Positions 1 through 64,000 of a DNA stretch of 64,000 nucleotides are shown here, piece by piece (positions within the stretch are counted from its first letter, which is position 1; the number at the start of each line of letters is the position of its first letter). A program made the translations under genes and the position numbers. The DNA lies in assembly GCA_049322255.1 (NCBI GenBank), contig JBMORE010000166.1:1-64000 (forward strand). The letters are read 5' to 3'. The notes under the pieces were generated by a model, which had not been told where the DNA came from, searched no databases, and saw nothing but the letters and a program-made list of their open reading frames with translations. This stretch comes from Myxococcota bacterium (GTDB taxonomy: Bacteria; Myxococcota; Myxococcia; Myxococcales; Myxococcaceae).

Positions 1-380
1 CCGCAGAGAAGGCCGCCGCGGAGAAGGCTGCCGCGGAGAAGGCTGCCGCGGAGAAGGCTGCCGCGGAGAAGGCCAGTAAACTCACGCGTAGCACCCGCCC
101 ACCCAGACGTCCCGCGACGCGAACAAAAGCACCCGTTGCCGTGGACAAACCCCGCCCGGCTCCCGGTTTTTTGACCCTCGTCGCCTTGCCCTTTGCGCAG
201 GTGCTGCTGGGTTCCCAGGACTTGGGCCCGACCCCGCTCCACAAAACCCAGCTACCAGCCGGAAAGCATCGCTTGCGCCTCATTGGGGAGAACGGTCAGC
301 AGTACGTGCTTCCGGTGGAAATCTCCTCGGGCGAGACCACCAAGCTCAAAGTGATGCTGGAAGAGCTGGACCCTGGCTGA
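1..380 (+). CDS. 3' part of a protein with AAEKA linker and C-terminal PEGA-like domain (probably a Ser/Thr kinase C-terminus); 5'-truncated by window edge
   Basis: Frame open from position 3; C-terminus GFLTLVALPFAQV..LGPTPL...LPAGKHRLRL closely parallels the C-terminus of the kinase at 3702-5216. Confidence 0.7.
   Translation, partial: AEKAAAEKAAAEKAAAEKAAAEKASKLTRSTRPPRRPATRTKAPVAVDKPRPAPGFLTLVALPFAQVLLGSQDLGPTPLHKTQLPAGKHRLRLIGENGQQYVLPVEISSGETTKLKVMLEELDPG
3..75 (+). repeat. 15-bp coding tandem repeat (GCCGCGGAGAAGGCT, about 5 copies) encoding (AAEKA)n
   Basis: Directly visible repeats. Confidence 0.9.
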
Positions 381-382
381 AG

Positions 383-2554
383 CTATTGCAGCGCCACCGG
401 GGGCGGAGGCACGAAGTCTTCGTGGTGATCATGCCCCGCCCCGCCGAAAGTCCCCACCCACGGCTCGGCCGCCACCTCCACTCCTGGTAAGGCGAAGGTG
501 TGGAAGGCCGCCCGGCTTTGCGCAAAGGGCGGGTCACAGGTGCCGCATTGATCCGACCCCTCCATCAGGGCGATCGACCCGTTGGCCACCTCGAACAGCT
601 GCGGCTGGGTGCGGTAGGTGTGGCTCAAGGCGCACGACCACTGCTCGCCGCCGGTGCGGGCATCCACCGCGGTGAGAGTTGGCTGTCCATTGGGCTGAGT
701 GAAGACGAGGGCCACGGTGCGCGCCGATTCAGACGGTTTGGGCTTCCATCCGGCGAGACGAATCTGATCCGACGCGAAGCCGCCCGGCGCCGCCCACTGC
801 CAGCGAAGGTGCCCGCTGCCCTGCTCGTAGCCCCGAAGCGTCCCGTCGCCCACAGTCGGGCTGGGAATCACCCGGTCGAGAGTGGCGACGATGCGACCGA
901 ACATGCCCGAGGGTAGGTCCGCGAACCGGTAGGGAGCGCCGGTGGCCGCCAGGTGGGCAGTGCCACTCTTCTCTGGATAGATGAGACCCCTCGAGGAGGC
1001 GAGCTCGCCGCCGACGAACTGCTCGAGGCGCTTCCACCGGAGCACTCCGTCGCGTGAGTAGCTCACGAGCAGCGAGGGCATCAGCGGCACCAGGGGCGCG
1101 ACCCCCACCTGCGAGTGGGAGAAGGCGATGAAGAGGTCTCCGCTGACGTTGCTCACCACCCCGTAAGGGTGCGGGTGGCTGCACACTTCCAGGAACGGGT
1201 CGGAAATCTTTTGGGCGGAAACCAAATTTCCGCCGGCGTCGAGCACCGCCAGGAAATACTCGCGGCACTGGGTGGTGGCGTCAGTCCCCGCGGGAAAGGC
1301 CTCGAAGAGCGCCGCGAGGCGATCGCTCCCCAACGCGGCCAGCCGCGCCATGAACAGGCGACCGGGAGCAGCCGCAGCGGCCAAGTCGGGGCGCGCGCTG
1401 GGAAGATGCAAGGTCCACAAAAGGGTGCCGGTGGCGAGGTCGAGCGCCGACACCTTCCCCGAGCTGGTGTAGGGGTAGTCCGCGCATACCAAGCGCCCAT
1501 TCCAAAGGATGCAGCGGCGCGCCGGGGTGACACCGGCCACGGGAGCCAGGGTGTTGGCGCGTAGCCGGGGGAAGGCGAAAAAGCCCATCAGCGACACCTG
1601 CCCGCCGGGCTCGAGCACCAAGTCGTGCAGCTCGGGAGGCTCCGGAGCCACCGAGAGCGTGTCGAAGGACCAGGTCGGCTGAAGCGCAGTCGCGGGCGGG
1701 CGCTGACAGACCGAGCCGGCGCAGCGGCCCTCCTCCTGACACGGGGAGGCAGGGGCGCAGACAAAGCCATCGGGTGGATTGCGCTGCACGCACTGGCCGG
1801 CGATGCACACGTCGGCCGCGTCACAGGTGACCGTAGGGCCGCACACCGTGCCGTCGTCGGCTGGAGCCAGCCCACAGCCAGTTTGGGGATGGCACACTCC
1901 CAGCTGGCACTTGCCGTCGCCCGGGCACGGCGGCGCCGGCAGGTGCTCACAACCGGTGAGCGCGTTGCACACGTCGACCGTGCAAGCATTGGCGTCGTCG
2001 CAGCTCTTTTGCACACCCACGCAGCGACCACTTTGGCAGGTGGCGGTCATCACACAGGCGCTGTGGGGGTCACAGACAGTGCCGTCGGAGAGCGTCGAAG
2101 CGACACACCGGCCCAGCCTTGAGTCGAAGACCGCCACTTGGCACTGCCCCGACGCGGGACAATCGGGAGTAGGTCGCGCTTCACCTTCGGCGGTGAGCAC
2201 CGTCTCCTGGTCGTCGTGGTGGACGACCAGGCGCAAGGACAACGGCCCTACCTCCTCCGGCCGCACGCGCAAGCTGAGCTCGGTGGACCCCGAGGGAACC
2301 GACGTCGGCAAGGCGGCCTCAAATGGCGGCACAAGGCCCTTCCACTCCACATAGAGCGTACGCCGGCCGGTATTGAGAAGCGTCACCGGAAGCTCCGCCG
2401 TCCCTCCGAGGTAGACCTGTCCGAAGTCGAGGTGAGAGGGAGTCACCCGAAGCGTCGCTTCGGTCGAGGTGAGCTCGCGCTCGCGGCAGCCCGCCAGAAG
2501 CGTCGCCACCGCCACCACCATCCCCCAACGGGAGAAGCTCAACGTGGCCTCCAC
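383..2554 (-). CDS. Lipoprotein with Ig-like (ASH-type) domain, Cys-rich repeats and C-terminal PQQ-like beta-propeller
   Basis: Lipobox LAGC; LRVTPSHLDFGQV..LLNTG; CDDANACTVDVC-type repeats; ALDLATGTLLW and AVDARTGGEQW motifs. Confidence 0.7.
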   Translation of the reverse strand: MEATLSFSRWGMVVAVATLLAGCRERELTSTEATLRVTPSHLDFGQVYLGGTAELPVTLLNTGRRTLYVEWKGLVPPFEAALPTSVPSGSTELSLRVRPEEVGPLSLRLVVHHDDQETVLTAEGEARPTPDCPASGQCQVAVFDSRLGRCVASTLSDGTVCDPHSACVMTATCQSGRCVGVQKSCDDANACTVDVCNALTGCEHLPAPPCPGDGKCQLGVCHPQTGCGLAPADDGTVCGPTVTCDAADVCIAGQCVQRNPPDGFVCAPASPCQEEGRCAGSVCQRPPATALQPTWSFDTLSVAPEPPELHDLVLEPGGQVSLMGFFAFPRLRANTLAPVAGVTPARRCILWNGRLVCADYPYTSSGKVSALDLATGTLLWTLHLPSARPDLAAAAAPGRLFMARLAALGSDRLAALFEAFPAGTDATTQCREYFLAVLDAGGNLVSAQKISDPFLEVCSHPHPYGVVSNVSGDLFIAFSHSQVGVAPLVPLMPSLLVSYSRDGVLRWKRLEQFVGGELASSRGLIYPEKSGTAHLAATGAPYRFADLPSGMFGRIVATLDRVIPSPTVGDGTLRGYEQGSGHLRWQWAAPGGFASDQIRLAGWKPKPSESARTVALVFTQPNGQPTLTAVDARTGGEQWSCALSHTYRTQPQLFEVANGSIALMEGSDQCGTCDPPFAQSRAAFHTFALPGVEVAAEPWVGTFGGAGHDHHEDFVPPPPVALQ

Positions 2555-2626
2555 TTCCCTTCGCGAGGCCCATGCTGGCAGAGCAGGATGTAGGTGCGAA
2601 AGTTCCTGGCGCCGCGAAAGAGGGAG

Positions 2627-3466
2627 TCAGGGCAGCCCGCTCGTCCGGTCGGCAGGCGGCAGTTTGAGCGGCGGAGGTTGGGTGATGACCGCGGCCGCAG
2701 CGAGGCCCGCTCCAATCACCACTCCGGTGCCGACGAGGATGGGCCACCAGCTCGAGTCCTCCGATGGAGGGCGCTGCTCGAGTCTGGGTTCCTTTCGCGT
2801 GAGGTTTCGCACAGCGGGAACCTCTTTTTTGGCCACGGGCGCAGGCAGCTGCAGCGGACGTTGGCGAGAGGCGACTTGGTACAACACACCGCCGTTGGCA
2901 TCGACTGCCTCAGCAAAAACCTGAACGTCCTTCTCCTCTGCGAAGCTCATCATCAACGGCGCGCCCACAGCCGCTGTCAACGGAGTGAACGCTCCGTGAG
3001 CTCCAGTGCGCGCGTGCACGGTGACCTCCTCGGCGAGCGGCACGTCTTCGCGCAGCTCGATGAAAAGCTCTCCAGTTTTCTTTCTCTGCACCGAAAGCTC
3101 GTTCTTTTTCCCCGCAACGTTCCGCTGCGCCTGTCCAAAGGGCTCGGTCACCTTCGGCCCGAGGGAGCGATCGATCTCGGCTTTGGGGTCGATCAGAAGA
3201 AGCTTCTCGAGCGCCTCCACCGCCTCATTCGTCTTTCCTTGGAAGGCCAAGGCCAGCCCGAGCCCACGATAGGCCGTGACGCGTTCTTCCCGGCTGGCAG
3301 GCACCTCGAGCGCCTTCCTGAAGAGCTTCTCGGCCTGCTCGAGCTCCAGTTCCTCGAGAGCCGTCTCCGCCCTGTGGAGGGTGGATTCAGCGGCAACCTC
3401 CGCAGCTCCCAGACACGTGAGGACGAGAAGAAACGAACGCACGGGGGAGATTCTACTCTCTTCCAC
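2627..3466 (-). CDS. TPR-containing exported protein with C-terminal TM anchor
   Basis: Signal peptide; AYRGLGLALAFQGKTNEAVEALEKLLLIDP TPR pattern; WWPILVGTGVVIGAG helix. Confidence 0.7.
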   Translation of the reverse strand: MEESRISPVRSFLLVLTCLGAAEVAAESTLHRAETALEELELEQAEKLFRKALEVPASREERVTAYRGLGLALAFQGKTNEAVEALEKLLLIDPKAEIDRSLGPKVTEPFGQAQRNVAGKKNELSVQRKKTGELFIELREDVPLAEEVTVHARTGAHGAFTPLTAAVGAPLMMSFAEEKDVQVFAEAVDANGGVLYQVASRQRPLQLPAPVAKKEVPAVRNLTRKEPRLEQRPPSEDSSWWPILVGTGVVIGAGLAAAAVITQPPPLKLPPADRTSGLP

Positions 3467-3518
3467 TGTATGGAAAGAGAGTGGATCTAAATCGTCGTAG
3501 AAGCAGGGACGACGAACT

Positions 3519-3681
3519 TGTGGAGAAGTTCACAAACGCGCGCACAGGCAGCGAAAAGCCCATCCACCCGGGTGTGGACAATCCGTCAGTTCTCCGCAGG
3601 AATCGACAGGGAGGAAGTCCGCTCTGCAGTTGCCCACATTCACCTAGATTGTCCGAGACGCAACTCCACAAGCGACCCACA
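3519..3681. promoter_or_regulatory. Cluster of DnaA-box-like 9-mers (candidate oriC part)
   Basis: TGTGGAGAA 3519-27, TGTGGACAA 3573-81, TTCTCCGCA 3590-98, TTGCCCACA 3630-38, AACTCCACA 3662-70 in one intergenic region. Confidence 0.6.
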
Positions 3682-3701
3682 GTGTTACGCTTTGCCCTCC
3701 G

Positions 3702-5216
3702 GTGCCCCGGGAGAGCCCGAAAATAGGCAAGTACGACATTCTCACCCAGCTTTCGGTGGGGGGAATGGCCGAGCTCTTCTTGGCCTTCACCACCGGGCCG
3801 GGCGGGTTTCGCAAGTACGTGGTGGTGAAGCGGGTGCTTCCCGAAGAGCGGGTGGAGGAGCAGTTCGTCCGCATGTTCCTCGACGAGGCGCGCATCACCG
3901 CCGCCTTCAACCACCCGAACATCTGCCAGGTGTTCGAGCTGGGCGAAGAGAAAGAGGGCCTGTACCTGGCGATGGAGTTCATCTCCGGCCAGAACTTGAG
4001 CCAAATCACCGCCGCCTGCGCGGCCAAGCCGGCGATTTTGCCCGTGGGGTTCTCGGTGGCGGTGGCCATCGACGTCGCCCTGGCGCTGCACTACGCCCAC
4101 ACCTTTGCCGACGCCGTGGGGAGGGCGCGGCCGGTCATTCACCGCGACGTGGCGCACAAGAACGTGATGGTGACATACGAAGGGGTGGTGAAGCTGCTCG
4201 ACTTCGGCATCGCCAAGGCGCGGGACAGCTTGAGCCACACTCGGGCAGGAACGGTGAAGGGAACCACCGGGTACATGTCACCGGAGCAAGTACAGGGCGA
4301 AGAGCTGGATGGGCGCAGCGACGTCTTCGGGCTGGGGGTGGTGCTGCACGAGCTCATCACCGGCCGCCGCCTCTTCTCCGCGGAGACGGACATCGACGAG
4401 ATGAAGATGATTCTGCACGCGCCCATCCCCAAACCCTCGGAAGTCCTGCCGGCGTTGCCCAAGGCCCTCTCCGAAGTGGTGATGCGTGCGCTGGCGCGGG
4501 AGAAGTCCGAGCGCTACCCGACCGCGCGCGACTTCGCCAAAGCGCTGGAGCGCGCCGGGAAGGGCCTGCTCTTCGACTTGGAGCAGCGAGCCGTCTTCAT
4601 GCGCGAGCTTTTCGAAAAGGAACGGGCGGCCACCCGCGCCCTCCTCGAGAAGGCGGAGACGCAGGAAGACTCCGCTGCGCTTTCGAGCAAGCCAACAGAT
4701 GCCGAGCACAGGGACACGCAAGAAGCGCAGCCCAGCACAGCGGCCACCCCCACCGCGGTTCCCCGTCGGCCGGGGCTTGGATGGCTGGGCGCCCTGTCGT
4801 TGCTGGCCGTCCTGGTGGCCTTTGGCGCTTACCGCGTCTGGACCAACTTGAGCGCCGCCGAGGAGCCGCCTCCGGTGCCGGCGTACCAGGACCCGAGTCC
4901 GATTCCGGAATTTGGCCAGCGCTCCGCACCGCCTGAGCCGAGCAAGGAAGAGGTGAAGGAGGTTGTGGAAAAGCCGCGCGCCACCAAGGTAAGCCGCGCC
5001 GGCACCCTCACCCTGGTCACCGTTCCGGAGGCGAAGGTGCTCAAGGGCAAAAAAGAGCTGGGCCAAACCCCGCTGTTCAACGCCTCGCTCCCCGCAGGGA
5101 CGCACCGGCTCTACCTGGTGGGGCCCGATGGAAGAAAGAGGATGCTTTCGGTGCCCATCAGCGCGGGGAAGAACACCGCCTTTAGGGTGAAGCTCGAGGA
5201 CTTGCCAGAGAAGTGA
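3702..5216 (+). CDS. Hanks-type Ser/Thr protein kinase, membrane-anchored, C-terminal PEGA-like domain
   Basis: GGMAELF, VVVKR, HRDVAHKN, DFGIAK, GYMSPEQ, SDVFGLG motifs; TM helix. Confidence 0.95.
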   Translation: MPRESPKIGKYDILTQLSVGGMAELFLAFTTGPGGFRKYVVVKRVLPEERVEEQFVRMFLDEARITAAFNHPNICQVFELGEEKEGLYLAMEFISGQNLSQITAACAAKPAILPVGFSVAVAIDVALALHYAHTFADAVGRARPVIHRDVAHKNVMVTYEGVVKLLDFGIAKARDSLSHTRAGTVKGTTGYMSPEQVQGEELDGRSDVFGLGVVLHELITGRRLFSAETDIDEMKMILHAPIPKPSEVLPALPKALSEVVMRALAREKSERYPTARDFAKALERAGKGLLFDLEQRAVFMRELFEKERAATRALLEKAETQEDSAALSSKPTDAEHRDTQEAQPSTAATPTAVPRRPGLGWLGALSLLAVLVAFGAYRVWTNLSAAEEPPPVPAYQDPSPIPEFGQRSAPPEPSKEEVKEVVEKPRATKVSRAGTLTLVTVPEAKVLKGKKELGQTPLFNASLPAGTHRLYLVGPDGRKRMLSVPISAGKNTAFRVKLEDLPEK

Positions 5217-5431
5217 GCGTCATTTGCCCCGTCGTCGATGGCGATCTGCCAGGTTCGCGTCGTGGGCGATGACTCGAAGACCTCCAGAGCTTTCAGTTTT
5301 GTTTGTTGCCGCAGAACTCGTTGCTGTACTGCGTCCAACTGCCCGTGTTCCCGTCCGCGCGCGTTTAGTCGAACGATTTCGCCGAGGTCAACTCATTGGC
5401 GCTCGAGGCGGCATGACATTAGATTTCGCCT

Positions 5432-6007
5432 GTGCGCGCTCCTGCCCATCACCGCTACACCTGGGAGCAGTACCTCCAACTCGAGCGCCAAAGCCCCATC
5501 AAGCATGAGTTCCTCGACGGCGAGATTTTCGCCATGGCGGGAGGCACCCCGGAGCACGCCGCGCTGGGTGCCACGGTGCTGCGCGACCTCGGGGTTCAGC
5601 TCAAGGGCACGCCCTGTCGGGCCTACAGCTCGGATTTGAGCGTGAAGATTCAGTCCAGTGGGCTTGCCACCTATCCGGATGCGAGCGTGCTCTGCGGAGA
5701 GCCACGGAGCGACCCGGGGAGCCCGAATGTCGTTCTCAATCCGACGGTTCTCGTCGAGGTGACGAGTGATTCGACCGAGAGCTACGACCGGGGAGAGAAA
5801 TTCGAGCACTACCGCGGCATTCCCGAGCTGGCCGAGTATGTCCTCGTTTCTCACCGGGAACGGCTGATTGAAGTCTTCCGCCGCGGCGCGGAAGGGCTGT
5901 GGACACGCTTCGAGGCGCGGCGAGGCGCGCGCGTCCGCCTGGAATCCATCGCCTGCGAGCTGGAGGTCGACAGCATCTACGAGGGCATCACGCTGCACAC
6001 CGAGTAG
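5432..6007 (+). CDS. Uma2-family (DUF820) endonuclease
   Basis: KHEFLDGEIFAMAGG..H, YPDASVLC, NPTVLVEVTSDSTESYDRGEKF..Y. Confidence 0.9.
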   Translation: MRAPAHHRYTWEQYLQLERQSPIKHEFLDGEIFAMAGGTPEHAALGATVLRDLGVQLKGTPCRAYSSDLSVKIQSSGLATYPDASVLCGEPRSDPGSPNVVLNPTVLVEVTSDSTESYDRGEKFEHYRGIPELAEYVLVSHRERLIEVFRRGAEGLWTRFEARRGARVRLESIACELEVDSIYEGITLHTE

Positions 6008-6012
6008 GAGCG

Positions 6013-7365
6013 TCAGCTCACGCCCAGCTTGGCCTCCAGCTCGGCCAGCTCCTTCTTCACCGCCTCGTCGCTCTCCCGCTGCTTCTCCACCTTGCGCACC
6101 GCGGAGATGACGGTGGAGTGGTCTTTGCCGAACTTGGAGGCGATTTCCGGAAAAGAGCTCTTGGTCAGCCGGCGGGAGAGGTACATCGCCACCTGGCGGG
6201 CGTGGGCCAGGTGCTTGGTGCGCCGGTCCTGGCGCAGCTCCTCCACCGCCACCTTGTAGAAGCGGGCCACCTCGCGCTGAATCTGCTCCACGTCGAGTGG
6301 GCGGCTGGTGGGCAGAATGTCTTTGAGCACCTGAGCGGCGAACTCCTCGGTCACCGCCTGCCCGGTGAGGGAATGCACCGCCGAGATTTTGATCAGCGCT
6401 CCTTCGAGCTCGCGCACGTTCTTCTGCACGTGGCGGGCGATGAACTGGCACACCTTGTCCGGCAGAGCGAAGCGCTCGGCGTCGGCCTTCTTCTTCAAGA
6501 TGGCCACCCGCGTCTCGTAGTTGGGCTCCTGGATGTCGGTGATGAGGCCCATGTTGAAGCGGCTGCGCAGCCGCTCCTCCAGGCCGGGAATCTCCGCCGG
6601 CACCGTGTCCGAGGTGAGGACGATGGCTTTGGACATCTCGTGCAGGGTGTTGAAGGTGTAGAAGAATTCCTTCTGTGTCTCCTCGCGCTTGCCGAGGAAC
6701 TGGATGTCGTCGATGAGGAGCACGTCGCACTCCTCGCGGAACTTGCGCCGAAACTCGGGCATGCGGTGGTCGCGCACCGCCTCCACGTACTGGTTGGTGA
6801 AGTCCTCGGAGGAGAGGTAGACGATGCGCGCGTTGGAATTCTGGGCGTAGATTCTGTTTCCCACCGCGTGGAGCAGGTGCGTCTTGCCCAGCCCGGTGCC
6901 GCCGTAGATGAAGAGCGGGTTGTAGACTCGCCCCGGCTGGTCGCCCACCGCCGCCGCCGCCGCCGCGGGCAATTGGTTCGAGTCGGCCACCACGTAGGTG
7001 GCGAAGGTGAAGCGCTCGTTGAGCCGGTGCGGCCGAGGTGCGGGCGGGCTTGCCGTGGGTGCGGGCTCGTCCGCTCGGGCGGGGAGGGGGAGCTCGACCA
7101 CCTCGAAGGCCACGTGGGGCGGCGCCTGAGGCAGCTTCGCCAACGTCGCTTCGAGCAGGGCACGGTAGTGGTCGTCTACCCAGTCGCGGAAGAAGCGGTC
7201 GTGCACTGCCAGCACCAGCGCGTCCGCTTTGATTTCTAGGGGGGCGAGCTTCTCCAGCCAGGAGAGGGCGTAACTCTTGCCTTCGCTCCGGAGGGTGTCC
7301 AGGAGCTGAGCCCAGACATCTCGGCCATTTAGGTTGATGAACGCCTTCTCAGCAAGCGCCGTCAA
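6013..7365 (-). CDS. dnaA: Chromosomal replication initiator DnaA
   Basis: [57 protein letters not shown]. Confidence 0.98.
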
Positions 7366-7615
7366 AAGACCCTCGAAGCAAAATCAATTTCAGTCGACGG
7401 AAGGCCGCTGGTGTACCGGACGAGTCACGCGCGGATCAAGCGACACCTTCAAGTGTGCGGAAGTGAAAAGGGATCGCTCCTGCGGATCCGCGCCGGCGGC
7501 GAAAGACCCTCAATCTCGTTGTGGTAGGGCAGCCACCCTCCCCAATAGCTAGGGGGCTGGGTTTGCGGAAAGTGTTTTCCTTTTTCGCTTCGCTCGCTCG
7601 GCACGCGGGCGATGA

Positions 7616-7701
7616 GCTTCCACAAGCTGCTCTAGAGTAAGTAGGGCGGTTCTCCACAGCTGCACTCAGCTTGTCCACAACAGAATCAGCGTCACTCCAC
7701 A
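7616..7701. promoter_or_regulatory. Co-oriented DnaA boxes upstream of dnaA
   Basis: GCTTCCACA 7616, TTCTCCACA 7650, TTGTCCACA 7671, CACTCCACA 7693. Confidence 0.7.
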
Positions 7702-7716
7702 GCACCTTGGGCAAAC

Positions 7717-9165
7717 TCACCGCTGTACTGCAACTCCCTGGGTGACGTTTCGAGTGCCGGTGCCGAAGTCCACGGCGGCCCCGTGGTGTTGGCCCACCCC
7801 TTGGGCGCTGACGGTCAGGCGCACCAGCTGACTCACCGCGGAGACGAACACCGTCCCGGTTTGGGCGCCGCGGGCGATGACGTCGAGCTCGGCGGCCAAG
7901 GGCACGTTGGAGACGGCGGTGCCGAGGGAGAGGCTGCCGTTGGCCCCCAAGAACACCGGAGCCACCGTGTTGCGGTTCAAAGTAGAGACGAGGGCCAAAG
8001 GCCCGCCCAGCGCCGACGAGGGCGCAGGATGGAAAACCACTTCGAAGGGAGTATCCAAGGTGGTGAGGACCGTCCCCTCCTGGGTCAGAGAGCCGTCGCC
8101 GAGGCGGAAGCGGCGCACCTCGTTGCCGAAGAGGTTGCTGGTGAGGAGCGCGTGTTCTCCTTCGGGGTCGACGGCCAGACCCTCGGGCAGCCCCAGATCC
8201 GCCTCCAGCCGTGCGCGTTCCGCTCCTGTGCGGTCGTAGAGCAACAGCTTGGGTAGTCCACTGCCCCCCGAGCCGCAATAGATGAGCAGACGCCCGCGCC
8301 GTCCATCCACTGCCAGCTTCGAGGGCGGCCCGGGCAGCGTGACCAGCGGCGAAGGCGCGCCGACGGTGGAGAGGTCCTCCGCCGGCTCGAAGCGCCACAG
8401 GGTGGGCGGCTCTCCGGAGGGCCCCGCGCCGCCGGCCACGTAGAGGTAACGGCCGTCGGCGCCCCACTCCAAGGCTGCGGGGCTCCCGTGAGGCAAGGAG
8501 AGTGTTTCGCCCACGCTGACGTCGGCGACGCGCCCAGAAAGGGGGGTGCGCAGCAGCGTCACCTGCGAGGTGCTCATCACTGCGGTGGCCCGCCCGTGCG
8601 GAGCGGCACGCAGCAACGAGGGACCGGGAGGAACGGTGAGCCGCACCGGCGCTCCCACCACCGTCCCCGAGGCACCCCAGGTGAAGGCGCTCACCCCGAT
8701 GCCCTCGCTGGAGGCTCCTCCCCCGTCGAGCGGCTCGAGGCGGTGGGCCGTCATCACCACCCGGTCGACATCGGGGGCGTTGCGCAAATCGAGGGTGAAG
8801 GGAGCGGTCACCTCGCCGGTGGGCGTCTGTCCCACCAGCTCCAGTGCTATTGGCCCATCGGAGGTGCTCAGCGAAAAGCTGGGGAGCACCACCCAGAGTT
8901 GGCTTCCCACCCGCTCGTACTCGGCGCCCGTCACTGTGGGCCGCAACGTCAGCGCGCCAAGCTGCCCATCCGGGTCTTCCACTTGAAAGCGCAAGAGGAC
9001 GGGCCCCCGGCGCGGCTGGGAGGGAACCAGCGGAGTGAGGACGACCGGCGACGAAATGCCTGCATCGGTGCCGCCGTCCATCGCCCCCATCCCACCGTCG
9101 GAGAGCTCTGGCGGAGCACCACAAGCGGTCAGCGCCGCCAAAATCAGGAGCACGTGTGCGCGCAT
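7717..9165 (-). CDS. Lipoprotein with YncE-like beta-propeller
   Basis: Start chosen at MRAHVLLILAALTAC (lipobox); P..L....DGR.LYV repeats. Confidence 0.7.
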   Translation of the reverse strand: MRAHVLLILAALTACGAPPELSDGGMGAMDGGTDAGISSPVVLTPLVPSQPRRGPVLLRFQVEDPDGQLGALTLRPTVTGAEYERVGSQLWVVLPSFSLSTSDGPIALELVGQTPTGEVTAPFTLDLRNAPDVDRVVMTAHRLEPLDGGGASSEGIGVSAFTWGASGTVVGAPVRLTVPPGPSLLRAAPHGRATAVMSTSQVTLLRTPLSGRVADVSVGETLSLPHGSPAALEWGADGRYLYVAGGAGPSGEPPTLWRFEPAEDLSTVGAPSPLVTLPGPPSKLAVDGRRGRLLIYCGSGGSGLPKLLLYDRTGAERARLEADLGLPEGLAVDPEGEHALLTSNLFGNEVRRFRLGDGSLTQEGTVLTTLDTPFEVVFHPAPSSALGGPLALVSTLNRNTVAPVFLGANGSLSLGTAVSNVPLAAELDVIARGAQTGTVFVSAVSQLVRLTVSAQGVGQHHGAAVDFGTGTRNVTQGVAVQR

Positions 9166-9410
9166 TGGCGACCTCTGTGGACCGGCTGCATGGTCAGCCT
9201 CTTCCCACGCCGAAGCAGCTACGTGGGAGAGATTGCGGAGGAGGGAACGAGCTTGGGCCGAACGAGCTCCGTGTTGAATATTGGTAGCAGAACCCAGCCC
9301 CCCTCGACAGGCCAAAGCCTGGGACAGATCCTTGGCGTTGGGTTGACTCTTGTCCGTGGGCGGGTTATTCGCGCCGCCTCTTTTTCTTTAAAGAAGACGA
9401 GGAGTTTCCC

Positions 9411-9566
9411 GTGAAGCGCAAGCCCACGTATCAGCCGTCGAAAGTTCGGCGGAACCGCGCCCACGGCTTTCGGAAGCGGAACGCGACCAAGGCCGGCCGG
9501 GCGGTGCTCAAGCGGCGCAGGGCCAAGGGCCGCAAGCGGCTGGTGGTGCGCGCGGCCCAGAAGTAG
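9411..9566 (+). CDS. rpmH: 50S ribosomal protein L34 (absent from ORF track, 51 aa)
   Basis: GTG start after [50 protein letters not shown]. Confidence 0.97.
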
Positions 9567-9576
9567 GTGCCGTTCG

Positions 9577-9933
9577 GTGCCCGGTGGGGAGCGCTTTCCC
9601 AAGAGCGCGCGGCTTCGCAATCGCCGTGAATTCCTCCACGTGCAGCAGTCGGGCACCAAGGTGGATGCCGGCTGCCTGCTCGCCTTGGCCGTGCCGAACG
9701 AGCGCCCCTTCACCCGCGTGGGCTTCACCGTCTCGAGCAAGGTGGGAAATGCGGTGGTTCGAAACCAGATTCGCCGCCGACTTCGAGAGCTGTTCCGCAA
9801 GCGCGCTGCTTTACTGCCCGTAGGAGTGGACGTGGTTTTCATCGCCAAGAGCTCCGCCGCCCAAGCCGACTTCGCCACCCTCGCGCGCGCGTTCGACACG
9901 GCCGCCGCCAAGCTCTCGAGGCAATTCGCATGA
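9577..9933 (+). CDS. rnpA: Ribonuclease P protein component
   Basis: [25 protein letters not shown]; synteny. Confidence 0.95.
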
Positions 9934-10163
9934 GACTGCTCGCCGTCCTCTTCGCGCTGCCCATTCGGCTCTACCGAAGGGTGCTCTCCCCGGCGATGCC
10001 CAACGTCTGCCGCTTCCATCCCTCGTGCTCGAAGTACGCCCTCGACGCGCTCGAGGTGCACGGGCCTTTCAAGGGCCTCTACCTCGCGGTGCGGCGCCTG
10101 TTGCGCTGCCAACCGTTCCACCCCGGTGGGCTCGATCCGGTGCCGCCGCAAGGGAGAGTCTGA
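9930..10163 (+). CDS. yidD: Membrane protein insertion efficiency factor YidD
   Basis: [28 protein letters not shown]. Confidence 0.95.
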
Positions 10164-11914
10164 TGGACCAGCAGAAGCGCATGCTGCTCGCGCTGGCGCT
10201 CTCCTTCGCGCTGACCTTCGTCTACATCACCTTCTTCGCCCCCAAACCGGAGCCAACAGCCGAGGGAGGTAGCGTCGCCGACGCCGGCGTGGCCCAAGTG
10301 GTGGATGCCGGAGCTCCCGCTCCGGTGGTGGCGCCTTCCGAGCCCGCGGGCGCTCCTCCCCCCGAGCTGCCTCCCGTGGAACAGGTGAAGCGCTCGCGCG
10401 CCGAGGTGCACTACGTCTTCAGCACGGAGGGCGCCGGGCTGACTCAGGCCGAGCTGCAAGGGCCGAAGATGCGCGAGGTGCAACGACTCACCATCGCCCA
10501 GGGGTTCAAACGCATCGTCGGCGGCGAGGTGCCCACGCCTCCACAGATGGACATGGCCATTCCGGTGCCCAACCAGCCCCTGCCGCTGTCGTTGTCCATC
10601 GAGGGCGCACAGCCGCTGGCCGCCAACGCCCGCTATCGAGTCATCCCCAGCCCCGAGCAAATTGTCTTTCAAGCAAGACAAGGCCCGTGGGAGGTGACCA
10701 AGCGGTTGCAGTGGGCTCCCGACGGCTTCGAGCTGGCCTACACAGTGGAGCTCAAGAACGTCAGCACCACCCCGGCCAGTGGCGAGTTGGGCTTGCATTA
10801 CGCGCGTACCGCCGACCCGGAAGCGGAGACCCCCTCGAGCTTCTTTGGCGGCATCGGCAACCAGTCGCGCGCCAGCTGCATGGTGGGGGACAAGCTGCAC
10901 CATCTGGTGCCAGGTGACGAGCAGCGCCAAGAGTTCTCGGGGCCGGTACGTTTCATTGGCGTGGACCAGACCTATTTTCTGGGCACGGTTTTTCCGCTCG
11001 AGGAGCCCCGCGAAGGACGCTGCGTGCTCGAGGCCACCCCCACCGCGCGCTTGGCCCACGTCTATTCCCCGGTGACGCTTGCTCCCGGCGAAACCAAGAA
11101 TTTCCGTTTCGGCGCATACATCGGCCCCAAGGATGCGGAGTTGCTCGCCGTAGTGCCCAGCGCAAAGGCTCCGACGGGCGGAGCGGCCTTCCACCCGGGG
11201 CTGGAGAAGACCGTCGACTTCGGCATCCTCGAGGTCATCTGCCGGGTGCTCTTGGCGGTGATGAAGTTCTTTCACCACCTCGCCGGCAACTGGGGGGTGG
11301 CCATCATCCTCCTCACCGTGGCGGTGAAGCTCATCTTGCTCCCCCTCACCCACAAGTCGATGGTGAGCGCGGAGCAGATGAAGAAGCTCCAGCCGCGAAT
11401 GGAGGAAATTCGCAAGAAGTTCGCCGAAGACCGCGAGCGGCAGAACCTCGAAATCATGAAGCTGTACCAGGAGGCGAAGGTGAACCCCCTGGGCGGCTGT
11501 CTGCCCATGCTCTTCCAGCTGCCGGTGTGGGCGGCGCTGTTCACCACCTTGCGCACCAGCTACGAGCTGTACCGAGAGCCGTTCATCGCTCCTTTGTGGA
11601 CCGACCTCACCTACAAGGACCCCATCTACTTCCTGCCGCTGGCGCTGGGCGTCACCATGATTGTCACCCAGAGGTTGCAGCCGCAGATGATGGACGCGAC
11701 GCAGGCGAAAATCATGACCTACGTCATGCCGGTGTTCTTCACCTTCATCATGCTCAACTACCCGGCGGGGCTGACCCTCTACATCTTCACCAACAACCTC
11801 TTGTCCATCGCCCAGCAGTACGCGCTGCGAAAATACCTGGAGAAAAAAGGGGTGGCGGAGCGCGGGCGCAAAGCCGAGAAGAAGAAGAGCAAGTCCTTGG
11901 TCGAGGAGCGCTGA
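10163..11914 (+). CDS. yidC: Membrane protein insertase YidC
   Basis: Start MDQQKR overlapping yidD stop; GNWGVAIILLT, NPLGGCLPML, DLTYKDP, GLTLY. Confidence 0.97.
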   Translation: MDQQKRMLLALALSFALTFVYITFFAPKPEPTAEGGSVADAGVAQVVDAGAPAPVVAPSEPAGAPPPELPPVEQVKRSRAEVHYVFSTEGAGLTQAELQGPKMREVQRLTIAQGFKRIVGGEVPTPPQMDMAIPVPNQPLPLSLSIEGAQPLAANARYRVIPSPEQIVFQARQGPWEVTKRLQWAPDGFELAYTVELKNVSTTPASGELGLHYARTADPEAETPSSFFGGIGNQSRASCMVGDKLHHLVPGDEQRQEFSGPVRFIGVDQTYFLGTVFPLEEPREGRCVLEATPTARLAHVYSPVTLAPGETKNFRFGAYIGPKDAELLAVVPSAKAPTGGAAFHPGLEKTVDFGILEVICRVLLAVMKFFHHLAGNWGVAIILLTVAVKLILLPLTHKSMVSAEQMKKLQPRMEEIRKKFAEDRERQNLEIMKLYQEAKVNPLGGCLPMLFQLPVWAALFTTLRTSYELYREPFIAPLWTDLTYKDPIYFLPLALGVTMIVTQRLQPQMMDATQAKIMTYVMPVFFTFIMLNYPAGLTLYIFTNNLLSIAQQYALRKYLEKKGVAERGRKAEKKKSKSLVEER

Positions 11915-11917
11915 GAC

Positions 11918-12640
11918 ATGACCGACGTCACCACCGAAACCCCCTCCCCTGCCCCCACCGCGCCGACGCCGGTCGGCCCGGAGCGGATGGAGCAAGCGCA
12001 GAAGCTCCTCGCCGAAATTTTCCGCCTCCTCGAGCTGCCCGCGAAGCTCGAGCTCAAGCCGGCCGCCGATGGTGGCATCTCAGTGGCGGTGTTCTTCGAG
12101 GGCGAAGTGCCGGGGGTTCCGGTGGGCCGGCGCTCGCACCTCATCGATGCGGTGCAGTTTCTCGCCAACAAAATCACCCATCGCCCGGGAGTGGAGCGGC
12201 GATGGATTTCGCTGGGGGTGGGCGGTCACCCCGAGCCGCGACAGCCGCGCCCCCCGCCAGCGGCCAGACCGGCGGCGGCGAAGCTGGCTCCGCGGCCTTC
12301 TTCTCCCGCGCGTAACGGGCATGCCGCGCCGCCCGCTCCGCCAACTGCGCCGGCCAGTCCGCAGGAGTCCACCCTCGAGGTGAGCGAGGAGCCGCAGCTT
12401 TCCCAGGCGGTGCGCGCACTGGCGGAAAAGTCAGCCCAGTTCGGCCGCTTCTTCGCCCTGTCCCCGATGTCGGTGGAAGACCGCGCTCGGGTGCTCAAAG
12501 CGGCCGCCGGGGTGCCCGGGGTATCGGTACGGGTGGAGGGCGAGGGCCGCGCGCGCCGAGTGGTGTTCGCTCCGGACAAGCCCGCGCCGATGCCCAAGAA
12601 ATCGGGGCTGCCCGCCTACGACGACGACGACGAGGCGTGA
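11918..12640 (+). CDS. Divergent Jag/KhpB-like protein (KH- and R3H-like domains)
   Basis: Position after yidC; GRRSHLIDAVQFLANKI and LSPMS..DR...EGEG..RRVV resemble Jag. Confidence 0.7.
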   Translation: MTDVTTETPSPAPTAPTPVGPERMEQAQKLLAEIFRLLELPAKLELKPAADGGISVAVFFEGEVPGVPVGRRSHLIDAVQFLANKITHRPGVERRWISLGVGGHPEPRQPRPPPAARPAAAKLAPRPSSPARNGHAAPPAPPTAPASPQESTLEVSEEPQLSQAVRALAEKSAQFGRFFALSPMSVEDRARVLKAAAGVPGVSVRVEGEGRARRVVFAPDKPAPMPKKSGLPAYDDDDEA

Positions 12641-12646
12641 GGGACG

Positions 12647-12859
12647 ATGGGTAAACCCAAATCGCTCAAGGACAAGCTGTGGGGCGCGGCAGTGCTGAAG
12701 ATGTCCTTTCGCCTGCGTGACGCCGAAGAATCCCCGGCGTTCACGGGCATCTACCCCGGCGTCTTGCGCGACTTGGGCCTCGAGGACGAGGCGGTGGAGA
12801 AGTACATTATCGAGCACCGCGAAGAAGTGGAGCGCGCCGCCCGCGGCAAGGCCGAATAG
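12647..12859 (+). CDS. Small hypothetical protein (70 aa)
   Basis: SD GAGGG, co-oriented with jag-like gene, plausible helical protein. Confidence 0.65.
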   Translation: MGKPKSLKDKLWGAAVLKMSFRLRDAEESPAFTGIYPGVLRDLGLEDEAVEKYIIEHREEVERAARGKAE

Positions 12860-12866
12860 CAAAAAA

Positions 12867-13337
12867 TCAGGGGTGGACATGCAGGCCCCTGGCCGCTGCG
12901 GCTTCGGCCAACCTTTTGTCGAAAGTCACCAGGGTCCGGGCGCCGACAGCCAGGGCGAGCGCCAGATGAAGCGCGTCGGCGGCACGCAAGGGGCTTTCTG
13001 CGAAACCAAGGAGGAGCCGCTCGGCTTCTCGATGGATGGCTGGACTCATTCCAACGGACAGGAAGCTCTGGTCGGAGAGGTCGTCGAGGAGGGTCGTGTG
13101 GAGTCGAGCCAGGTCTTTTGACGAGAGCAGCCCTTCTCTTCGCCGGCGCGCGGCGGCAGAGACGACCTCGGTCACCGAGAGATCGGACACACAAAGGTCT
13201 CGTCTTCCGAGCAAGGCCGATTCGAGCTCGTCGCTCTCCGGCTCGGGGAGGTACACCTTCGCCAGCGCGCTGGCATCGAGGTACACCGTCCCGCGCAGAG
13301 CACGCGAAGCGCGCCTAGAGCCGGTTTTCCCGCTCAT
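12867..13337 (-). CDS. VapC-family PIN-domain toxin (alternative GTG start 13286)
   Basis: YLDASAL, TEV, LRAADALHLALA, VTFDKRL. Confidence 0.9.
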   Translation of the reverse strand: MSGKTGSRRASRALRGTVYLDASALAKVYLPEPESDELESALLGRRDLCVSDLSVTEVVSAAARRRREGLLSSKDLARLHTTLLDDLSDQSFLSVGMSPAIHREAERLLLGFAESPLRAADALHLALALAVGARTLVTFDKRLAEAAAARGLHVHP

Positions 13338-13551
13338 CGATGATGGCCAAAGAGAGCGGCGCGGTGAGCTTGGGCATGGTCGCCCGAAGCTTCGAACGCC
13401 CGCGGAACGGCCGGGCTTGTTTGGCCACGGGTGATACCAGCCGCGCCACGGCCTCGCCCCGGTCGGTGATTTCCACTTCGTGGCCGCGATGGACTTCTTT
13501 GAGCAAGGCGCTGAGATCCTGCCGAACACGCCTGATTCCAGCCCGCCGCAT
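13315..13551 (-). CDS. Phd/YefM-family antitoxin
   Basis: GIR.VRQDLSALLKEVHRGHEVEITDRGEAVARLV; upstream of PIN toxin. Confidence 0.9.
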   Translation of the reverse strand: MRRAGIRRVRQDLSALLKEVHRGHEVEITDRGEAVARLVSPVAKQARPFRGRSKLRATMPKLTAPLSLAIIDERENRL

Positions 13552-13559
13552 GCAGCACA

Positions 13560-13579
13560 ATGTGCTACAAGTAGCACAT
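13560..13579. promoter_or_regulatory. Perfect operator palindrome ATGTGCTAC-AA-GTAGCACAT
   Basis: 9-2-9 inverted repeat between -35 TTGACG and antitoxin start. Confidence 0.8.
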
Positions 13580-13591
13580 CACGTCAAGCCG

Positions 13592-14914
13592 ATGAACAAC
13601 TCGTTTACCATCGCCGCGGTGGCCACCCCCCCGGCTGCAGGAGGGGTGGGCATCTTGCGCCTCTCCGGCCCGCACGCGCTGGCGGTGGCCAAGCCCCTGG
13701 CGCCGTCGGTGCCGGAAACGCCCGTTCCCCGCCACGCCTACTTCACCGAGCTGGTTGATGCTGCGGGCACCCTGCTCGACCAGGGACTGTTGCTCTATTT
13801 TCAGGCGCCCCACTCCTTCACCGGGGAAGACGTGGTGGAGCTGCACGCCCACGGCTCTCCCCGCTTGATGCAGCTGCTCCTCGCCGCCGTCCTCGCCGAC
13901 GGGCGGGTGCGGCTGGCCGAGCCGGGAGAGTTCACCCGCCGCGCCTTCCTCTGCGGCAAGCTGGACCTCACCCGCGCCGAGGCGGTGGCCGACCTGGTGG
14001 CGGCCGAGTCCGAAGCGGCGGTGCGCGCGGCGGCCGCCCAGGCGGCCGGGCAGCTCTCCTCCCAGGTGCGCGCGCTCTTCGAGGCGCTGCTCGCCCTACA
14101 CGCAGACATCGAGGCCAGCCTGGACTTTCCTGCAGAAGCTGAAGGCGCCGACGCGGACGCCAGCGGGCGGCTCGCGAAGGTGCTGGTGGCGGCGAAGGAG
14201 CTTCTGGCCAGCGAGGGCCGCGGGCGGCTGGTGCGCCGGGGAGCGCGGGTGGTGCTCTTCGGGCCGGTGAACGCCGGCAAGTCCACCCTCTTCAACCGCC
14301 TGCTGGGCGAAGAACGTGCGCTGGTGGACGAGGAGCCGGGCACCACCCGAGACCTTCTCGAGGCTCGACTGGAGCTCGAAGGGTTTGCGGTGACGCTGGT
14401 GGACACCGCCGGCTTGCGCGCGCACGCCCCGGGGAGGGTCGAGCAACTGGGCATCGCCCGCACCCAAGCGGCACTGGAAGGGGCGGACCTGGCGGTGTTG
14501 GTGCTGCCCCCCGAGGCCGGGCCGGCCCAGGCGGCGGAGTGGTCGACGGCGGCGAAGCATTCGCTGCTCGTGGTGTACGGAAAAAAGGATCTCCTCCCCT
14601 CCCCTCCTCCCGGGTTGGCGGTCAGCGGGCGCACCGGGGAAGGGGTGGAGGCGCTGCGCTCGGCGCTCTTGGGCCGGCTGTGGGAGGAGCGCGCGCCTTC
14701 TGCGGTGGCCCTGGTAGGCGAGCGTCACGCCGACGCGCTTCGCCGGGTGGTCGATTCGCTGGAGCGGGCGCAGAAGGCTCTCCACGTCAGCACCGTGGAG
14801 GCTGCCTCGGGCGAGGTTGGGCTGGCGCTCGACGCGCTGGGAGAAATCACCGGCGAAAACGCCTCTCAGGCACTCGTCGACGCCATCTTCCGCCGCTTCT
14901 GCATCGGCAAATAG
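13592..14914 (+). CDS. mnmE: tRNA modification GTPase MnmE
   Basis: TIAAVATP, SFTGEDVVELHAHG, GPVNAGKSTL, GTTRD, DTAGLR, C-terminal FCIGK. Confidence 0.97.
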   Translation: MNNSFTIAAVATPPAAGGVGILRLSGPHALAVAKPLAPSVPETPVPRHAYFTELVDAAGTLLDQGLLLYFQAPHSFTGEDVVELHAHGSPRLMQLLLAAVLADGRVRLAEPGEFTRRAFLCGKLDLTRAEAVADLVAAESEAAVRAAAAQAAGQLSSQVRALFEALLALHADIEASLDFPAEAEGADADASGRLAKVLVAAKELLASEGRGRLVRRGARVVLFGPVNAGKSTLFNRLLGEERALVDEEPGTTRDLLEARLELEGFAVTLVDTAGLRAHAPGRVEQLGIARTQAALEGADLAVLVLPPEAGPAQAAEWSTAAKHSLLVVYGKKDLLPSPPPGLAVSGRTGEGVEALRSALLGRLWEERAPSAVALVGERHADALRRVVDSLERAQKALHVSTVEAASGEVGLALDALGEITGENASQALVDAIFRRFCIGK

Positions 14915-14943
14915 CGGTCGCGCAAGTGCCTCCCAGCAGCCGC

Positions 14944-15774
14944 TCAGACCAGCGGAAACTGGCGGCAGCGCTTCACCGAGCGGACGAGCAGCGCGGCGTC
15001 CACGGGAGCGGCGATGAAGCCCTTGGCTCCCATCGCCTGCGCGCGCACCACGTCGGCCTCCGGGCGCTTGCCGGCGACGATGAGCTTGCCCGAAAAACGC
15101 GCGCCCCCGGACACCAAGACCTCCATCGCCGGCAAGGGGGCCACCAGCACATCCTCTTCGGCGCAGCCCAGCGCCTCCACCGCTCCGCACACCTTGGCGG
15201 GCACCCCTTCGGCGGCGAGCATCAAGGTGAGGGAGTGGCCCGCCTTCTCGGTCCACCCGTACAGGAGCACCGGCCGCGGCTGTCCCGGCGTCGGCTTTTC
15301 TTCGAGGGGCGAAGGCGATGGAGCCGGAGGCCCTTCACCGCGGTAGAGCCGGCCGATGGCCTGCTCCAACTCCGCGTCGCCGGCAAGGAGCGCCCGCACC
15401 CCTTGCTTGCCCGAGACCGCCTGCACTTCGTCGAGCCCGGCCAAGGAAGCGGGGGCGGCCATCGCCACCACCAACACTTCTTGGCGCCGGCCCTCCAACC
15501 GCAAAGGCACCACCCGGTGACGTTCGGCCACCTTGCGTCCCACCAAGCTCGCCAGCGTGGGGTCGGGGGGCGTTGCCACCAGGTCGGTCACCGCCAACCC
15601 CGTCTGCTCGGCCAGCGCCGCCAGCACTTCAGCAGGGGTGCAAAACCCCTTGGCCACCGCCGCCGCCCCCAAGGGCATCCCCCACTGGCGGTGGTGCGCC
15701 AACGCCGATTGCAGCTGCAGCTCGTCGATGATGCCGCGCCGCAACAAGAGCTCTCCCAGACGAGGTCGCTTCAT
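14944..15774 (-). CDS. MshEN/GspE-N domain protein with degenerate receiver-like C-terminus
   Basis: RLGELLLRRGIIDELQLQSAL; VAERHRVVPL; VVAMAAP. Confidence 0.8.
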   Translation of the reverse strand: MKRPRLGELLLRRGIIDELQLQSALAHHRQWGMPLGAAAVAKGFCTPAEVLAALAEQTGLAVTDLVATPPDPTLASLVGRKVAERHRVVPLRLEGRRQEVLVVAMAAPASLAGLDEVQAVSGKQGVRALLAGDAELEQAIGRLYRGEGPPAPSPSPLEEKPTPGQPRPVLLYGWTEKAGHSLTLMLAAEGVPAKVCGAVEALGCAEEDVLVAPLPAMEVLVSGGARFSGKLIVAGKRPEADVVRAQAMGAKGFIAAPVDAALLVRSVKRCRQFPLV

Positions 15775-15996
15775 TTGAGTTGCCTCCGCTGACTTGCGAC
15801 ACAGCAAACTGACCGCCAGGCTCCCCATTCCTGCGGCCGCCAAGAGAATCCGCCGCACGCGCGGGCAGTTATGCCCCGGGAGGTCCCCTTGGCGAAGCGG
15901 TGTCCCCGCGGACCCAACCGCGACAGTTTCGTCATGGGCGATGCGGCAAGTTGCGCAGGTAGGGCCGGGTAGGTTTTCAGGTACATTGCGAGCCCG

Positions 15997-17811
15997 ATGG
16001 CGGAACGTTTCGACGTGGTGGTGGTGGGCTTGGGGCACGCGGGCTGTGAGGCTGCCTTGGCCTGCGCCCGCATGGGGCTGTCCACCGCCGGCCTCACCCT
16101 GCGACAGGCCCGTATCGCGGTGATGAGCTGCAACCCGGCCATCGGCGGTACCGCCAAGGGTCACCTGGTGCACGAGCTCGACGCTCTGGGAGGAGAGATG
16201 GCCTTCGCCGCCGACCAAAGCGGCACCCACTTCAAAACCCTCAACGCCTCCAAGGGTCCGGCGGTGCGCGCCAGCCGGCTGTTGTGCGACCGCGACCGTT
16301 ATGCGCAAGGCATGCAGCGCACCCTCCTCTCCCAGGAGCGCCTCACCGTGCGCGAAGGAGAAGCCAGCGAGGTGCTGGTCGAAGACGGGCAGGTGCGAGG
16401 GGTGCGTCTGGTGGGCGGGGGCGAGCTTTTCGCGAGGGCGGTGGTGCTCACCACCGGCACCTTCCTGCGGGCGCTGATGCACGTGGGCGAGCACAAGGAG
16501 GTGGGCGGCCGTCACGGCGACGAGGCGGCCACGGGGCTGTCGGCCAGCCTGCGCGCGCTGGGCTTGGTGCTGGGGCGCTTCAAGACCGGCACCCCACCCC
16601 GGCTGTGGGCGAAGAGCATCGACTTCCTTCGCTGCGAGGCCCAGCCCAGCGACGCGCGGGCCCGACCACTCTCTGCTCGTACCCGCAAAGCACAGGCCCC
16701 CTACCCCACCCTGGGGCCCTTGAGCTGTCACCTCACCTACACCACCCCCAAGACCCACGCACTCTTGCGCCAAAACCTCTCCCGCTCCCCGCTCTACAAG
16801 GGAGAGATTGTCGGCCGCGGCCCGCGCTACTGCCCCTCGATAGAGGACAAGGTGGTGCGCTTTGCCGACCGCGCCCAGCACCAGCTCTTCCTCGAGCCGG
16901 AAGGGGTGGACAGCGAGCTCGTCTACCCAGCGGGGTTCTCCACCAGCCTGCCCGCCGAGGTGCAGTTGGCGGCGCTGCGCACCGTCCCCGGCCTGGAGAA
17001 AGTGGAGGTAGCGCGCTACGGCTACGCGGTGGAGTACGACTACGCTTCGCCCACGCAGCTTTACCCCACGCTGGAGGCGAAGGCCGTCACCGGCCTCTTC
17101 CTCGCCGGTCAGCTCAACGGCACCTCCGGCTACGAAGAGGCCGCCTTCCAGGGGCTCATGGCGGGCATCAACGCCGCGTTGCACGTGAAACACGAGCCCC
17201 CGCTGGTGCTCGGCCGGCACGAGGCGCACGGGGCGGTGCTCCTCGACGAGCTCACCACCAAGGGGGTGGACGAGCCCTTTCGCATGTTCACCTCCCGCTC
17301 CGAGCACCGCCTGCGCCTGCGGGAGGGCAACGCCGCCTTACGCCTGGCCGCCCACGGCCGCAGGGTGGGCTTGGTCGACGCCGCCACCCTGGGGCGGGTG
17401 GAGGCGCAGCGCACCGCCATCGCCGAAGAGGTGGCCCGCCTGCGCCGGCGCGGTCTCGACGGGGTGCTCAAGCGACCGGAGGAGACCTACGCCTCCACCG
17501 CCCGGCTCGACCTCGAGCGGCCGCCGCTTCCCGAGGAGGTCACCTCCGAGGTGGAGGTGGAGCTCAAGTATGAAGGCTACGTGGCGCGGGCGGAGCGGGC
17601 CGTCGCGCGGGGGACCGAGGCCTACGACGGCTGGCCCATTCCCCCCGGGCTGGTCTTTGGGGACATCCGGGGGCTGTCGGCCGAGGCCACCGAGCGCCTG
17701 ACCCGCTTTCGCCCCCAGACGGTGGGTCAGGCACGCCGGCTGCCCGGGCTCACCTCGGCTGCGCTGTCGCTGCTCTTGGTCCACCTGCGCCGGCAGCAGG
17801 GAGCACCCTGA
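15997..17811 (+). CDS. mnmG: tRNA uridine 5-carboxymethylaminomethyl modification enzyme MnmG (GidA)
   Basis: [51 protein letters not shown]. Confidence 0.98.
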
Positions 17812-17829
17812 TGTCTGCCGGGCCCCGCC

Positions 17830-17921
17830 TGTGGACAAGGTGTTCAAAAGCCTGGCTGCCCCACAGGAACGAGTCATTTCGCGGCGTTGACCCCGCTCAG
17901 GAAAGAGCCGGCTGTGGATAA
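17830..17921. promoter_or_regulatory. DnaA boxes between mnmG and rsmG
   Basis: TGTGGACAA 17830-38, TGCCCCACA 17857-65, perfect TGTGGATAA 17913-21. Confidence 0.7.
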
Positions 17922-18567
17922 CCAGCAAACCCAGGCGCTGGAGGCGGGGGCGCGGGCGCTGGGGGTGGAGCTGCCTTTCGGGGCGGCGCGCCGCCTGTTG
18001 CAGCTGCAACAGGAGCTCTTGCGCTGGAACGCCAAGGTCAACCTCACTGCCCTCACCGAGCCGAAGGAGGTGATGGAGAAGCACCTCCTCGATTCCTTGG
18101 CGGCGCTGGTCGACCTGGGGCCGGCCCGCACGGTGCTCGACGTGGGGGCGGGCGGGGGGTTCCCGGGGTTGCCGTGGAAAATCGTCCGCGCGGAGCTGGA
18201 GGTGACTTTGGTGGACGCGGTGGCAAAGAAAGTGGGCTTTTTGAAGCACGCCATCGCCCAGCTAGGTCTGAGCCCGGGTGCGCGCGCGCTGCACCGGCGG
18301 CTGGGAGGCGACCCCGCGGGGGAGGGCCTGCCTCTCTTCGAGGCGGTGGTGTCGCGGGCGCTGATGGAGCTTCCCGCTTGGCTGTTGCTGGCAGCGCCGT
18401 ACGTGGCCCCTGGCGGGCGGGTGCTGGCGATGCTCGGCCGCGCCCCCCCGGAGTCGGAGGCGGTGGCCTGGGGAGAGGCGGCGGGCCTCGAGCTCTTGTC
18501 CTTGCGCCGCTACGCCCTGCCCTGGTCGCAAGCGCCTCGGGCGGTGGCGGTCTACCTGCGCCGTTGA
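17914..18567 (+). CDS. rsmG: 16S rRNA m7G527 methyltransferase RsmG (GidB)
   Basis: WNAKVNLTA, HLLDSL, DVGAGGGFPG, VVSRAL; start uncertain (GTG 17914 or TTG 17887). Confidence 0.95.
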   Translation: MDNQQTQALEAGARALGVELPFGAARRLLQLQQELLRWNAKVNLTALTEPKEVMEKHLLDSLAALVDLGPARTVLDVGAGGGFPGLPWKIVRAELEVTLVDAVAKKVGFLKHAIAQLGLSPGARALHRRLGGDPAGEGLPLFEAVVSRALMELPAWLLLAAPYVAPGGRVLAMLGRAPPESEAVAWGEAAGLELLSLRRYALPWSQAPRAVAVYLRR

Positions 18568-18587
18568 CCTCGAACCATCCCTCGAGG

Positions 18588-18787
18588 AAACCGGGAGCGG
18601 GAGCGGGAGCGGGAGCGGGAGCGGGAGCGTTTGCGGGAGCGTTTGCGGGAGCGTTTGCGGGAGCGGGAGCGTTCCCGGGCAGCGGGGAGGTGTACGGTTC
18701 ACGATGGCGGGTCACGTGTCCGGGCGCGTGCGACGTACCCGATTGCCGGCCCCGTTCCCGCAAACGCTCCCGCTCCCGCTCCCGTTT
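18588..18787. repeat. Hexamer-repeat hairpin element: (CGGGAG)6(CGTTTGCGGGAG)3 with complementary right arm
   Basis: Right arm 18757-18784 is a perfect 28-bp reverse complement of the left arm. Confidence 0.85.
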
Positions 18788-18820
18788 GTTTCGCCCGGTT
18801 CCACGAGCTCCCCCAGCCGG

Positions 18821-18836
18821 TGTTTCACGTGAAACG
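18821..18836. promoter_or_regulatory. parS centromere-like site
   Basis: TGTTTCACGTGAAACG, 15/16 match to the parS consensus, just upstream of parA. Confidence 0.9.
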
Positions 18837-18886
18837 GGGCGGGTTCTTCGCTTGCCGGTGGGGAACAAAGGCTGTACATCGCCGGC

Positions 18887-19684
18887 GTGGGCCGCGTCCT
18901 GTGTATTTCCAACCAGAAGGGCGGGGTGGGGAAGACCACCACTGCCATCAACCTCGCCGCCAGCCTGGCCGCGGCCGAGCGCAAGACGCTCCTTGTGGAC
19001 ATGGACCCGCAAGGCAACGCCACCAGCGGGCTGGGTCTGGCGCGGGAGACGCTTTCCGGCACCATCTACGACGCGCTCATCGACGGCCGCCCGATGGAGA
19101 GCTTGGTACACCCCACCGAGCTGCGCTACCTGGAGGTGGTGCCCGCCACTCCCGATCTCACCGGGGCGGAGCTCGAGCTGGTGGGGATGCCCGAGCGCGA
19201 GACGCGTTTGCGTCAGGCGCTGTCTCCTTTGGCGGGCGCCTACGACCACGTGCTCATCGACTGTCCGCCCTCCTTGGGCCTGCTCACGCTGAACGCGCTC
19301 ACCGCCGCCGATTCGGTGCTCATTCCCCTGCAGTGCGAGTACTACGCGCTGGAGGGTCTCTCCCAGCTCCTGCACACCCTCGAGTTGGTCAAGCAGGGCC
19401 TCAACCCCCGGCTGGAGACCGAGGGCATCGTGCTCACCATGTTCGACGCCCGGGCCAACATCGCCCACCAGGTCGCCGAGGAGGTGCGCAAGCACTTCCC
19501 CAAGCTCGTCTTCCGCTCCGTCATTCCGCGCAACGTGCGCCTGTCCGAGAGTCCCTCCTTCGGCAAGCCGATTCTTCTATACGACATCAAGTCCAAGGGC
19601 TGCGAAAGCTACCTGGCCTTGAGCAACGAGCTTTTGCGCCGCGGGCGCGCTTCCAAGGGACAGAGCGGGCGCGTCGTGGCATAA
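18887..19684 (+). CDS. parA: Chromosome partitioning ATPase ParA/Soj
   Basis: NQKGGVGKTTT, DMDPQGNAT, IDCPPSLG, QCEYYALEG, IPRNVRLSESPSFG. Confidence 0.97.
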   Translation: MGRVLCISNQKGGVGKTTTAINLAASLAAAERKTLLVDMDPQGNATSGLGLARETLSGTIYDALIDGRPMESLVHPTELRYLEVVPATPDLTGAELELVGMPERETRLRQALSPLAGAYDHVLIDCPPSLGLLTLNALTAADSVLIPLQCEYYALEGLSQLLHTLELVKQGLNPRLETEGIVLTMFDARANIAHQVAEEVRKHFPKLVFRSVIPRNVRLSESPSFGKPILLYDIKSKGCESYLALSNELLRRGRASKGQSGRVVA

Positions 19685-19705
19685 GGCGTGACGATGCGAG
19701 GAGCG

Positions 19706-20569
19706 ATGATTCAGCCAGAGAAGAAGCGGGTGCTGGGCCGGGGGCTGTCGGCCCTCCTTCCCCAGGCGGCCACGCCCGCCGGCGAGCTGGCCAAGGGGGT
19801 CACCCGGCTGGCTTTGGAGGACATTCGCCGCGACGGGGCCCAGCCCCGCAAGAGCTTCGACAGCAAGGGCCTCAAGGAGCTCGCCGACTCCATCCGCGCC
19901 CAGGGCCTCATCCAGCCGGTGCTGGTGCGCCGCGACAGCCGCGGCTACCGCCTCATCGCGGGGGAGCGCCGCTGGCGCGCCTCCCAGCTGGCCGGCCTCA
20001 AAGAGATTCCGGCCATCGTTCGCGAGGCCACCGACGCCCAGGCCTTCGAGCTCGCCTTGGTGGAAAACCTCCAGCGCGCCGACTTGAACCCGGTGGAAGA
20101 GGCGATGGGCTTTCGGCGCCTCATCGAGGAGCGGCAGCTGTCCCAGGAAGAGGTGGCCCAGCGGGTGGGCAAAGACCGCTCCACCATCGCCAACGCCCTG
20201 CGGCTGCTCTCCTTACCCGAGGAGGTCAAGGGCCTGCTCGCCCAGGGCCGGTTGGACATGGGGCATGCGCGTGCGCTCTTGGGGCTTCCCCGGCCCAGCG
20301 AGATGGTGGCGTTGGCCCGAGAGGTGGTGGCACAAGCGCTGTCGGTGCGCGAGACCGAGCGGCGGGTGAAGGAGGCCCGCCCGTTGGCGGCCAAGCCCAA
20401 GCGCAAGGAGGCCCGCCCAAGCCCGCACGCCCGCCAGCTGGTGGAGGAGCTGCAGCGCCGGTTGGGCACCAAGGTTCGGCTGTTGGACAAAGGCGGGAAG
20501 GGTACCCTCGAGGTCGATTTCTTTTCCTACGAGGACTTGGACCGCATCGTGGGGTTGATTCGAAGGTAG
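19706..20569 (+). CDS. parB: Chromosome partitioning CTPase ParB
   Basis: LGRGLSALL, IAGERRWRA, ENLQRADL, GKDRSTIAN..RLL, GHARALL. Confidence 0.97.
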   Translation: MIQPEKKRVLGRGLSALLPQAATPAGELAKGVTRLALEDIRRDGAQPRKSFDSKGLKELADSIRAQGLIQPVLVRRDSRGYRLIAGERRWRASQLAGLKEIPAIVREATDAQAFELALVENLQRADLNPVEEAMGFRRLIEERQLSQEEVAQRVGKDRSTIANALRLLSLPEEVKGLLAQGRLDMGHARALLGLPRPSEMVALAREVVAQALSVRETERRVKEARPLAAKPKRKEARPSPHARQLVEELQRRLGTKVRLLDKGGKGTLEVDFFSYEDLDRIVGLIRR

Positions 20570-20578
20570 GAAGGGTCG

Positions 20579-21037
20579 ATGGCGATTTTCAGCGAGAAGA
20601 AAGATGAAAAACCAACCGCGCCGCTTCGGCGGGAGGAGTTGACCGTGTCTGCGAAGGCTGGAGGCGTACCCACCTTGCTCGGCAAGGGCAGTGAGTTCGA
20701 GGGGAAGTTGACCTTCGAGGGCGAGGTGCGAATCGACGGGAAGTTCACCGGGCAAATCAGCACCAAAGACACCCTCATCATCGGTGAAGGGGCCAAGGTG
20801 TCGGCGGAGATCCACGCCGGCACCATCATCGTGCACGGGTCGGTGGAGGGAAACCTCCACGCCACCCAGACCATCGAGCTGAACACCCCCGGCAGGGTGA
20901 AGGGGAGCATCGAGACCCCTTCGCTCAAGATGGACCGGGGGGTGGTCTTCGAGGGCACGTGCAAAATGGAGAGCCTGGGCGCCAAGTCCTCGGGCATCCC
21001 CGCGCCGGCGCCGATGGCAGCCGCTGCCGCCAAGTAG
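20579..21037 (+). CDS. bacM: Bactofilin, BacM ortholog
   Basis: TLLGKGSEFEGKLTFEGEVRIDG beta-helix; directly downstream of parB as in M. xanthus. Confidence 0.85.
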   Translation: MAIFSEKKDEKPTAPLRREELTVSAKAGGVPTLLGKGSEFEGKLTFEGEVRIDGKFTGQISTKDTLIIGEGAKVSAEIHAGTIIVHGSVEGNLHATQTIELNTPGRVKGSIETPSLKMDRGVVFEGTCKMESLGAKSSGIPAPAPMAAAAAK

Positions 21038-21552
21038 TGCGCGCGGCCAGCAGCCTCTCTGCCGTACTGGTGTGCCTGGCGGGCTGCCCGCGTCCCGGGG
21101 GCGAGCCCGATGGAGGAGCGGCACTGCCAGCGGCTCCCCACCGCGGGGGGGTGAAAGTGCCTCTGCCCGAGGGATGGACGGCGCGGGTGGAAGAGGACCA
21201 GAGCTTTCAGTCGGGGCCGGCGAGCCGTTCGGTGTTGCGCATCGACCTGCGCCCCGGGGCGGGCGAAGAGCTACCCACCGCCGAGGGGCTGAAAGCCGCC
21301 CTCGTCGATTCTTTGCGCTTCGCCGCCGTCAGCGTGCTCGAGGTGCGCGACCGCTCCCAGTCCAGGCTGCTCATCTACCAAGCCTCGCTCGATGGCGGAG
21401 CCCCCCTCACCGCGATGGTGGGCGCCAAGCGGGTTGGGCGGGACTTGTTTTTGTGTGCCTCGCTTCCTGGGGCGAGCGGCCGCGAGGTGGAGAAGGCCGC
21501 CCAGGCGTGCGAGGCGCTGGAGGTGGGAGAGGGTTGGGGTGAGGGGCGCTGA
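21037..21552 (+). CDS. Hypothetical lipoprotein
   Basis: GTG overlapping bacM stop; LAGC lipobox. Confidence 0.6.
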   Translation: MRAASSLSAVLVCLAGCPRPGGEPDGGAALPAAPHRGGVKVPLPEGWTARVEEDQSFQSGPASRSVLRIDLRPGAGEELPTAEGLKAALVDSLRFAAVSVLEVRDRSQSRLLIYQASLDGGAPLTAMVGAKRVGRDLFLCASLPGASGREVEKAAQACEALEVGEGWGEGR

Positions 21553-21626
21553 GTACGAACTGCCCCGCCAGCCCTTCCTGACCCAGGCCAACCACCCTAA
21601 CCGATTGAAATCATTGACTGTTGTCG

Positions 21627-21642
21627 TGGCACGGCGATTGGA
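21627..21642 (+). promoter_or_regulatory. Possible sigma54 promoter
   Basis: TGGCACG-GCGA-TTGGA (-12 C replaced by G). Confidence 0.45.
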
Positions 21643-21656
21643 ATCGTCGCTTCGGT

Positions 21657-22217
21657 ATGAAGACACTCAAGCTGCTGATGGCGCTGGTGGCCTCCGTGCT
21701 GTCGCTCGCCAGCTTTCATTTGGCCGCAAAGGAGACGCAGCGGCTGGCGGTTCCGCCCCAGCTGGTTCCGCCGCCGGTGGTGCAAATGGAATGGTCGTCT
21801 CCGATGGTGGCCCGCGAGGGCGTGGCCCAGTACTGGACCGAGCCGTCGCCCAAACCCGAGCCAAAACGGCGACGAGCTTCGAAAAAGACGAAGGCGAGGC
21901 TCTTGCGTGCGGAGCCTCTTCGGCTGGCGGAGCCGGACGAGGCGATGCGGTTGGCGCTGCGCCGGGCCAAGCCGGTTCTGGAGCGGTGCTACGACTCCGA
22001 GCTCAAGAAACGCGCGCCCTTCAACGGCTTCGTGGTGCTCGAGGTGAGTGTGACCGCCGACGGCCGGGTGGAAAGAGCGAAGGTCGAGCAAGCCAGCACG
22101 CGCGACGCGGCGGTCGCCGGCTGCATTGCCCGGCGGCTAAAGACGCTCAAGCTGCCGCCCCTGAGCAGCGAGGCCGACCTGGTGGTGCCCTTCCGTCTGG
22201 AGGCCATCGAAGGGTAG
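21657..22217 (+). CDS. AgmX/PglI C-terminal (TonB-C-like) domain protein
   Basis: TM/signal, Pro-rich linker, LERCYDSELK..GFVVLEVSVTADGRV...CIAR...VVPF. Confidence 0.8.
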   Translation: MKTLKLLMALVASVLSLASFHLAAKETQRLAVPPQLVPPPVVQMEWSSPMVAREGVAQYWTEPSPKPEPKRRRASKKTKARLLRAEPLRLAEPDEAMRLALRRAKPVLERCYDSELKKRAPFNGFVVLEVSVTADGRVERAKVEQASTRDAAVAGCIARRLKTLKLPPLSSEADLVVPFRLEAIEG

Positions 22218-22266
22218 CGGCACCGATGAGCTGGCCAGGGCTCTGCCGATTCCGTAAATTGTTCCT

Positions 22267-23117
22267 ATGAGCACGGCGGGCCATCGATCCGAGCGGACCG
22301 CGGCTTCAGACGAGCGCCGGTTCTTGCTCCACGGCGTCACCTGGCGGCAATTCGAGCATTGGCTCGCCATGCGTGGGGACGACAACAGCGCCCGAATCGC
22401 CTATGCCGAGGGGGAGCTCGAGCTCATGTCGCCATCACCCCAGCACGAAGATGACACCAGCGACATCGAGCGGCTGCTGACGACGTTTTCCGACGAGACA
22501 GGCGTCGAGCTGGCTTGCGCCCGGTCCAGGNNNNNNNNNNNNNNNNNNNNNNNNNNNNNNNNNNNNNNNNNNNNNNNNNNNNNNNNNNNNNNNNNNNNNN
22601 NNNNNNNNNNNNNNNNNNNNNNNNNNNNNNTGCCGAGGGGGAGCTCGAGCTCATGTCGCCATCACCCCAGCACGAAGATGACACCAGCGACATCGAGCGG
22701 CTGCTGACGACGTTTTCCGACGAGACAGGCGTCGAGCTGGCTTGCGCCCGGTCCAGGACGCTGAAGCGCGAGGAGACTCAGCGCGGGGCAGAGGCCGATA
22801 CCTCCTACTTCGTCGGTCGCCGGCGAACCGGGTTTCCCGACATCGTCATCGAGGTGCTCTGGACGCAGCCGCTTTTGGACAAGCTCGATATTTACTGGAA
22901 CCTGGGGATTCGGGAGGTCTGGCTGCGGCGCCGCTCACAGGGATTCTCGCTCTTCGTCCGCGGACGCAACGGGTATGCTCGTCACCGTCGAAGCCGGCTC
23001 TTGGCAGACCTCGACCTGACGCTCTTGGCCAAGTACGTCGGCACCTCCAGCCCCACACGCGCCGCCAAAGCCTATCGAGCCGCGCTGCGCAAGTCGCTCG
23101 CCCGCCGGCGGAATTGA
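22267..23117 (+). CDS. Uma2-family endonuclease spanning an assembly gap
   Basis: LHGVTWRQF, GELELMSP.PQHE, EADTSY, PDIVIEV, KLDIY..LGIREVW; 127 nt duplicated either side of the gap. Confidence 0.85.
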
Positions 23118-23257
23118 AGCGCTGGGGAAGCGGTCGAGGGCCGTCTCGGTCGCGCCGAAGGAAGAGGCCGCACCGGTGAGAGGCAGCGGCGGTTACTGGT
23201 CGTGCAGCGGGAGGATGTTGCTCGCCCTCGTGCAGTTCGGCCGTGCTCGAGGCGGAG

Positions 23258-25237
23258 CTACAGGCTCTGGAGGTACTCCACCAGGTCGTCCACCTCGGCG
23301 TCGGTGAGCGGGGAGGTCAGCCCGTGGAGGTTGGCCTCTTTTCCCACGAGGATGCGTTCTTTGAGCGAGGTGGCGCTGCCGTCGTGCAGGTAGGGAGCGG
23401 TGCGGGCCAGCCCGAGCAGCGAGGGGGTGTTCAGCCCGTTGGGCAGCTTGGTGAGGTCGTCGAGGTGGGGGCCGCGGGTGACGAAGGTGCCGACGGCGGC
23501 GAAGCGGTTGTCGGTGAGGGCCACTCCGGCGTGGCAAGCGCCGCACTGCGCTTTGTGGAACACCTGCTCTCCGCGCTGCTGGGCCGGGGAGGGCGCCGCC
23601 AGCCGGTGGGGGTTGTCCGCCGCGGGGAGGGTGTCGATGAAGGCCTGCACCTGGCGGATGAGGGTGGAGTTGGCGCCGGTGCCGCCCATGCGCCGCTGCA
23701 CCGTGTGGCTCATGAAGTCATCCAGGGTGGGAAACTCGCCGTTCCAGTGGAAGGGGGCGGTGGAGGAGGTCATTCGCCCGGCGAGCGAGGGGGTCTGCCG
23801 CGGGCCCTCGGCGAACTGCCACACGTGCCCGTCCTCCCGGCCCTCCAAGTGGCAGCTGGCGCAGGAGATGCCGGTGGCGGGGTTGTTCATCCGCGAGTCC
23901 ACCGCGCTGAAGAAGAGCCGGCGGCCGGCGGCGACGTCGGGGGCAAGCACTTCAGCGCCCACCAGAATCCTCCCCACTTCGGTGAGCCGGGGTGTGCTTC
24001 CCCCGGTGGATTCGATGAGGGAGAGGGAGTGGTCGAACTTGTTGTACACGTAGGCACGCTTGCCGTCCTGGGCGAGGGCGATGCCGGTGGGGCCGCCGCC
24101 CACGGTGACCAGGTGCCGCATCGGACGACCGTCGAGGGACGGCTCGCCCCGCGCTGAAGCGACGACCGCCACGTTGTTCGACTCGTGGTTCACCACGAAG
24201 AGCCAGGAGCCGGTGGAGTCGGCCACCACCGCCACCGGGCCCTGCACCGGGCTGTTGGCGTCCTGGGTGCTGAGCACCGAGGCGGGGAAGCTCTCCGTCT
24301 GCGGCTTTTGGCAGCTGGAGAGGTCGTCCACCAAGGGCTCCCCCTGGGCGGTGAAGGTGACCAACCCGGGGGCGGAGACGGCGCCCGCAGTGCAAGGCCC
24401 GCCGCCGTAGGTGTTGCCACCGCCGCCGCGCAAGGAGGGGTCGAGGTCGTTCTGTCCCAGCACCCCCTCGGAAGCCCACAGGGTAGGCGCATACACCCGC
24501 CCGTCGGGGCTGACCGCCAAGTCGGCCATTCCGCGGGGTCGCACCGTCTGCGTCGCGAAGAACATCCCGTCGGGCGCTACCGAGGGGCTGCTGCTGGTTT
24601 CCACCGCGCCGCCGAGCGCCGTGCGATTGGCTTGGGTGTACAGCTCGGTGCGGTCGGAGAGCACCGCCGGGTGGGCGAGGTCCACCTTCACCACGTCGCC
24701 GCGCTTGTAGAGGCTCACCAGCGCCCGGTCGGGGCTCACCACGGCCACCGCGCGGGGCTCAGGGCCCACCGGCAGCTCCCACTTGGGTTGCAGGGTGGCG
24801 AGGTCGATGGCGGTGAGGACACCGAAGGCGGCGCTGTCGCGCGCGGTGGCGCTCACCACGTACAAAGTTTGGCCGTCGGGGGAGAGGCTCATCCCCACCG
24901 GCTCCACCCCCACCTCGAGGCGCGCCGCCTCGCTCCACTCTCCGCGGCGAATGACCGACACGCTGCGCCCGTAGCGGTTGGTGACGAAGAGGGTGTCGTC
25001 CGGAGCCACCAGGAGGCGCTCCGGGCTGGGGCCGACCCGCACCCGCTCCACCAGCTGGAGGGTCCGCGCGTCCACCACGAACACCTGGTCGCTGTCCGGG
25101 TCGGCGGCGTAAATCAGCGCGTCATCGCTCGAGAGAGCGACCGAGCCCGACGAACGGGCGGTCGAGCCCTTGGCGCCCTCACAGCCCAACAAACCCAGCG
25201 CGGCGGTCACGGCGGCGGCCAGCATCCAGTTTTTCAT
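23258..25237 (-). CDS. Lipoprotein with YVTN/YncE beta-propeller and di-heme cytochrome c peroxidase-like domain
   Basis: LLGC lipobox; CASCH, CGACH; TPSL..L..TAPYLHDGS. Confidence 0.85.
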   Translation of the reverse strand: MKNWMLAAAVTAALGLLGCEGAKGSTARSSGSVALSSDDALIYAADPDSDQVFVVDARTLQLVERVRVGPSPERLLVAPDDTLFVTNRYGRSVSVIRRGEWSEAARLEVGVEPVGMSLSPDGQTLYVVSATARDSAAFGVLTAIDLATLQPKWELPVGPEPRAVAVVSPDRALVSLYKRGDVVKVDLAHPAVLSDRTELYTQANRTALGGAVETSSSPSVAPDGMFFATQTVRPRGMADLAVSPDGRVYAPTLWASEGVLGQNDLDPSLRGGGGNTYGGGPCTAGAVSAPGLVTFTAQGEPLVDDLSSCQKPQTESFPASVLSTQDANSPVQGPVAVVADSTGSWLFVVNHESNNVAVVASARGEPSLDGRPMRHLVTVGGGPTGIALAQDGKRAYVYNKFDHSLSLIESTGGSTPRLTEVGRILVGAEVLAPDVAAGRRLFFSAVDSRMNNPATGISCASCHLEGREDGHVWQFAEGPRQTPSLAGRMTSSTAPFHWNGEFPTLDDFMSHTVQRRMGGTGANSTLIRQVQAFIDTLPAADNPHRLAAPSPAQQRGEQVFHKAQCGACHAGVALTDNRFAAVGTFVTRGPHLDDLTKLPNGLNTPSLLGLARTAPYLHDGSATSLKERILVGKEANLHGLTSPLTDAEVDDLVEYLQSL

Positions 25238-25307
25238 GGGGTCTCCTTGTCCACCCTGACATCGATGGCGCGATCTCCTGGCAAATCGCCTGCAGTTGCT
25301 CTTTCAC

Positions 25308-25324
25308 TGCATCGCCCATGCCCT
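25308..25324 (-). promoter_or_regulatory. Possible sigma54 promoter for the di-heme lipoprotein
   Basis: AGGGCATG-GGCG-ATGCA (GG-N10-GC spacing). Confidence 0.45.
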
Positions 25325-25414
25325 TGGGCGGCGAGCGGAGATTGTAGCGATGGCCCGTTCGGATGGGAACCGGGGGCGACCAACGGGCAGAGCGGCGTCG
25401 GCCAACCCACAGCG

Positions 25415-26410
25415 CTACCCGCTGAGAGTGGACAGAGAGAGGGCGAAGTCGCCGCCCGCGTCGGTCCAAAAGGCGCGCACGGTCAGCCCGGCGGCGGCCA
25501 GCTCGCGCTCCACACCTTGGGGGCGGAACTTGGCGCTCACCTCGGTGCGCAAAGCCTCGCCGCCGTCGAAGTGCGCGGAGAGGGGCAGGGCGGACAACCT
25601 CACCCGGTGCGCTCGATGGCTGACCAAGCGCATTTCCATCCATTCGTTCGCCTCGTCGAAGAAGGCCAGGTGAGAAAAAAGCTCGGGCTGGAAGTCGCCT
25701 CCCAGCTCTTGGTTGAGCACCCGGAGCAGGTTGAGGTTGAACGCCGCGGTGACCCCGCGGGGGTCGTTATAGGCGGCGTGGAGGCGGGCGCGGTCCTTCA
25801 CCAAGTCGGTGCCGAGCAAGAGGGCGTCCTCCGGGCCCAGCTGGGCGGCGAGCTGGGAAAGGAAGCGCGCGCGGGCGGTGGGCTTCAAGTTTCCCAGAGT
25901 GCCTCCGAGGAAGGCAATCAACCGCCGGCCTTGGCGTGGCAGGTAGGGGAGGTGACGCTCGAAGTCCCCCACCACCGCGTGGACCTCCACCCGGGGGTAC
26001 TCCCGGGCGATGGCTGCCGCTGCTTGGCGCAAAGTGGGCTCGCTGACGTCGAAGGGGGCGAAGCGACGCAGCTGGTCGGCTTCGGCGAGGGCCTGCAAGA
26101 GCAGCCGGGTCTTCTCCGAGGTGCCGGAGCCCAGCTCCACCAAGGTGTCCACCTGGGTGAGGCGGACGATTTGCCCTGCGCGCGCCTGCAGAATCTCGCG
26201 CTCGCACCGGGTCGGGTAGTACTCGGGCAGACGGGTGATTTGCTCGAAGAGCTGGCTGCCACGCTCGTCGTAGAACCACTTGGAGGACAGCTCCTTGAAG
26301 GGAGCGCTCAGCCCGGCGCACACCTCCTCGGCCAGCGCCGCCCGTCGTTCTGCGGGCAACAGGTGCACCTCGAGACGCACCCGCGGGCCCAAAGAATCAA
26401 GCTCGGCCAC
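25415..26410 (-). CDS. egtD: L-histidine N-alpha-methyltransferase EgtD
   Basis: KWFYDERGSQLFEQITRLPEYYPTRCE, VELGSGTSEKT, FLGGTLGN, AYND..GVTAAFN, TEVSAKF. Confidence 0.92.
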   Translation of the reverse strand: MAELDSLGPRVRLEVHLLPAERRAALAEEVCAGLSAPFKELSSKWFYDERGSQLFEQITRLPEYYPTRCEREILQARAGQIVRLTQVDTLVELGSGTSEKTRLLLQALAEADQLRRFAPFDVSEPTLRQAAAAIAREYPRVEVHAVVGDFERHLPYLPRQGRRLIAFLGGTLGNLKPTARARFLSQLAAQLGPEDALLLGTDLVKDRARLHAAYNDPRGVTAAFNLNLLRVLNQELGGDFQPELFSHLAFFDEANEWMEMRLVSHRAHRVRLSALPLSAHFDGGEALRTEVSAKFRPQGVERELAAAGLTVRAFWTDAGGDFALSLSTLSG

Positions 26411-26444
26411 CGAGCAAAGATAGAACCCGCCGCGGCCGCAAGCG

Positions 26445-26466
26445 AATGTTTTGAGGTCAAAACATT
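26445..26466. promoter_or_regulatory. Perfect AT-rich palindrome AATGTTTTGA-GG-TCAAAACATT
   Basis: 10-2-10 inverted repeat between divergent egtD and vegA. Confidence 0.7.
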
Positions 26467-26565
26467 TTCAAACCAAACCAGGCATCGCCAAAAAACAAAC
26501 AACACCGCGGAGCGGGCCAAAGGACATTAGACAGCGGGCACCAAATGTGATGTGTAGGCCCGCCT

Positions 26566-27015
26566 ATGTCTGTCGACAAAGCCTTCAGAGAGATGATTCG
26601 GCAGGAAATCGAGTCGCAGCTGCGTCCGCTGCAGAACGCGGTTTCCCGGTTGCAGGACGACGCCTTCGAGCTCGGCTCGCTGCGCGTGCTCGCCGAGCGC
26701 TTGGCTCCGCTGGGGACGCTCCTGGGAGGGGCGCCGGTACGCCGGCGCGGGCGGCCGCCGGGCCGGGTGGTGAAAAACGGGGTGCGTCGCCGTGGGCCAC
26801 GGGGCAGCAACGAGCGGCCGTGCGCCTTGGTGGGTTGCAAGAACCAGGCGCGTAGCAAGGGCTACTGCGCGGCGCACTACCAGAAGTTCCGCAACCTCTC
26901 GCTCACCCGTCGCCTGCCTTCCGATTGGAAGGAGCACGCCCCGCCCAACTCGGTGACCGACGTGGTGCTTCCGCGCGGCCGGGCGGCGGCCAAGCTGCTG
27001 GCGGGCCGGAAGTAG
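26566..27015 (+). CDS. vegA: Vegetative protein VegA (basic; AT-hook plus Cys/His zinc-finger-like motif)
   Basis: MSVDKAFREMIRQEIE..., RGRPP, C...GC...RSKGYCAAHYQK; recalled similarity to M. xanthus VegA. Confidence 0.85.
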   Translation: MSVDKAFREMIRQEIESQLRPLQNAVSRLQDDAFELGSLRVLAERLAPLGTLLGGAPVRRRGRPPGRVVKNGVRRRGPRGSNERPCALVGCKNQARSKGYCAAHYQKFRNLSLTRRLPSDWKEHAPPNSVTDVVLPRGRAAAKLLAGRK

Positions 27016-27024
27016 CTTTTCGCG

Positions 27025-28343
27025 CTAGGGCACCTGGGGAGGAAACGCCGGCGGCGCCGAAGGTGCGCGCGCTGGGTGGCGTGTGCGCCACAGGTGAAAC
27101 GCCAGCGAGGCGACGAGCACCAGCGCTGAGAAAACGCCCAGGACAGTGGGGGCCCCGAAGCGGGCTGCCAGACTGCCGGCCGCCAGCGCCCCGTACGGGG
27201 TGGTGCCGATGAAGAGGGTGCCGAACAAACCCAACAGTCTTCCCCTCAGCGCGGCGGGGGTGAGCGACTGCAAGAGGGTGAGCGTCCCGGAGGTCTGGGT
27301 GATTTGGCCAAACCCCGCCAGCCCCAACGCAGCGAGGGACAAGGGGGTGGAGCGGGAGAGGGACAAGAGGAGGATGCCCAAACCCAGACAGCTCGCGCCC
27401 AGGCCCACCCGGCGCTCCAGGGCCGCCGGCTCGCGCAACAGCAGCGTCAGCGCCCCCGCCAGCGCTCCGGCACCGGCCGCTCCCAACAGCTGCCCCAGCA
27501 AGGCAGGGCCTCCGCCCAGCACCTGGGAAGCCACCACCGGCAAGAGGGTGCCGTAAGAGACGCCGAACACACTGGAGACCACCAAGAGGAGCAAGAGGGT
27601 GCGTACCCGTGGCTCCTTCGCCGCGAAGGCAAGCCCTTCGGCCACCGGGGCGGCTTTGACGCGCTTCGACGGCGGCGAAGCTTTCAACGACAAGAGAGCG
27701 AAGAGCACCGCCAGGTAGCTGGCAGCGTTGAAGGCGAAGCACCAGGCCTCGCCCGCCAAGGCCACCAGGAGGCCTCCCAGCGAGGGGCCCACCACCCGCA
27801 TCAGCGTCACCAGCGTCGAGTTGAGCGCCACCGCGTTGGCCAAGTCTTCTCCCGCCAGGTCGGCGAAGAGCGCCTGGCGCGCGGGCACTTCGAAGGCGAA
27901 GGTGACTCCGAGCACCGAGGCGAGGGCGAGCAGGTGCCAGGGCCGCGCCGTTCCGGTGAAGGTGAGGACGGCCANNNNNNNNNNNNNNNNNNNNNNNNNN
28001 NNNNNNNNNNNNNNNNNNNNNNNNNNNNNNNNNNNNNNNNNNNNNNNNNNNNNNNNNNNNNNNNNNNNNNNNNNGCCATCGCCACTCCCAGCGCCGCCAA
28101 TAGCAGCCGCCGTCGGGAAAGCTGGTCGGCCACCGCGCCTCCCCACAGGCCAAGGAAGAACACCGGCACCTGGGAGAGGAAGACGAGCCAGCCGAGCAGC
28201 GAGGGGGAGTGGGTGAGTCGCCACAAAAGCCAGCTTTGCGCCACCGGCTGCATCCAGCTGCCGGTGAGGGAAACCGTCTGCCCGAGGAAGAAGCGGCGCA
28301 GCGGCGGTCTTCTGAGAGAACGCAAGAAGCGCGGCCAATTCAT
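27025..28343 (-). CDS. MFS transporter (interrupted by assembly gap)
   Basis: FFLGQTVSLTGSWMQ, GGAVADQLSRRRLL, PARQA, NAVALNS, LRGR motifs. Confidence 0.9.
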
Positions 28344-28357
28344 GGCACGATGCCGTC

Positions 28358-29203
28358 ATGAACCAGCGAGAATTCGAGAAGGGCATTCACGTCGACTTGG
28401 CCGGGACTACCACCTACGCCGAGTACCTGCGCCTGGACAAGATTTTGAATGCCCAGGAGCCCCAAAGCTCGCCCCCTCACCACGACGAGACGCTCTTCAT
28501 CATCCAGCACCAGACCTCCGAGCTGTGGATGAAGCTGATGATTCACGAGCTCTCCGCCGTGTTGGCCTTCGTCCGTGCCGACAACCTCGAGCCCTCCTTC
28601 AAGTGCCTCTCCCGGGTGGGCCACATCCAGCGCATTCTCTTCGAGCAGTGGAGCGTGCTGGAGACTCTCACGCCCAACGAGTACCTCGCCTTCCGCAGCG
28701 GCCTGGGGCGGGCGAGCGGCTTTCAGTCCTACCAATATCGCGCCCTGGAGTTTCTCTTGGGCAACAAGGACGCCCACGCCCTCTTGCCTCACCGGCACGA
28801 TGCCGCGGTGCACGGGTGGCTGGAGAAGCTTCTGCACGCGCCCTCGCTCTACGACGAGTTTCTCCGCCATCTGGGGCGCCGAGGCCACCGGGTGCCCAAG
28901 GAGCGGCTGGAGCGCGACTTCTCCCAGCCGGTGGAGCGCTCGGAGGAGGTGGTGAAGGTGTTTCGTCAGGTGTACGAGAACCCCGAGCGGCACTGGGACG
29001 CCTACGAGATGTGCGAGAAGCTGGTCGACGTGGAGGAGCGCTTTCAGCTGTGGCGCTTCCGCCACATGTTCACCGTCAAGCGGGTCATCGGCTTTCGGCC
29101 GGGCACGGGGGGAAGCTCGGGTGTGGGGTTTTTGGAACAAGCCCTGAAGCTGACGTTCTTTCCCGAACTGTGGGATGTGCGCACTGAGCTGCTCCAGAAG
29201 TGA
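28358..29203 (+). CDS. kynA: Tryptophan 2,3-dioxygenase
   Basis: Y..YLRLD, HDETLFIIQHQTSELW, SGFQSYQYR, WRFRH, R.IG...GTGGSSG. Confidence 0.95.
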   Translation: MNQREFEKGIHVDLAGTTTYAEYLRLDKILNAQEPQSSPPHHDETLFIIQHQTSELWMKLMIHELSAVLAFVRADNLEPSFKCLSRVGHIQRILFEQWSVLETLTPNEYLAFRSGLGRASGFQSYQYRALEFLLGNKDAHALLPHRHDAAVHGWLEKLLHAPSLYDEFLRHLGRRGHRVPKERLERDFSQPVERSEEVVKVFRQVYENPERHWDAYEMCEKLVDVEERFQLWRFRHMFTVKRVIGFRPGTGGSSGVGFLEQALKLTFFPELWDVRTELLQK

Positions 29204-29241
29204 AGCGCTTCCGCGTGGGGAGTGCCGCGTAAAGTGGTGCC

Positions 29242-30351
29242 ATGGCCGCCGTGGTGTTCGAGAAAGCCTCCGTCCTCTGTTACCGCCTCTTCGACGTCGC
29301 CGAGGCGATTGATTTGGAGAAGGCCCGGGCGCTGGCCGCCGAAGAAAGCCGCCGTCTGCGCCTGACCCGTGCGGGCAGCGAATACCTGGTATTGCCCAAT
29401 CCTCCTTTGGCGGTGGGGCTGGCCCCGCGCATGGTGCCGCTCTCCTTCGGCCCGATGACCATGGAAGTGGCGGTGCACCTGTTCGACTTCGGGGTGGCCT
29501 CGGTCATCCTCAAGGCCCCGGTGCGCGCGGGAACCACCATGGAGGAGCTGGTGCCTTTGTGCGACGAGCTCTACGACAGCCTGGAGGTGGAGAAGGCGGC
29601 GGTGGAGGTGTTGGGGCAGATGCGCCAGGCGCTCGCCCCCGCGCTCGGGGAAGGCCAGCTGTGGACGCAGAACGAGAGCTACACGGTGGTGTTCGCCGAG
29701 AAGCTGCGCGGAGAACCCAAGGCGGAAGAGCTGCTCACCCACGGAGAGTGGCTCGCGCGGCTCCTCTTGGGCGAGGTAGGGGAGCGGCCGTTGTCGAAGA
29801 AGGAAACCCTCGACGTGCTCGAGCACCAGTTCAGCTACACCGACCTGGACTTGGCGGTCATCGACTGGAACGCAGCCTTCGTCTACGAGCCCTCGGGGAG
29901 CCAAGACATTCCCGACCTGCTCGAGATTGCCAACGCCCAGCTGCTCGAGCTGCGCTTCTTCGACGACAAGCTGGACCGGCAGCTGCGGGAGACCTACACC
30001 CAGGTGGCGCGCAAGAAGCGCCGGTTCTCGGTGCTGCGCAGCCCCTACAGCGGCCTGGTTCGGCGGGTGATGGTCACCCTGTTCGAAATCACCGAGTTCA
30101 TCGAGCGGGTGGAGAACAGCCTGAAAATCGTCGGCGACTTTTATTTGGCCAAGGTCTACGAGGCCTCGGTGAAGCAGCTGCGCATCGGCAGCTGGCAGGC
30201 GCAGGTGACGCGCAAGCAGCGGCTGTTGGCGCAGACTTACAGCCTGCTCAAGGGAGAGGTGGACACCAACCGCTCCCACCTGCTCGAGCTGACCATCGTG
30301 GTGCTCATCATTCTCGAGGTGGTGCTCGCCTTCCTCCCGTGGAAGCCGTGA
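29242..30351 (+). CDS. Hypothetical protein with C-terminal TM helix (RMD1/CorA-like helical region)
   Basis: Long ORF with typical codon usage; DLAVIDWNAAF, LLELRFFD, LELTIVVLIILEV. Confidence 0.6.
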   Translation: MAAVVFEKASVLCYRLFDVAEAIDLEKARALAAEESRRLRLTRAGSEYLVLPNPPLAVGLAPRMVPLSFGPMTMEVAVHLFDFGVASVILKAPVRAGTTMEELVPLCDELYDSLEVEKAAVEVLGQMRQALAPALGEGQLWTQNESYTVVFAEKLRGEPKAEELLTHGEWLARLLLGEVGERPLSKKETLDVLEHQFSYTDLDLAVIDWNAAFVYEPSGSQDIPDLLEIANAQLLELRFFDDKLDRQLRETYTQVARKKRRFSVLRSPYSGLVRRVMVTLFEITEFIERVENSLKIVGDFYLAKVYEASVKQLRIGSWQAQVTRKQRLLAQTYSLLKGEVDTNRSHLLELTIVVLIILEVVLAFLPWKP

Positions 30352-30442
30352 CCTGACACGCGCGTCGGGTCTCTTTCTCTGACGCAGCCGTCGCACCCTC
30401 GCCAAGCCCCTGGGATAACTGGCACCGAGTGCTTTGTCGCGC

Positions 30443-30459
30443 CTGGCGCGGTGCTTGCT
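30443..30459 (+). promoter_or_regulatory. sigma54 promoter for precursor/radical SAM pair
   Basis: CTGGCGCG-GTGC-TTGCT, near-consensus -24/-12. Confidence 0.7.
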
Positions 30460-30490
30460 CACCCGCGCTTCTTCGAAGGAGCAGCGACTC

Positions 30491-30850
30491 ATGAACCAAT
30501 GCCGACGCTGTGGTGGTTTCGTTCCCCCCAACCAGGACGCGTGCCCCAACTGCAGAATCCCCTCGAGCCGCTGGTGGCTGTTGCCGCTGGCCACCGCGGG
30601 GGCCGGGTTCATGTCGCTCACGCTCGCCGCTTGTTACGGCGCTCCTTGCACCGTCGCTCTGCCGGACGGCGGAGTAGGCTCCGGCTCTTGTATTCTTTGC
30701 AACGACCCACTTCCGGATGGCGGCAGCCGTCTCAATGACCCCAACGACGATTTTTGCTTCCAGGGTCAGCTTCCACGGCCCGATGGCGGGGGCGACGGGG
30801 GAACCGCCGATGGTGGGGCGACCGACGGTGGCGCAGACGCGGGGCCTTGA
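30491..30850 (+). CDS. Putative radical-SAM substrate: Zn-ribbon, TM, LAAC-YG lipoprotein-like protein (119 aa)
   Basis: CRRC..CPNC, hydrophobic stretch, lipobox LAAC then YG; DGG repeats; 3 nt upstream of the rSAM gene. Confidence 0.75.
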   Translation: MNQCRRCGGFVPPNQDACPNCRIPSSRWWLLPLATAGAGFMSLTLAACYGAPCTVALPDGGVGSGSCILCNDPLPDGGSRLNDPNDDFCFQGQLPRPDGGGDGGTADGGATDGGADAGP

Positions 30851-30853
30851 GAA

Positions 30854-32158
30854 GTGGAGGCCGAACGCGAACCGCGCGTAGACGGAAACAGCCTCGCGGC
30901 CGCGACCGCCCGGGATGAGCTGTTCCGCCGTTTCCCGGTGAAGCAGAGAAGGTTTCCCGCCTACGTGGTGTGGGAGCTGACGCTGCGGTGCGATCAGCGA
31001 TGCACCCACTGCGGCTCCCGTGCAGGAGAAGCCAGAGGACGGGAGCTCTCCACCGAGCAGGCCCTCGGTGTCGTCGAGGAGCTCCAACAGCTGGGCACCT
31101 TCGAGGTCGTGCTCATCGGTGGTGAGGCGTACCTCCACCCCGGCTTCCTCGACATCGTCTCCGCGCTCAAGCGCGCCGGAATTCGTCCGACGATGACGAC
31201 CGGCGGCCGTGGCGTCACCGAGGAGCTCGCCGGGAAGATGGCCGCTGCCGGTCTGCACTCGGTGTCGGTCAGCATCGACGGGCTGGAGTCGACCCACGAC
31301 CTCATGCGTGCCGCCCGCGGGAGCTTTGCTTCTGCGAGCGCTGCCTTAAGAGCGCTCAAGGACGCCGGCCTGCGCACGGCCTCCAACCTCAACTTGAACC
31401 GCCTCAACCAGGCTGAGCTCGAGCCGCTCTTCGAGCATCTCCGTGGGCTGGGAATCTCCGCCTGGCAAGTGCAGATCACCAGCCCGCTGGGCCGCGCCGC
31501 CGACCGACCGGCGATGCTCTTGCAGCCGTGGGACCTCATCGAGCTGGTGCCGCGCCTTGCGGTGCTCAAGAAGCGCGCTTGGGAAGAGTCACGCATCCTG
31601 GTTTTTCCGGGCAACAACTTGGGCTACTTCGGTCCCGAGGAGGCGCTCCTGCGTTCCCCGCGGCCGGGAATGGCAGACCACTGGCAGGGCTGTCAGGCGG
31701 GCTCCTTGGTGATGGGCATCGAGTCCGATGGCGGCGTCAAAGGCTGTCCTTCGCTGCAGAGTGTGGCGTACGTCGGCGGTCACGCGAGCCAGCGGTCGCT
31801 CCGCGAGATTTGGGACCAGGCGCCTCAGCTGTCGCTGCTCCGTCAGCGGACGGTGGACGATTTGTGGGGCTTCTGCCGCACCTGCCCATTCGCCGCGACG
31901 TGCCTGGGAGGCTGCTCCTTCACCGCGCACGCTCTCTTCGGCCGCCCAGGCAACAATCCGTACTGTCACTTCCGCGCGCGCACGCTGGCGACACAAGGCA
32001 AGCGGGAGCGCTTGGTTCTCCGGAAAGCGGCCCCGGGAGAACCCTTCGACCACGGACTTTTCGAGATCATCGAAGAGCCGTTCGATGCGCCGGATCCGCA
32101 GCCACCAACGCCCCAGGCGCTGATGAATCGGCGGCTCACCAGCCGCGCGGGCGAGTAA
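30854..32158 (+). CDS. Radical SAM/SPASM maturase, PlpX splicease-like
   Basis: VVWELTLRCDQRCTHCGSRAG, GNNLGYFGP, GCQAG..GIESDG.VKGCPSL, LWGFCRTC..C.GGC, GNNPYC. Confidence 0.88.
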   Translation: MEAEREPRVDGNSLAAATARDELFRRFPVKQRRFPAYVVWELTLRCDQRCTHCGSRAGEARGRELSTEQALGVVEELQQLGTFEVVLIGGEAYLHPGFLDIVSALKRAGIRPTMTTGGRGVTEELAGKMAAAGLHSVSVSIDGLESTHDLMRAARGSFASASAALRALKDAGLRTASNLNLNRLNQAELEPLFEHLRGLGISAWQVQITSPLGRAADRPAMLLQPWDLIELVPRLAVLKKRAWEESRILVFPGNNLGYFGPEEALLRSPRPGMADHWQGCQAGSLVMGIESDGGVKGCPSLQSVAYVGGHASQRSLREIWDQAPQLSLLRQRTVDDLWGFCRTCPFAATCLGGCSFTAHALFGRPGNNPYCHFRARTLATQGKRERLVLRKAAPGEPFDHGLFEIIEEPFDAPDPQPPTPQALMNRRLTSRAGE

Positions 32159-32177
32159 AGACGCTCATTCTCATTGC

Positions 32178-32429
32178 TTACCGGGAGCAGCTCGTGCGCT
32201 CGGAGCAAATGCTCCCGTTGCACTCCTCGCCGTCGCGGCAGGTGTAAGGCGCGCCGGTGTTACAGGCGGTCTTGCAGGCGTACTCACAGGTCTTGGCCGC
32301 TGAGCACACCCACTCCCCCGGGCATGCGCTCCCTGCGGAGGTTTGCGCGCAGTCGCAGCTGGTCTGACAGGTGGCCGCGCCACCACAGGCGGCGGCGAAG
32401 AGCCCGAGGGCGAGAAGGAGCGCGCGCAT
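32178..32429 (-). CDS. Small Cys-rich lipoprotein (13 Cys in 83 aa)
   Basis: Signal ending AAAC plus 12 further Cys. Confidence 0.7.
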   Translation of the reverse strand: MRALLLALGLFAAACGGAATCQTSCDCAQTSAGSACPGEWVCSAAKTCEYACKTACNTGAPYTCRDGEECNGSICSERTSCSR

Positions 32430-32474
32430 CAGTTCCCCACCCGTTTGATGTCATCGGTCAAGAAGGCAACCCTT

Positions 32475-33146
32475 TCAGTACCCGCGCATCGCCAACAGGC
32501 CCGCATCGCGCAGGAGCTTGTCCACCGCTCCGGGGTCGTTGAACTGATAGTAGCCGCGCACCTGCATCTTGGCGTCGACGAGCACGAAGTGGCTGCCGTG
32601 GCCGATGCTCATCAGGTCGTCGGGGTCGACCCCCTTTTGCATGTGCACCTTCATGCCGTCGACGATGACCGCCTTGAGCGCCTCGTAGCTGCCGGTGAGG
32701 AAGCTCCACATGCGCGGGCTGACGCGGTGGGTCTGCGCGTACGCCAAGAGCTTCTCCGGGGTGTCGTGCTCGGGGTCGACGGTGAAGGACACCAGGTGGA
32801 AGTACTGCCCGAGGTTACGCCCCCGGTGCTGGATGGTGCCCATCTGCTGGGTGAAGAGCGGGCAGATGGTGGGGCAGCGGGTGAAGATGAAGTTGGCCAC
32901 CCACACCTTCCCTTGCAGCTGCTGGGCGTCGAAGGTTTGGCCGTGCTGATCGGTGAGCTGGAAGCGGGGCACGGTGGCGAGCACCGGCAACGGCGGGGGC
33001 AGCTCGACCCGCACTGCCCGCACGATGGGGATGCCGCCGGCCAAAAGCACGAACAACACCCAGAACCAAGGGCGGCTCACCAGGGCAGCCAAGTGGCCGT
33101 GGGCGCGGGAGAAAACCGAGGGAGCTGCATACGCGTGGGTGCTCAT
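32475..33146 (-). CDS. SCO1/SenC copper chaperone
   Basis: FIFTRCPTICP, SFTVDPEHDTP, H...FVLVD. Confidence 0.92.
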   Translation of the reverse strand: MSTHAYAAPSVFSRAHGHLAALVSRPWFWVLFVLLAGGIPIVRAVRVELPPPLPVLATVPRFQLTDQHGQTFDAQQLQGKVWVANFIFTRCPTICPLFTQQMGTIQHRGRNLGQYFHLVSFTVDPEHDTPEKLLAYAQTHRVSPRMWSFLTGSYEALKAVIVDGMKVHMQKGVDPDDLMSIGHGSHFVLVDAKMQVRGYYQFNDPGAVDKLLRDAGLLAMRGY

Positions 33147-33311
33147 GTGAGGTCGGCTAACTACCGGCCCTGAATGTCCCGGTCAACGCCCGTGCTGGTG
33201 CGAGGAGGCGCAGTCGCACTTGTGTGGAATTCGTGCAGCCATGTATGGGCAGATCCGCGAAATCACGGTGAGCAGGCAAGGGGGCTTGAAGGTTGCAGCC
33301 TGGCAGCGCAG

Positions 33312-34574
33312 ATGCGTTCCCGCGCCCTTGTCCTGATTTCGGCCAGCCTCGCCGCCGTCGTCGTGCCCGGGTGCAGCTGCGGCCCGGGACCTTGTGAAAA
33401 CGACGCCGAGTGCGGCAGCGCCGCGGTGTGTCTACCCATCGCGGTGTGCGCGGCGGCGTGCAGCGCGGACAAACAGTGTCTGTCGTCGGAGAAGTGCTCG
33501 GCGGCAGGAGGCTGCGTGCCCCAGGCGGGTTGCGGGGCGGACCTCGACTGCCCGGCAGGTCAGGTGTGCGGCTCGCTGGCCAGCTGTGAAGAGAGCTGCG
33601 TTACCGCGGGGTGTCCGCCCGGAGAGGTGTGCCGCACCGACGGTCACTGCCGCAACCCCAACGCCGGGGGCGCCCCAAGCTGCGGGGGCGAGCTCTTCCA
33701 GGTCAGTCGGGTGCAGGCGAACATGCTCATCGTCCTCGACCGTTCGGGGAGCATGATGAGCGAGGCGGGGGGAGCTCCCAAGTGGACCAGCGCGGTGAAC
33801 GCGGTGCGCAGCGTCACTTCCCAGCACGACGCCGAGATTCGTTTCGGGCTGATGATGTTCCCCGGGACGAGCTCCTGCTCGGGGCCGAGCTACCCGGTGA
33901 CGGTGGGCGATGCGCGGGCGGCGGAGATTTCGGCCGCGCTCCCCGCCACCGCCACAGGCAGCGGAACGCCCATCGCCGCTGCCCTCACCGCCGCCTCCAA
34001 CGCCCCTGAGTTGGTGGATGCGACCCGTGCGAGCTACGTGCTCTTGGTCACCGACGGGAAGGAGAATTGCGGCGGCCGTCCCGGGCAAGTGGTGCAGTCG
34101 ATGTTCGCCCAGGGCATCAAGACGTACGTGGTGGGCTTCGGCGACGAAGTGGACGCGAACATGCTCTCGGCGATGGCCGTGGCCGGAGGCACCGCCCGCG
34201 CGGGCACTCCCAGCTACTACCAGGCCGACGACAGCGCCTCGCTGCTTTCGGCGATGAGCGCCATCGCCGCCGGCGCCAGCGGCTGCGACTTCAAGCTGGC
34301 CCAGGCGCCGCCCGACCCCAGCCGGATTTACCTCTACATCGACGGTCAGCAGGCGGCCCGCGACTCCAACAAGGTGAACGGCTGGGAGTACAACTCCGCC
34401 ACCGGCCGGGTGACCCTCTACGGGCCGACCTGCAGCGCGGTGTCCGCCAACCCGGCAGCCAAGGTGCAAATCGTCTACGGCTGCCCCGACGACTCGCTGG
34501 TGGAGGGCGGCCCCGGGCAAGGCATGTTCGACGCCGGCACGGTGGTTGACGACGGCGGCATCAGCTTCAACTGA
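33312..34574 (+). CDS. Cys-rich lipoprotein with vWA (MIDAS) domain
   Basis: PGCSC lipobox; Cys repeats; LDRSGSM, GTP, VTDG. Confidence 0.85.
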
Positions 34575-34632
34575 AGCGGCGGCTTTTCCCCTTCAAAACG
34601 CGCCGGCTCGCATGTTAGTAGGCGCGGCTACA

Positions 34633-36177
34633 ATGGAAATCCGCGCCGACGAAATCAGCAGAATCATCCGCGAGCAGATCAAGGACTTCGGGAAAAAAGT
34701 AGCGGTGGCCGAGACGGGCACCGTGCTCTCGGTGGGCGACGGCATCGCCCGCGTCTATGGCCTGGACGGAGCGCTGGCCGGCGAGCTGGTGGAGTTCGCC
34801 AATGGAGTGCGCGGCCTGGTGCTCAACCTCGAGGAGGACAACGTCGGCATCGCGGTGATGGGCGAGTTCCGCGACATTCGCGAGGGCGACGCCTGCAAGC
34901 GCACCGGGCAGATTGCTTCGGTGCCGGTGGGCAAGGCGCTCTTGGGCCGGGTGGTGAACGCGCTGGGCGAGCCGGTCGACGGCAAGGGCCCCATTCAGGC
35001 GAGCGAGACGCGCAAGTTGGAAATCAAGGCCCCGGGCATCGTCAAGCGCAAGAGCGTGCATGAGCCTTTGCAGACGGGCATCAAGGCTCTCGACGCGCTG
35101 GTGCCCATCGGCCGCGGGCAGCGCGAGCTCATCATCGGCGACCGCCAGACGGGCAAGACCGCGGTGGCGGTGGACGCCATCATCAACCAACGCGGCAAGG
35201 ACGTGTTCTGCGTCTACGTGGCCATCGGGCAGAAGCAGTCCACCGTGGCCCAGGTGGTGGACAAGCTGCGAAGCCAGGGCGCGCTCGACTACACCATCGT
35301 GGTGGCGGCCAACGCCTCCGACCCCGCGCCGATGCAGTTCTTCGCTCCCTACACGGGGGTGACGATGGGCGAGTACTTCCGCGACAACAAGATGCACGCC
35401 CTCATCGTGTACGACGACCTCTCCAAGCAGGCGGTGGCGTACCGGCAGCTGTCCTTGCTCCTGCGCCGCCCACCGGGCCGCGAGGCGTACCCCGGAGATG
35501 TCTTCTACATTCACTCCCGCCTGCTCGAGCGCGCCGCCAAGCTCTCCGACGCCGAAGGGGCTGGCTCGCTCACCGCCCTGCCCATCATCGAAACCCAGGC
35601 CGGCGACGTGTCGGCCTACATCCCCACCAACGTCATCTCCATCACCGACGGGCAGATTTTCCTCGAGACCGACCTCTTCTACGCGGGCGTGCGTCCGGCC
35701 ATCAACGTCGGCCTCTCGGTGTCCCGCGTGGGCAGCGCGGCGCAAATCAAGGCGATGAAGCAGGTGGCCGGCTCGCTCAAGCTGGAGCTGGCCCAGTACC
35801 GCGAGCTGGCGGCCTTTGCTCAGTTCGGAAGCGACCTGGACAAGGCCACCCAGGAGACGTTGGCTCGCGGCGCCCGCTTGGTGGAGCTGCTCAAGCAAGG
35901 CCAGTACGAGCCGATGCCGGTGGCCCGTCAGGTGATGCAGCTGTACGCGGGCACCAACCGCGACGATGCCCAGAAGCGAGGCTGGCTGCGGGACATCGAG
36001 GTGGCGGACGTCAGCCGCTGGGCGCGCGAGTTCGTGGCGTTCATGGACGGCAAGTACCCGCAGGTGGAGAAGGACATCGAGGCCAAGCGGGAGCTCACCG
36101 CCGACATCAAGACCGCGCTGAACAAGGCCCTCGCCGAGTTCAATGACGTATTTCAGCCGACGAAATCGAAGCAGTAG
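34633..36177 (+). CDS. atpA: F1 ATP synthase subunit alpha
   Basis: [43 protein letters not shown]. Confidence 0.99.
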
Positions 36178-36185
36178 AGGCGGCG

Positions 36186-36590
36186 CTACGAGCCGCGCAT
36201 GAGTTGGTCGAGAAATTCGATGAACTTCTCGATCGCCTCGCGCATGTGCTCATGCACGGAATCGACCCGCTCGAGCACGGCTAAGATGCGGACGCCATCG
36301 AGGTCCAGCACGTAGAGGTTTCGAAACAGGTGTAAGAGCCGCCGGTGCCAGTCGGGGCCGTCGAGGGGAACGGAGTTGAGGTCGCGCGCCACTCGCTCAA
36401 AGAGGCGCTCCAAGTGGGTGTAATAGCCGTGCACCAACGCACCCGCGCCGTAGAGCTCGAGCTGTGTCGAGGTGGCGTGAACCCTTTGGCGAGCAGCGCG
36501 TACTTCCGATGCCAGCCGGTTCAAGTCGCGAATCGCCAAGAGTGCTGAATCTCGCAGATCCGACGCCTTCGCGCGCAAGGCGTCATTCAT
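36186..36590 (-). CDS. HepT-like HEPN toxin with apparent internal in-frame deletion
   Basis: H..YT..E..F.RVA...G..WH..LL joined directly to HLFRNLY. Confidence 0.65.
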   Translation of the reverse strand: MNDALRAKASDLRDSALLAIRDLNRLASEVRAARQRVHATSTQLELYGAGALVHGYYTHLERLFERVARDLNSVPLDGPDWHRRLLHLFRNLYVLDLDGVRILAVLERVDSVHEHMREAIEKFIEFLDQLMRGS

Positions 36591-36933
36591 CGACCAGCTC
36601 TCCGTACCGTTGGTGGTAGGTGCGCCAGGCGTCATCGAGCGACTCGAAGCGAATGACATCGACTCCCAAACCAGTTGAATCCGCCGCTTTGGAGGCGACG
36701 CTCCATGCGATGTCCTCGTCCAAGCCCTCGACCATGAAGTCGAGGTCCGAGCCAGGCCTAAACGTGCCCCGGGGCAGGGACCCGATGAGCCAAATTCGCT
36801 TGGCTCCGTGTCGTCGAAAGACGGCAATCGCACGGGGAACCGCCTCGCGTGCCATTCGAACGGCCAGCTCTCGAGCTTGCTCCTCTAGCCGGGCTCGCTG
36901 ACGCCAACCATCGATATAGGGGGACACATCCAT
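36583..36933 (-). CDS. Minimal nucleotidyltransferase (MNT) antitoxin
   Basis: IGSLPRGTFRPGSDLDF (GS-x-DxD). Confidence 0.85.
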   Translation of the reverse strand: MDVSPYIDGWRQRARLEEQARELAVRMAREAVPRAIAVFRRHGAKRIWLIGSLPRGTFRPGSDLDFMVEGLDEDIAWSVASKAADSTGLGVDVIRFESLDDAWRTYHQRYGELVDE

Positions 36934-37062
36934 ACGATGTCCATAGTAGCGACGCCGCAGGCGTCACACCATGTTCCCGCCCCCCGGTGTGCGGAAACAA
37001 ATATTTCTTCCAGCGCAAAGGCGGCCGCCGTATGGCATCAAGCGGCCGGGAAGGAGTGCGAC

Positions 37063-38451
37063 ATGTCGAAATGGGTATGGCTGAGCTCGCTGGCTGGGCT
37101 GGTGGTGGCTTGTGGAGGTCCGCGGGAGTGCGTGCTGGGCGAGCCGAGCAGCTGCCCGGCGGAGCAAATCTGCGAGCAGGTGCAGAACCGCGAAAAGCCG
37201 CTGTGCATGGCGCCGGTGACGCTCGGGGGCAAGGTGTTCGACCTCGCCACCCAGGCGGGAATTGCCAGCGCCGAAGTGGTGGCCACCGATGAGAACGGAG
37301 CCCCTATCGGAACCGCCGCGCGCTCAGGGAGTGACGGCAGCTACCTGCTCCGGGTGCCTTCGGTGCGCATCGACGAGAAGGGAGCCTTCGTCGGCCGCAA
37401 AGTGTTGCTCCGCAGCCAAGCGAAAAATTACCTCCCCTTCCCCTCGGGCGCGCGCATCTCGGTGCCGGTCGACACCAGCGCCGCGGCGCGGGAGAGGGAT
37501 GCGGATCCATTCGTCCTCCAAACGCCGCAGACGGACATCGGTCTCGAGCCATTGCCCGCGGGCGCGCAGAACCAGCCCAGCATCAGCGGGACGGTGGAGG
37601 TCAGCGCTCAGCAAAGGGCGGTTCTGTTGGTGATTGAGAGCGGAAGCACGGGGTTCACCACCTTGGCCGGCCCCGATGGCTCCTTCACCTTTTTCAACGT
37701 GCCCGGCGGCGGCTGGAAAATCTCCGCCTATTCGCAAGGGGTGAACTACACCCCGGTGGAGGTGCAGGTGCAAAACGCCGACGTCGCCGGCGTGCAGCTG
37801 AAGAAGTCAGCCGTCCCCACCGCTTCACTGAGCGGCAGTGTGCAGCTCGTCGCCGGAGCCAACGGCGCGGGCACCAGCGTGGTGCTGGTGGTGGAGAGCA
37901 CCTTCATCGAGTCCTTGGGACGCGGAGAGGTGCCTTTGGGTTTACGCGCGCCCGAGCCGGGCATCGCTCCCAATGTCACCGGCTCCTGGACCGTCTCGGG
38001 CATCCCCGATGGGAAGTACGTGGTGCTGGCGGCCTTCGAGAACGACGGCAACGTGCGCGACCCCGACCCGGGCATCTCCGGCACCCAGATTCAGCACATC
38101 ACCGTGGAGAATGGCGCGGTCTCCGGAGCGCCCTCTCCAGCCTTCAAGGTGACGGGCGCGGTCGGCCTCGTCAGCCCGGGAAAGGAGGGGGTGGAGGACA
38201 CCGGCACGACGCCGACCTTCACCTGGGAGGTGTACTCCAACGCCGACGCCTACCTGCTCAAGGTATTCGACTCCTTGGGCAGCGAGATTTGGCAGCAGCC
38301 CATCGCCGACAAGGCCATCGTCTCGACCACTTATGGGGGGCCGGCGCTGTCACCCGGTCAGTTCTACCAGTGGCGGGTCACCGCGCTCCGCCGAGGGGCG
38401 CCCACCAGCATGACCGAGGAGCTACGCGGGTTGTTCCGCGTGCAGAACTGA
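37063..38451 (+). CDS. Lipoprotein with carboxypeptidase-regulatory-like beta-sandwich repeats
   Basis: SD AAGGAG; VVAC lipobox; DGSY/DGSF..NVP.G motifs. Confidence 0.75.
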   Translation: MSKWVWLSSLAGLVVACGGPRECVLGEPSSCPAEQICEQVQNREKPLCMAPVTLGGKVFDLATQAGIASAEVVATDENGAPIGTAARSGSDGSYLLRVPSVRIDEKGAFVGRKVLLRSQAKNYLPFPSGARISVPVDTSAAARERDADPFVLQTPQTDIGLEPLPAGAQNQPSISGTVEVSAQQRAVLLVIESGSTGFTTLAGPDGSFTFFNVPGGGWKISAYSQGVNYTPVEVQVQNADVAGVQLKKSAVPTASLSGSVQLVAGANGAGTSVVLVVESTFIESLGRGEVPLGLRAPEPGIAPNVTGSWTVSGIPDGKYVVLAAFENDGNVRDPDPGISGTQIQHITVENGAVSGAPSPAFKVTGAVGLVSPGKEGVEDTGTTPTFTWEVYSNADAYLLKVFDSLGSEIWQQPIADKAIVSTTYGGPALSPGQFYQWRVTALRRGAPTSMTEELRGLFRVQN

Positions 38452-38531
38452 CTCGACTTCAGATGGGCAGCTCCGGCAAGCACCTCGAGCCTCCAGTTGC
38501 CGGTGATGCATACGTCCATTAGCATCATGAT

Positions 38532-38741
38532 ATGGACAACACGCGCCGGGTCACCGCCAATCTTCCCGCTCAGCTTTTGGACAAGGCTTGCCAGGCGACC
38601 GGCAAGGGCATCACCGAGACGTTGGTCGAGGGGCTCGAGCTCGTGCGCCGGCAAACCGCAGCGCGTAAGGCCGGTCGGTTGAAAGGCAAGCTCATTCTGG
38701 AGGTGGATTTGGAGACGTCGCGTGAGCGCGCTCGTCATTGA
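38532..38741 (+). CDS. VapB-like antitoxin
   Basis: RRVTANLP..LL (RHH-like); overlaps PIN gene. Confidence 0.75.
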   Translation: MDNTRRVTANLPAQLLDKACQATGKGITETLVEGLELVRRQTAARKAGRLKGKLILEVDLETSRERARH

Positions 38742-39120
38742 TACCTCGAGCTGGATTTCCTACTTCGCCGGCAATGACGATTCGTTGGGCGAGCTCATCG
38801 ACGAGGGACTGAGGGAGAGCCGGGTGTATTTGCCTCCGCTGGTGGCGGCTGAGTTGCTCAGCGGCGCCGTTCGTCGAAGGGACTCGGTGGCCCTCAAGGA
38901 CCTGTTGACGGACTTGCCGGTCTGCCCGACCCCCTTGGCCCACTGGTTTCGGGTCGGCGAGCTGCGGCACAGGTTGCGCAGCAAAGGGCTCGCCGTCTCG
39001 ACGCCGGACAGCCACATTGCGCAGTGCGCACTCGACTTGAACGCGCAGCTGCTCACCGAGGACGAGGCGTTTCGCCTCATCGCCCGGCACGTGCCGCTTC
39101 GGCTCGCAGACGGCGGCTAA
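38722..39120 (+). CDS. VapC PIN-domain toxin
   Basis: VIDTSSWI, AELLSG, PDSHIA, LLTED.AF. Confidence 0.9.
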   Translation: MSALVIDTSSWISYFAGNDDSLGELIDEGLRESRVYLPPLVAAELLSGAVRRRDSVALKDLLTDLPVCPTPLAHWFRVGELRHRLRSKGLAVSTPDSHIAQCALDLNAQLLTEDEAFRLIARHVPLRLADGG

Positions 39121-39187
39121 AGGCCGCACCATCCAATGCGCGAACGAGTTCCTCCGGCGGCCTTCCTCCGCTAGGTTCTGCTCTCCG

Positions 39188-41359
39188 ATGCCGCGCGCGC
39201 CGCTTCGCCTCGCCTTCTTCGTCTGTGCGTTCGCGCCCGTCGCCGTCTTCGCCGCCGACTACGAGACGGACATCGACATCGAGTCGGAGCAAGACCTCTA
39301 CGACCTGGCCACGCGGGGCGAAATCTCGGACGAGACTTTGCAAACCCTCGTCGAGCTTTTGCGCGATGGAGTGGAGCTCAACCGGGCCACCCGCGACGAG
39401 CTCTACGGTCTGCCCGGGCTGTCCTACGCCGAGGTGGAGGCGATTCTCCTCTACCGGCAGAAGGCGACGCGCATCGACGACCCGGCCCAACTGGTGGGCG
39501 CAGGAGCCCTCACCCCCGAGCAGCTTTCACGCATCGCTCCCTTTCTCGTCGTCGAGCCCGCGCAGACGCCGCTCCCGGTGTCCGGCCGTCTGCGCGCGGT
39601 GAGCGCCGTCTCCACCGCCGACCCGCTCGCCCCCCCGGGCTTTCTCCAGGCCCGCCTCAAGCTGCCCGCAGACCTCTCCGCCTCGGTGGTGCTCCTCTCC
39701 ACGCGCTACCGGCTGGGGCCAGTCATCCACGACACGGTGCGTGACGCGCTCGCCGCCGCCCCACCGGCCTACTCCTTGCGCGCCCCCAAGTTCTATCTGC
39801 AGTGGAAGCGGGCGGAACGGATGGCGGTGGCGGGCACCTTCCGCCTGGGGTTTGCCCAACGGCTCACCCTGGACAACACCACCCGGCAGACGCCCGACGG
39901 CATCTACCCCGACGATGTCGTGCTCATCGACGGCGATGACTTGACCAAAGGGTGCAAGCTCTCCGCCGGAGAGCTCTCCGATTCCCCCTGCGACGAAGCC
40001 GCGCGCAACACCTACGTCACCCCTGACTTCTTTGTGCGCGACGGTTTTCGCGGGCTGGCCGGCAGCCTGCGTGAGCTGGAGATAGGGGCGGGCAGAATCT
40101 CGCTATACGGCTTTGCCTCCTTCCAGTCGCGCTCGGTCTACCAGTACGAAATCTTCGACCGTCGCCGCTGTCCCGACCCGCGCGACGATGGGGACCCTGC
40201 CTGCGGTGCCCCGCAGGTATTCGTCCGCCAAGAAAACGCCTTCGCCCCCGCGGCGCGCTATTCCTTTCAGACCCTCCCCGACGCGTGGGACGAGCTGGCC
40301 AGCGGCGGGCGCATCGAGCTCAAAGCGGGGCAGCTCCGCCTGGGCACCACCGGTTATTACGCCGCTCCTTTTTGGAAAGTGGAAGGCATCGCCCTCGACT
40401 TCCAGGAGTGGGCCAAGTACCCCTTCGGAGGCTCCTTCGGCGCCGCCGGGGCAGACGGTGCGCTGCTTTTGGGCCCGTGGAGCTTTTTCCTCGAAGGAAG
40501 CAGAAGCTTCGACCGTCTGCCCGGAGGCGGCGGTGGTTTCGGCGTTTTGCAGCGCAGCGTCTTCTCCCCCAAACGGCAAGAGGTGGAGCTTTCCCTTCGC
40601 TACTACGACAAGAAGTTCGTCAACCCCTACGGCCGCCCCCTCTCCGGGCCCGACGAATTCCAAGGGCAGCGCGCGCGCAACGAGGCAGGGGTGCGGCTGC
40701 GCTACGATGGGCGGGCGATTCCCGATTGGCAGCTGCGCGGCAGCGTCGACTTCTGGGTGTGGCCGCAAGACGGTGACGCCCAGGGCACCGCCGGCCTGGC
40801 CAACCTCTACACCTTCGCCCGCGCCGACTTTCTGGGCTGGGAGCTGTTCTCCCCGGGAGTGTGGGTGGACTACCGCAATAAAGAATTGCGCCAGAACGGC
40901 GCCGGCCTCTGCTACGAAACCTCCACCGAGGAAAACGAGCTGGGCGAAGGCCTTCCCTGTTCGGGGGAGTTCTACCGGGTGGCGGCGCGGGTGCGTCTTT
41001 CCCCCGTGGGACCAGGGCTCACCGTCACCCTGCAATACCAACGCGCGTTCTTGGGCGACCCCAACTACCCCACCTCGCTGCGGCAAGACCAAGTGGTGTG
41101 GGGCGAAATCGCCATGCGACCGGCCGACTCGGTGCGCATGCGCGTCCGCTCCCGCTGGCTCTTCGAAGACGTGGAGGACAACACTCGCCTGGAAAACTCC
41201 CTGTGGAACACGCTCGATGTGACGTGGCTTGCCGCGGCCCAGTTCCACGCCCGGCTGCGCTACGATGTCTACGTCTATTTGGACCAGCGGGCCTCCACGG
41301 CCCTACGTCAACCCAAGCCGGAGCAGCGCTTCCGGCTCGAACTGGAGACCCGCTTCTAG
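39188..41359 (+). CDS. ComEA-like helix-hairpin-helix domain fused to a predicted outer-membrane beta-barrel
   Basis: Signal peptide; VELNRATRDELYGLPGLS..VEAILLYRQ; amphipathic strands; terminal FRLELETRF. Confidence 0.75.
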   Translation: MPRAPLRLAFFVCAFAPVAVFAADYETDIDIESEQDLYDLATRGEISDETLQTLVELLRDGVELNRATRDELYGLPGLSYAEVEAILLYRQKATRIDDPAQLVGAGALTPEQLSRIAPFLVVEPAQTPLPVSGRLRAVSAVSTADPLAPPGFLQARLKLPADLSASVVLLSTRYRLGPVIHDTVRDALAAAPPAYSLRAPKFYLQWKRAERMAVAGTFRLGFAQRLTLDNTTRQTPDGIYPDDVVLIDGDDLTKGCKLSAGELSDSPCDEAARNTYVTPDFFVRDGFRGLAGSLRELEIGAGRISLYGFASFQSRSVYQYEIFDRRRCPDPRDDGDPACGAPQVFVRQENAFAPAARYSFQTLPDAWDELASGGRIELKAGQLRLGTTGYYAAPFWKVEGIALDFQEWAKYPFGGSFGAAGADGALLLGPWSFFLEGSRSFDRLPGGGGGFGVLQRSVFSPKRQEVELSLRYYDKKFVNPYGRPLSGPDEFQGQRARNEAGVRLRYDGRAIPDWQLRGSVDFWVWPQDGDAQGTAGLANLYTFARADFLGWELFSPGVWVDYRNKELRQNGAGLCYETSTEENELGEGLPCSGEFYRVAARVRLSPVGPGLTVTLQYQRAFLGDPNYPTSLRQDQVVWGEIAMRPADSVRMRVRSRWLFEDVEDNTRLENSLWNTLDVTWLAAAQFHARLRYDVYVYLDQRASTALRQPKPEQRFRLELETRF

Positions 41360-41374
41360 GAGGAGCTCCCCCTC

Positions 41375-42490
41375 GTGCTTTGCCGCTTCGCCACCGTCAG
41401 CGTGCTCGCCACCGCGCTCGCCTTGGGCAGCTGCGGCACCACCCAGAGCGCCCGCCGCTACAAGAAGAGCGAGGCGGCGGCAGTCCTCAAGCGGCTCGAG
41501 GTGGTGGGGCTGGAGCTGGGGGTTTTCCCCTTCGACGGTGCCGCGGCGGTCATCGATGGCGACACCGTTCGGGTCAAGGGGCTGGACAACTCCTTGCGTC
41601 TTTTGGCCATCGACACCGAGGAGACCTTCAAGCAGGACTGGGAGAAGAAGGCCTTCGCCGGTGGATGGGAGTCGTACAAGAAACAGATGCGCGGCGACTC
41701 GCCTCGGCCGGTGAAGATGGCCACCCCGCTGGGGGAGGAGGCGAAAAAATGGGCGGAGGCCTTCTTCGAGGGGGTGAAGGAGGTCAAGCTGGAGCGCGAC
41801 CACCCGGGGGAAATTCGCGACTACTTCGGCCGCTACCTGGTCTACATCTTGGTGGAGAAGAACGGCCGCTGGCTCAACTACAACCTCGAGGCGGTGCACG
41901 CAGGGATGAGCCCCTACTTCACCAAGTACGGGCGCAGCCGCCGCTTCCACCGCGAGCTCGTCGAAGCGCAGCGCGCCGCCCGCGAGGCAGGCTTGGGCAT
42001 TTGGGACCCCCGCCGTCAGCACTACGACGACTACCCGGAGCGTCTGGCCTGGTGGGACGCCCGCGGAGACATGGTGGCGCGCTTCGAAAAGGAGATGGAG
42101 ACGCAAGACGACCACATCGCCCTCACCCGGTGGGACTCGATGCTCAAGCTGGAGCAGTTTTTGGGCAAGCAAGTCACTCTGTTGGGCGCGGTGAACGACA
42201 TCCGCATGGCCGACGGGGGGCCCACGGTGGTGAAGCTGGGCCGAAGCCGGGGCAACGACTTCGACGTCGTCTTCTGGGACAAGGACGTGGCCCTCGCCTC
42301 GGGAGTACTCTCCGCCCAGGGCGAGTACGTGAAGGTTCGCGGCATCGTGAACAAGTATCGGGACGAGTACCGCAACGTGGAGAGACTCCAGGTAGTGGTG
42401 GCCCTGCCCGGGCAGGTGGTCTTCCCCAGCGCGGAGCTGGAAAAACTCTTGGCCGACGACGAGGCGAAAACGCCCGTCGATGACGACTGA
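41375..42490 (+). CDS. Thermonuclease (SNase) lipoprotein with C-terminal OB-fold-like domain
   Basis: LGSC lipobox; IDGDT, RLLAIDTEE, DYFGRYL, AREAGLGIW. Confidence 0.88.
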   Translation: MLCRFATVSVLATALALGSCGTTQSARRYKKSEAAAVLKRLEVVGLELGVFPFDGAAAVIDGDTVRVKGLDNSLRLLAIDTEETFKQDWEKKAFAGGWESYKKQMRGDSPRPVKMATPLGEEAKKWAEAFFEGVKEVKLERDHPGEIRDYFGRYLVYILVEKNGRWLNYNLEAVHAGMSPYFTKYGRSRRFHRELVEAQRAAREAGLGIWDPRRQHYDDYPERLAWWDARGDMVARFEKEMETQDDHIALTRWDSMLKLEQFLGKQVTLLGAVNDIRMADGGPTVVKLGRSRGNDFDVVFWDKDVALASGVLSAQGEYVKVRGIVNKYRDEYRNVERLQVVVALPGQVVFPSAELEKLLADDEAKTPVDDD

Positions 42491-42510
42491 AAATCTCGTT
42501 GGGAGAAACG

Positions 42511-44187
42511 ATGAACCTGCGCGCCTTCACGGTGTTGACTCTGGCCCTGGGGGGAGCCGCCTGCAGCGGCCCTGCGAACAACGACACCACCTGCAAAGGC
42601 CACCTGGCCGGCGACTTGGTGGTCACCGAATTCATGAACGACCCGGAGGGAATCGACACCGGTAAGGAATACATCGAGCTGTACAACGCCACCGGCGAGG
42701 CCATCGACCTCAAGGGCTTCACCCTCTCCGCGGGGAAGACGGACGGCTCCCGCCCGAGCACCCACCTCATCCGCGAGGGCGTCATCCCTTCCGGGGGGTA
42801 CTTCGTGCTGGGCGACGTGCGCGAGGCCACCTTGCCCGCGCACGTGCACTACAGCTACGCCGACGGGCTCACCGCGCTGGGCAACACCGAGGGCCTCATC
42901 GGCGTTCGCTGTGGAGAGACGGTGCTCGACGAGGTGACCTACACCACCGCCGGCCAAGCGGCCCACGCGCGCACCCTCGATGGCGCGCTCGTTCCCAACT
43001 CGGTGCAGAACGACGACGAGAGCAAGTGGTGCGACGCGCAAGGGGAGTTTTCCCCCGGCAGCTTCGGCTCCCCCGGTTTTGCCAACGCCTCCTGTCCGCC
43101 CCCCGCGGGCAGCTGCACCGACCCGCTCACCCAGACGGCGCGGGCGGTGGTCAGCCCCAACGTGGGCGAGCTGGTCATCAGTGAGCTGATGGCCGACCCG
43201 GCTGCGGTAGCGGACACGGAGGGAGAGTGGTTCGAAGTCTTCGCCCGCGCCGACGTCGACTTGAACGGGCTCGAGCTTTCCAACGGAACTTCCAGCACCG
43301 TGGTGAGTGCAGCCGGCTGCCTGCGGGTGAGCGCCAACGGCTCGGCAGTCTTCGTGCGCAACCTCGACCCGGTGGTCAACGGAGGCATCTCCACCGCCGC
43401 CGCCACCTTCGGCTTCAGTCTCACCAACTCGGGGGGCACGCTTTCGGTGAAGAACGGAGCGGTGGTCATCGATAGTATCTCCTACACCTCATCGGCCAGC
43501 GGCATGGCCAGCCAGCTCGACCCCACCCGGCTGGATGCCACCGCGAACGACAGCGAAGCCAACTTCTGTCCCGCCACCGCCACCTATGGCGCCGGGGACA
43601 AGGGCACTCCGGGAGCGGCGAACTCCGCTTGCCAGGCGGTGGCCAACCCCGACCAGTGCATCGACGCGCTCACCAGCCAGCCCCGCGCCCTGGTGCGCCC
43701 AGCGGTGGGCGACTTGGTCATCACCGAGTACATGGCCAACCCCAGCGGCACCGACACCGGCAAGGAGTGGTTCGAGGTGTGGGTGAAGGCCGACGTCGAC
43801 TTGAACGGGGTGGAGGCGGTCAATGCCACCACCGGACGGGCGGCGGTGACTTCGGCCTCCTGCGTACGCCCGGGGGCCGACCAGTACGTGCTCTTCGCCG
43901 GCAACGCTGACGCCGCGGTGAACGGAGGGCTGCCGGCGGGGAAGGTGGTCGCCACCGTGCCCAACAACTTCTTGGTGAACACCAACGGGCGCATCACCCT
44001 GCGCACCGACGCCGGTACCCTCGACGAGGTGAGCTACGCCACCGTAGGAGACGGCATTTCCACCCAGCTGTCGTCGGATGGAGGGTTTTGTCAGACCTCG
44101 ACGGCGAGCACCTACGGCGGCGACCCCGACGCGGGCACTCCGGGCCAGCGGGGCACGCCCGGCCTTCCCAACGAGCTGTGCCCATGA
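42511..44187 (+). CDS. Lipoprotein with three lamin-tail (LTD) domains
   Basis: AAC lipobox; three G[DE]LV[VI][TS]E.M..P...E[YW].E repeats; G[ST]PG..N. Confidence 0.85.
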   Translation: MNLRAFTVLTLALGGAACSGPANNDTTCKGHLAGDLVVTEFMNDPEGIDTGKEYIELYNATGEAIDLKGFTLSAGKTDGSRPSTHLIREGVIPSGGYFVLGDVREATLPAHVHYSYADGLTALGNTEGLIGVRCGETVLDEVTYTTAGQAAHARTLDGALVPNSVQNDDESKWCDAQGEFSPGSFGSPGFANASCPPPAGSCTDPLTQTARAVVSPNVGELVISELMADPAAVADTEGEWFEVFARADVDLNGLELSNGTSSTVVSAAGCLRVSANGSAVFVRNLDPVVNGGISTAAATFGFSLTNSGGTLSVKNGAVVIDSISYTSSASGMASQLDPTRLDATANDSEANFCPATATYGAGDKGTPGAANSACQAVANPDQCIDALTSQPRALVRPAVGDLVITEYMANPSGTDTGKEWFEVWVKADVDLNGVEAVNATTGRAAVTSASCVRPGADQYVLFAGNADAAVNGGLPAGKVVATVPNNFLVNTNGRITLRTDAGTLDEVSYATVGDGISTQLSSDGGFCQTSTASTYGGDPDAGTPGQRGTPGLPNELCP

Positions 44188-44891
44188 ACCCCCCTCTCCC
44201 CCTGGGAGAGGGTAAGGGTGAGGGACGTGAGCTGGAAGGCAATCCAGCTCTCCTGAAACTTCAACAGCCGGGAGCGGGATCGGGAGCGGGAGCGGCTTCG
44301 GGCCCGGGGACGGGCCGGATTCACTGCGGTGGGAACGGCGACAGTCGCGCCGCGCACGTGCCCGGCAACGATCCCCGTACCCGGTCCCCTTCCCGCGAAC
44401 GAACCCGCTCCCGCTCCCGGCTGTTCAGCAAGAGCCCCTTCGTCTTGGCAGCGCTGCTGTGGACCGGCTGCTCCGCGCCGCCGTGCGGCCCCACCACCGG
44501 GGTGGTTGCCTCGGTCTCCGACGGGGACACCATCACCTTGGAGAGTGGAGAAAAAGTGCGCTACCTGATGGTGGACACCCCGGAGACCAGCGGCACCGCC
44601 GAGTGCTACGGCCCGGAAGCGCGCACATTCAACCAGTCACTGGTGGTCGGCCGCGCGGTGACATTGCGCTACGACCAAGAGTGCACCGACCGCTTCGAGC
44701 GGCTGCTCGCCTACGTCTCGGTGGACGGGCGGGAGGTGAACACCCTTCTCGTGGAGCGCGGCTTCGCCTGCGTGCTCCACCTGCCGCCCAACGGCGACGA
44801 CCGACTGGAGGAGTATCAGGCCCTCCAGGCCAAGGCCCAGTCCCAGAAGCAGGGCCTGTGGGGAGCGTGCGCGACCAGTCCTTGCGGCTGA
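44184..44891 (+). CDS. Second thermonuclease lipoprotein (start uncertain; repeats in frame at the 5' end)
   Basis: WTGC lipobox; SDGDT, RYLMVDTPE, DRFERLLAYV, GLWG. Confidence 0.85.
   Translation: MNPPLPLGEGKGEGRELEGNPALLKLQQPGAGSGAGAASGPGTGRIHCGGNGDSRAAHVPGNDPRTRSPSRERTRSRSRLFSKSPFVLAALLWTGCSAPPCGPTTGVVASVSDGDTITLESGEKVRYLMVDTPETSGTAECYGPEARTFNQSLVVGRAVTLRYDQECTDRFERLLAYVSVDGREVNTLLVERGFACVLHLPPNGDDRLEEYQALQAKAQSQKQGLWGACATSPCG
44192..44224. repeat. REP-like palindrome CCCTCTCCC-CCT-GGGAGAGGG-TAAGGGTGAGGG
   Basis: 9-bp hairpin plus tail; half copy at 21525-21545. Confidence 0.7.
44263..44425. repeat. Second hexamer-repeat hairpin element with 16-bp terminal inverted repeats
   Basis: AACAGCCGGGAGCGGG ... 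CCCGCTCCCGGCTGTT; interior motifs shared with 18588-18787. Confidence 0.8.
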
Positions 44892-44910
44892 GATTCGAAG
44901 AGCGTGCTCG

Positions 44911-46332
44911 CTACGGGTGGGCGACGTCGGCGGCGGTAAACCAGAGCGCTTGACCCGCGTTGACCGCGGCGCGCACCGACTTGTCGGCCTGACCCCAAGC
45001 AGAGAACAACGCGAGGTGCACCCGCGGCGCTCCGCCGAGCTCGGCGGCGATCAGGCCTGCCCGAGTGCGCAGAGCGGACAGGTCCTCCCTCGTGACCGCG
45101 CCGCACTTGCACTCGCCGACCAAAAGATCGCCGTGGGCATCGACCGCCACGATGTCGACTTGGTTTTGCGAGTGAGGATCCCACCACTCGCCGACCCGCA
45201 TCGGGTGAATGGGCAACCGCTCTGTGTGGCGTACGAACTGACGACACACCTCTTCAAAGACGGGACCCACGTGGGAAGAAAGGCGCGGTGCGATCGATTC
45301 CTTCCAGAGGCGATGGGGGGGAACCAAGCCGATGCTCCCCGCCTGGAGCAGAGGAGCGATTTCGCGGTGCCAGAAGGTGACGTAGGGGTCGCTGATCCGA
45401 TAGAGCGCGCGTTTTGAGCGCTGGGGCGCCTTTTCGGTCATCGGGACGATGCGCTCCACCAGCCCCATGTCCTCCAGCCAGCGCAAGGGTCGCAAGAGAG
45501 AGCCACCGGTCTGCCCCACACGTTTGGTGATGCCACTCCAGGTTTGCTCCCCGAGGGAGATGGCCTCGAGAATCGAGTAGTGGATTCGGGCGTCCGCAAG
45601 AAAAGCGTCGAGCATGTGCTGCGCGTTGTCCACCAGTGGCCCAGACGGATCGAGCAGGGCCTCACCGATGTTTTCGGTGAGCGAAACCTTCGGGTCGAGA
45701 ATGGCGAGGTTTCCGGGCAGGTTGCCGAACACGGCGTAGGCCTCGAGCTGTTCCCGAATGCCGTATTCGGGCAGGAATGCACGGGCGTCGGCGAAGGAGA
45801 ATGGACCGAAGAAAAGGCGAGACGTGCGGCGCCCGTACAGCGGTTGGTCGGGACCCTCGAGCGCGCGCATGGCGGTGACGAAAGAGCCGCTCAGGACCAG
45901 CTTGAACCGTCCATCCGCCCACGGATGATCCCAGGATTTTTGGAGGATGGATGGCAGAGCAGGGGTCGCGGAAACGAGGTAGGGAAACTCATCCAGCACC
46001 AGCAGAAAAGACCTGTTCTGCGTGCGCTCCGTCAGGTAGTCGAGCAACCTTTCCCACGAAGGAAAGGCGACCCCCTGGCGAAGCGCGGGATCGTCGAAGC
46101 GCTCGCCGACGAGGCGCGTGAGCTGTAAAAGCTGTTCGGCTTCCGTGCGCTTGGTTGCTTGGTAATACAGTCCTCCCACTTCCCGGGCGAAGCGGGACAG
46201 CACGAAGCTCTTTCCCACCCGGCGGCGGCCGAGGACGAAGACGAGCTGCGGGCGCCGGCGGCCCCACAGGGTGGCAAGGGTGCGCCATTCCGCGTCCCGG
46301 TCGTAGACATCTGAGGGTTTAGAGGGTTCCAA
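44911..46332 (-). CDS. Archaeal-type AAA ATPase with wHTH and DUF234/PD-(D/E)XK domain
   Basis: GRRRVGKS, LVLDEFPYL, LYGRRT, YRISDPYVTFW, VDIVAV..GECK. Confidence 0.88.
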   Translation of the reverse strand: MEPSKPSDVYDRDAEWRTLATLWGRRRPQLVFVLGRRRVGKSFVLSRFAREVGGLYYQATKRTEAEQLLQLTRLVGERFDDPALRQGVAFPSWERLLDYLTERTQNRSFLLVLDEFPYLVSATPALPSILQKSWDHPWADGRFKLVLSGSFVTAMRALEGPDQPLYGRRTSRLFFGPFSFADARAFLPEYGIREQLEAYAVFGNLPGNLAILDPKVSLTENIGEALLDPSGPLVDNAQHMLDAFLADARIHYSILEAISLGEQTWSGITKRVGQTGGSLLRPLRWLEDMGLVERIVPMTEKAPQRSKRALYRISDPYVTFWHREIAPLLQAGSIGLVPPHRLWKESIAPRLSSHVGPVFEEVCRQFVRHTERLPIHPMRVGEWWDPHSQNQVDIVAVDAHGDLLVGECKCGAVTREDLSALRTRAGLIAAELGGAPRVHLALFSAWGQADKSVRAAVNAGQALWFTAADVAHP

Positions 46333-46371
46333 CTTCTAAAGTTCCATTAATGGAAGTTCCAATAGTGGAAC
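46326..46371. promoter_or_regulatory. Three GTTCCA motifs at 15-bp period, two forming GTTCCA-N4-TGGAA palindromes
   Basis: GTTCCA at 46326, 46341, 46356; TTCCATTAATGGAA and GTTCCAATAGTGGAAC. Confidence 0.65.
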
Positions 46372-46421
46372 ATTTAACCGGGTTCGGTCAAGCCGACTGA
46401 TCACAGCAAGTCCGCCGTCGG

Positions 46422-46661
46422 TCAGCGACCGGAAGGTGGAGGAAGCGACGGAGGAGGAGGGGGCGGCGGGCTGAAGCGGCTGTGGCAAAAACTGGTCGTC
46501 GGAGTCGGTGGCTCCCCCGGACTAGGCGCGACGCCCTGGGTCGCCTGCCAGATCCGACGTTCACCCCAGCCACACCCGTCCATCGGCTGCACGTGCCACA
46601 ACGCGGCACCGACCCCTGCGGCAGCCGCTGCGACGATAGTGATCCATCCAATTCTTGCCAT
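46422..46661 (-). CDS. Possible small membrane protein
   Basis: N-terminal hydrophobic helix and Pro-rich tail; fills an intergenic space. Confidence 0.3.
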   Translation of the reverse strand: MARIGWITIVAAAAAGVGAALWHVQPMDGCGWGERRIWQATQGVAPSPGEPPTPTTSFCHSRFSPPPPPPPSLPPPSGR

Positions 46662-46784
46662 CGTTCAATCCCTTGGTGCGAGCAGGATCTACCATCAACG
46701 CGCGAGGTCGCGAAGTGAAGTTCAGTTTTGAGGAGTGGCCGTCTCTGGCGCTCGCGGCGGGTCCTGTGCATTGATGAGCGGGTG

Positions 46785-48155
46785 ATGCGCGTGAGACGTT
46801 TCGCGGGGCTCTGGCTAACGGCCGTCGCGGTTCTTCACGGCTGCAGCTGCGACGATGTCTGCGCCCGCGCGACTGGGTACGACGGTCAGCCAGATTCGGA
46901 AGGGCTTCCTGTCTTCCCGGGAGCGGAGGGATACGGAACGCGCACCCCGGCTGGGCGGGCGGGTCGAACGCTCTTCGTGGAGAACCTCAACGACGATGGT
47001 CCGGGTTCTCTGCGCGCCGCGCTGGAGTCCGACTTCCCGCGAACGATCCTGTTTCGCACCGGCGGCACCATCGAGCTCAGCCGGGATTTGGTCATCGCTT
47101 CCCCCTTCGTCACTGTCGCAGGACAAACGGCGCCCGGCCATGGCGTGACCTTGAAGAACGCGAGCTTGGTGATTCAGACGCACGATGTGCTCGTTCGCTA
47201 CCTGCGGGTTCGGCCGGGGGACGGAACGGGGCCCGCAGGCGAGGATCGCGATGGCATCAAGGTTCTCGGGAGGGACAGCGGTGGCGAGACGTACAACGTG
47301 GTCATCGACCACGTCTCGGTGAGCTGGGCCACGGATGAGAACATCTCCATCTGGTACGACGCCCACGACGTGACCGTCTCATCGTCCATCATCGCCGAGG
47401 GGCTGTACTACTCCATTCACCCCGAGAAGCCGCACTCGATGGGCCTCATCACTGGGCCTCAGGCCACGCGCATCAGCCTGCTGCGAAATCTGATGTTCAA
47501 CAACAATGCGCGCAACCCCTTCGTCACCGGCGGGGCGCTCCAGGTGGTGAACAACGTCATCGTCAACTGGGGCGTCCTCGGCACCGACGCGCGAGGCCGT
47601 GAGCAAAGCATCCACGCGAACATCGTTGGCAACAGTTATCTGCCTGGCGTGCGTACCAACCTCGGAGGAAGCCCGCTGCAGCTCTACTGCGAGAGCGACC
47701 AATACCATCTGTCAGGCAACGAGGGCCGTTTTCCGGACGGTTCCCTTCGCCGGGATTGGGAGCTGGTCACCGCGGGCGGCGGACTGACGAGCAGGGCGGG
47801 GCGAGCCGTCGACCTCTTTGCGGCTCCGCAGGCGACCGTGCTGTCCGCAGCGGAGGCGTTCGAGGCCGTCGTTGGCCAATCAGGCGCGCGCGTGCCGTTC
47901 ACCGACCCGGTGGACCAGCGCATCGTGGTCTCGACCCGCGGGCAGGAGGGCGAAGCCGTGAGCTCTCCCCAAGACGTGGGCGGCTACCCGAGCTTGGAGC
48001 CGGGAGCCGCTCCGTTGGATCGAGACTCCGACGGGATACCCGATGGCGACGACCGGTTGCCCGAAGACTCGGAGAACGCTCTTCGTGACTTGAATGGCGA
48101 TGGCTACAACGAGCTGGAGGAGTACATCGACGGTCTACTCCCCGGAGCGGGGTGA
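46785..48155 (+). CDS. Pectate lyase (PL1-like) lipoprotein
   Basis: FPGAEG.G, NLND.GPGSLR, AGQTAPG, IDHVSVSWATDE, ARNP. Confidence 0.85.
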   Translation: MRVRRFAGLWLTAVAVLHGCSCDDVCARATGYDGQPDSEGLPVFPGAEGYGTRTPAGRAGRTLFVENLNDDGPGSLRAALESDFPRTILFRTGGTIELSRDLVIASPFVTVAGQTAPGHGVTLKNASLVIQTHDVLVRYLRVRPGDGTGPAGEDRDGIKVLGRDSGGETYNVVIDHVSVSWATDENISIWYDAHDVTVSSSIIAEGLYYSIHPEKPHSMGLITGPQATRISLLRNLMFNNNARNPFVTGGALQVVNNVIVNWGVLGTDARGREQSIHANIVGNSYLPGVRTNLGGSPLQLYCESDQYHLSGNEGRFPDGSLRRDWELVTAGGGLTSRAGRAVDLFAAPQATVLSAAEAFEAVVGQSGARVPFTDPVDQRIVVSTRGQEGEAVSSPQDVGGYPSLEPGAAPLDRDSDGIPDGDDRLPEDSENALRDLNGDGYNELEEYIDGLLPGAG

Positions 48156-48178
48156 ACAAGAGGCGAACAACGCCCGAC

Positions 48179-48748
48179 TCAAAAGGCTACCCGAAGCGAG
48201 GGTTGAAGCACCCACGAGCCGCCCGACGTCCTGACCAGCGCCACCGTGGGCGTTGCCACCGTCTCCCCGCCCTTGAACAGCTCCATCGACAGCATGGCGC
48301 CCAGCGCGGCGAAGGCGGGGGCGGCGAACATCGCCAACAGCACCGCGGCTGCCTCGTCGTCGGGTGTCAATGAGCGGCCCAGCAACAGCCCCACGCCCAG
48401 GCCGGCGAGCTCGCCCACTGCGGCACCCGCGGCGGAGAGCAAGAGGCTGGTGACGAAGCCGCGCTGGGAGAGGTCGAAGAGGCCAAAGGCCCACGCCGGA
48501 CCGGCAGCGGCGAGCGCGGGAAGAAGGCCGATGAGGAGCACGTCGTTCGTGTCGGGCGGCAGGCTCACTCCTCCGCGGGGAAGGTTGAGGGCGATGCCGG
48601 CCAGAAGCCCAATGTAGCCGCCCGCCAGCCCCAGCCCCAGTTCGCCACCAGCGATGAGGAAGCTTGTGCTCTTCCTGGTTTCACTCACCCGGGAATGCTC
48701 GGTGGGACCAGCGGCGAGGTGGGCGGCGAGCAGGAGCGCGAGGGGCAT
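48179..48748 (-). CDS. Hypothetical membrane protein
   Basis: Several Gly/Leu-rich TM helices from MPLALLLAAH. Confidence 0.6.
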   Translation of the reverse strand: MPLALLLAAHLAAGPTEHSRVSETRKSTSFLIAGGELGLGLAGGYIGLLAGIALNLPRGGVSLPPDTNDVLLIGLLPALAAAGPAWAFGLFDLSQRGFVTSLLLSAAGAAVGELAGLGVGLLLGRSLTPDDEAAAVLLAMFAAPAFAALGAMLSMELFKGGETVATPTVALVRTSGGSWVLQPSLRVAF

Positions 48749-48809
48749 AGGCGCGCAGCATACCTGGTGGGTGCCGATTTCGAGCGCTGACGAGCCGGAA
48801 GCGTGGAGC

Positions 48810-49214
48810 TCATGGTGCGCCGGCCCGGAGCATTTCCGCGGCGAACCGCTCGAGGCGAGCCAAGTCGCGCAGCGCCGCGTCGACCCGTTTCCAGTCGACG
48901 TCGGTGTACTGATGGACGAGCACGTTTCGGAGCCCCACCGCCTCGCGCAGCTGCTTCGCCAGCTCACCGGTGACGATTCCGTGGCGGGCGAGGATGTCGA
49001 ACTCTTCGCCCACCGTTCCCGGAGCGCCGAGGCCCCGGTCGGCAATCAGATGCTCTGCCAAGTCCGAGCAGAGCTCCACCGCCAGCACCAGGTAATAGGC
49101 CGCCAGGTCTCGTTCTTGCTCGTGCGGCGGCAGACCGCTCGGCGCGAGTGCCAAGAGCTTCGACAGGCGCTCCGAGAGGCGCTCTACCTTCCGGCGCATG
49201 ACCTCCGCCGTCAT
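48810..49214 (-). CDS. HepT-like (DUF86) HEPN ribonuclease toxin
   Basis: Intact RX4HXY motif RNVLVHQY. Confidence 0.9.
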   Translation of the reverse strand: MTAEVMRRKVERLSERLSKLLALAPSGLPPHEQERDLAAYYLVLAVELCSDLAEHLIADRGLGAPGTVGEEFDILARHGIVTGELAKQLREAVGLRNVLVHQYTDVDWKRVDAALRDLARLERFAAEMLRAGAP

Positions 49215-49612
49215 GGGTGGTGCTCCAGGAGACGCTTGATCCGCGCGTCGGTACACCGCCGCCACCTCGGGCCCCATTCTCGCCACTCGCGGAATGCCGC
49301 TCGCCGAAACTCGACCCAGTCTTCGTGTCGTCCGGCGATTTGCACGCCTTTGCTGATCTCGAGCTTCAAGAGGATATCGAGCGGATCGTCGAGGAATACC
49401 ACGTCGACCCTTCGACCGACCGCCTTCGAGAGGTCCGCGACGAGCCCTCCGAGCTCCCAGCCGACGACCGGGCGCGTCAACCGCAGCGCGACATCGACGT
49501 CGCTCTTCGGCGAAAGCTCTCCTCGCGCCGCGGAGCCGAAGACGGCCGCAAGCCGGACATCGGGCCGCCCCGCAAGCTCCTCGGTCAGCCGCGCAACGGC
49601 GTCGTCCATCAT
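49211..49612 (-). CDS. MntA-like adenylyltransferase antitoxin
   Basis: FGSAARG..SDVDVA; VDVVFL; overlaps HEPN gene. Confidence 0.9.
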   Translation of the reverse strand: MMDDAVARLTEELAGRPDVRLAAVFGSAARGELSPKSDVDVALRLTRPVVGWELGGLVADLSKAVGRRVDVVFLDDPLDILLKLEISKGVQIAGRHEDWVEFRRAAFREWREWGPRWRRCTDARIKRLLEHHP

Positions 49613-49871
49613 GTGGCCACGTTAGGAGCGCGGTTCCCCTGCGTCAACGCGCGCTGATGGCCACTCACGGTGCAGCGCGTCTCGCCCTCGCACAGGTCGA
49701 GGAGGGTGACGAAGCAGCCGCTGTGGCTGAAAAGAGGAGCGAGTGGGTCAGCAAGCGGGACATGGGGACTCCGGGCGCTTCGGTTTTGGGCAGGCAGGCG
49801 GGCGAGTGGGCGCATGCGGGGCAGAGCCCTTTGGGGGGAACGGCCGGAAGAAAACCTGTGTTGGTCTTCTC

Positions 49872-50123
49872 ATGGATAGCTCGCTGCATGAGGAGTGGAC
49901 GTCTCCCACCGGGTGGCGCCGAAGCCTGCGGCGGGTGCTGATTGGCGTCGCTGGAGGGCTGGTGTTGGCGGCGGGAGTGGTGATGGTGGTGCTGCCCGGG
50001 CCGGCGGTGCTGGTCATCCCCGCGGGGCTGGGCATTCTCGCCGCCGAGTTCCCCTGGGCCAAAAGCCTGCTTCGCCGGGTGCGCTTTCGGCTGCGGCGGG
50101 TGTTTCGCCGCCGTCGACGTTGA
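49872..50123 (+). CDS. PGPGW-domain small membrane protein
   Basis: VLPGPAVLVIPAGLGILAAEFPWA. Confidence 0.8.
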   Translation: MDSSLHEEWTSPTGWRRSLRRVLIGVAGGLVLAAGVVMVVLPGPAVLVIPAGLGILAAEFPWAKSLLRRVRFRLRRVFRRRRR

Positions 50124-50126
50124 CGG

Positions 50127-50738
50127 TCAACGCTGCTTGAGCGTCCCCAGGAGGGCGTCAATCCACCGGTGGCTGATGCCGAAGTTCATGGTGGGGTCGG
50201 CGAAGTGGTGCGCCATGTGGTGGCTGCGAATGGCCTTGCCCCACGGGGTCTTCGGGGTGCGGAAGTGGGTGGACCAGTGGGTGAAGTCGTAGAAGAGGTA
50301 ACCGGCCACGATGCCGCAGAAGTAGGGGAGGGTGGCGGCGGGCCGACCCACCAGCGCGAGCAGGCCGCCGATGACCAGCGCCAGGGGAATGCTGCCGCCC
50401 AGAGGCATCACCAGCCGCGCCTCGTCGTCGGGGTACTTGTGGTGGTAGCCGTGCACGATGTCGTGGATGCGCCGGCTGATGGGCCCGTTCCCCTCCCAAT
50501 GGAAGTAGAAGCGGTGAATGGAGTACTCCATGAAGGACCAGGTGAGCCAGCCGAGCGCCGTGAATGCCACCGCCCACTTCCAGGTGGTGAGCCCGCTGTA
50601 CAGCCCGTACCCCATCAGCCCGGTGACGATGGGGATGTAGAAGAGGAAGGGGGTGGAGGGGTGGACGCGAGAGCAAGCCTCGAGGAAGGAGTTCTCGAAC
50701 ATCCGCGTGGACGCGTGACGGGAGTAGTCCATCTTCAT
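50127..50738 (-). CDS. Fatty acid hydroxylase/sterol desaturase family protein
   Basis: EYSIHRFYFH, HGYHH, YDFTHWSTH, HMAHH His boxes. Confidence 0.9.
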   Translation of the reverse strand: MKMDYSRHASTRMFENSFLEACSRVHPSTPFLFYIPIVTGLMGYGLYSGLTTWKWAVAFTALGWLTWSFMEYSIHRFYFHWEGNGPISRRIHDIVHGYHHKYPDDEARLVMPLGGSIPLALVIGGLLALVGRPAATLPYFCGIVAGYLFYDFTHWSTHFRTPKTPWGKAIRSHHMAHHFADPTMNFGISHRWIDALLGTLKQR

Positions 50739-50750
50739 GGCCGCGGCTGT

Positions 50751-51653
50751 CTAGTCGATTTCGGCCGGCGCTGACAATCTCTGGCAGCGCTGAATGGCTC
50801 CCTGGAGCTGCTCGGTGGAGAAGGGAGGCCGAAGGTAAATACGCGCCCCGCACGCCTTGGCGTCGGCGATGTCCAGGTCGTCTTTCACCCCGCAGATGAT
50901 GAGCTGGGCGGAAAGTCGGGTGCCGGGAGGAAGCGCGCTTTGCAAGCCCAAGGTCGAGGCGATGAGCACCTCGTCGGGGCCGAGCGTCTCCAGTTGGTCG
51001 TCAGCCACCGGCTCAGCGGGGATGCCGGAGCGTTGAATCATCATTTGCAACGCGCGCATCGCCGCCTCGTGCCAGCCGAACATTCGCACCGGCCGCGCAG
51101 GGGTGGCGTCTTTGCTTTCCTCCTCCACGGCCAGCTCGAGCTCGGCCTCAGTGGCGATGCCGACCGGTCGGGTGGGAGGCGGTTCGGCCGGCGGAGGCTC
51201 GTCCTCCTTGCCGTAGTAGAGCTTGGCGATGGCGCGCTCAATCTCGTCGTCGTGCGCAAGGTGCACCACCACCCGGCTCTTGCCGGAAACCGTGCGCAAG
51301 GCGTCGAGGGTCTCCATGTCGGCCGGAGCAGCCACCGCCGCCACCAACACCTCGCCGCGCTTGCCCTCCAGACGTAAAGGAACGGCACGCAACTTCTCGG
51401 CGCTGCGCACCGGAAGGACGTGGACCAGCTTGGACTGCAAGGTTTTCATGTCCAACCGCAGCACCGGGTGCCCGGTCTGGATGGACAGCGCCCGCATCAC
51501 GTCGTCTTTGGAGCAGAACTGCTTTTCCACCACCGCCTTCCCCAGGCGTACGCCCCACTGCTGGTGATGGCCGAGCGCCGACTGCAGCTGCAGCTGGTCG
51601 ATGGCGCCCATCTCCAGGAGGATTTCTCCCAGCTTTTTCTTGGTGCCTGCCAC
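50751..51653 (-). CDS. MshEN/GspE-N domain protein, paralog of 14944-15774
   Basis: KLGEILLEMGAIDQLQLQSAL..RLG; VPLRLEG.R.EVLV. Confidence 0.8.
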   Translation of the reverse strand: MAGTKKKLGEILLEMGAIDQLQLQSALGHHQQWGVRLGKAVVEKQFCSKDDVMRALSIQTGHPVLRLDMKTLQSKLVHVLPVRSAEKLRAVPLRLEGKRGEVLVAAVAAPADMETLDALRTVSGKSRVVVHLAHDDEIERAIAKLYYGKEDEPPPAEPPPTRPVGIATEAELELAVEEESKDATPARPVRMFGWHEAAMRALQMMIQRSGIPAEPVADDQLETLGPDEVLIASTLGLQSALPPGTRLSAQLIICGVKDDLDIADAKACGARIYLRPPFSTEQLQGAIQRCQRLSAPAEID

Positions 51654-54015
51654 GGTGATGGTTGAAGTGTACCCCCGCCGCCGCGGAAGACCGAAAGCGC
51701 GGCCAGCACCACAAGGAACGAGAGCGACGGGGCCGACGCGCAGCCGCAGCCAAGGTCGAGGGGGCCGGCTGGGCGGCAAGTCACCGTCACCTCGATGCGT
51801 TGAACCGCCGAACCTTCCGCTCCTTGCGCCACGAGGTCGAACACCTGTGGCCCGGCCTGTCCGGGGGTGGGCCGCCAGGACAGCTCTCCGCTTTCGGTGT
51901 TGATGAACAGGCCCGCGGGCAGAGGCTGGGTGTCGGCGCCGCGCAGGAGGAAGGTGAACGGACCTTGACCTTCGACCACCGGGCGGCCTAGCTCGGAGTA
52001 GAGGTAAGGCACATGGCAGCGTGCCTCACCCAGCGGGCTGGACAAAAAGCGCGGAGGGCCGGTACAGCGCGAGGCCCCGGGACAAAAGGTCGAGCTTCCA
52101 TCACAAAGAAGCGTGGGGTCACAGCCGCAGGAGGTTCCGGCGGCGACAGGGCCGCACGTGCCGTCTTGGGTCGCTCCTGCGGCCACGCTGCACGATTGGC
52201 AGTCGGAGGCGCCTTGACCACAGGCCGACTCGCAGCACACCCCGTCGATGCAAAAGCCGCTCGCACACACCCCGGCGTTGGGGCACGGCTCACCTAACGC
52301 ACGGGCGAGGCCGATGATGCGGCCGCGCACGCGGGTGACGTTCAAGGTGGGGAAGTCTTGGTAGCGCTCGTACGCCACCAGCGTTCGCCCGTTTCCATCG
52401 GAAGCAGCGACAGGGGAGCGCTCGTCGTAAGGTTCGGCGGAGACCGAAAAGTCTTGGGGGTCGACCACCGTGCCGTCGAGCGCCACCCGGGCGCCGCGGA
52501 GCTCGGTTTGCGCCCCCGCGAGGTGTTGCCAGACGACGAGGTAGTGCACTCCATCGAAGGCGACTTGTGGAAACTCTTGGTCCGAGGCAGCGGTGGAGAT
52601 GACGATGCCGCCCGGGTCGAGGACGGTGGTGTCACTCACCCGCGCGCCGTAGATGTCGGAGGTGCCATTCCGGCGGTCCTTCCACACCACCAGGGCTTGC
52701 GTCCCGGTGGAGGCCAACGCGGGCGAGGTTTGGTCTACCGGCTCCGCAGTGATGCGAAAACCCGAAGGGGGGTTGACTTGCGTTCCGGTGACGAGGGCGC
52801 CGTAGATGTCGTCGTCGCTGCCTCGCCCATCCGTCCACACCACCAGGTAGCCGCCACCGACGAACGCCACCTGTGGGTCGAGCTGGTTGTCGGGCGTGGG
52901 CGCGGAAACGATGGCGAGCCCGTTGACGTCTTGTACCGTCCCCGCGCCGGTGACGCGCGCGCCGTAGACGTCCCAGCGGCTGCCCTGCGTGGCGTCGTTT
53001 CGAAAGTCCTGCCACACGACGAAGTAGTCGGTGCCATCGGAGGCGACAGCGGGGTTTCGCTGAGCGTTGGTTGCGCTGGAGACGACGAAAGCGGTGCCCA
53101 GCGCTGGTCCGTCGGACGACAAAAGGCGCGCGTTCACGTTGTCGTAGCTGCCCCAGGCGACCAAGAAGCTCTGGCCGTTCGAGCCCACGGCGACTTGGCC
53201 GAGCGCATATTCGCTGCCGGCGACCGAAACGCCCGAGGGGTCCCGCACCTGCCCTGACGCATCCACGCGTGTGGCATACACGGCCTGCGTGTTTCCATTG
53301 CCACCTCGTGCATCGGCCCACACCAAGAGCCACTGCGTGCCTTCCCAGACAATCGCTGGGCGCGATTGAAGATTCGCGGCCCGAGTCAGCGGCGGGTTGA
53401 TGGACGTGTTCGTCCCAGCGAGCGAAACGAGCCTCGCCTGGATTTGCCCTTCGTAGGCATAGGTGAACAGGTACCCACCGCCTCCGAAAGCAATGTGCGG
53501 GTCGGAGGGTTGGGAGTCGCTCGGGAGAACGCCCCCAGGGTCCAACACGACGCCACCCGCCGAGACGCGCGAATAGCCCGCGGGGGACACGAATAGGTGG
53601 TGTAACAGGACCAGCCCACCAAGAAGTCGGTGTCGTCGGAAGCGACCGCGGGCCGGCCCTCCTCGGCCGTGGTGGCGATGACCGGAAAGGGCGCTCCCGC
53701 TGGCTGGCCATTGGTATCCACCCGAAGCGCATGCACGTCCGGTGGCCCGGCGCTGCTTCGCTCATAGGCGAGCAGGAATTGGGAGCCGCCGAAGGCAAGC
53801 GCGGGGAGCCGGTCGTCGCTGGGGTCGCTCACCAGCGCCAGCCCGGAAGCGTCGAGCACCGCTCCGGAGGGCGCCACGCGCGCGCCATAAACGTCCCAGG
53901 TGACGTTGGTGCGAAAGTCCTCCCAGGCGACGAAGAAGCTTCCCCCGCCGACGGCCACCATGGGCCGCGCCTGGTTGCCGACCGCCGCACTGATGGCGAT
54001 GCCCGCGCCATCGAG
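51497..54015 (-). CDS. Large repeat surface protein with putative Ig domain and MYXO-CTERM-like tail; frameshift near 53565; 5' end in or beyond the gap
   Basis: Repeats VA.DG..YLVVW.D.R...D[IV]YGARV...G.V.D..G run across two frames; GCGCAS plus TM. Confidence 0.75.
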
Positions 54016-54193
54016 NNNNNNNNNNNNNNNNNNNNNNNNNNNNNNNNNNNNNNNNNNNNNNNNNNNNNNNNNNNNNNNNNNNNNNNNNNNNNNNNNNNNN
54101 NNNNNNNNNNNNNNNGCACGGGTGCAAGGCAGCGCCACCATCGCCACACAAGGCTACTCCAACACGCGAGCGGAAAAGCGTGGTGGCTGAAAG

Positions 54194-55276
54194 CTACGGA
54201 GTGGGAGCGGGCGCCCCCTCAGGAGCCGGCGGCGGCGCGGGCGGAGCAAAGGGCGGCTGCGCCTCCAGCTTCTTTTGCAGCTCGTACGCCCCGTCGGTGC
54301 CGCGCAGCTGGACGAGCGACTGTACGTAGTACACCAGCGCCCACAGCTTGTCCTCCTCCAGCACCCCCTTCCACCCGGGCATCGCCGCGCCGCCGATGCC
54401 CACCCCGATGGTGCGATAGAGGTCCTCCCGCTGCATCGCCTCGGTGTAGGCCACGTAGTTGTAGTCGCCCTCGTTCACCTCGGTGCCCACCGGGTAGGCG
54501 GTCTTCACCGGGTGGAAGAGGAAGTCTGGCGGCAAGAGCTGGTGGGTCTTGGTGGGCTCCCCCGCCTCGTCGTAGGCGATGGGGTACTCGCTGGCCTTGA
54601 GGGAGGAGCGGTACATCTCCTCGGAGAACTCGGTCACCGGGCTGGTCGGGTCGGCCTGCAAGGACATCTCGTAGATTTTCTGCTTGGTCTCGTAGGCGCG
54701 GTGGCAGCCGGAGCAGCCGGCCCCCCCCACCGCCACGTGGTAGACGCGGCTGCCCAAGGCAATTGCTTCGTCCTTCTTGCCCGCCCACGGGTCGGGAGCG
54801 ATTTGAATCTCCGGGGGCACTCCTTCTTCCGTCCAGCGGGGAGAGAGAGTTTTCAAGTAAGCGATGAGGGCCTTGCGCTCCACCGCGGGGATGTCCCAGG
54901 GCAGCATCGGAGTGCCGTGGAGCCCGCGGCGAAGGGTGCGGTCGAGCGCGGCGTCCACCGGGAGCTGCCCGAAGGCGGTGCCGGGAAACTTGAACAGACC
55001 GCGCCCGAAGTTACGCGGAGGCGGGCGCATGGTCGCCGCCGAGGGGCCGTGGCCGTCGCCCTTCTCTCCGTGGCAGGCGTAGCAGTACATCATGTACGCC
55101 TCGTAGCCGTCGGTGAGCAGCTGCGCTGAGAGCACCTCGCCCGAGTTGGGCACCGCGTTGCCCTCGGCGTCGACCTTGTCGGCGAGCTTCAACGGCTCGG
55201 AAAACGACTTGCGGGTGCAACCTGCCGCCAGCGCCGCCACCGCCAACACCAAACCGAAGTACCCCTTGGGGGACAT
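54194..55276 (-). CDS. Di-heme cytochrome c lipoprotein of the oxidase operon
   Basis: AAGC lipobox; CYACH and CSGCH; GTPM and AAMP axial Met motifs. Confidence 0.9.
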   Translation of the reverse strand: MSPKGYFGLVLAVAALAAGCTRKSFSEPLKLADKVDAEGNAVPNSGEVLSAQLLTDGYEAYMMYCYACHGEKGDGHGPSAATMRPPPRNFGRGLFKFPGTAFGQLPVDAALDRTLRRGLHGTPMLPWDIPAVERKALIAYLKTLSPRWTEEGVPPEIQIAPDPWAGKKDEAIALGSRVYHVAVGGAGCSGCHRAYETKQKIYEMSLQADPTSPVTEFSEEMYRSSLKASEYPIAYDEAGEPTKTHQLLPPDFLFHPVKTAYPVGTEVNEGDYNYVAYTEAMQREDLYRTIGVGIGGAAMPGWKGVLEEDKLWALVYYVQSLVQLRGTDGAYELQKKLEAQPPFAPPAPPPAPEGAPAPTP

Positions 55277-55287
55277 CGACAGCCTCC

Positions 55288-55899
55288 TCACATCACGAAG
55301 ATGGACACGAACATCAGCGCCCAGACGACTCCAACGAAGTGCCAATACATCGCCCACAGGCGCACCGGCAGGTACCGCGCGGCGCTGAACTCGCCGCCGA
55401 ACGCACGCGCACAAACACGGCCTATCCCAGCCAGGCCCACCAGCACGTGTAGCGCGTGCAAGGCGGTGAGCCCGTAGAAGACGCTGGCGTAAGCGCCTCC
55501 GGCTTTCATGGTAAGCCCTTCGGCCCACAGCGACGCCCACAAAAGCGTCTGTAAGCCCAGGAAGAGGGCCCCCAACAGCAGCGCCCACAGCAGCGCCGGC
55601 CCCAGCGCCTTCACCTTCGCCCGCTGGACAGAGAAGAGCCCGTACTGCAGCGCTGCGCTGGACAGAGCGATGACCAAGGTATTCGCCAGAGGCAACCACA
55701 GGGGCAGCGCGGGCAAGTCCACCGGCGGCCAGGTGCCGGCCCGCGCGCGCACTCCGCCGTAGACGAAGAAGAGCGCGGCAAACATCATCGCCCAGGAGCC
55801 GAGGAAGATGACCATGCCGATGAAGGCGGTGGTTTCTTCCTTCACCCCCTTGGGGCGGTAGGGCAAAAGCTGGCCCACGGGCGTGGCGGCCTCGGACAT
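55288..55899 (-). CDS. Heme-copper oxidase subunit III-like (copy 1)
   Basis: FYGLTALHALHV, YWHFVGVVW. Confidence 0.9.
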   Translation of the reverse strand: MSEAATPVGQLLPYRPKGVKEETTAFIGMVIFLGSWAMMFAALFFVYGGVRARAGTWPPVDLPALPLWLPLANTLVIALSSAALQYGLFSVQRAKVKALGPALLWALLLGALFLGLQTLLWASLWAEGLTMKAGGAYASVFYGLTALHALHVLVGLAGIGRVCARAFGGEFSAARYLPVRLWAMYWHFVGVVWALMFVSIFVM

Positions 55900-55902
55900 C
55901 GG

Positions 55903-57702
55903 TTAGCTCTTCGCCCCCACCGCCGCCGGTTGGGCCGCGCCTCCCTGAGAGGAGGGCAGCTCTTCGGCTTGGCCAATCCAGTCGCGGCCCAGCGCCCGCT
56001 TCACCTCGGGGTTGGCGTACTCATGCGGCCCGCGCAGCACAGTGGGAATGGGGTGGTAGTTGTACCACTTGGGGGGCGACTCGCAGTGGGTCCACTCCAG
56101 GGTGCCCACCTGCCAGGGGTTGGCGTCTGCCTTCTTCCCCGCGAAGACGCTCTTGAAGAAGTTGATGACGAAGAAGAACTGGGAGATGCCCAGAAGGAAG
56201 GCGGCCCAGCTGGTCATCCGGTTGAGCGGGAGCAGGTGCTGTAAGAAGGTGTACTGGAAGGGGTCGTAGAGCCGCCGCTGCTGGCCCGAGTAGCCCGCCA
56301 CCAGCTGCCCGCAGAACACCAAGGTGATGAAGATGACCGAGCCCCAGAAGTGGGCCTTGGCCAGGCCTTCGTTCATCTGCCGGCCGAACATCTTGGGGAA
56401 CCAGAAGTAGAGGGCGCCGAAGCTGCCCAGGAAGGCGGCGGCGGCCATCGTCAGGTGGAAGTGGCCCACCACCCACATGGTGTCGTGCAGGTAGATGTCC
56501 GTCATGATGGTGCCCAGGTAGAGGCCGGTGAGGCCTCCTAGGCCGAAGACGAACACCGTGCCCAAGGAGAAGAGCATCGGGGAGGGGAAGCGGCTCGAGC
56601 CCTTCCACAAGGTGTGCAGCCAGTTGAGGAAAAGGACTTCGGCCGGCACCGAGATGATGAGGGTGAAAATCATGAACCCCTTGCCCAAAAGGGGGTTCAT
56701 CCCGGTGAGGAACATGTGGTGCCCGTAGACGACCGCCGAGAGCACCGTCACCGACACCATCGCCCAAACCGAGCCCTTGTACCAATAGGCGGGCTTACGG
56801 GCGAAGAAGGAGATGATGTCCGAGATGAAACCCCACGCGGGGAGAATGAGGATGTAGACCTCGGGGTGCCCGAAAATCCAGAAGAGGTGCTGGAAGAGCA
56901 AGGGGTCGCCGCCGCCCTGCACTCCCGCGGCCCCGGCGATGAAGAACTGGGTGCCGAAGTGGCGGTCGAGGAGGAGAAGCAGACCCGCCGAGCCGAGCAC
57001 CGGCACGAACAAGACGTTCAAGATGGCGGTGAGCCACAACCCCCACACGGTGAGCGGCATGCGCATGTAGGTCATCCCCGGCGCCCGCATGCGAATGACG
57101 GTGGTGACGTAGTTCACCCCGCCCATGATGGTGGCCGCGCCGGTGACGAAGATGGCCGCCACCACCAGGGACTGTCCCATCCCCGGTGTTCCCACCTGAG
57201 TAGACAGAGGCGCATACGTCGTCCACCCCGCGCCCGCGCTGCCCAGCTGAGCCATGAAGCTGGCGATGATGAGGGCTTGGGAGAGGACGAAGGTCCAGAA
57301 GCTGTACATGTTCAGCCGCGGGAAGGCCATGTCCTGCGCCCCAATCATCAGAGGGATGCAGTAGTTGCCGAAGCAGCCAATCATGATGGGGGTAATCGCC
57401 CAGAACACCATGATGAGGCCGTGCATGGTGAAGATGGATTGGTACACCGCCGGGGTGATGACGCCGCCCGAGCGGGGCAAGAACAGCCCGAACACCGGCA
57501 CCGGCGTGCCCGGGTACGCCCACTGCCAGCGAATCATCATCGCAAGCAGGCCGCCCAGGGCGAGGAAGATGAGCCCCGCCCATAAAAACTGCTTGGCGAT
57601 GACCTTGTGGTCGAGGCTGAAGAGGTACTTGCTGACGAAGGTGGTCGGCTCCGGGTGCACCCCGGGAACTTCCTGGCCGTCGATGATTGCCCAGTGCGCC
57701 AT
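55903..57702 (-). CDS. Cytochrome c oxidase subunit I (A1-type motif, altered helix VIII)
   Basis: DHK, TMHG, DMAFPRLN, GHPEVY, GHHMF, LHDT, HFH. Confidence 0.95.
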   Translation of the reverse strand: MAHWAIIDGQEVPGVHPEPTTFVSKYLFSLDHKVIAKQFLWAGLIFLALGGLLAMMIRWQWAYPGTPVPVFGLFLPRSGGVITPAVYQSIFTMHGLIMVFWAITPIMIGCFGNYCIPLMIGAQDMAFPRLNMYSFWTFVLSQALIIASFMAQLGSAGAGWTTYAPLSTQVGTPGMGQSLVVAAIFVTGAATIMGGVNYVTTVIRMRAPGMTYMRMPLTVWGLWLTAILNVLFVPVLGSAGLLLLLDRHFGTQFFIAGAAGVQGGGDPLLFQHLFWIFGHPEVYILILPAWGFISDIISFFARKPAYWYKGSVWAMVSVTVLSAVVYGHHMFLTGMNPLLGKGFMIFTLIISVPAEVLFLNWLHTLWKGSSRFPSPMLFSLGTVFVFGLGGLTGLYLGTIMTDIYLHDTMWVVGHFHLTMAAAAFLGSFGALYFWFPKMFGRQMNEGLAKAHFWGSVIFITLVFCGQLVAGYSGQQRRLYDPFQYTFLQHLLPLNRMTSWAAFLLGISQFFFVINFFKSVFAGKKADANPWQVGTLEWTHCESPPKWYNYHPIPTVLRGPHEYANPEVKRALGRDWIGQAEELPSSQGGAAQPAAVGAKS

Positions 57703-57704
57703 GG

Positions 57705-58580
57705 CTACTGCTGCTCCTTCCACGCCCAGCCCCAGTGGGCCGAGGTGTCTTCAGGGTCGAACGCCCGCTTGCCGTTGATGCCCGCCTCGTGCTCCCACCG
57801 CCGGTAGTCCTCCTGGGAGTGCACGATGAGCTTGGCCTTCATCTTGTAATGGTGGGTGCCGCAGTGCTGGGCGCAGCCGATGTCGAACTCGCCCGGCTCC
57901 TTGGCGCGGAACCACAGCTGGTTCACCTGCCCGGGCACCGCATCCATCTTCACCCTGAAATTCGGCAGGTAGAAGGAGTGAATCACGTCGGTGGCGGTCA
58001 ATTGCAGGTGCACCGGGGTGTCCACCGGCACGTGGAGCTCGTTCCAGGTGAGGATGTCGTCGGGGCTGGGCGCGGCAGGCGTGGAGAAGCGCTTGTCTTC
58101 GCCGGCGTAGCGCCCGTCCCACGCCCACTGGTGGGCGTTCACCTCGATGCGCACCGTGTTCGCGTCGTTCTGGGGGATGGAGAAGTTCCAGAACGCTTTG
58201 TCCAGGCCGATGATGGTGTTGACGAAGAGGTTGCCGTCCACCACCGCGAAGATGAACGCCGAGAGGCACAGGGCGATGGTGACGCTGCGCTTGGACTCGC
58301 CGTGGTCGTACTCCGCCTCATGGTGGGCGTTGTGCTTGAAGCAGGCGACGGCCATCCACACACACATGATGACGAAGAGAATGATGTTGAAGACGTGGGT
58401 GACGTTGATGAGCCAGTCGATGAGGTGGCCGTCGTGGGAGACGTCGCGCGGCAGCCCCAAGCCGCCTTCTGGCTGCACCGCGGCGTGGGCGTAGCGGGCG
58501 GCGAGGGCCAAACCGGTGGCGACAAGCCCGAAGAGCGGCAAGCGCACGCGGCGAAGGAAGGAGCGAAGGGTGGGGTTCAT
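57705..58580 (-). CDS. Cytochrome c oxidase subunit II (CuA)
   Basis: HQWAW, DVIHSF, DAVPG, CAQHCGTHHYKM. Confidence 0.93.
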   Translation of the reverse strand: MNPTLRSFLRRVRLPLFGLVATGLALAARYAHAAVQPEGGLGLPRDVSHDGHLIDWLINVTHVFNIILFVIMCVWMAVACFKHNAHHEAEYDHGESKRSVTIALCLSAFIFAVVDGNLFVNTIIGLDKAFWNFSIPQNDANTVRIEVNAHQWAWDGRYAGEDKRFSTPAAPSPDDILTWNELHVPVDTPVHLQLTATDVIHSFYLPNFRVKMDAVPGQVNQLWFRAKEPGEFDIGCAQHCGTHHYKMKAKLIVHSQEDYRRWEHEAGINGKRAFDPEDTSAHWGWAWKEQQ

Positions 58581-58786
58581 GGGGACTCCGTCGAGTCGTC
58601 TTGCAGGGCGCGGCGAATGACCTGTCCCGTCACCAGCGCCACGCCAAAGGGAAGAAGAATCATCGCGCCGAGCAAGAACACCTTGGTCACTCCCCCCTCG
58701 TCTCGGCCGGCGCACGCAGGACAGGCCAGGGCCAGGCGAGGAGCGAGGGTAAAAAGGAGCGCCGCCGCCCAAGCGAAGGTCTTCAC
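58577..58786 (-). CDS. Small CxxC membrane protein in the oxidase operon
   Basis: Signal, ACPAC, TM helix; overlaps both neighbours by 4 nt. Confidence 0.75.
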   Translation of the reverse strand: MKTFAWAAALLFTLAPRLALACPACAGRDEGGVTKVFLLGAMILLPFGVALVTGQVIRRALQDDSTESP

Positions 58787-59103
58787 GGCAACAGCCTCCA
58801 GACCGCCTCGGCGATGAGCACGAAGGCGTACAGCGCCGGGAGGAGGAAGGGCAGCACCACGGTCAGCTGGAGCGCCCGCATCTCCTGCTTGAGGTGCATG
58901 TAGTAGTAGCCGACGAAGCCGGCCTTGGTGAGCGCCATCAAGATGAGCGCGATGCCCACGTTGCGACGGGAGATGCCCAACGCCGGGTTGGCCACCGCCA
59001 CCTCGAGCACGGTGAGCACGAAGAGCACCCCGAACACCACGAAGTAGGGCTTGCGGCTGTGCGCGTGGCCGGCCGGCCCGTGTCCTTGTCCCTGATCCGC
59101 CAT
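58783..59103 (-). CDS. Cytochrome c oxidase subunit IV
   Basis: LTVLEV, K...V..YYMHLKQE. Confidence 0.9.
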   Translation of the reverse strand: MADQGQGHGPAGHAHSRKPYFVVFGVLFVLTVLEVAVANPALGISRRNVGIALILMALTKAGFVGYYYMHLKQEMRALQLTVVLPFLLPALYAFVLIAEAVWRLLP

Positions 59104-59114
59104 CGGTCGATGTC

Positions 59115-59747
59115 CTAGAGCAAGTAGATGAAGGTGAAGACGAGAATCCAGATGAGGTCCACGAAGTGCCAGAACAGGCCGAGCACCTCGACCTCGTTGT
59201 GGTCGGTCTTCCCGGCCATCGTCCGGACCATGGTGATGAGGATGTAGAGGGTCCCGGTGAGGACGTGCAGGCCGTGGAAGCTGGTGGTGACGTAGAAGGT
59301 GGAGGCGTAGGCGCTCTTGCCGAACACCAGCCCCTCGTGGGTCAGCCCGTGGCTGGCCACCCCGAAGACGCCCCAGTACTCCTCCATCTGTCCGGCGAGG
59401 AAGAGGGCTCCGCCCAGAGCGGTGAGCGCCAGCCAGCGCACCGTGGCTTTGCGGTCATGCTCGGCTGCTGCGGCCACTGCCAGCACCATGGTGACCGAAG
59501 AGCAAATGAGGAGGAAGGTGAGCCCGGCGGTGAAGTTGATGCCCAGGGCTGGTTCGGTGGGCCCCCGCCACACCGCGCTGCCCCCGCGCAAGATGCCGTA
59601 GGCCAAAAGGAGCCCGCCAAAGGAGAAGGCGTCGGAGAGGAGGAAAATCCACATCCCGATTTTGCCGGTAGTGGCGGTGCCGAAGTGCTCGTCGGGGGGA
59701 AGAACATGGGCGGCGTGTCCATGCTCAGCAGTCGCGGTGGCGCTCAT
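59115..59747 (-). CDS. Heme-copper oxidase subunit III-like (copy 2)
   Basis: GMWIFLLSD, SSVTM, FHGLHV, WHFVDLIW. Confidence 0.92.
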   Translation of the reverse strand: MSATATAEHGHAAHVLPPDEHFGTATTGKIGMWIFLLSDAFSFGGLLLAYGILRGGSAVWRGPTEPALGINFTAGLTFLLICSSVTMVLAVAAAAEHDRKATVRWLALTALGGALFLAGQMEEYWGVFGVASHGLTHEGLVFGKSAYASTFYVTTSFHGLHVLTGTLYILITMVRTMAGKTDHNEVEVLGLFWHFVDLIWILVFTFIYLL

Positions 59748-59907
59748 GGTGTTTGGTCGTCCTCGCTCACGTGAAGCGAAACGGCGGGGTCGCGTAGCAC
59801 GCACCGGTTTTGTGCGGCAACCAACTTTTTCTCATGTCCGGCGCGGACAGAGAGCAGAACTGCACGCACTCAAAAGTGCAACCAATTTCGCGCGGCGAAC
59901 GGGCGGA

Positions 59908-60447
59908 CTAACGAGCAAGAAGTGCGCGGCGCATCTCGTCCAGCTGGGTGCGTAAGGTACCGTCGAACAGTTGCGAGCCGACCTGGGCCGCCGCTCCGCC
60001 GAGCACCTTGGGGTCCACCCGCGGCTCGAGCACCACGTCACGCTGGGTCAGCCGCTCGAGAGACTTTTCGAGCTTCTCCACCGCGTCTTTGGGGAGCGGC
60101 ACCGCGCTCACCACCTTGCCGCGCACCCGGCCCGCCTTGACGTCGGTGAGGTCTTGATAGAGGCGGGCGATGTCCGGCAGATACCCCAGGCGGTTGCGCT
60201 CGATGAGCAGGCGAAGGAGGTTGGCCAACGTCGGTTGAAGCCCGCCGGCCGCGGTCATCACCGCCTCCAGCACCGCCAGCCGCTGCGCGCGGGTGTAGGC
60301 CGGGTTTTGCACCACCTCGGCCAGCTCGGCGTTGGCCGCGAGCGCCTGCACGAAGCCGTTGAGCTCTGAAAGGACGGCGTCCGCCTGGGCCCCTGCCGCC
60401 TCGAGCAGGGCACGGGCATAGCGGCGCGCGACGGAGACATTGACCAT
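59908..60447 (-). CDS. atpH: F1 ATP synthase subunit delta
   Basis: VARRYARAL, LLIERNRL, SAVPL, VDPKVLGG..QVGSQLFDGT. Confidence 0.95.
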   Translation of the reverse strand: MVNVSVARRYARALLEAAGAQADAVLSELNGFVQALAANAELAEVVQNPAYTRAQRLAVLEAVMTAAGGLQPTLANLLRLLIERNRLGYLPDIARLYQDLTDVKAGRVRGKVVSAVPLPKDAVEKLEKSLERLTQRDVVLEPRVDPKVLGGAAAQVGSQLFDGTLRTQLDEMRRALLAR

Positions 60448-60520
60448 GGCGGCCGCCGATTAACACGCGCACGCCGCACCGGCAACGCTTCGCTACAAAG
60501 CCGCGCTAGACTCCACCACA

Positions 60521-61219
60521 GTGCACGAGCCGTTCGTCATTCGCTATGAGTTCGCCTGGTCCGACGGAACCAAGCGGAGCTTCTTGGTCGAGCTCGATCC
60601 CACCACGCTGGCGATCGTGTCGCGAGCGCCCACATCGCCTCCGGAGTGGGCGAAGCTCGATTATCAAAAGTGTCCCAATTGTCCTCTCTCCTCGATGGAG
60701 TTTCCCCATTGTCCGACGGCCGTTCAGGTGGCTGACGTGGTGGGAACCTTCGCCGAAACCTATTCTTACGACACGGCGGAAGTTCATGTGTGGGTCTCCG
60801 GACGAGAGATCATCAAGAAGACGTCGGTACAGACGAGCCTGAGCTCCCTCTTGGGCATCTTCATGACGACCAGCGGTTGCCCCGTGCTGGCGAAGCTTCG
60901 GCCCCTTGTTCGTTTCCATTCGCCCTTCGCGACAGAGGAGGAAACCTTTTTCCGCTCCGTAGCGCTTTATCTGATCGCCCAGTACCTACGGCAACAATCA
61001 GGCCAAACCGCCGACTGGTCCTTGAATGGTCTGAGCGCCATCTATCAAGACATCGGAACCGTCAATAAGGCGTTCGCCGAGCGGCTTCGAGTGGGCGGTT
61101 CCAAAGATGCCAACCTGAATGCCGTCATTCGCCTCGACATGTTCGCCAAGGGCATGCCCCAGGTCATCGAGGACGGGTTGGCCGAGCTACGGCCGCTCTT
61201 CGAAATCATGATGAGCTAG
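60521..61219 (+). CDS. Cys-motif hypothetical protein (DUF6901-like)
   Basis: W.KL..QKCPNCPL..HCP, TSGCP, RFHSPF. Confidence 0.6.
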   Translation: MHEPFVIRYEFAWSDGTKRSFLVELDPTTLAIVSRAPTSPPEWAKLDYQKCPNCPLSSMEFPHCPTAVQVADVVGTFAETYSYDTAEVHVWVSGREIIKKTSVQTSLSSLLGIFMTTSGCPVLAKLRPLVRFHSPFATEEETFFRSVALYLIAQYLRQQSGQTADWSLNGLSAIYQDIGTVNKAFAERLRVGGSKDANLNAVIRLDMFAKGMPQVIEDGLAELRPLFEIMMS

Positions 61220-61270
61220 CCGGGGCACGTTGGGCGTGGTTGACTTTCACCTCCGCAGCGGACCGCACGC

Positions 61271-63079
61271 ATGAGCGAGCCTGTCATCGGCATCGACCTG
61301 GGAACGACCTTCAGCGCGGTGGCCACCGTGGAGGGAGGCCGCCCGCGCCTCATCCCCACCCGCGCCGGAGGGCGCCTCACCCCCTCGATGGTGGGATTCA
61401 CCAAGACGGGCGAGCGGGTGGTGGGGGAACGGGCGCGGCTGCTCTCCGAGGCTTTCCCCGAGCACGTGGCCTACGCCACCAAGCGCTTCATCGGCCGGCG
61501 GCACACGCCCGAGCTGTCCGTCGCCGCGCGGGCGCAGGTGCCCTACCAGCTGCTCCCCGGCCCCAGCGGAGAGGTGCGTATCAAGGTGGCGGGCCGCATT
61601 CTGCCCCTCACCCAGGTGAGCGCGATGATTCTGGGCGAGCTCAAGCTCGACGCCGAGGCCTACTTCGGGCGCCCGGTGACCAAGGCGGTGGTGACCGTCC
61701 CCGCCAACTTCGACGACGCCCAGCGCACCGCCACCAAGGAAGCGGCGCGCATCGCCGGGCTCGATGTCTTGCGCATCATCAACGAGCCCACCGCCGCGGC
61801 GGTCGCCTACGGGCTCACTGAAAAGTTCGAGGGCCGCGCCTTGGTCTTCGACTTGGGAGGCGGAACCTTCGACGTCTCCATTCTCGAGGTGGAGAAGGGC
61901 GTCTTCCAGGTCAAGGCCACCGGGGGCGACCCCCTCCTGGGAGGCGAGGACTTCGACAACCGCATCGTGCAGTGGCTCATCGCCCAGCTGCCTGAGCCGT
62001 TCCGCGAGGCGGTGAGCAAAGACAAGCTCTCGCTGATGCGGTTGAAAATCGCCTCCGAGAAGGCCAAGCGCGAGCTCACCGAGCGCGAGGAGGCGTACAT
62101 CTCGGTCTTCGACTTGGGAGACCAACAAGAGAAGAAGCTCACCTCTTTGGAGACCGCGCTCACCCGCACCTTCTTCCATCAGCTCTCCGAGCCGCTCACC
62201 CGCCGCTGCCTCGAGGTGTGCCAGCGGGTGATGAGCGAAGCGGCGGTCGACCCCAAGTCGATGAATGCGCTCCTTTTGGTGGGGGGGATGACCCGGGTGC
62301 CCCTGGTGCGGCAGCTGGCCGCCGATTTCTTCGGGCGCCACCCGGTTTCAGGGGTGAACCCCGACGAGGTGGTGGCCCTGGGAGCGGCGGTGCAGGCGGC
62401 GGAGCTGGCGGGCAAGAGCGGGCAGGCGCTGCTCATCGACGTGGTGGGGCACTCCTTCGGGGTGGGTGTCTTGGGGGGCGTGGTGCGCAAGCTCATCACC
62501 AAGAACACTCCGGTGCCGGTGGTGGCCAAGGAGGTCTTCCTCCCCGGCCGCCACGGGCAGACTCAGGCGCGCATCCCGGTGTTCCAGGGCGAGAGCGAGT
62601 ACGCCGACGAGGCGACCAAGCTGGGAGAGTTGGTGCTGCACGAGCTCAACGTCATTCATCGGGCCGAGGTGCCCATCGAGGTGAGCTTCGAGCTGTCCAA
62701 CGAAGGCACCCTCTCGGTACGCGCGGTGGACATGACCACCGGGCTGGCGGAGGCGATTCGAATCGAGGCGCGCACCGAGCTGTCGCCCACCGAGGTGGAG
62801 AAGCTTTCGCGCGAGCAGACCGAGTACGCCAAGGCCGCCCGGGGCAAAGACGCCGAGGCGGCGACGGAGAGCTTCAAGCGGGTGCTGGACAAGGCGGAGA
62901 AGTTCTGCCGTCTCCTGGAAAAGAGCGCTCAGGAGAACCCCAGCCCCGAGGCCGAGGCCACCGTGGCGCGGGTGCGTTCGGTGGTGGAAATGGGCCGGGT
63001 GGCGCTGCGCCAGGGCCAGACTGTGCAGATGGCCGAAATGGCTCGTACACTGAAACAGCTGTTAGGAGCACCGAGCTAA
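61271..63079 (+). CDS. Hsp70/DnaK-like paralog
   Basis: [49 protein letters not shown]; divergent substrate-binding domain. Confidence 0.92.
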
Positions 63080-63101
63080 CCATTCCTGGAGGGAGGCACC
63101 C

Positions 63102-63542
63102 ATGTCGACGAAGCGAGTCAATTCCAAGCGCATCAACAACGAGTTCATTCGCAAACCGCTGGAGAAGCGGTTGACGCCGCAAGGCGAGCTGAAGCTCGGC
63201 CCCAAGGTGAAGAAGAGCGACGTTGGCCCCGGCAAGCGCTTCTCCCAGACGGCCTTCGAGGAGGCCCGTGCCGCCGCCAACGCCTTCGGCACCTTCAGCG
63301 TGGCCGACGCCGAGCTCTACCGCCTCAGCCTCCACTCGAAGGACTACATCGTCGCCGCGGGGAAAGACTTGTACGGCGAAACCCCCGTGACCGAGCGCTT
63401 CGTGGTGCACTCTTCGAAAACGGGGAGCGTGGTGGCGCGTGGCCGGGTGGAGAAGGACGAAGAGGGTCCCCGCATCGTGTGGACGCGCTCGCACAACGGC
63501 AGCCGCCCGCGCCAGCCTACCGAGACCAACGACGCCGAGTAA
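63102..63542 (+). CDS. Hypothetical protein
   Basis: Strong SD GGAGG; typical codon usage. Confidence 0.6.
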   Translation: MSTKRVNSKRINNEFIRKPLEKRLTPQGELKLGPKVKKSDVGPGKRFSQTAFEEARAAANAFGTFSVADAELYRLSLHSKDYIVAAGKDLYGETPVTERFVVHSSKTGSVVARGRVEKDEEGPRIVWTRSHNGSRPRQPTETNDAE

Positions 63543-64000
63543 GCGCCACGAGCGTTAGCGCCAAGAAGGAAAAGCCGGCCCCGACGTGGCCGCAGCCGCA
63601 CTTCACCTCGGTCTCGGTTTGGGGCGGGCAGGAGACGGTGACGGAGAAGCGCTGCACATCCGAGCCCGCCGCGTGGGTCGCCCACACCTCGAGCTCGTGT
63701 GCCCCGGCTTGTTCGCGGCTGGGCACCCAGCGGATTTCTCCGGTGCGGGTGTCGATGGCGAAGCCTTCTGGGAGAGGCGCTCCACCTTTTCCCTGGGCGC
63801 CGAAGGTGAAGGTCCCCGCGTCGAGGGAAAGCTCCGGGCCTCCCTTTTCCGAGTAGCGGTACGGCACCCCGCATTCGGCGCTTGTCGCAGCGGTGGAGAC
63901 AATCCGCGGTGGGCCCGCGTCGGAGGCAAACCCCACGGGAATGATTTCGAGCCTCCCGACAAACCCGGGCTGAACGCCCGAAGAAGGCTCGGCGCCGTAG
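63517..64000 (-). CDS. 3' end of a surface protein with putative Ig domain and MYXO-CTERM; truncated by window edge
   Basis: Frame open to window end; P.G..ID..TGEIRW.P; CGC, TM helix, RRR. Confidence 0.8.
   Translation of the reverse strand, partial: YGAEPSSGVQPGFVGRLEIIPVGFASDAGPPRIVSTAATSAECGVPYRYSEKGGPELSLDAGTFTFGAQGKGGAPLPEGFAIDTRTGEIRWVPSREQAGAHELEVWATHAAGSDVQRFSVTVSCPPQTETEVKCGCGHVGAGFSFLALTLVALTRRRWSR

Follow-up and report, generated by a model that had tools for sequence, protein, structure and literature searches.

A candidate splicease system in Myxococcaceae whose predicted substrate combines a zinc ribbon, a lipobox, and an XYG motif

In a member of the Myxococcaceae, a small gene encoding a zinc ribbon and a lipobox lies directly ahead of a gene for a radical SAM/SPASM enzyme. 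Do these two genes constitute a splicease system, and would the substrate be modified at the very Cys that carries its lipid? The original prediction, made from the letters of the window (the whole 64,000-nucleotide stretch of contig JBMORE010000166.1 analysed here), held that a PlpX-type enzyme excises tyramine from an XYG motif whose X is the lipobox Cys, leaving a ketoamide at the membrane anchor, and that the zinc ribbon may serve as the leader. The features concerned, all on the forward (+) strand, are as follows.

30350..30371, +, weak terminator-like stem-loop 3ʹ of the upstream gene (consensus scan)
30444..30459, +, sigma-54-type −24/−12 promoter-like site (pattern scan)
30476..30481, +, RBS-like AAGGAG, 9 nt 5ʹ of the ATG (read off the sequence)
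30491..30850, +, substrate gene, 119 aa, with zinc ribbon, lipoprotein-type signal, CYG, and acidic tail (open reading frame)
30500..30553, +, zinc ribbon C4–C21, predicted enzyme-docking and activator module (homology, complex model)
30554..30631, +, basic n-region and uncharged, weakly hydrophobic h-region, R22–A47 (family scoring, hydropathy)
30623..30634, +, lipobox L45-A46-A47-C48 (pattern)
30632..30640, +, C48-Y49-G50, predicted splice site with the lipobox Cys as X (homologue comparison)
30641..30847, +, variable acidic passenger tail with Cys pairs and DGG repeats (sequence; homologues often have PF11617 or PF13948 repeats)
30854..32158, +, splicease-clade radical SAM/SPASM enzyme gene, 434 aa (open reading frame, profile matches, tree)
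30989..31012, +, radical SAM CxxxCxxC (C46, C50, C53; motif)
31628..31681, +, part of the predicted ribbon-binding patch (F259–A264, H276), with more contacts at P345–T349 and F373–T377 (complex model)
31691..31966, +, SPASM region with seven Cys (C280 to C371), patterned as in a TIGR04103 member (Pfam, alignment)

The locus and its radical SAM enzyme

The features from which the prediction was built, namely the sigma-54 site, the 119-aa frame with ribbon, LAAC-YG, and DGG-rich tail, and the adjoining radical SAM/SPASM gene, are all present in the sequence. Ribbon Cys occupy positions 4, 7, 18, and 21 of the substrate, the motif reads L45-A46-A47-C48-Y49-G50, and Y49 is the only Tyr. The enzyme frame begins 3 nt after the substrate frame, at a start codon backed by the homologous N-terminus of a database relative (P0008). 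Each gene is present in one copy in this 99.6% complete genome.

Scanned with a sigma-54-type −24/−12 pattern, the window contains a single match, at 30444–30459, where 0.12 were expected and 10 of 100 shuffles had one. Such a site, with at most one mismatch, lies 5ʹ of 25 of 123 homologous partner genes, compared with 57 of 5,360 random 260-nt windows from the same loci. By itself, this sequence match is a modest promoter candidate; a sigma-70 promoter scan returned none. Terminator-like stem-loops numbered seven in the consensus scan and 3.3 in shuffles, and the one at 30350..30371 closes the upstream gene, so the two-gene unit probably has its own transcript start. The statement that no PqqD or PlpY RRE gene lies nearby was borne out, as none is on the contig; two PqqD (PF05402) matches are on other contigs, and a genome-wide search for PlpY-like proteins gave nothing convincing (best E 0.13, without the Y motif). 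Two PlpY candidates were rejected: a weak match on contig C147 that lacks the helix motif and a convergent 83-aa gene at 32178–32429 without any family match.

The 434-aa enzyme exceeds the Pfam cut-offs for both Radical_SAM and SPASM, and its predicted fold is a radical SAM/SPASM barrel (pLDDT 90). Its seven SPASM Cys match those of a Nostoc TIGR04103 enzyme, and it is 49% identical to a TIGR04103 member (L081). Among NCBIfam models, it scores highest with TIGR04103 (rSAM_nif11_3; 444.1 bits), the family to which PlpX belongs (IPR026482), and with TIGR03913 (371.1 bits), far above the other families (136 bits or less). Both scores are below the family cut-offs (725 and 591.75, respectively). 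Members of the two families score 415–435 bits on each other's models, so the query is about as distant from each family as the families are from one another. The TIGR03913 match stops at profile position 393, and the enzyme has no C-terminal ribbon.

In a tree of 164 enzymes, which came from a quick search, was midpoint-rooted, and had no non-splicease outgroup (the outermost rows also score best on splicease models), the query falls inside a 123-row branch (SH-aLRT 99). This branch lies beside a 32-row group that includes both a Nostoc enzyme of TIGR04103 and an Azospirillum enzyme of TIGR03913, and branch and group form a joint 155-row branch (SH-aLRT 100). Two loci (L010, L015) had no unbroken enzyme frame and were excluded. 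By profile and tree, the enzyme is a member of the splicease clade with a branch of its own and, by cut-off, belongs to neither curated family. The part of the prediction that named a splicease thus stands, but assignment to the PlpX-type family itself does not follow from the scores.

The partner protein and its XYG site

We gathered 175 loci, of which 134 encode an enzyme of at least 55% identity. The initial set of partners was chosen by the ribbon pattern, with neither YG nor a lipobox demanded. A homologous partner gene is present at 124 of the 134 loci, a count that includes the query locus and some repeats between searches; as with all counts over homologues given here, the sequences are related and not independent. 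At the remaining 10 loci an adjacent partner is absent, and in 4 of these the enzyme sits at a contig end. Depending on the locus, the pair is arranged in tandem or head-to-head. Across 301 genomes of the phylum (kin that are likewise not independent), the enzyme occurs in 48, the partner in 47, and the two together in 46. No third gene family occurs in more than 9 of the 124 loci, and no conserved peptidase or transporter was found there. The pair also appears in records labelled Sericytochromatia and Spirochaetota, and the branch occurs in the cultivable myxobacteria Sorangium, Polyangium, Archangium, Cystobacter, and Pyxidicoccus.

The partners share a common build, consisting of a zinc ribbon, a basic and then uncharged stretch, a lipobox, YG, and a variable acidic tail. 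Tail length varies between 4 and 297 aa, with a net acidic composition in 120 of 123 partners, and many of the longer tails contain PF11617 or PF13948 repeats. (One partner read by eye as spaced, L048, was excluded from the lipobox, sigma-54 and layout, tail and helix-motif, and hydropathy counts, and L171 from the tail and helix-motif count.) A search of the ESM Atlas returned just unnamed myxobacterial clusters below 0.9 and generic ribbons. The pairing of this enzyme with a ribbon–lipobox–YG partner is real, widespread, and coherent, and it is common in myxobacteria.

The prediction that YG is the target agrees with its conservation in 124 of 125 distinct partners; in the other, the Tyr is lost. 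The neighbourhood of the motif is less uniform. Cys immediately precedes YG in 105 of the 125 (L077, L064, and L032 were assigned by eye), and one partner (L088) has two candidate Cys. In 18 partners, however, the Cys lies 2 to 17 residues ahead of the Tyr, and X is Leu, Ala, Val, Ile, or Pro. These spaced forms are nested among CYG rows and require at least four changes on the tree, whereas CYG is the majority state and is present in the deepest branches. A further 120 longer homologues (118 with LMAC-YG and 2 unparsed) were left out of the CYG fraction, since the profile that found them favours that form.

The query site, A-A-C-Y-G-A, resembles the proven splice sites A-A-M-Y-G-V and Q-A-M-Y-G-A given in the PMC11414181 supplement. 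The commonest partner form, LMAC-YG, has the look of a lipobox superimposed on a splice context. In these alignments, lipobox and predicted splice site are both conserved in their own right, and overlap between them is the usual arrangement without being obligatory. The prediction that modification occurs right at the lipid-bearing Cys may therefore describe the majority of partners but not all: a function requiring Cys as the modified residue cannot be general when 18 of 125 homologues part the Cys from XYG. Since the same homologues place the predicted ketoamide a few residues off the Cys, the common requirement would be nearness to the anchor.

The zinc ribbon as a candidate docking and activating module

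The proposal that the ribbon may act as a leader had leaned on the absence of PlpY. Outside cyanobacteria, Y proteins are as a rule absent from splicease systems (PMC11414181); that absence is usual there and so says nothing about the ribbon's role. The proposal is supported instead by homology and by a structural model. When partner N-termini were compared with NCBIfam, the top match was TIGR03913 (23 of 72, best E 1.6e-6), although the query's own fragment had no match. The three matches for which a position was shown fall on TIGR03913 profile positions 426–461, that is, on the enzyme's C-terminal extension. Additionally, substrate-borne and enzyme-linked ribbons gave a profile–profile match of 96.6%. 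Ribbon-only E-values to sister loci are weak (best 0.014), and the ribbon spacing is generic, with a DZR match in 43 of 72 partner N-termini.

The 32-row sister group divides along the same line. Its 16 rows around the TIGR03913 member have a ribbon in 16 of 16 loci, placed at the enzyme C-terminus in 2, in a separate gene just downstream in 10, at the enzyme N-terminus in 1, and at the head of a lipoprotein-like substrate in 3. The 16 rows around the Nostoc enzyme have no convincing ribbon in any locus, and 11 of these loci carry a PlpY-type helix motif. That motif was matched twice in the 134 query-branch loci, by context in neither case in the partner gene.

A complex model of enzyme and substrate scored 0.90, compared with 0.00 for the best control; the mark used is reached by 116 of 157 solved pairs and 2 of 215 mismatched pairs, counts that are only roughly valid here. 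At least 66% of contacts are shared between model runs, and partner pLDDT is at least 57. The confident contacts join ribbon residues 1–21, plus residue 46, to enzyme residues at about 259–264, 276, 345–349, and 373–377. C48 and Y49 are not among these contacts, which gives no verdict on their placement in the active site. In the model, H276 touches F10 of the ribbon. His occupies position 276 in 90% of the query branch, in 91% of GDL-type enzymes, and in 3 of 3 of a second ribbon class, whereas the PlpY-helix group mostly has Phe there. In the model, then, the ribbon sits on the enzyme close to H276; homology together with the model suggests that it probably does the job of PlpY.

PlpY is an activator that is active when fused either to the enzyme or to the substrate (PMC11414181). 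The natural mobility of the ribbon parallels that of these PlpY fusions. A wider reading, in which the ribbon is a second, non-RRE, undescribed splicease activator that moves freely among enzyme N- and C-termini, separate genes, and substrate heads, is a tentative one that we find rather doubtful when its parts are taken jointly.

Several known systems resemble this one in part. The type I systems PlpX/PlpY/PlpA and PcpX/PcpY/PcpA share the radical SAM/SPASM enzyme, its Cys pattern, and XYG in a similar context. Unlike these, the query has no Nif11 leader, PlpY gene, or PlpY-type helix, and its substrate combines Cys as X with a zinc ribbon, a signal of the lipoprotein type, and a tail that is folded or repetitive. 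The type II systems RhaX/RhaA and RcsX/RcsA (PMC11414181, PMC11626197) likewise consist of two genes without a Y protein and have an activating element at the substrate N-terminus. There, however, the element is a PlpY-like helix rather than a zinc ribbon, and the precursors are leader–core RiPPs, whereas the leader here ends in a lipobox and no conserved peptidase or transporter accompanies it. Spliceotide types II, III, and V are named in the PMC11414181 supplement.

The GDL-motif (DUF1843) systems of TIGR03913 form a sister splicease-like branch with YG substrates and a zinc ribbon, but there the ribbon is part of the enzyme chain or comes from a gene directly after it, and their substrates are small helical DUF1843 proteins without a lipobox. 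TIGR04133 and TIGR04134, present in the Bacteroides control genome, are by their model names a radical SAM/SPASM enzyme curated together with a lipoprotein; the query enzyme, however, scores 135.6 bits against a cut-off of 425, and the TIGR04134 lipoprotein has no match in the query genome. In TIGR04134 lipoproteins, YG presumably follows the Cys at a distance of a few residues. Closest in layout are myxobacterial multi-XYG systems (L129, L133, and L136), which combine ribbon, lipobox, acidic tail, and XYG with an adjoining splicease-like enzyme. Their enzymes nevertheless form a separate branch (47–50% identity), the ribbon is longer, and three to four XYG repeats lie away from the Cys.

The survey of Scott 2022 reportedly based its spliceotide types on 27 characterised systems and 939 predicted ones and is said to have drawn on UniProt reference proteomes. 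The query branch is present in Sorangium and Cystobacter, both sequenced long ago, so the survey may well include it already. Our literature search, in which coverage of subscription journals was thin, found no paper on CYG, lipobox, or zinc-ribbon splicease substrates. By inference, the system would join known chemistry to an unusual class of substrate and to a probable non-RRE activator whose binding site is predicted.

Lipidation, mechanism, and alternative readings

The explanation that we favour on balance, with some reserve, is a binary splicease system acting on a pre-lipoprotein. Both genes would be transcribed from the sigma-54 promoter. In the cytoplasm, the N-terminal zinc ribbon, by homology and modelling, may dock near H276 and take the recruiting or activating role that PlpY or a PlpY-like leader helix has elsewhere. 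After export, Lgt would diacylglycerylate the intact C48 thiol, and Lsp would cut before C48, discarding the ribbon together with the signal. Speculatively, the weakness of the signal and its position behind a folded domain might buy time for processing before export. The product would be an acidic protein held at the membrane and bearing an electrophilic ketoamide, located at the anchor or, in a smaller share of homologues, a few residues away; what the whole family requires, in this explanation, would be closeness of the ketoamide to the anchor rather than its derivation from Cys. Since Ser and Cys proteases are inhibited by ketoamide spliceotides (PMC11626197), the likeliest role is that of a reactive site close to the membrane, for instance one that traps such proteases. 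Against this explanation stand the enzyme's scores under both family cut-offs, branch-specific changes in the enzyme (described below), the weak h-region, and the position of the Cys at 48.

Is the substrate a lipoprotein? The claimed signal has its expected parts. A Lys or Arg lies between ribbon and Cys in 124 of 124 partners, no charge occurs within the 12 residues before the Cys in 122 of 124, and the lipobox fits a broad, PROSITE-like pattern in 117 of 124 and a strict pattern in 28 of 124; the query's LAAC fits both. Lgt and Lsp each have two matches in the genome. The hydrophobicity of the signal, however, is weak: mean h-region hydropathy is 1.43 in the query and 1.53 in the family, as against a median of 2.04 and a tenth percentile of 1.40 among the genome's 160 pattern-picked lipoproteins. 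Moreover, C48 lies beyond the roughly 35 residues from the start within which a Sec/SPII Cys is expected; the ribbon adds about 21 residues ahead of the Cys and places it behind a folded domain.

These weaknesses invite the reading that the protein is spliced but not lipidated. The stretch would then be an uncleaved signal anchor or an enzyme-recognition helix, the product a bitopic membrane protein exposing a ketoamide derived from Cys on its outer side, and the lipobox look a by-product of a small-small-X-Y-G splice context in which X is Cys. In keeping with it, proven splice sites share the A-A or Q-A context, zinc ribbon plus membrane helix is a frequent non-lipoprotein layout, and two lipobox residues are unusual, Met at −2 (the norm in the family but found in 2 of the genome's 160 candidates) and Tyr at +2. 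On the other hand, LAAC is the second commonest lipobox among those candidates (11 of 160), and sister systems L129, L133, and L136 retain ribbon and lipobox Cys with their XYG repeats at a distance. The best argument for a lipoprotein comes from the 18 spaced homologues: after XYG has shifted, the Cys still ends the h-region in a lipobox, and the +2 residue is mostly Gly, Ala, Ser, or Thr, as in ordinary candidates. We judge from these patterns that the substrate is likely lipidated, and the non-lipidated reading as a whole is unlikely.

In another reading, splicing is itself a maturation switch or a release step. Removal of the +2 Tyr would license or block Lgt and Lsp, or the ketoamide would shed the S-diacylglyceryl group or cleave through a five-membered thiolactone, freeing the tail. 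Tyr at +2 occurs in 0 of the 160 ordinary candidates, whereas Gly, the residue that remains there after excision, occurs in 49, and CYG is the majority state and reaches the deepest branches. On chemical grounds, a ketoamide enolises at the former alpha-carbon (PMC10533398), which would favour loss of the beta-thioether, and in the majority form a free thiol could cleave through the thiolactone. Homologues in which X is Leu, Ala, Val, Ile, or Pro and lies several residues from the Cys are nevertheless incapable of such chemistry, and YG was kept through at least four changes of state; a Cys-specific release or switch therefore applies at most to the majority form. Taken as the explanation of the system, we regard it as quite improbable.

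A different chemistry at CYG, such as a thioether from Cys to Tyr or to a carbon, or backbone scission at Tyr, would fit the changes at 16 of the 107 columns conserved in the sister group (the query keeps 91). The closest solved folds include thioether formers and anSME (14–24% identity); no solved splicease was found in the PDB by sequence or fold. The persistence of YG when parted from Cys, the presence of YG-bearing partners at most sister loci examined, and a SPASM Cys pattern identical to that of a TIGR04103 member speak against it, and we think it very unlikely. Lastly, the idea that an orphan radical SAM gene merely sits beside an unrelated small lipoprotein, to which the 10 loci without a partner might point, is effectively refuted by pairing at 124 of 134 loci in both tandem and head-to-head layouts and by a partner in 46 of 48 enzyme-bearing genomes.

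The binary splicease system on a pre-lipoprotein thus remains the preferred reading, and it bears on a practical gap. The final products of spliceotide systems in native hosts are still elusive, according to a 2022 review (PMC9811515). In the branch described here, the product would be a defined protein that can be enriched with the membranes of cultivable myxobacteria, which opens native splicing to proteomic tests. Should splicing and lipidation share one Cys, the known chemistry of lipoprotein anchors would be extended, and the tolerance of Lgt and Lsp could be probed. With its predicted binding site, the ribbon would be a concrete substitute for the PlpY helix, and the natural ribbon–enzyme fusions may serve as a template for constitutively active enzymes in protein labelling.

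Arrangement of partner gene and enzyme

Among the 124 gathered loci (within L001-L175) that pair a close homologue of the radical SAM enzyme with a partner gene, the partner usually lies upstream of the enzyme, either in tandem (65 of 124) or on the opposite strand, head-to-head with it (53 of 124); it lies downstream in the remaining 6. In one locus, L171 of genome G247, the partner retains the zinc ribbon and lipobox and has lost the tyrosine (C-S-G). The enzyme beside it sits on a long branch, and the same genome encodes four full-length partner genes. Partner and enzyme are found on separate contigs in genomes G208 and G133; in G074, whose assembly is fragmented, a partner is present and no enzyme was found.

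Downstream genes in the window

Two lipoprotein-like genes follow the enzyme gene, and conservation of both is absent at homologous loci.

Lipoprotein-like genes downstream of the enzyme
32178-32429, minus strand: 83-aa lipoprotein-like, cysteine-rich protein, no family match
33174-34574, plus strand: lipoprotein-like, cysteine-rich vWA protein, weak likeness to CglB, below the cut-off

The next stretch, 34546-36933, opens with a gene that we take, from its motifs, to be F1 ATPase alpha-like; it lacks atp neighbours. After it comes an apparent nucleotidyltransferase/HEPN-type pair, one gene on the minus strand and the other on the plus strand.

Substrates with YG repeats and zinc-ribbon placement

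Myxobacterial PlpX-like enzymes at ten loci (L124, L126-L128, L132, L135, L137, L142, L143 and L146) adjoin proteins in which YG is repeated 3-10 times and the leader bears a PlpY-like helix motif; those of L137 and L143 additionally terminate in a hydrophobic segment. A second substrate class (L129, L133 and L136) combines ribbon and lipobox with 3-4 XYG repeats distant from the cysteine, and the neighbouring enzyme belongs to a different branch. More remote splicease-like enzymes (33-39% identity) accompany arrays of short YG-rich peptides in L148 and L150 and, in L085 from Agathobacter, a short upstream MYG peptide.

The zinc ribbon occurs either fused to the enzyme or as a separate gene in L082, L084, L083, L119-L123, L125, L130, L138, L139 and L141. 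The ribbon is fused to the enzyme C-terminus in L082 and L084, and a longer variant is fused to the N-terminus in L083. In the other 10 loci it is a stand-alone small gene directly 3ʹ of the enzyme, the same slot that is occupied by PlpY, the separate activator protein of type I spliceotide systems, in the Nostoc TIGR04103 locus (L081).
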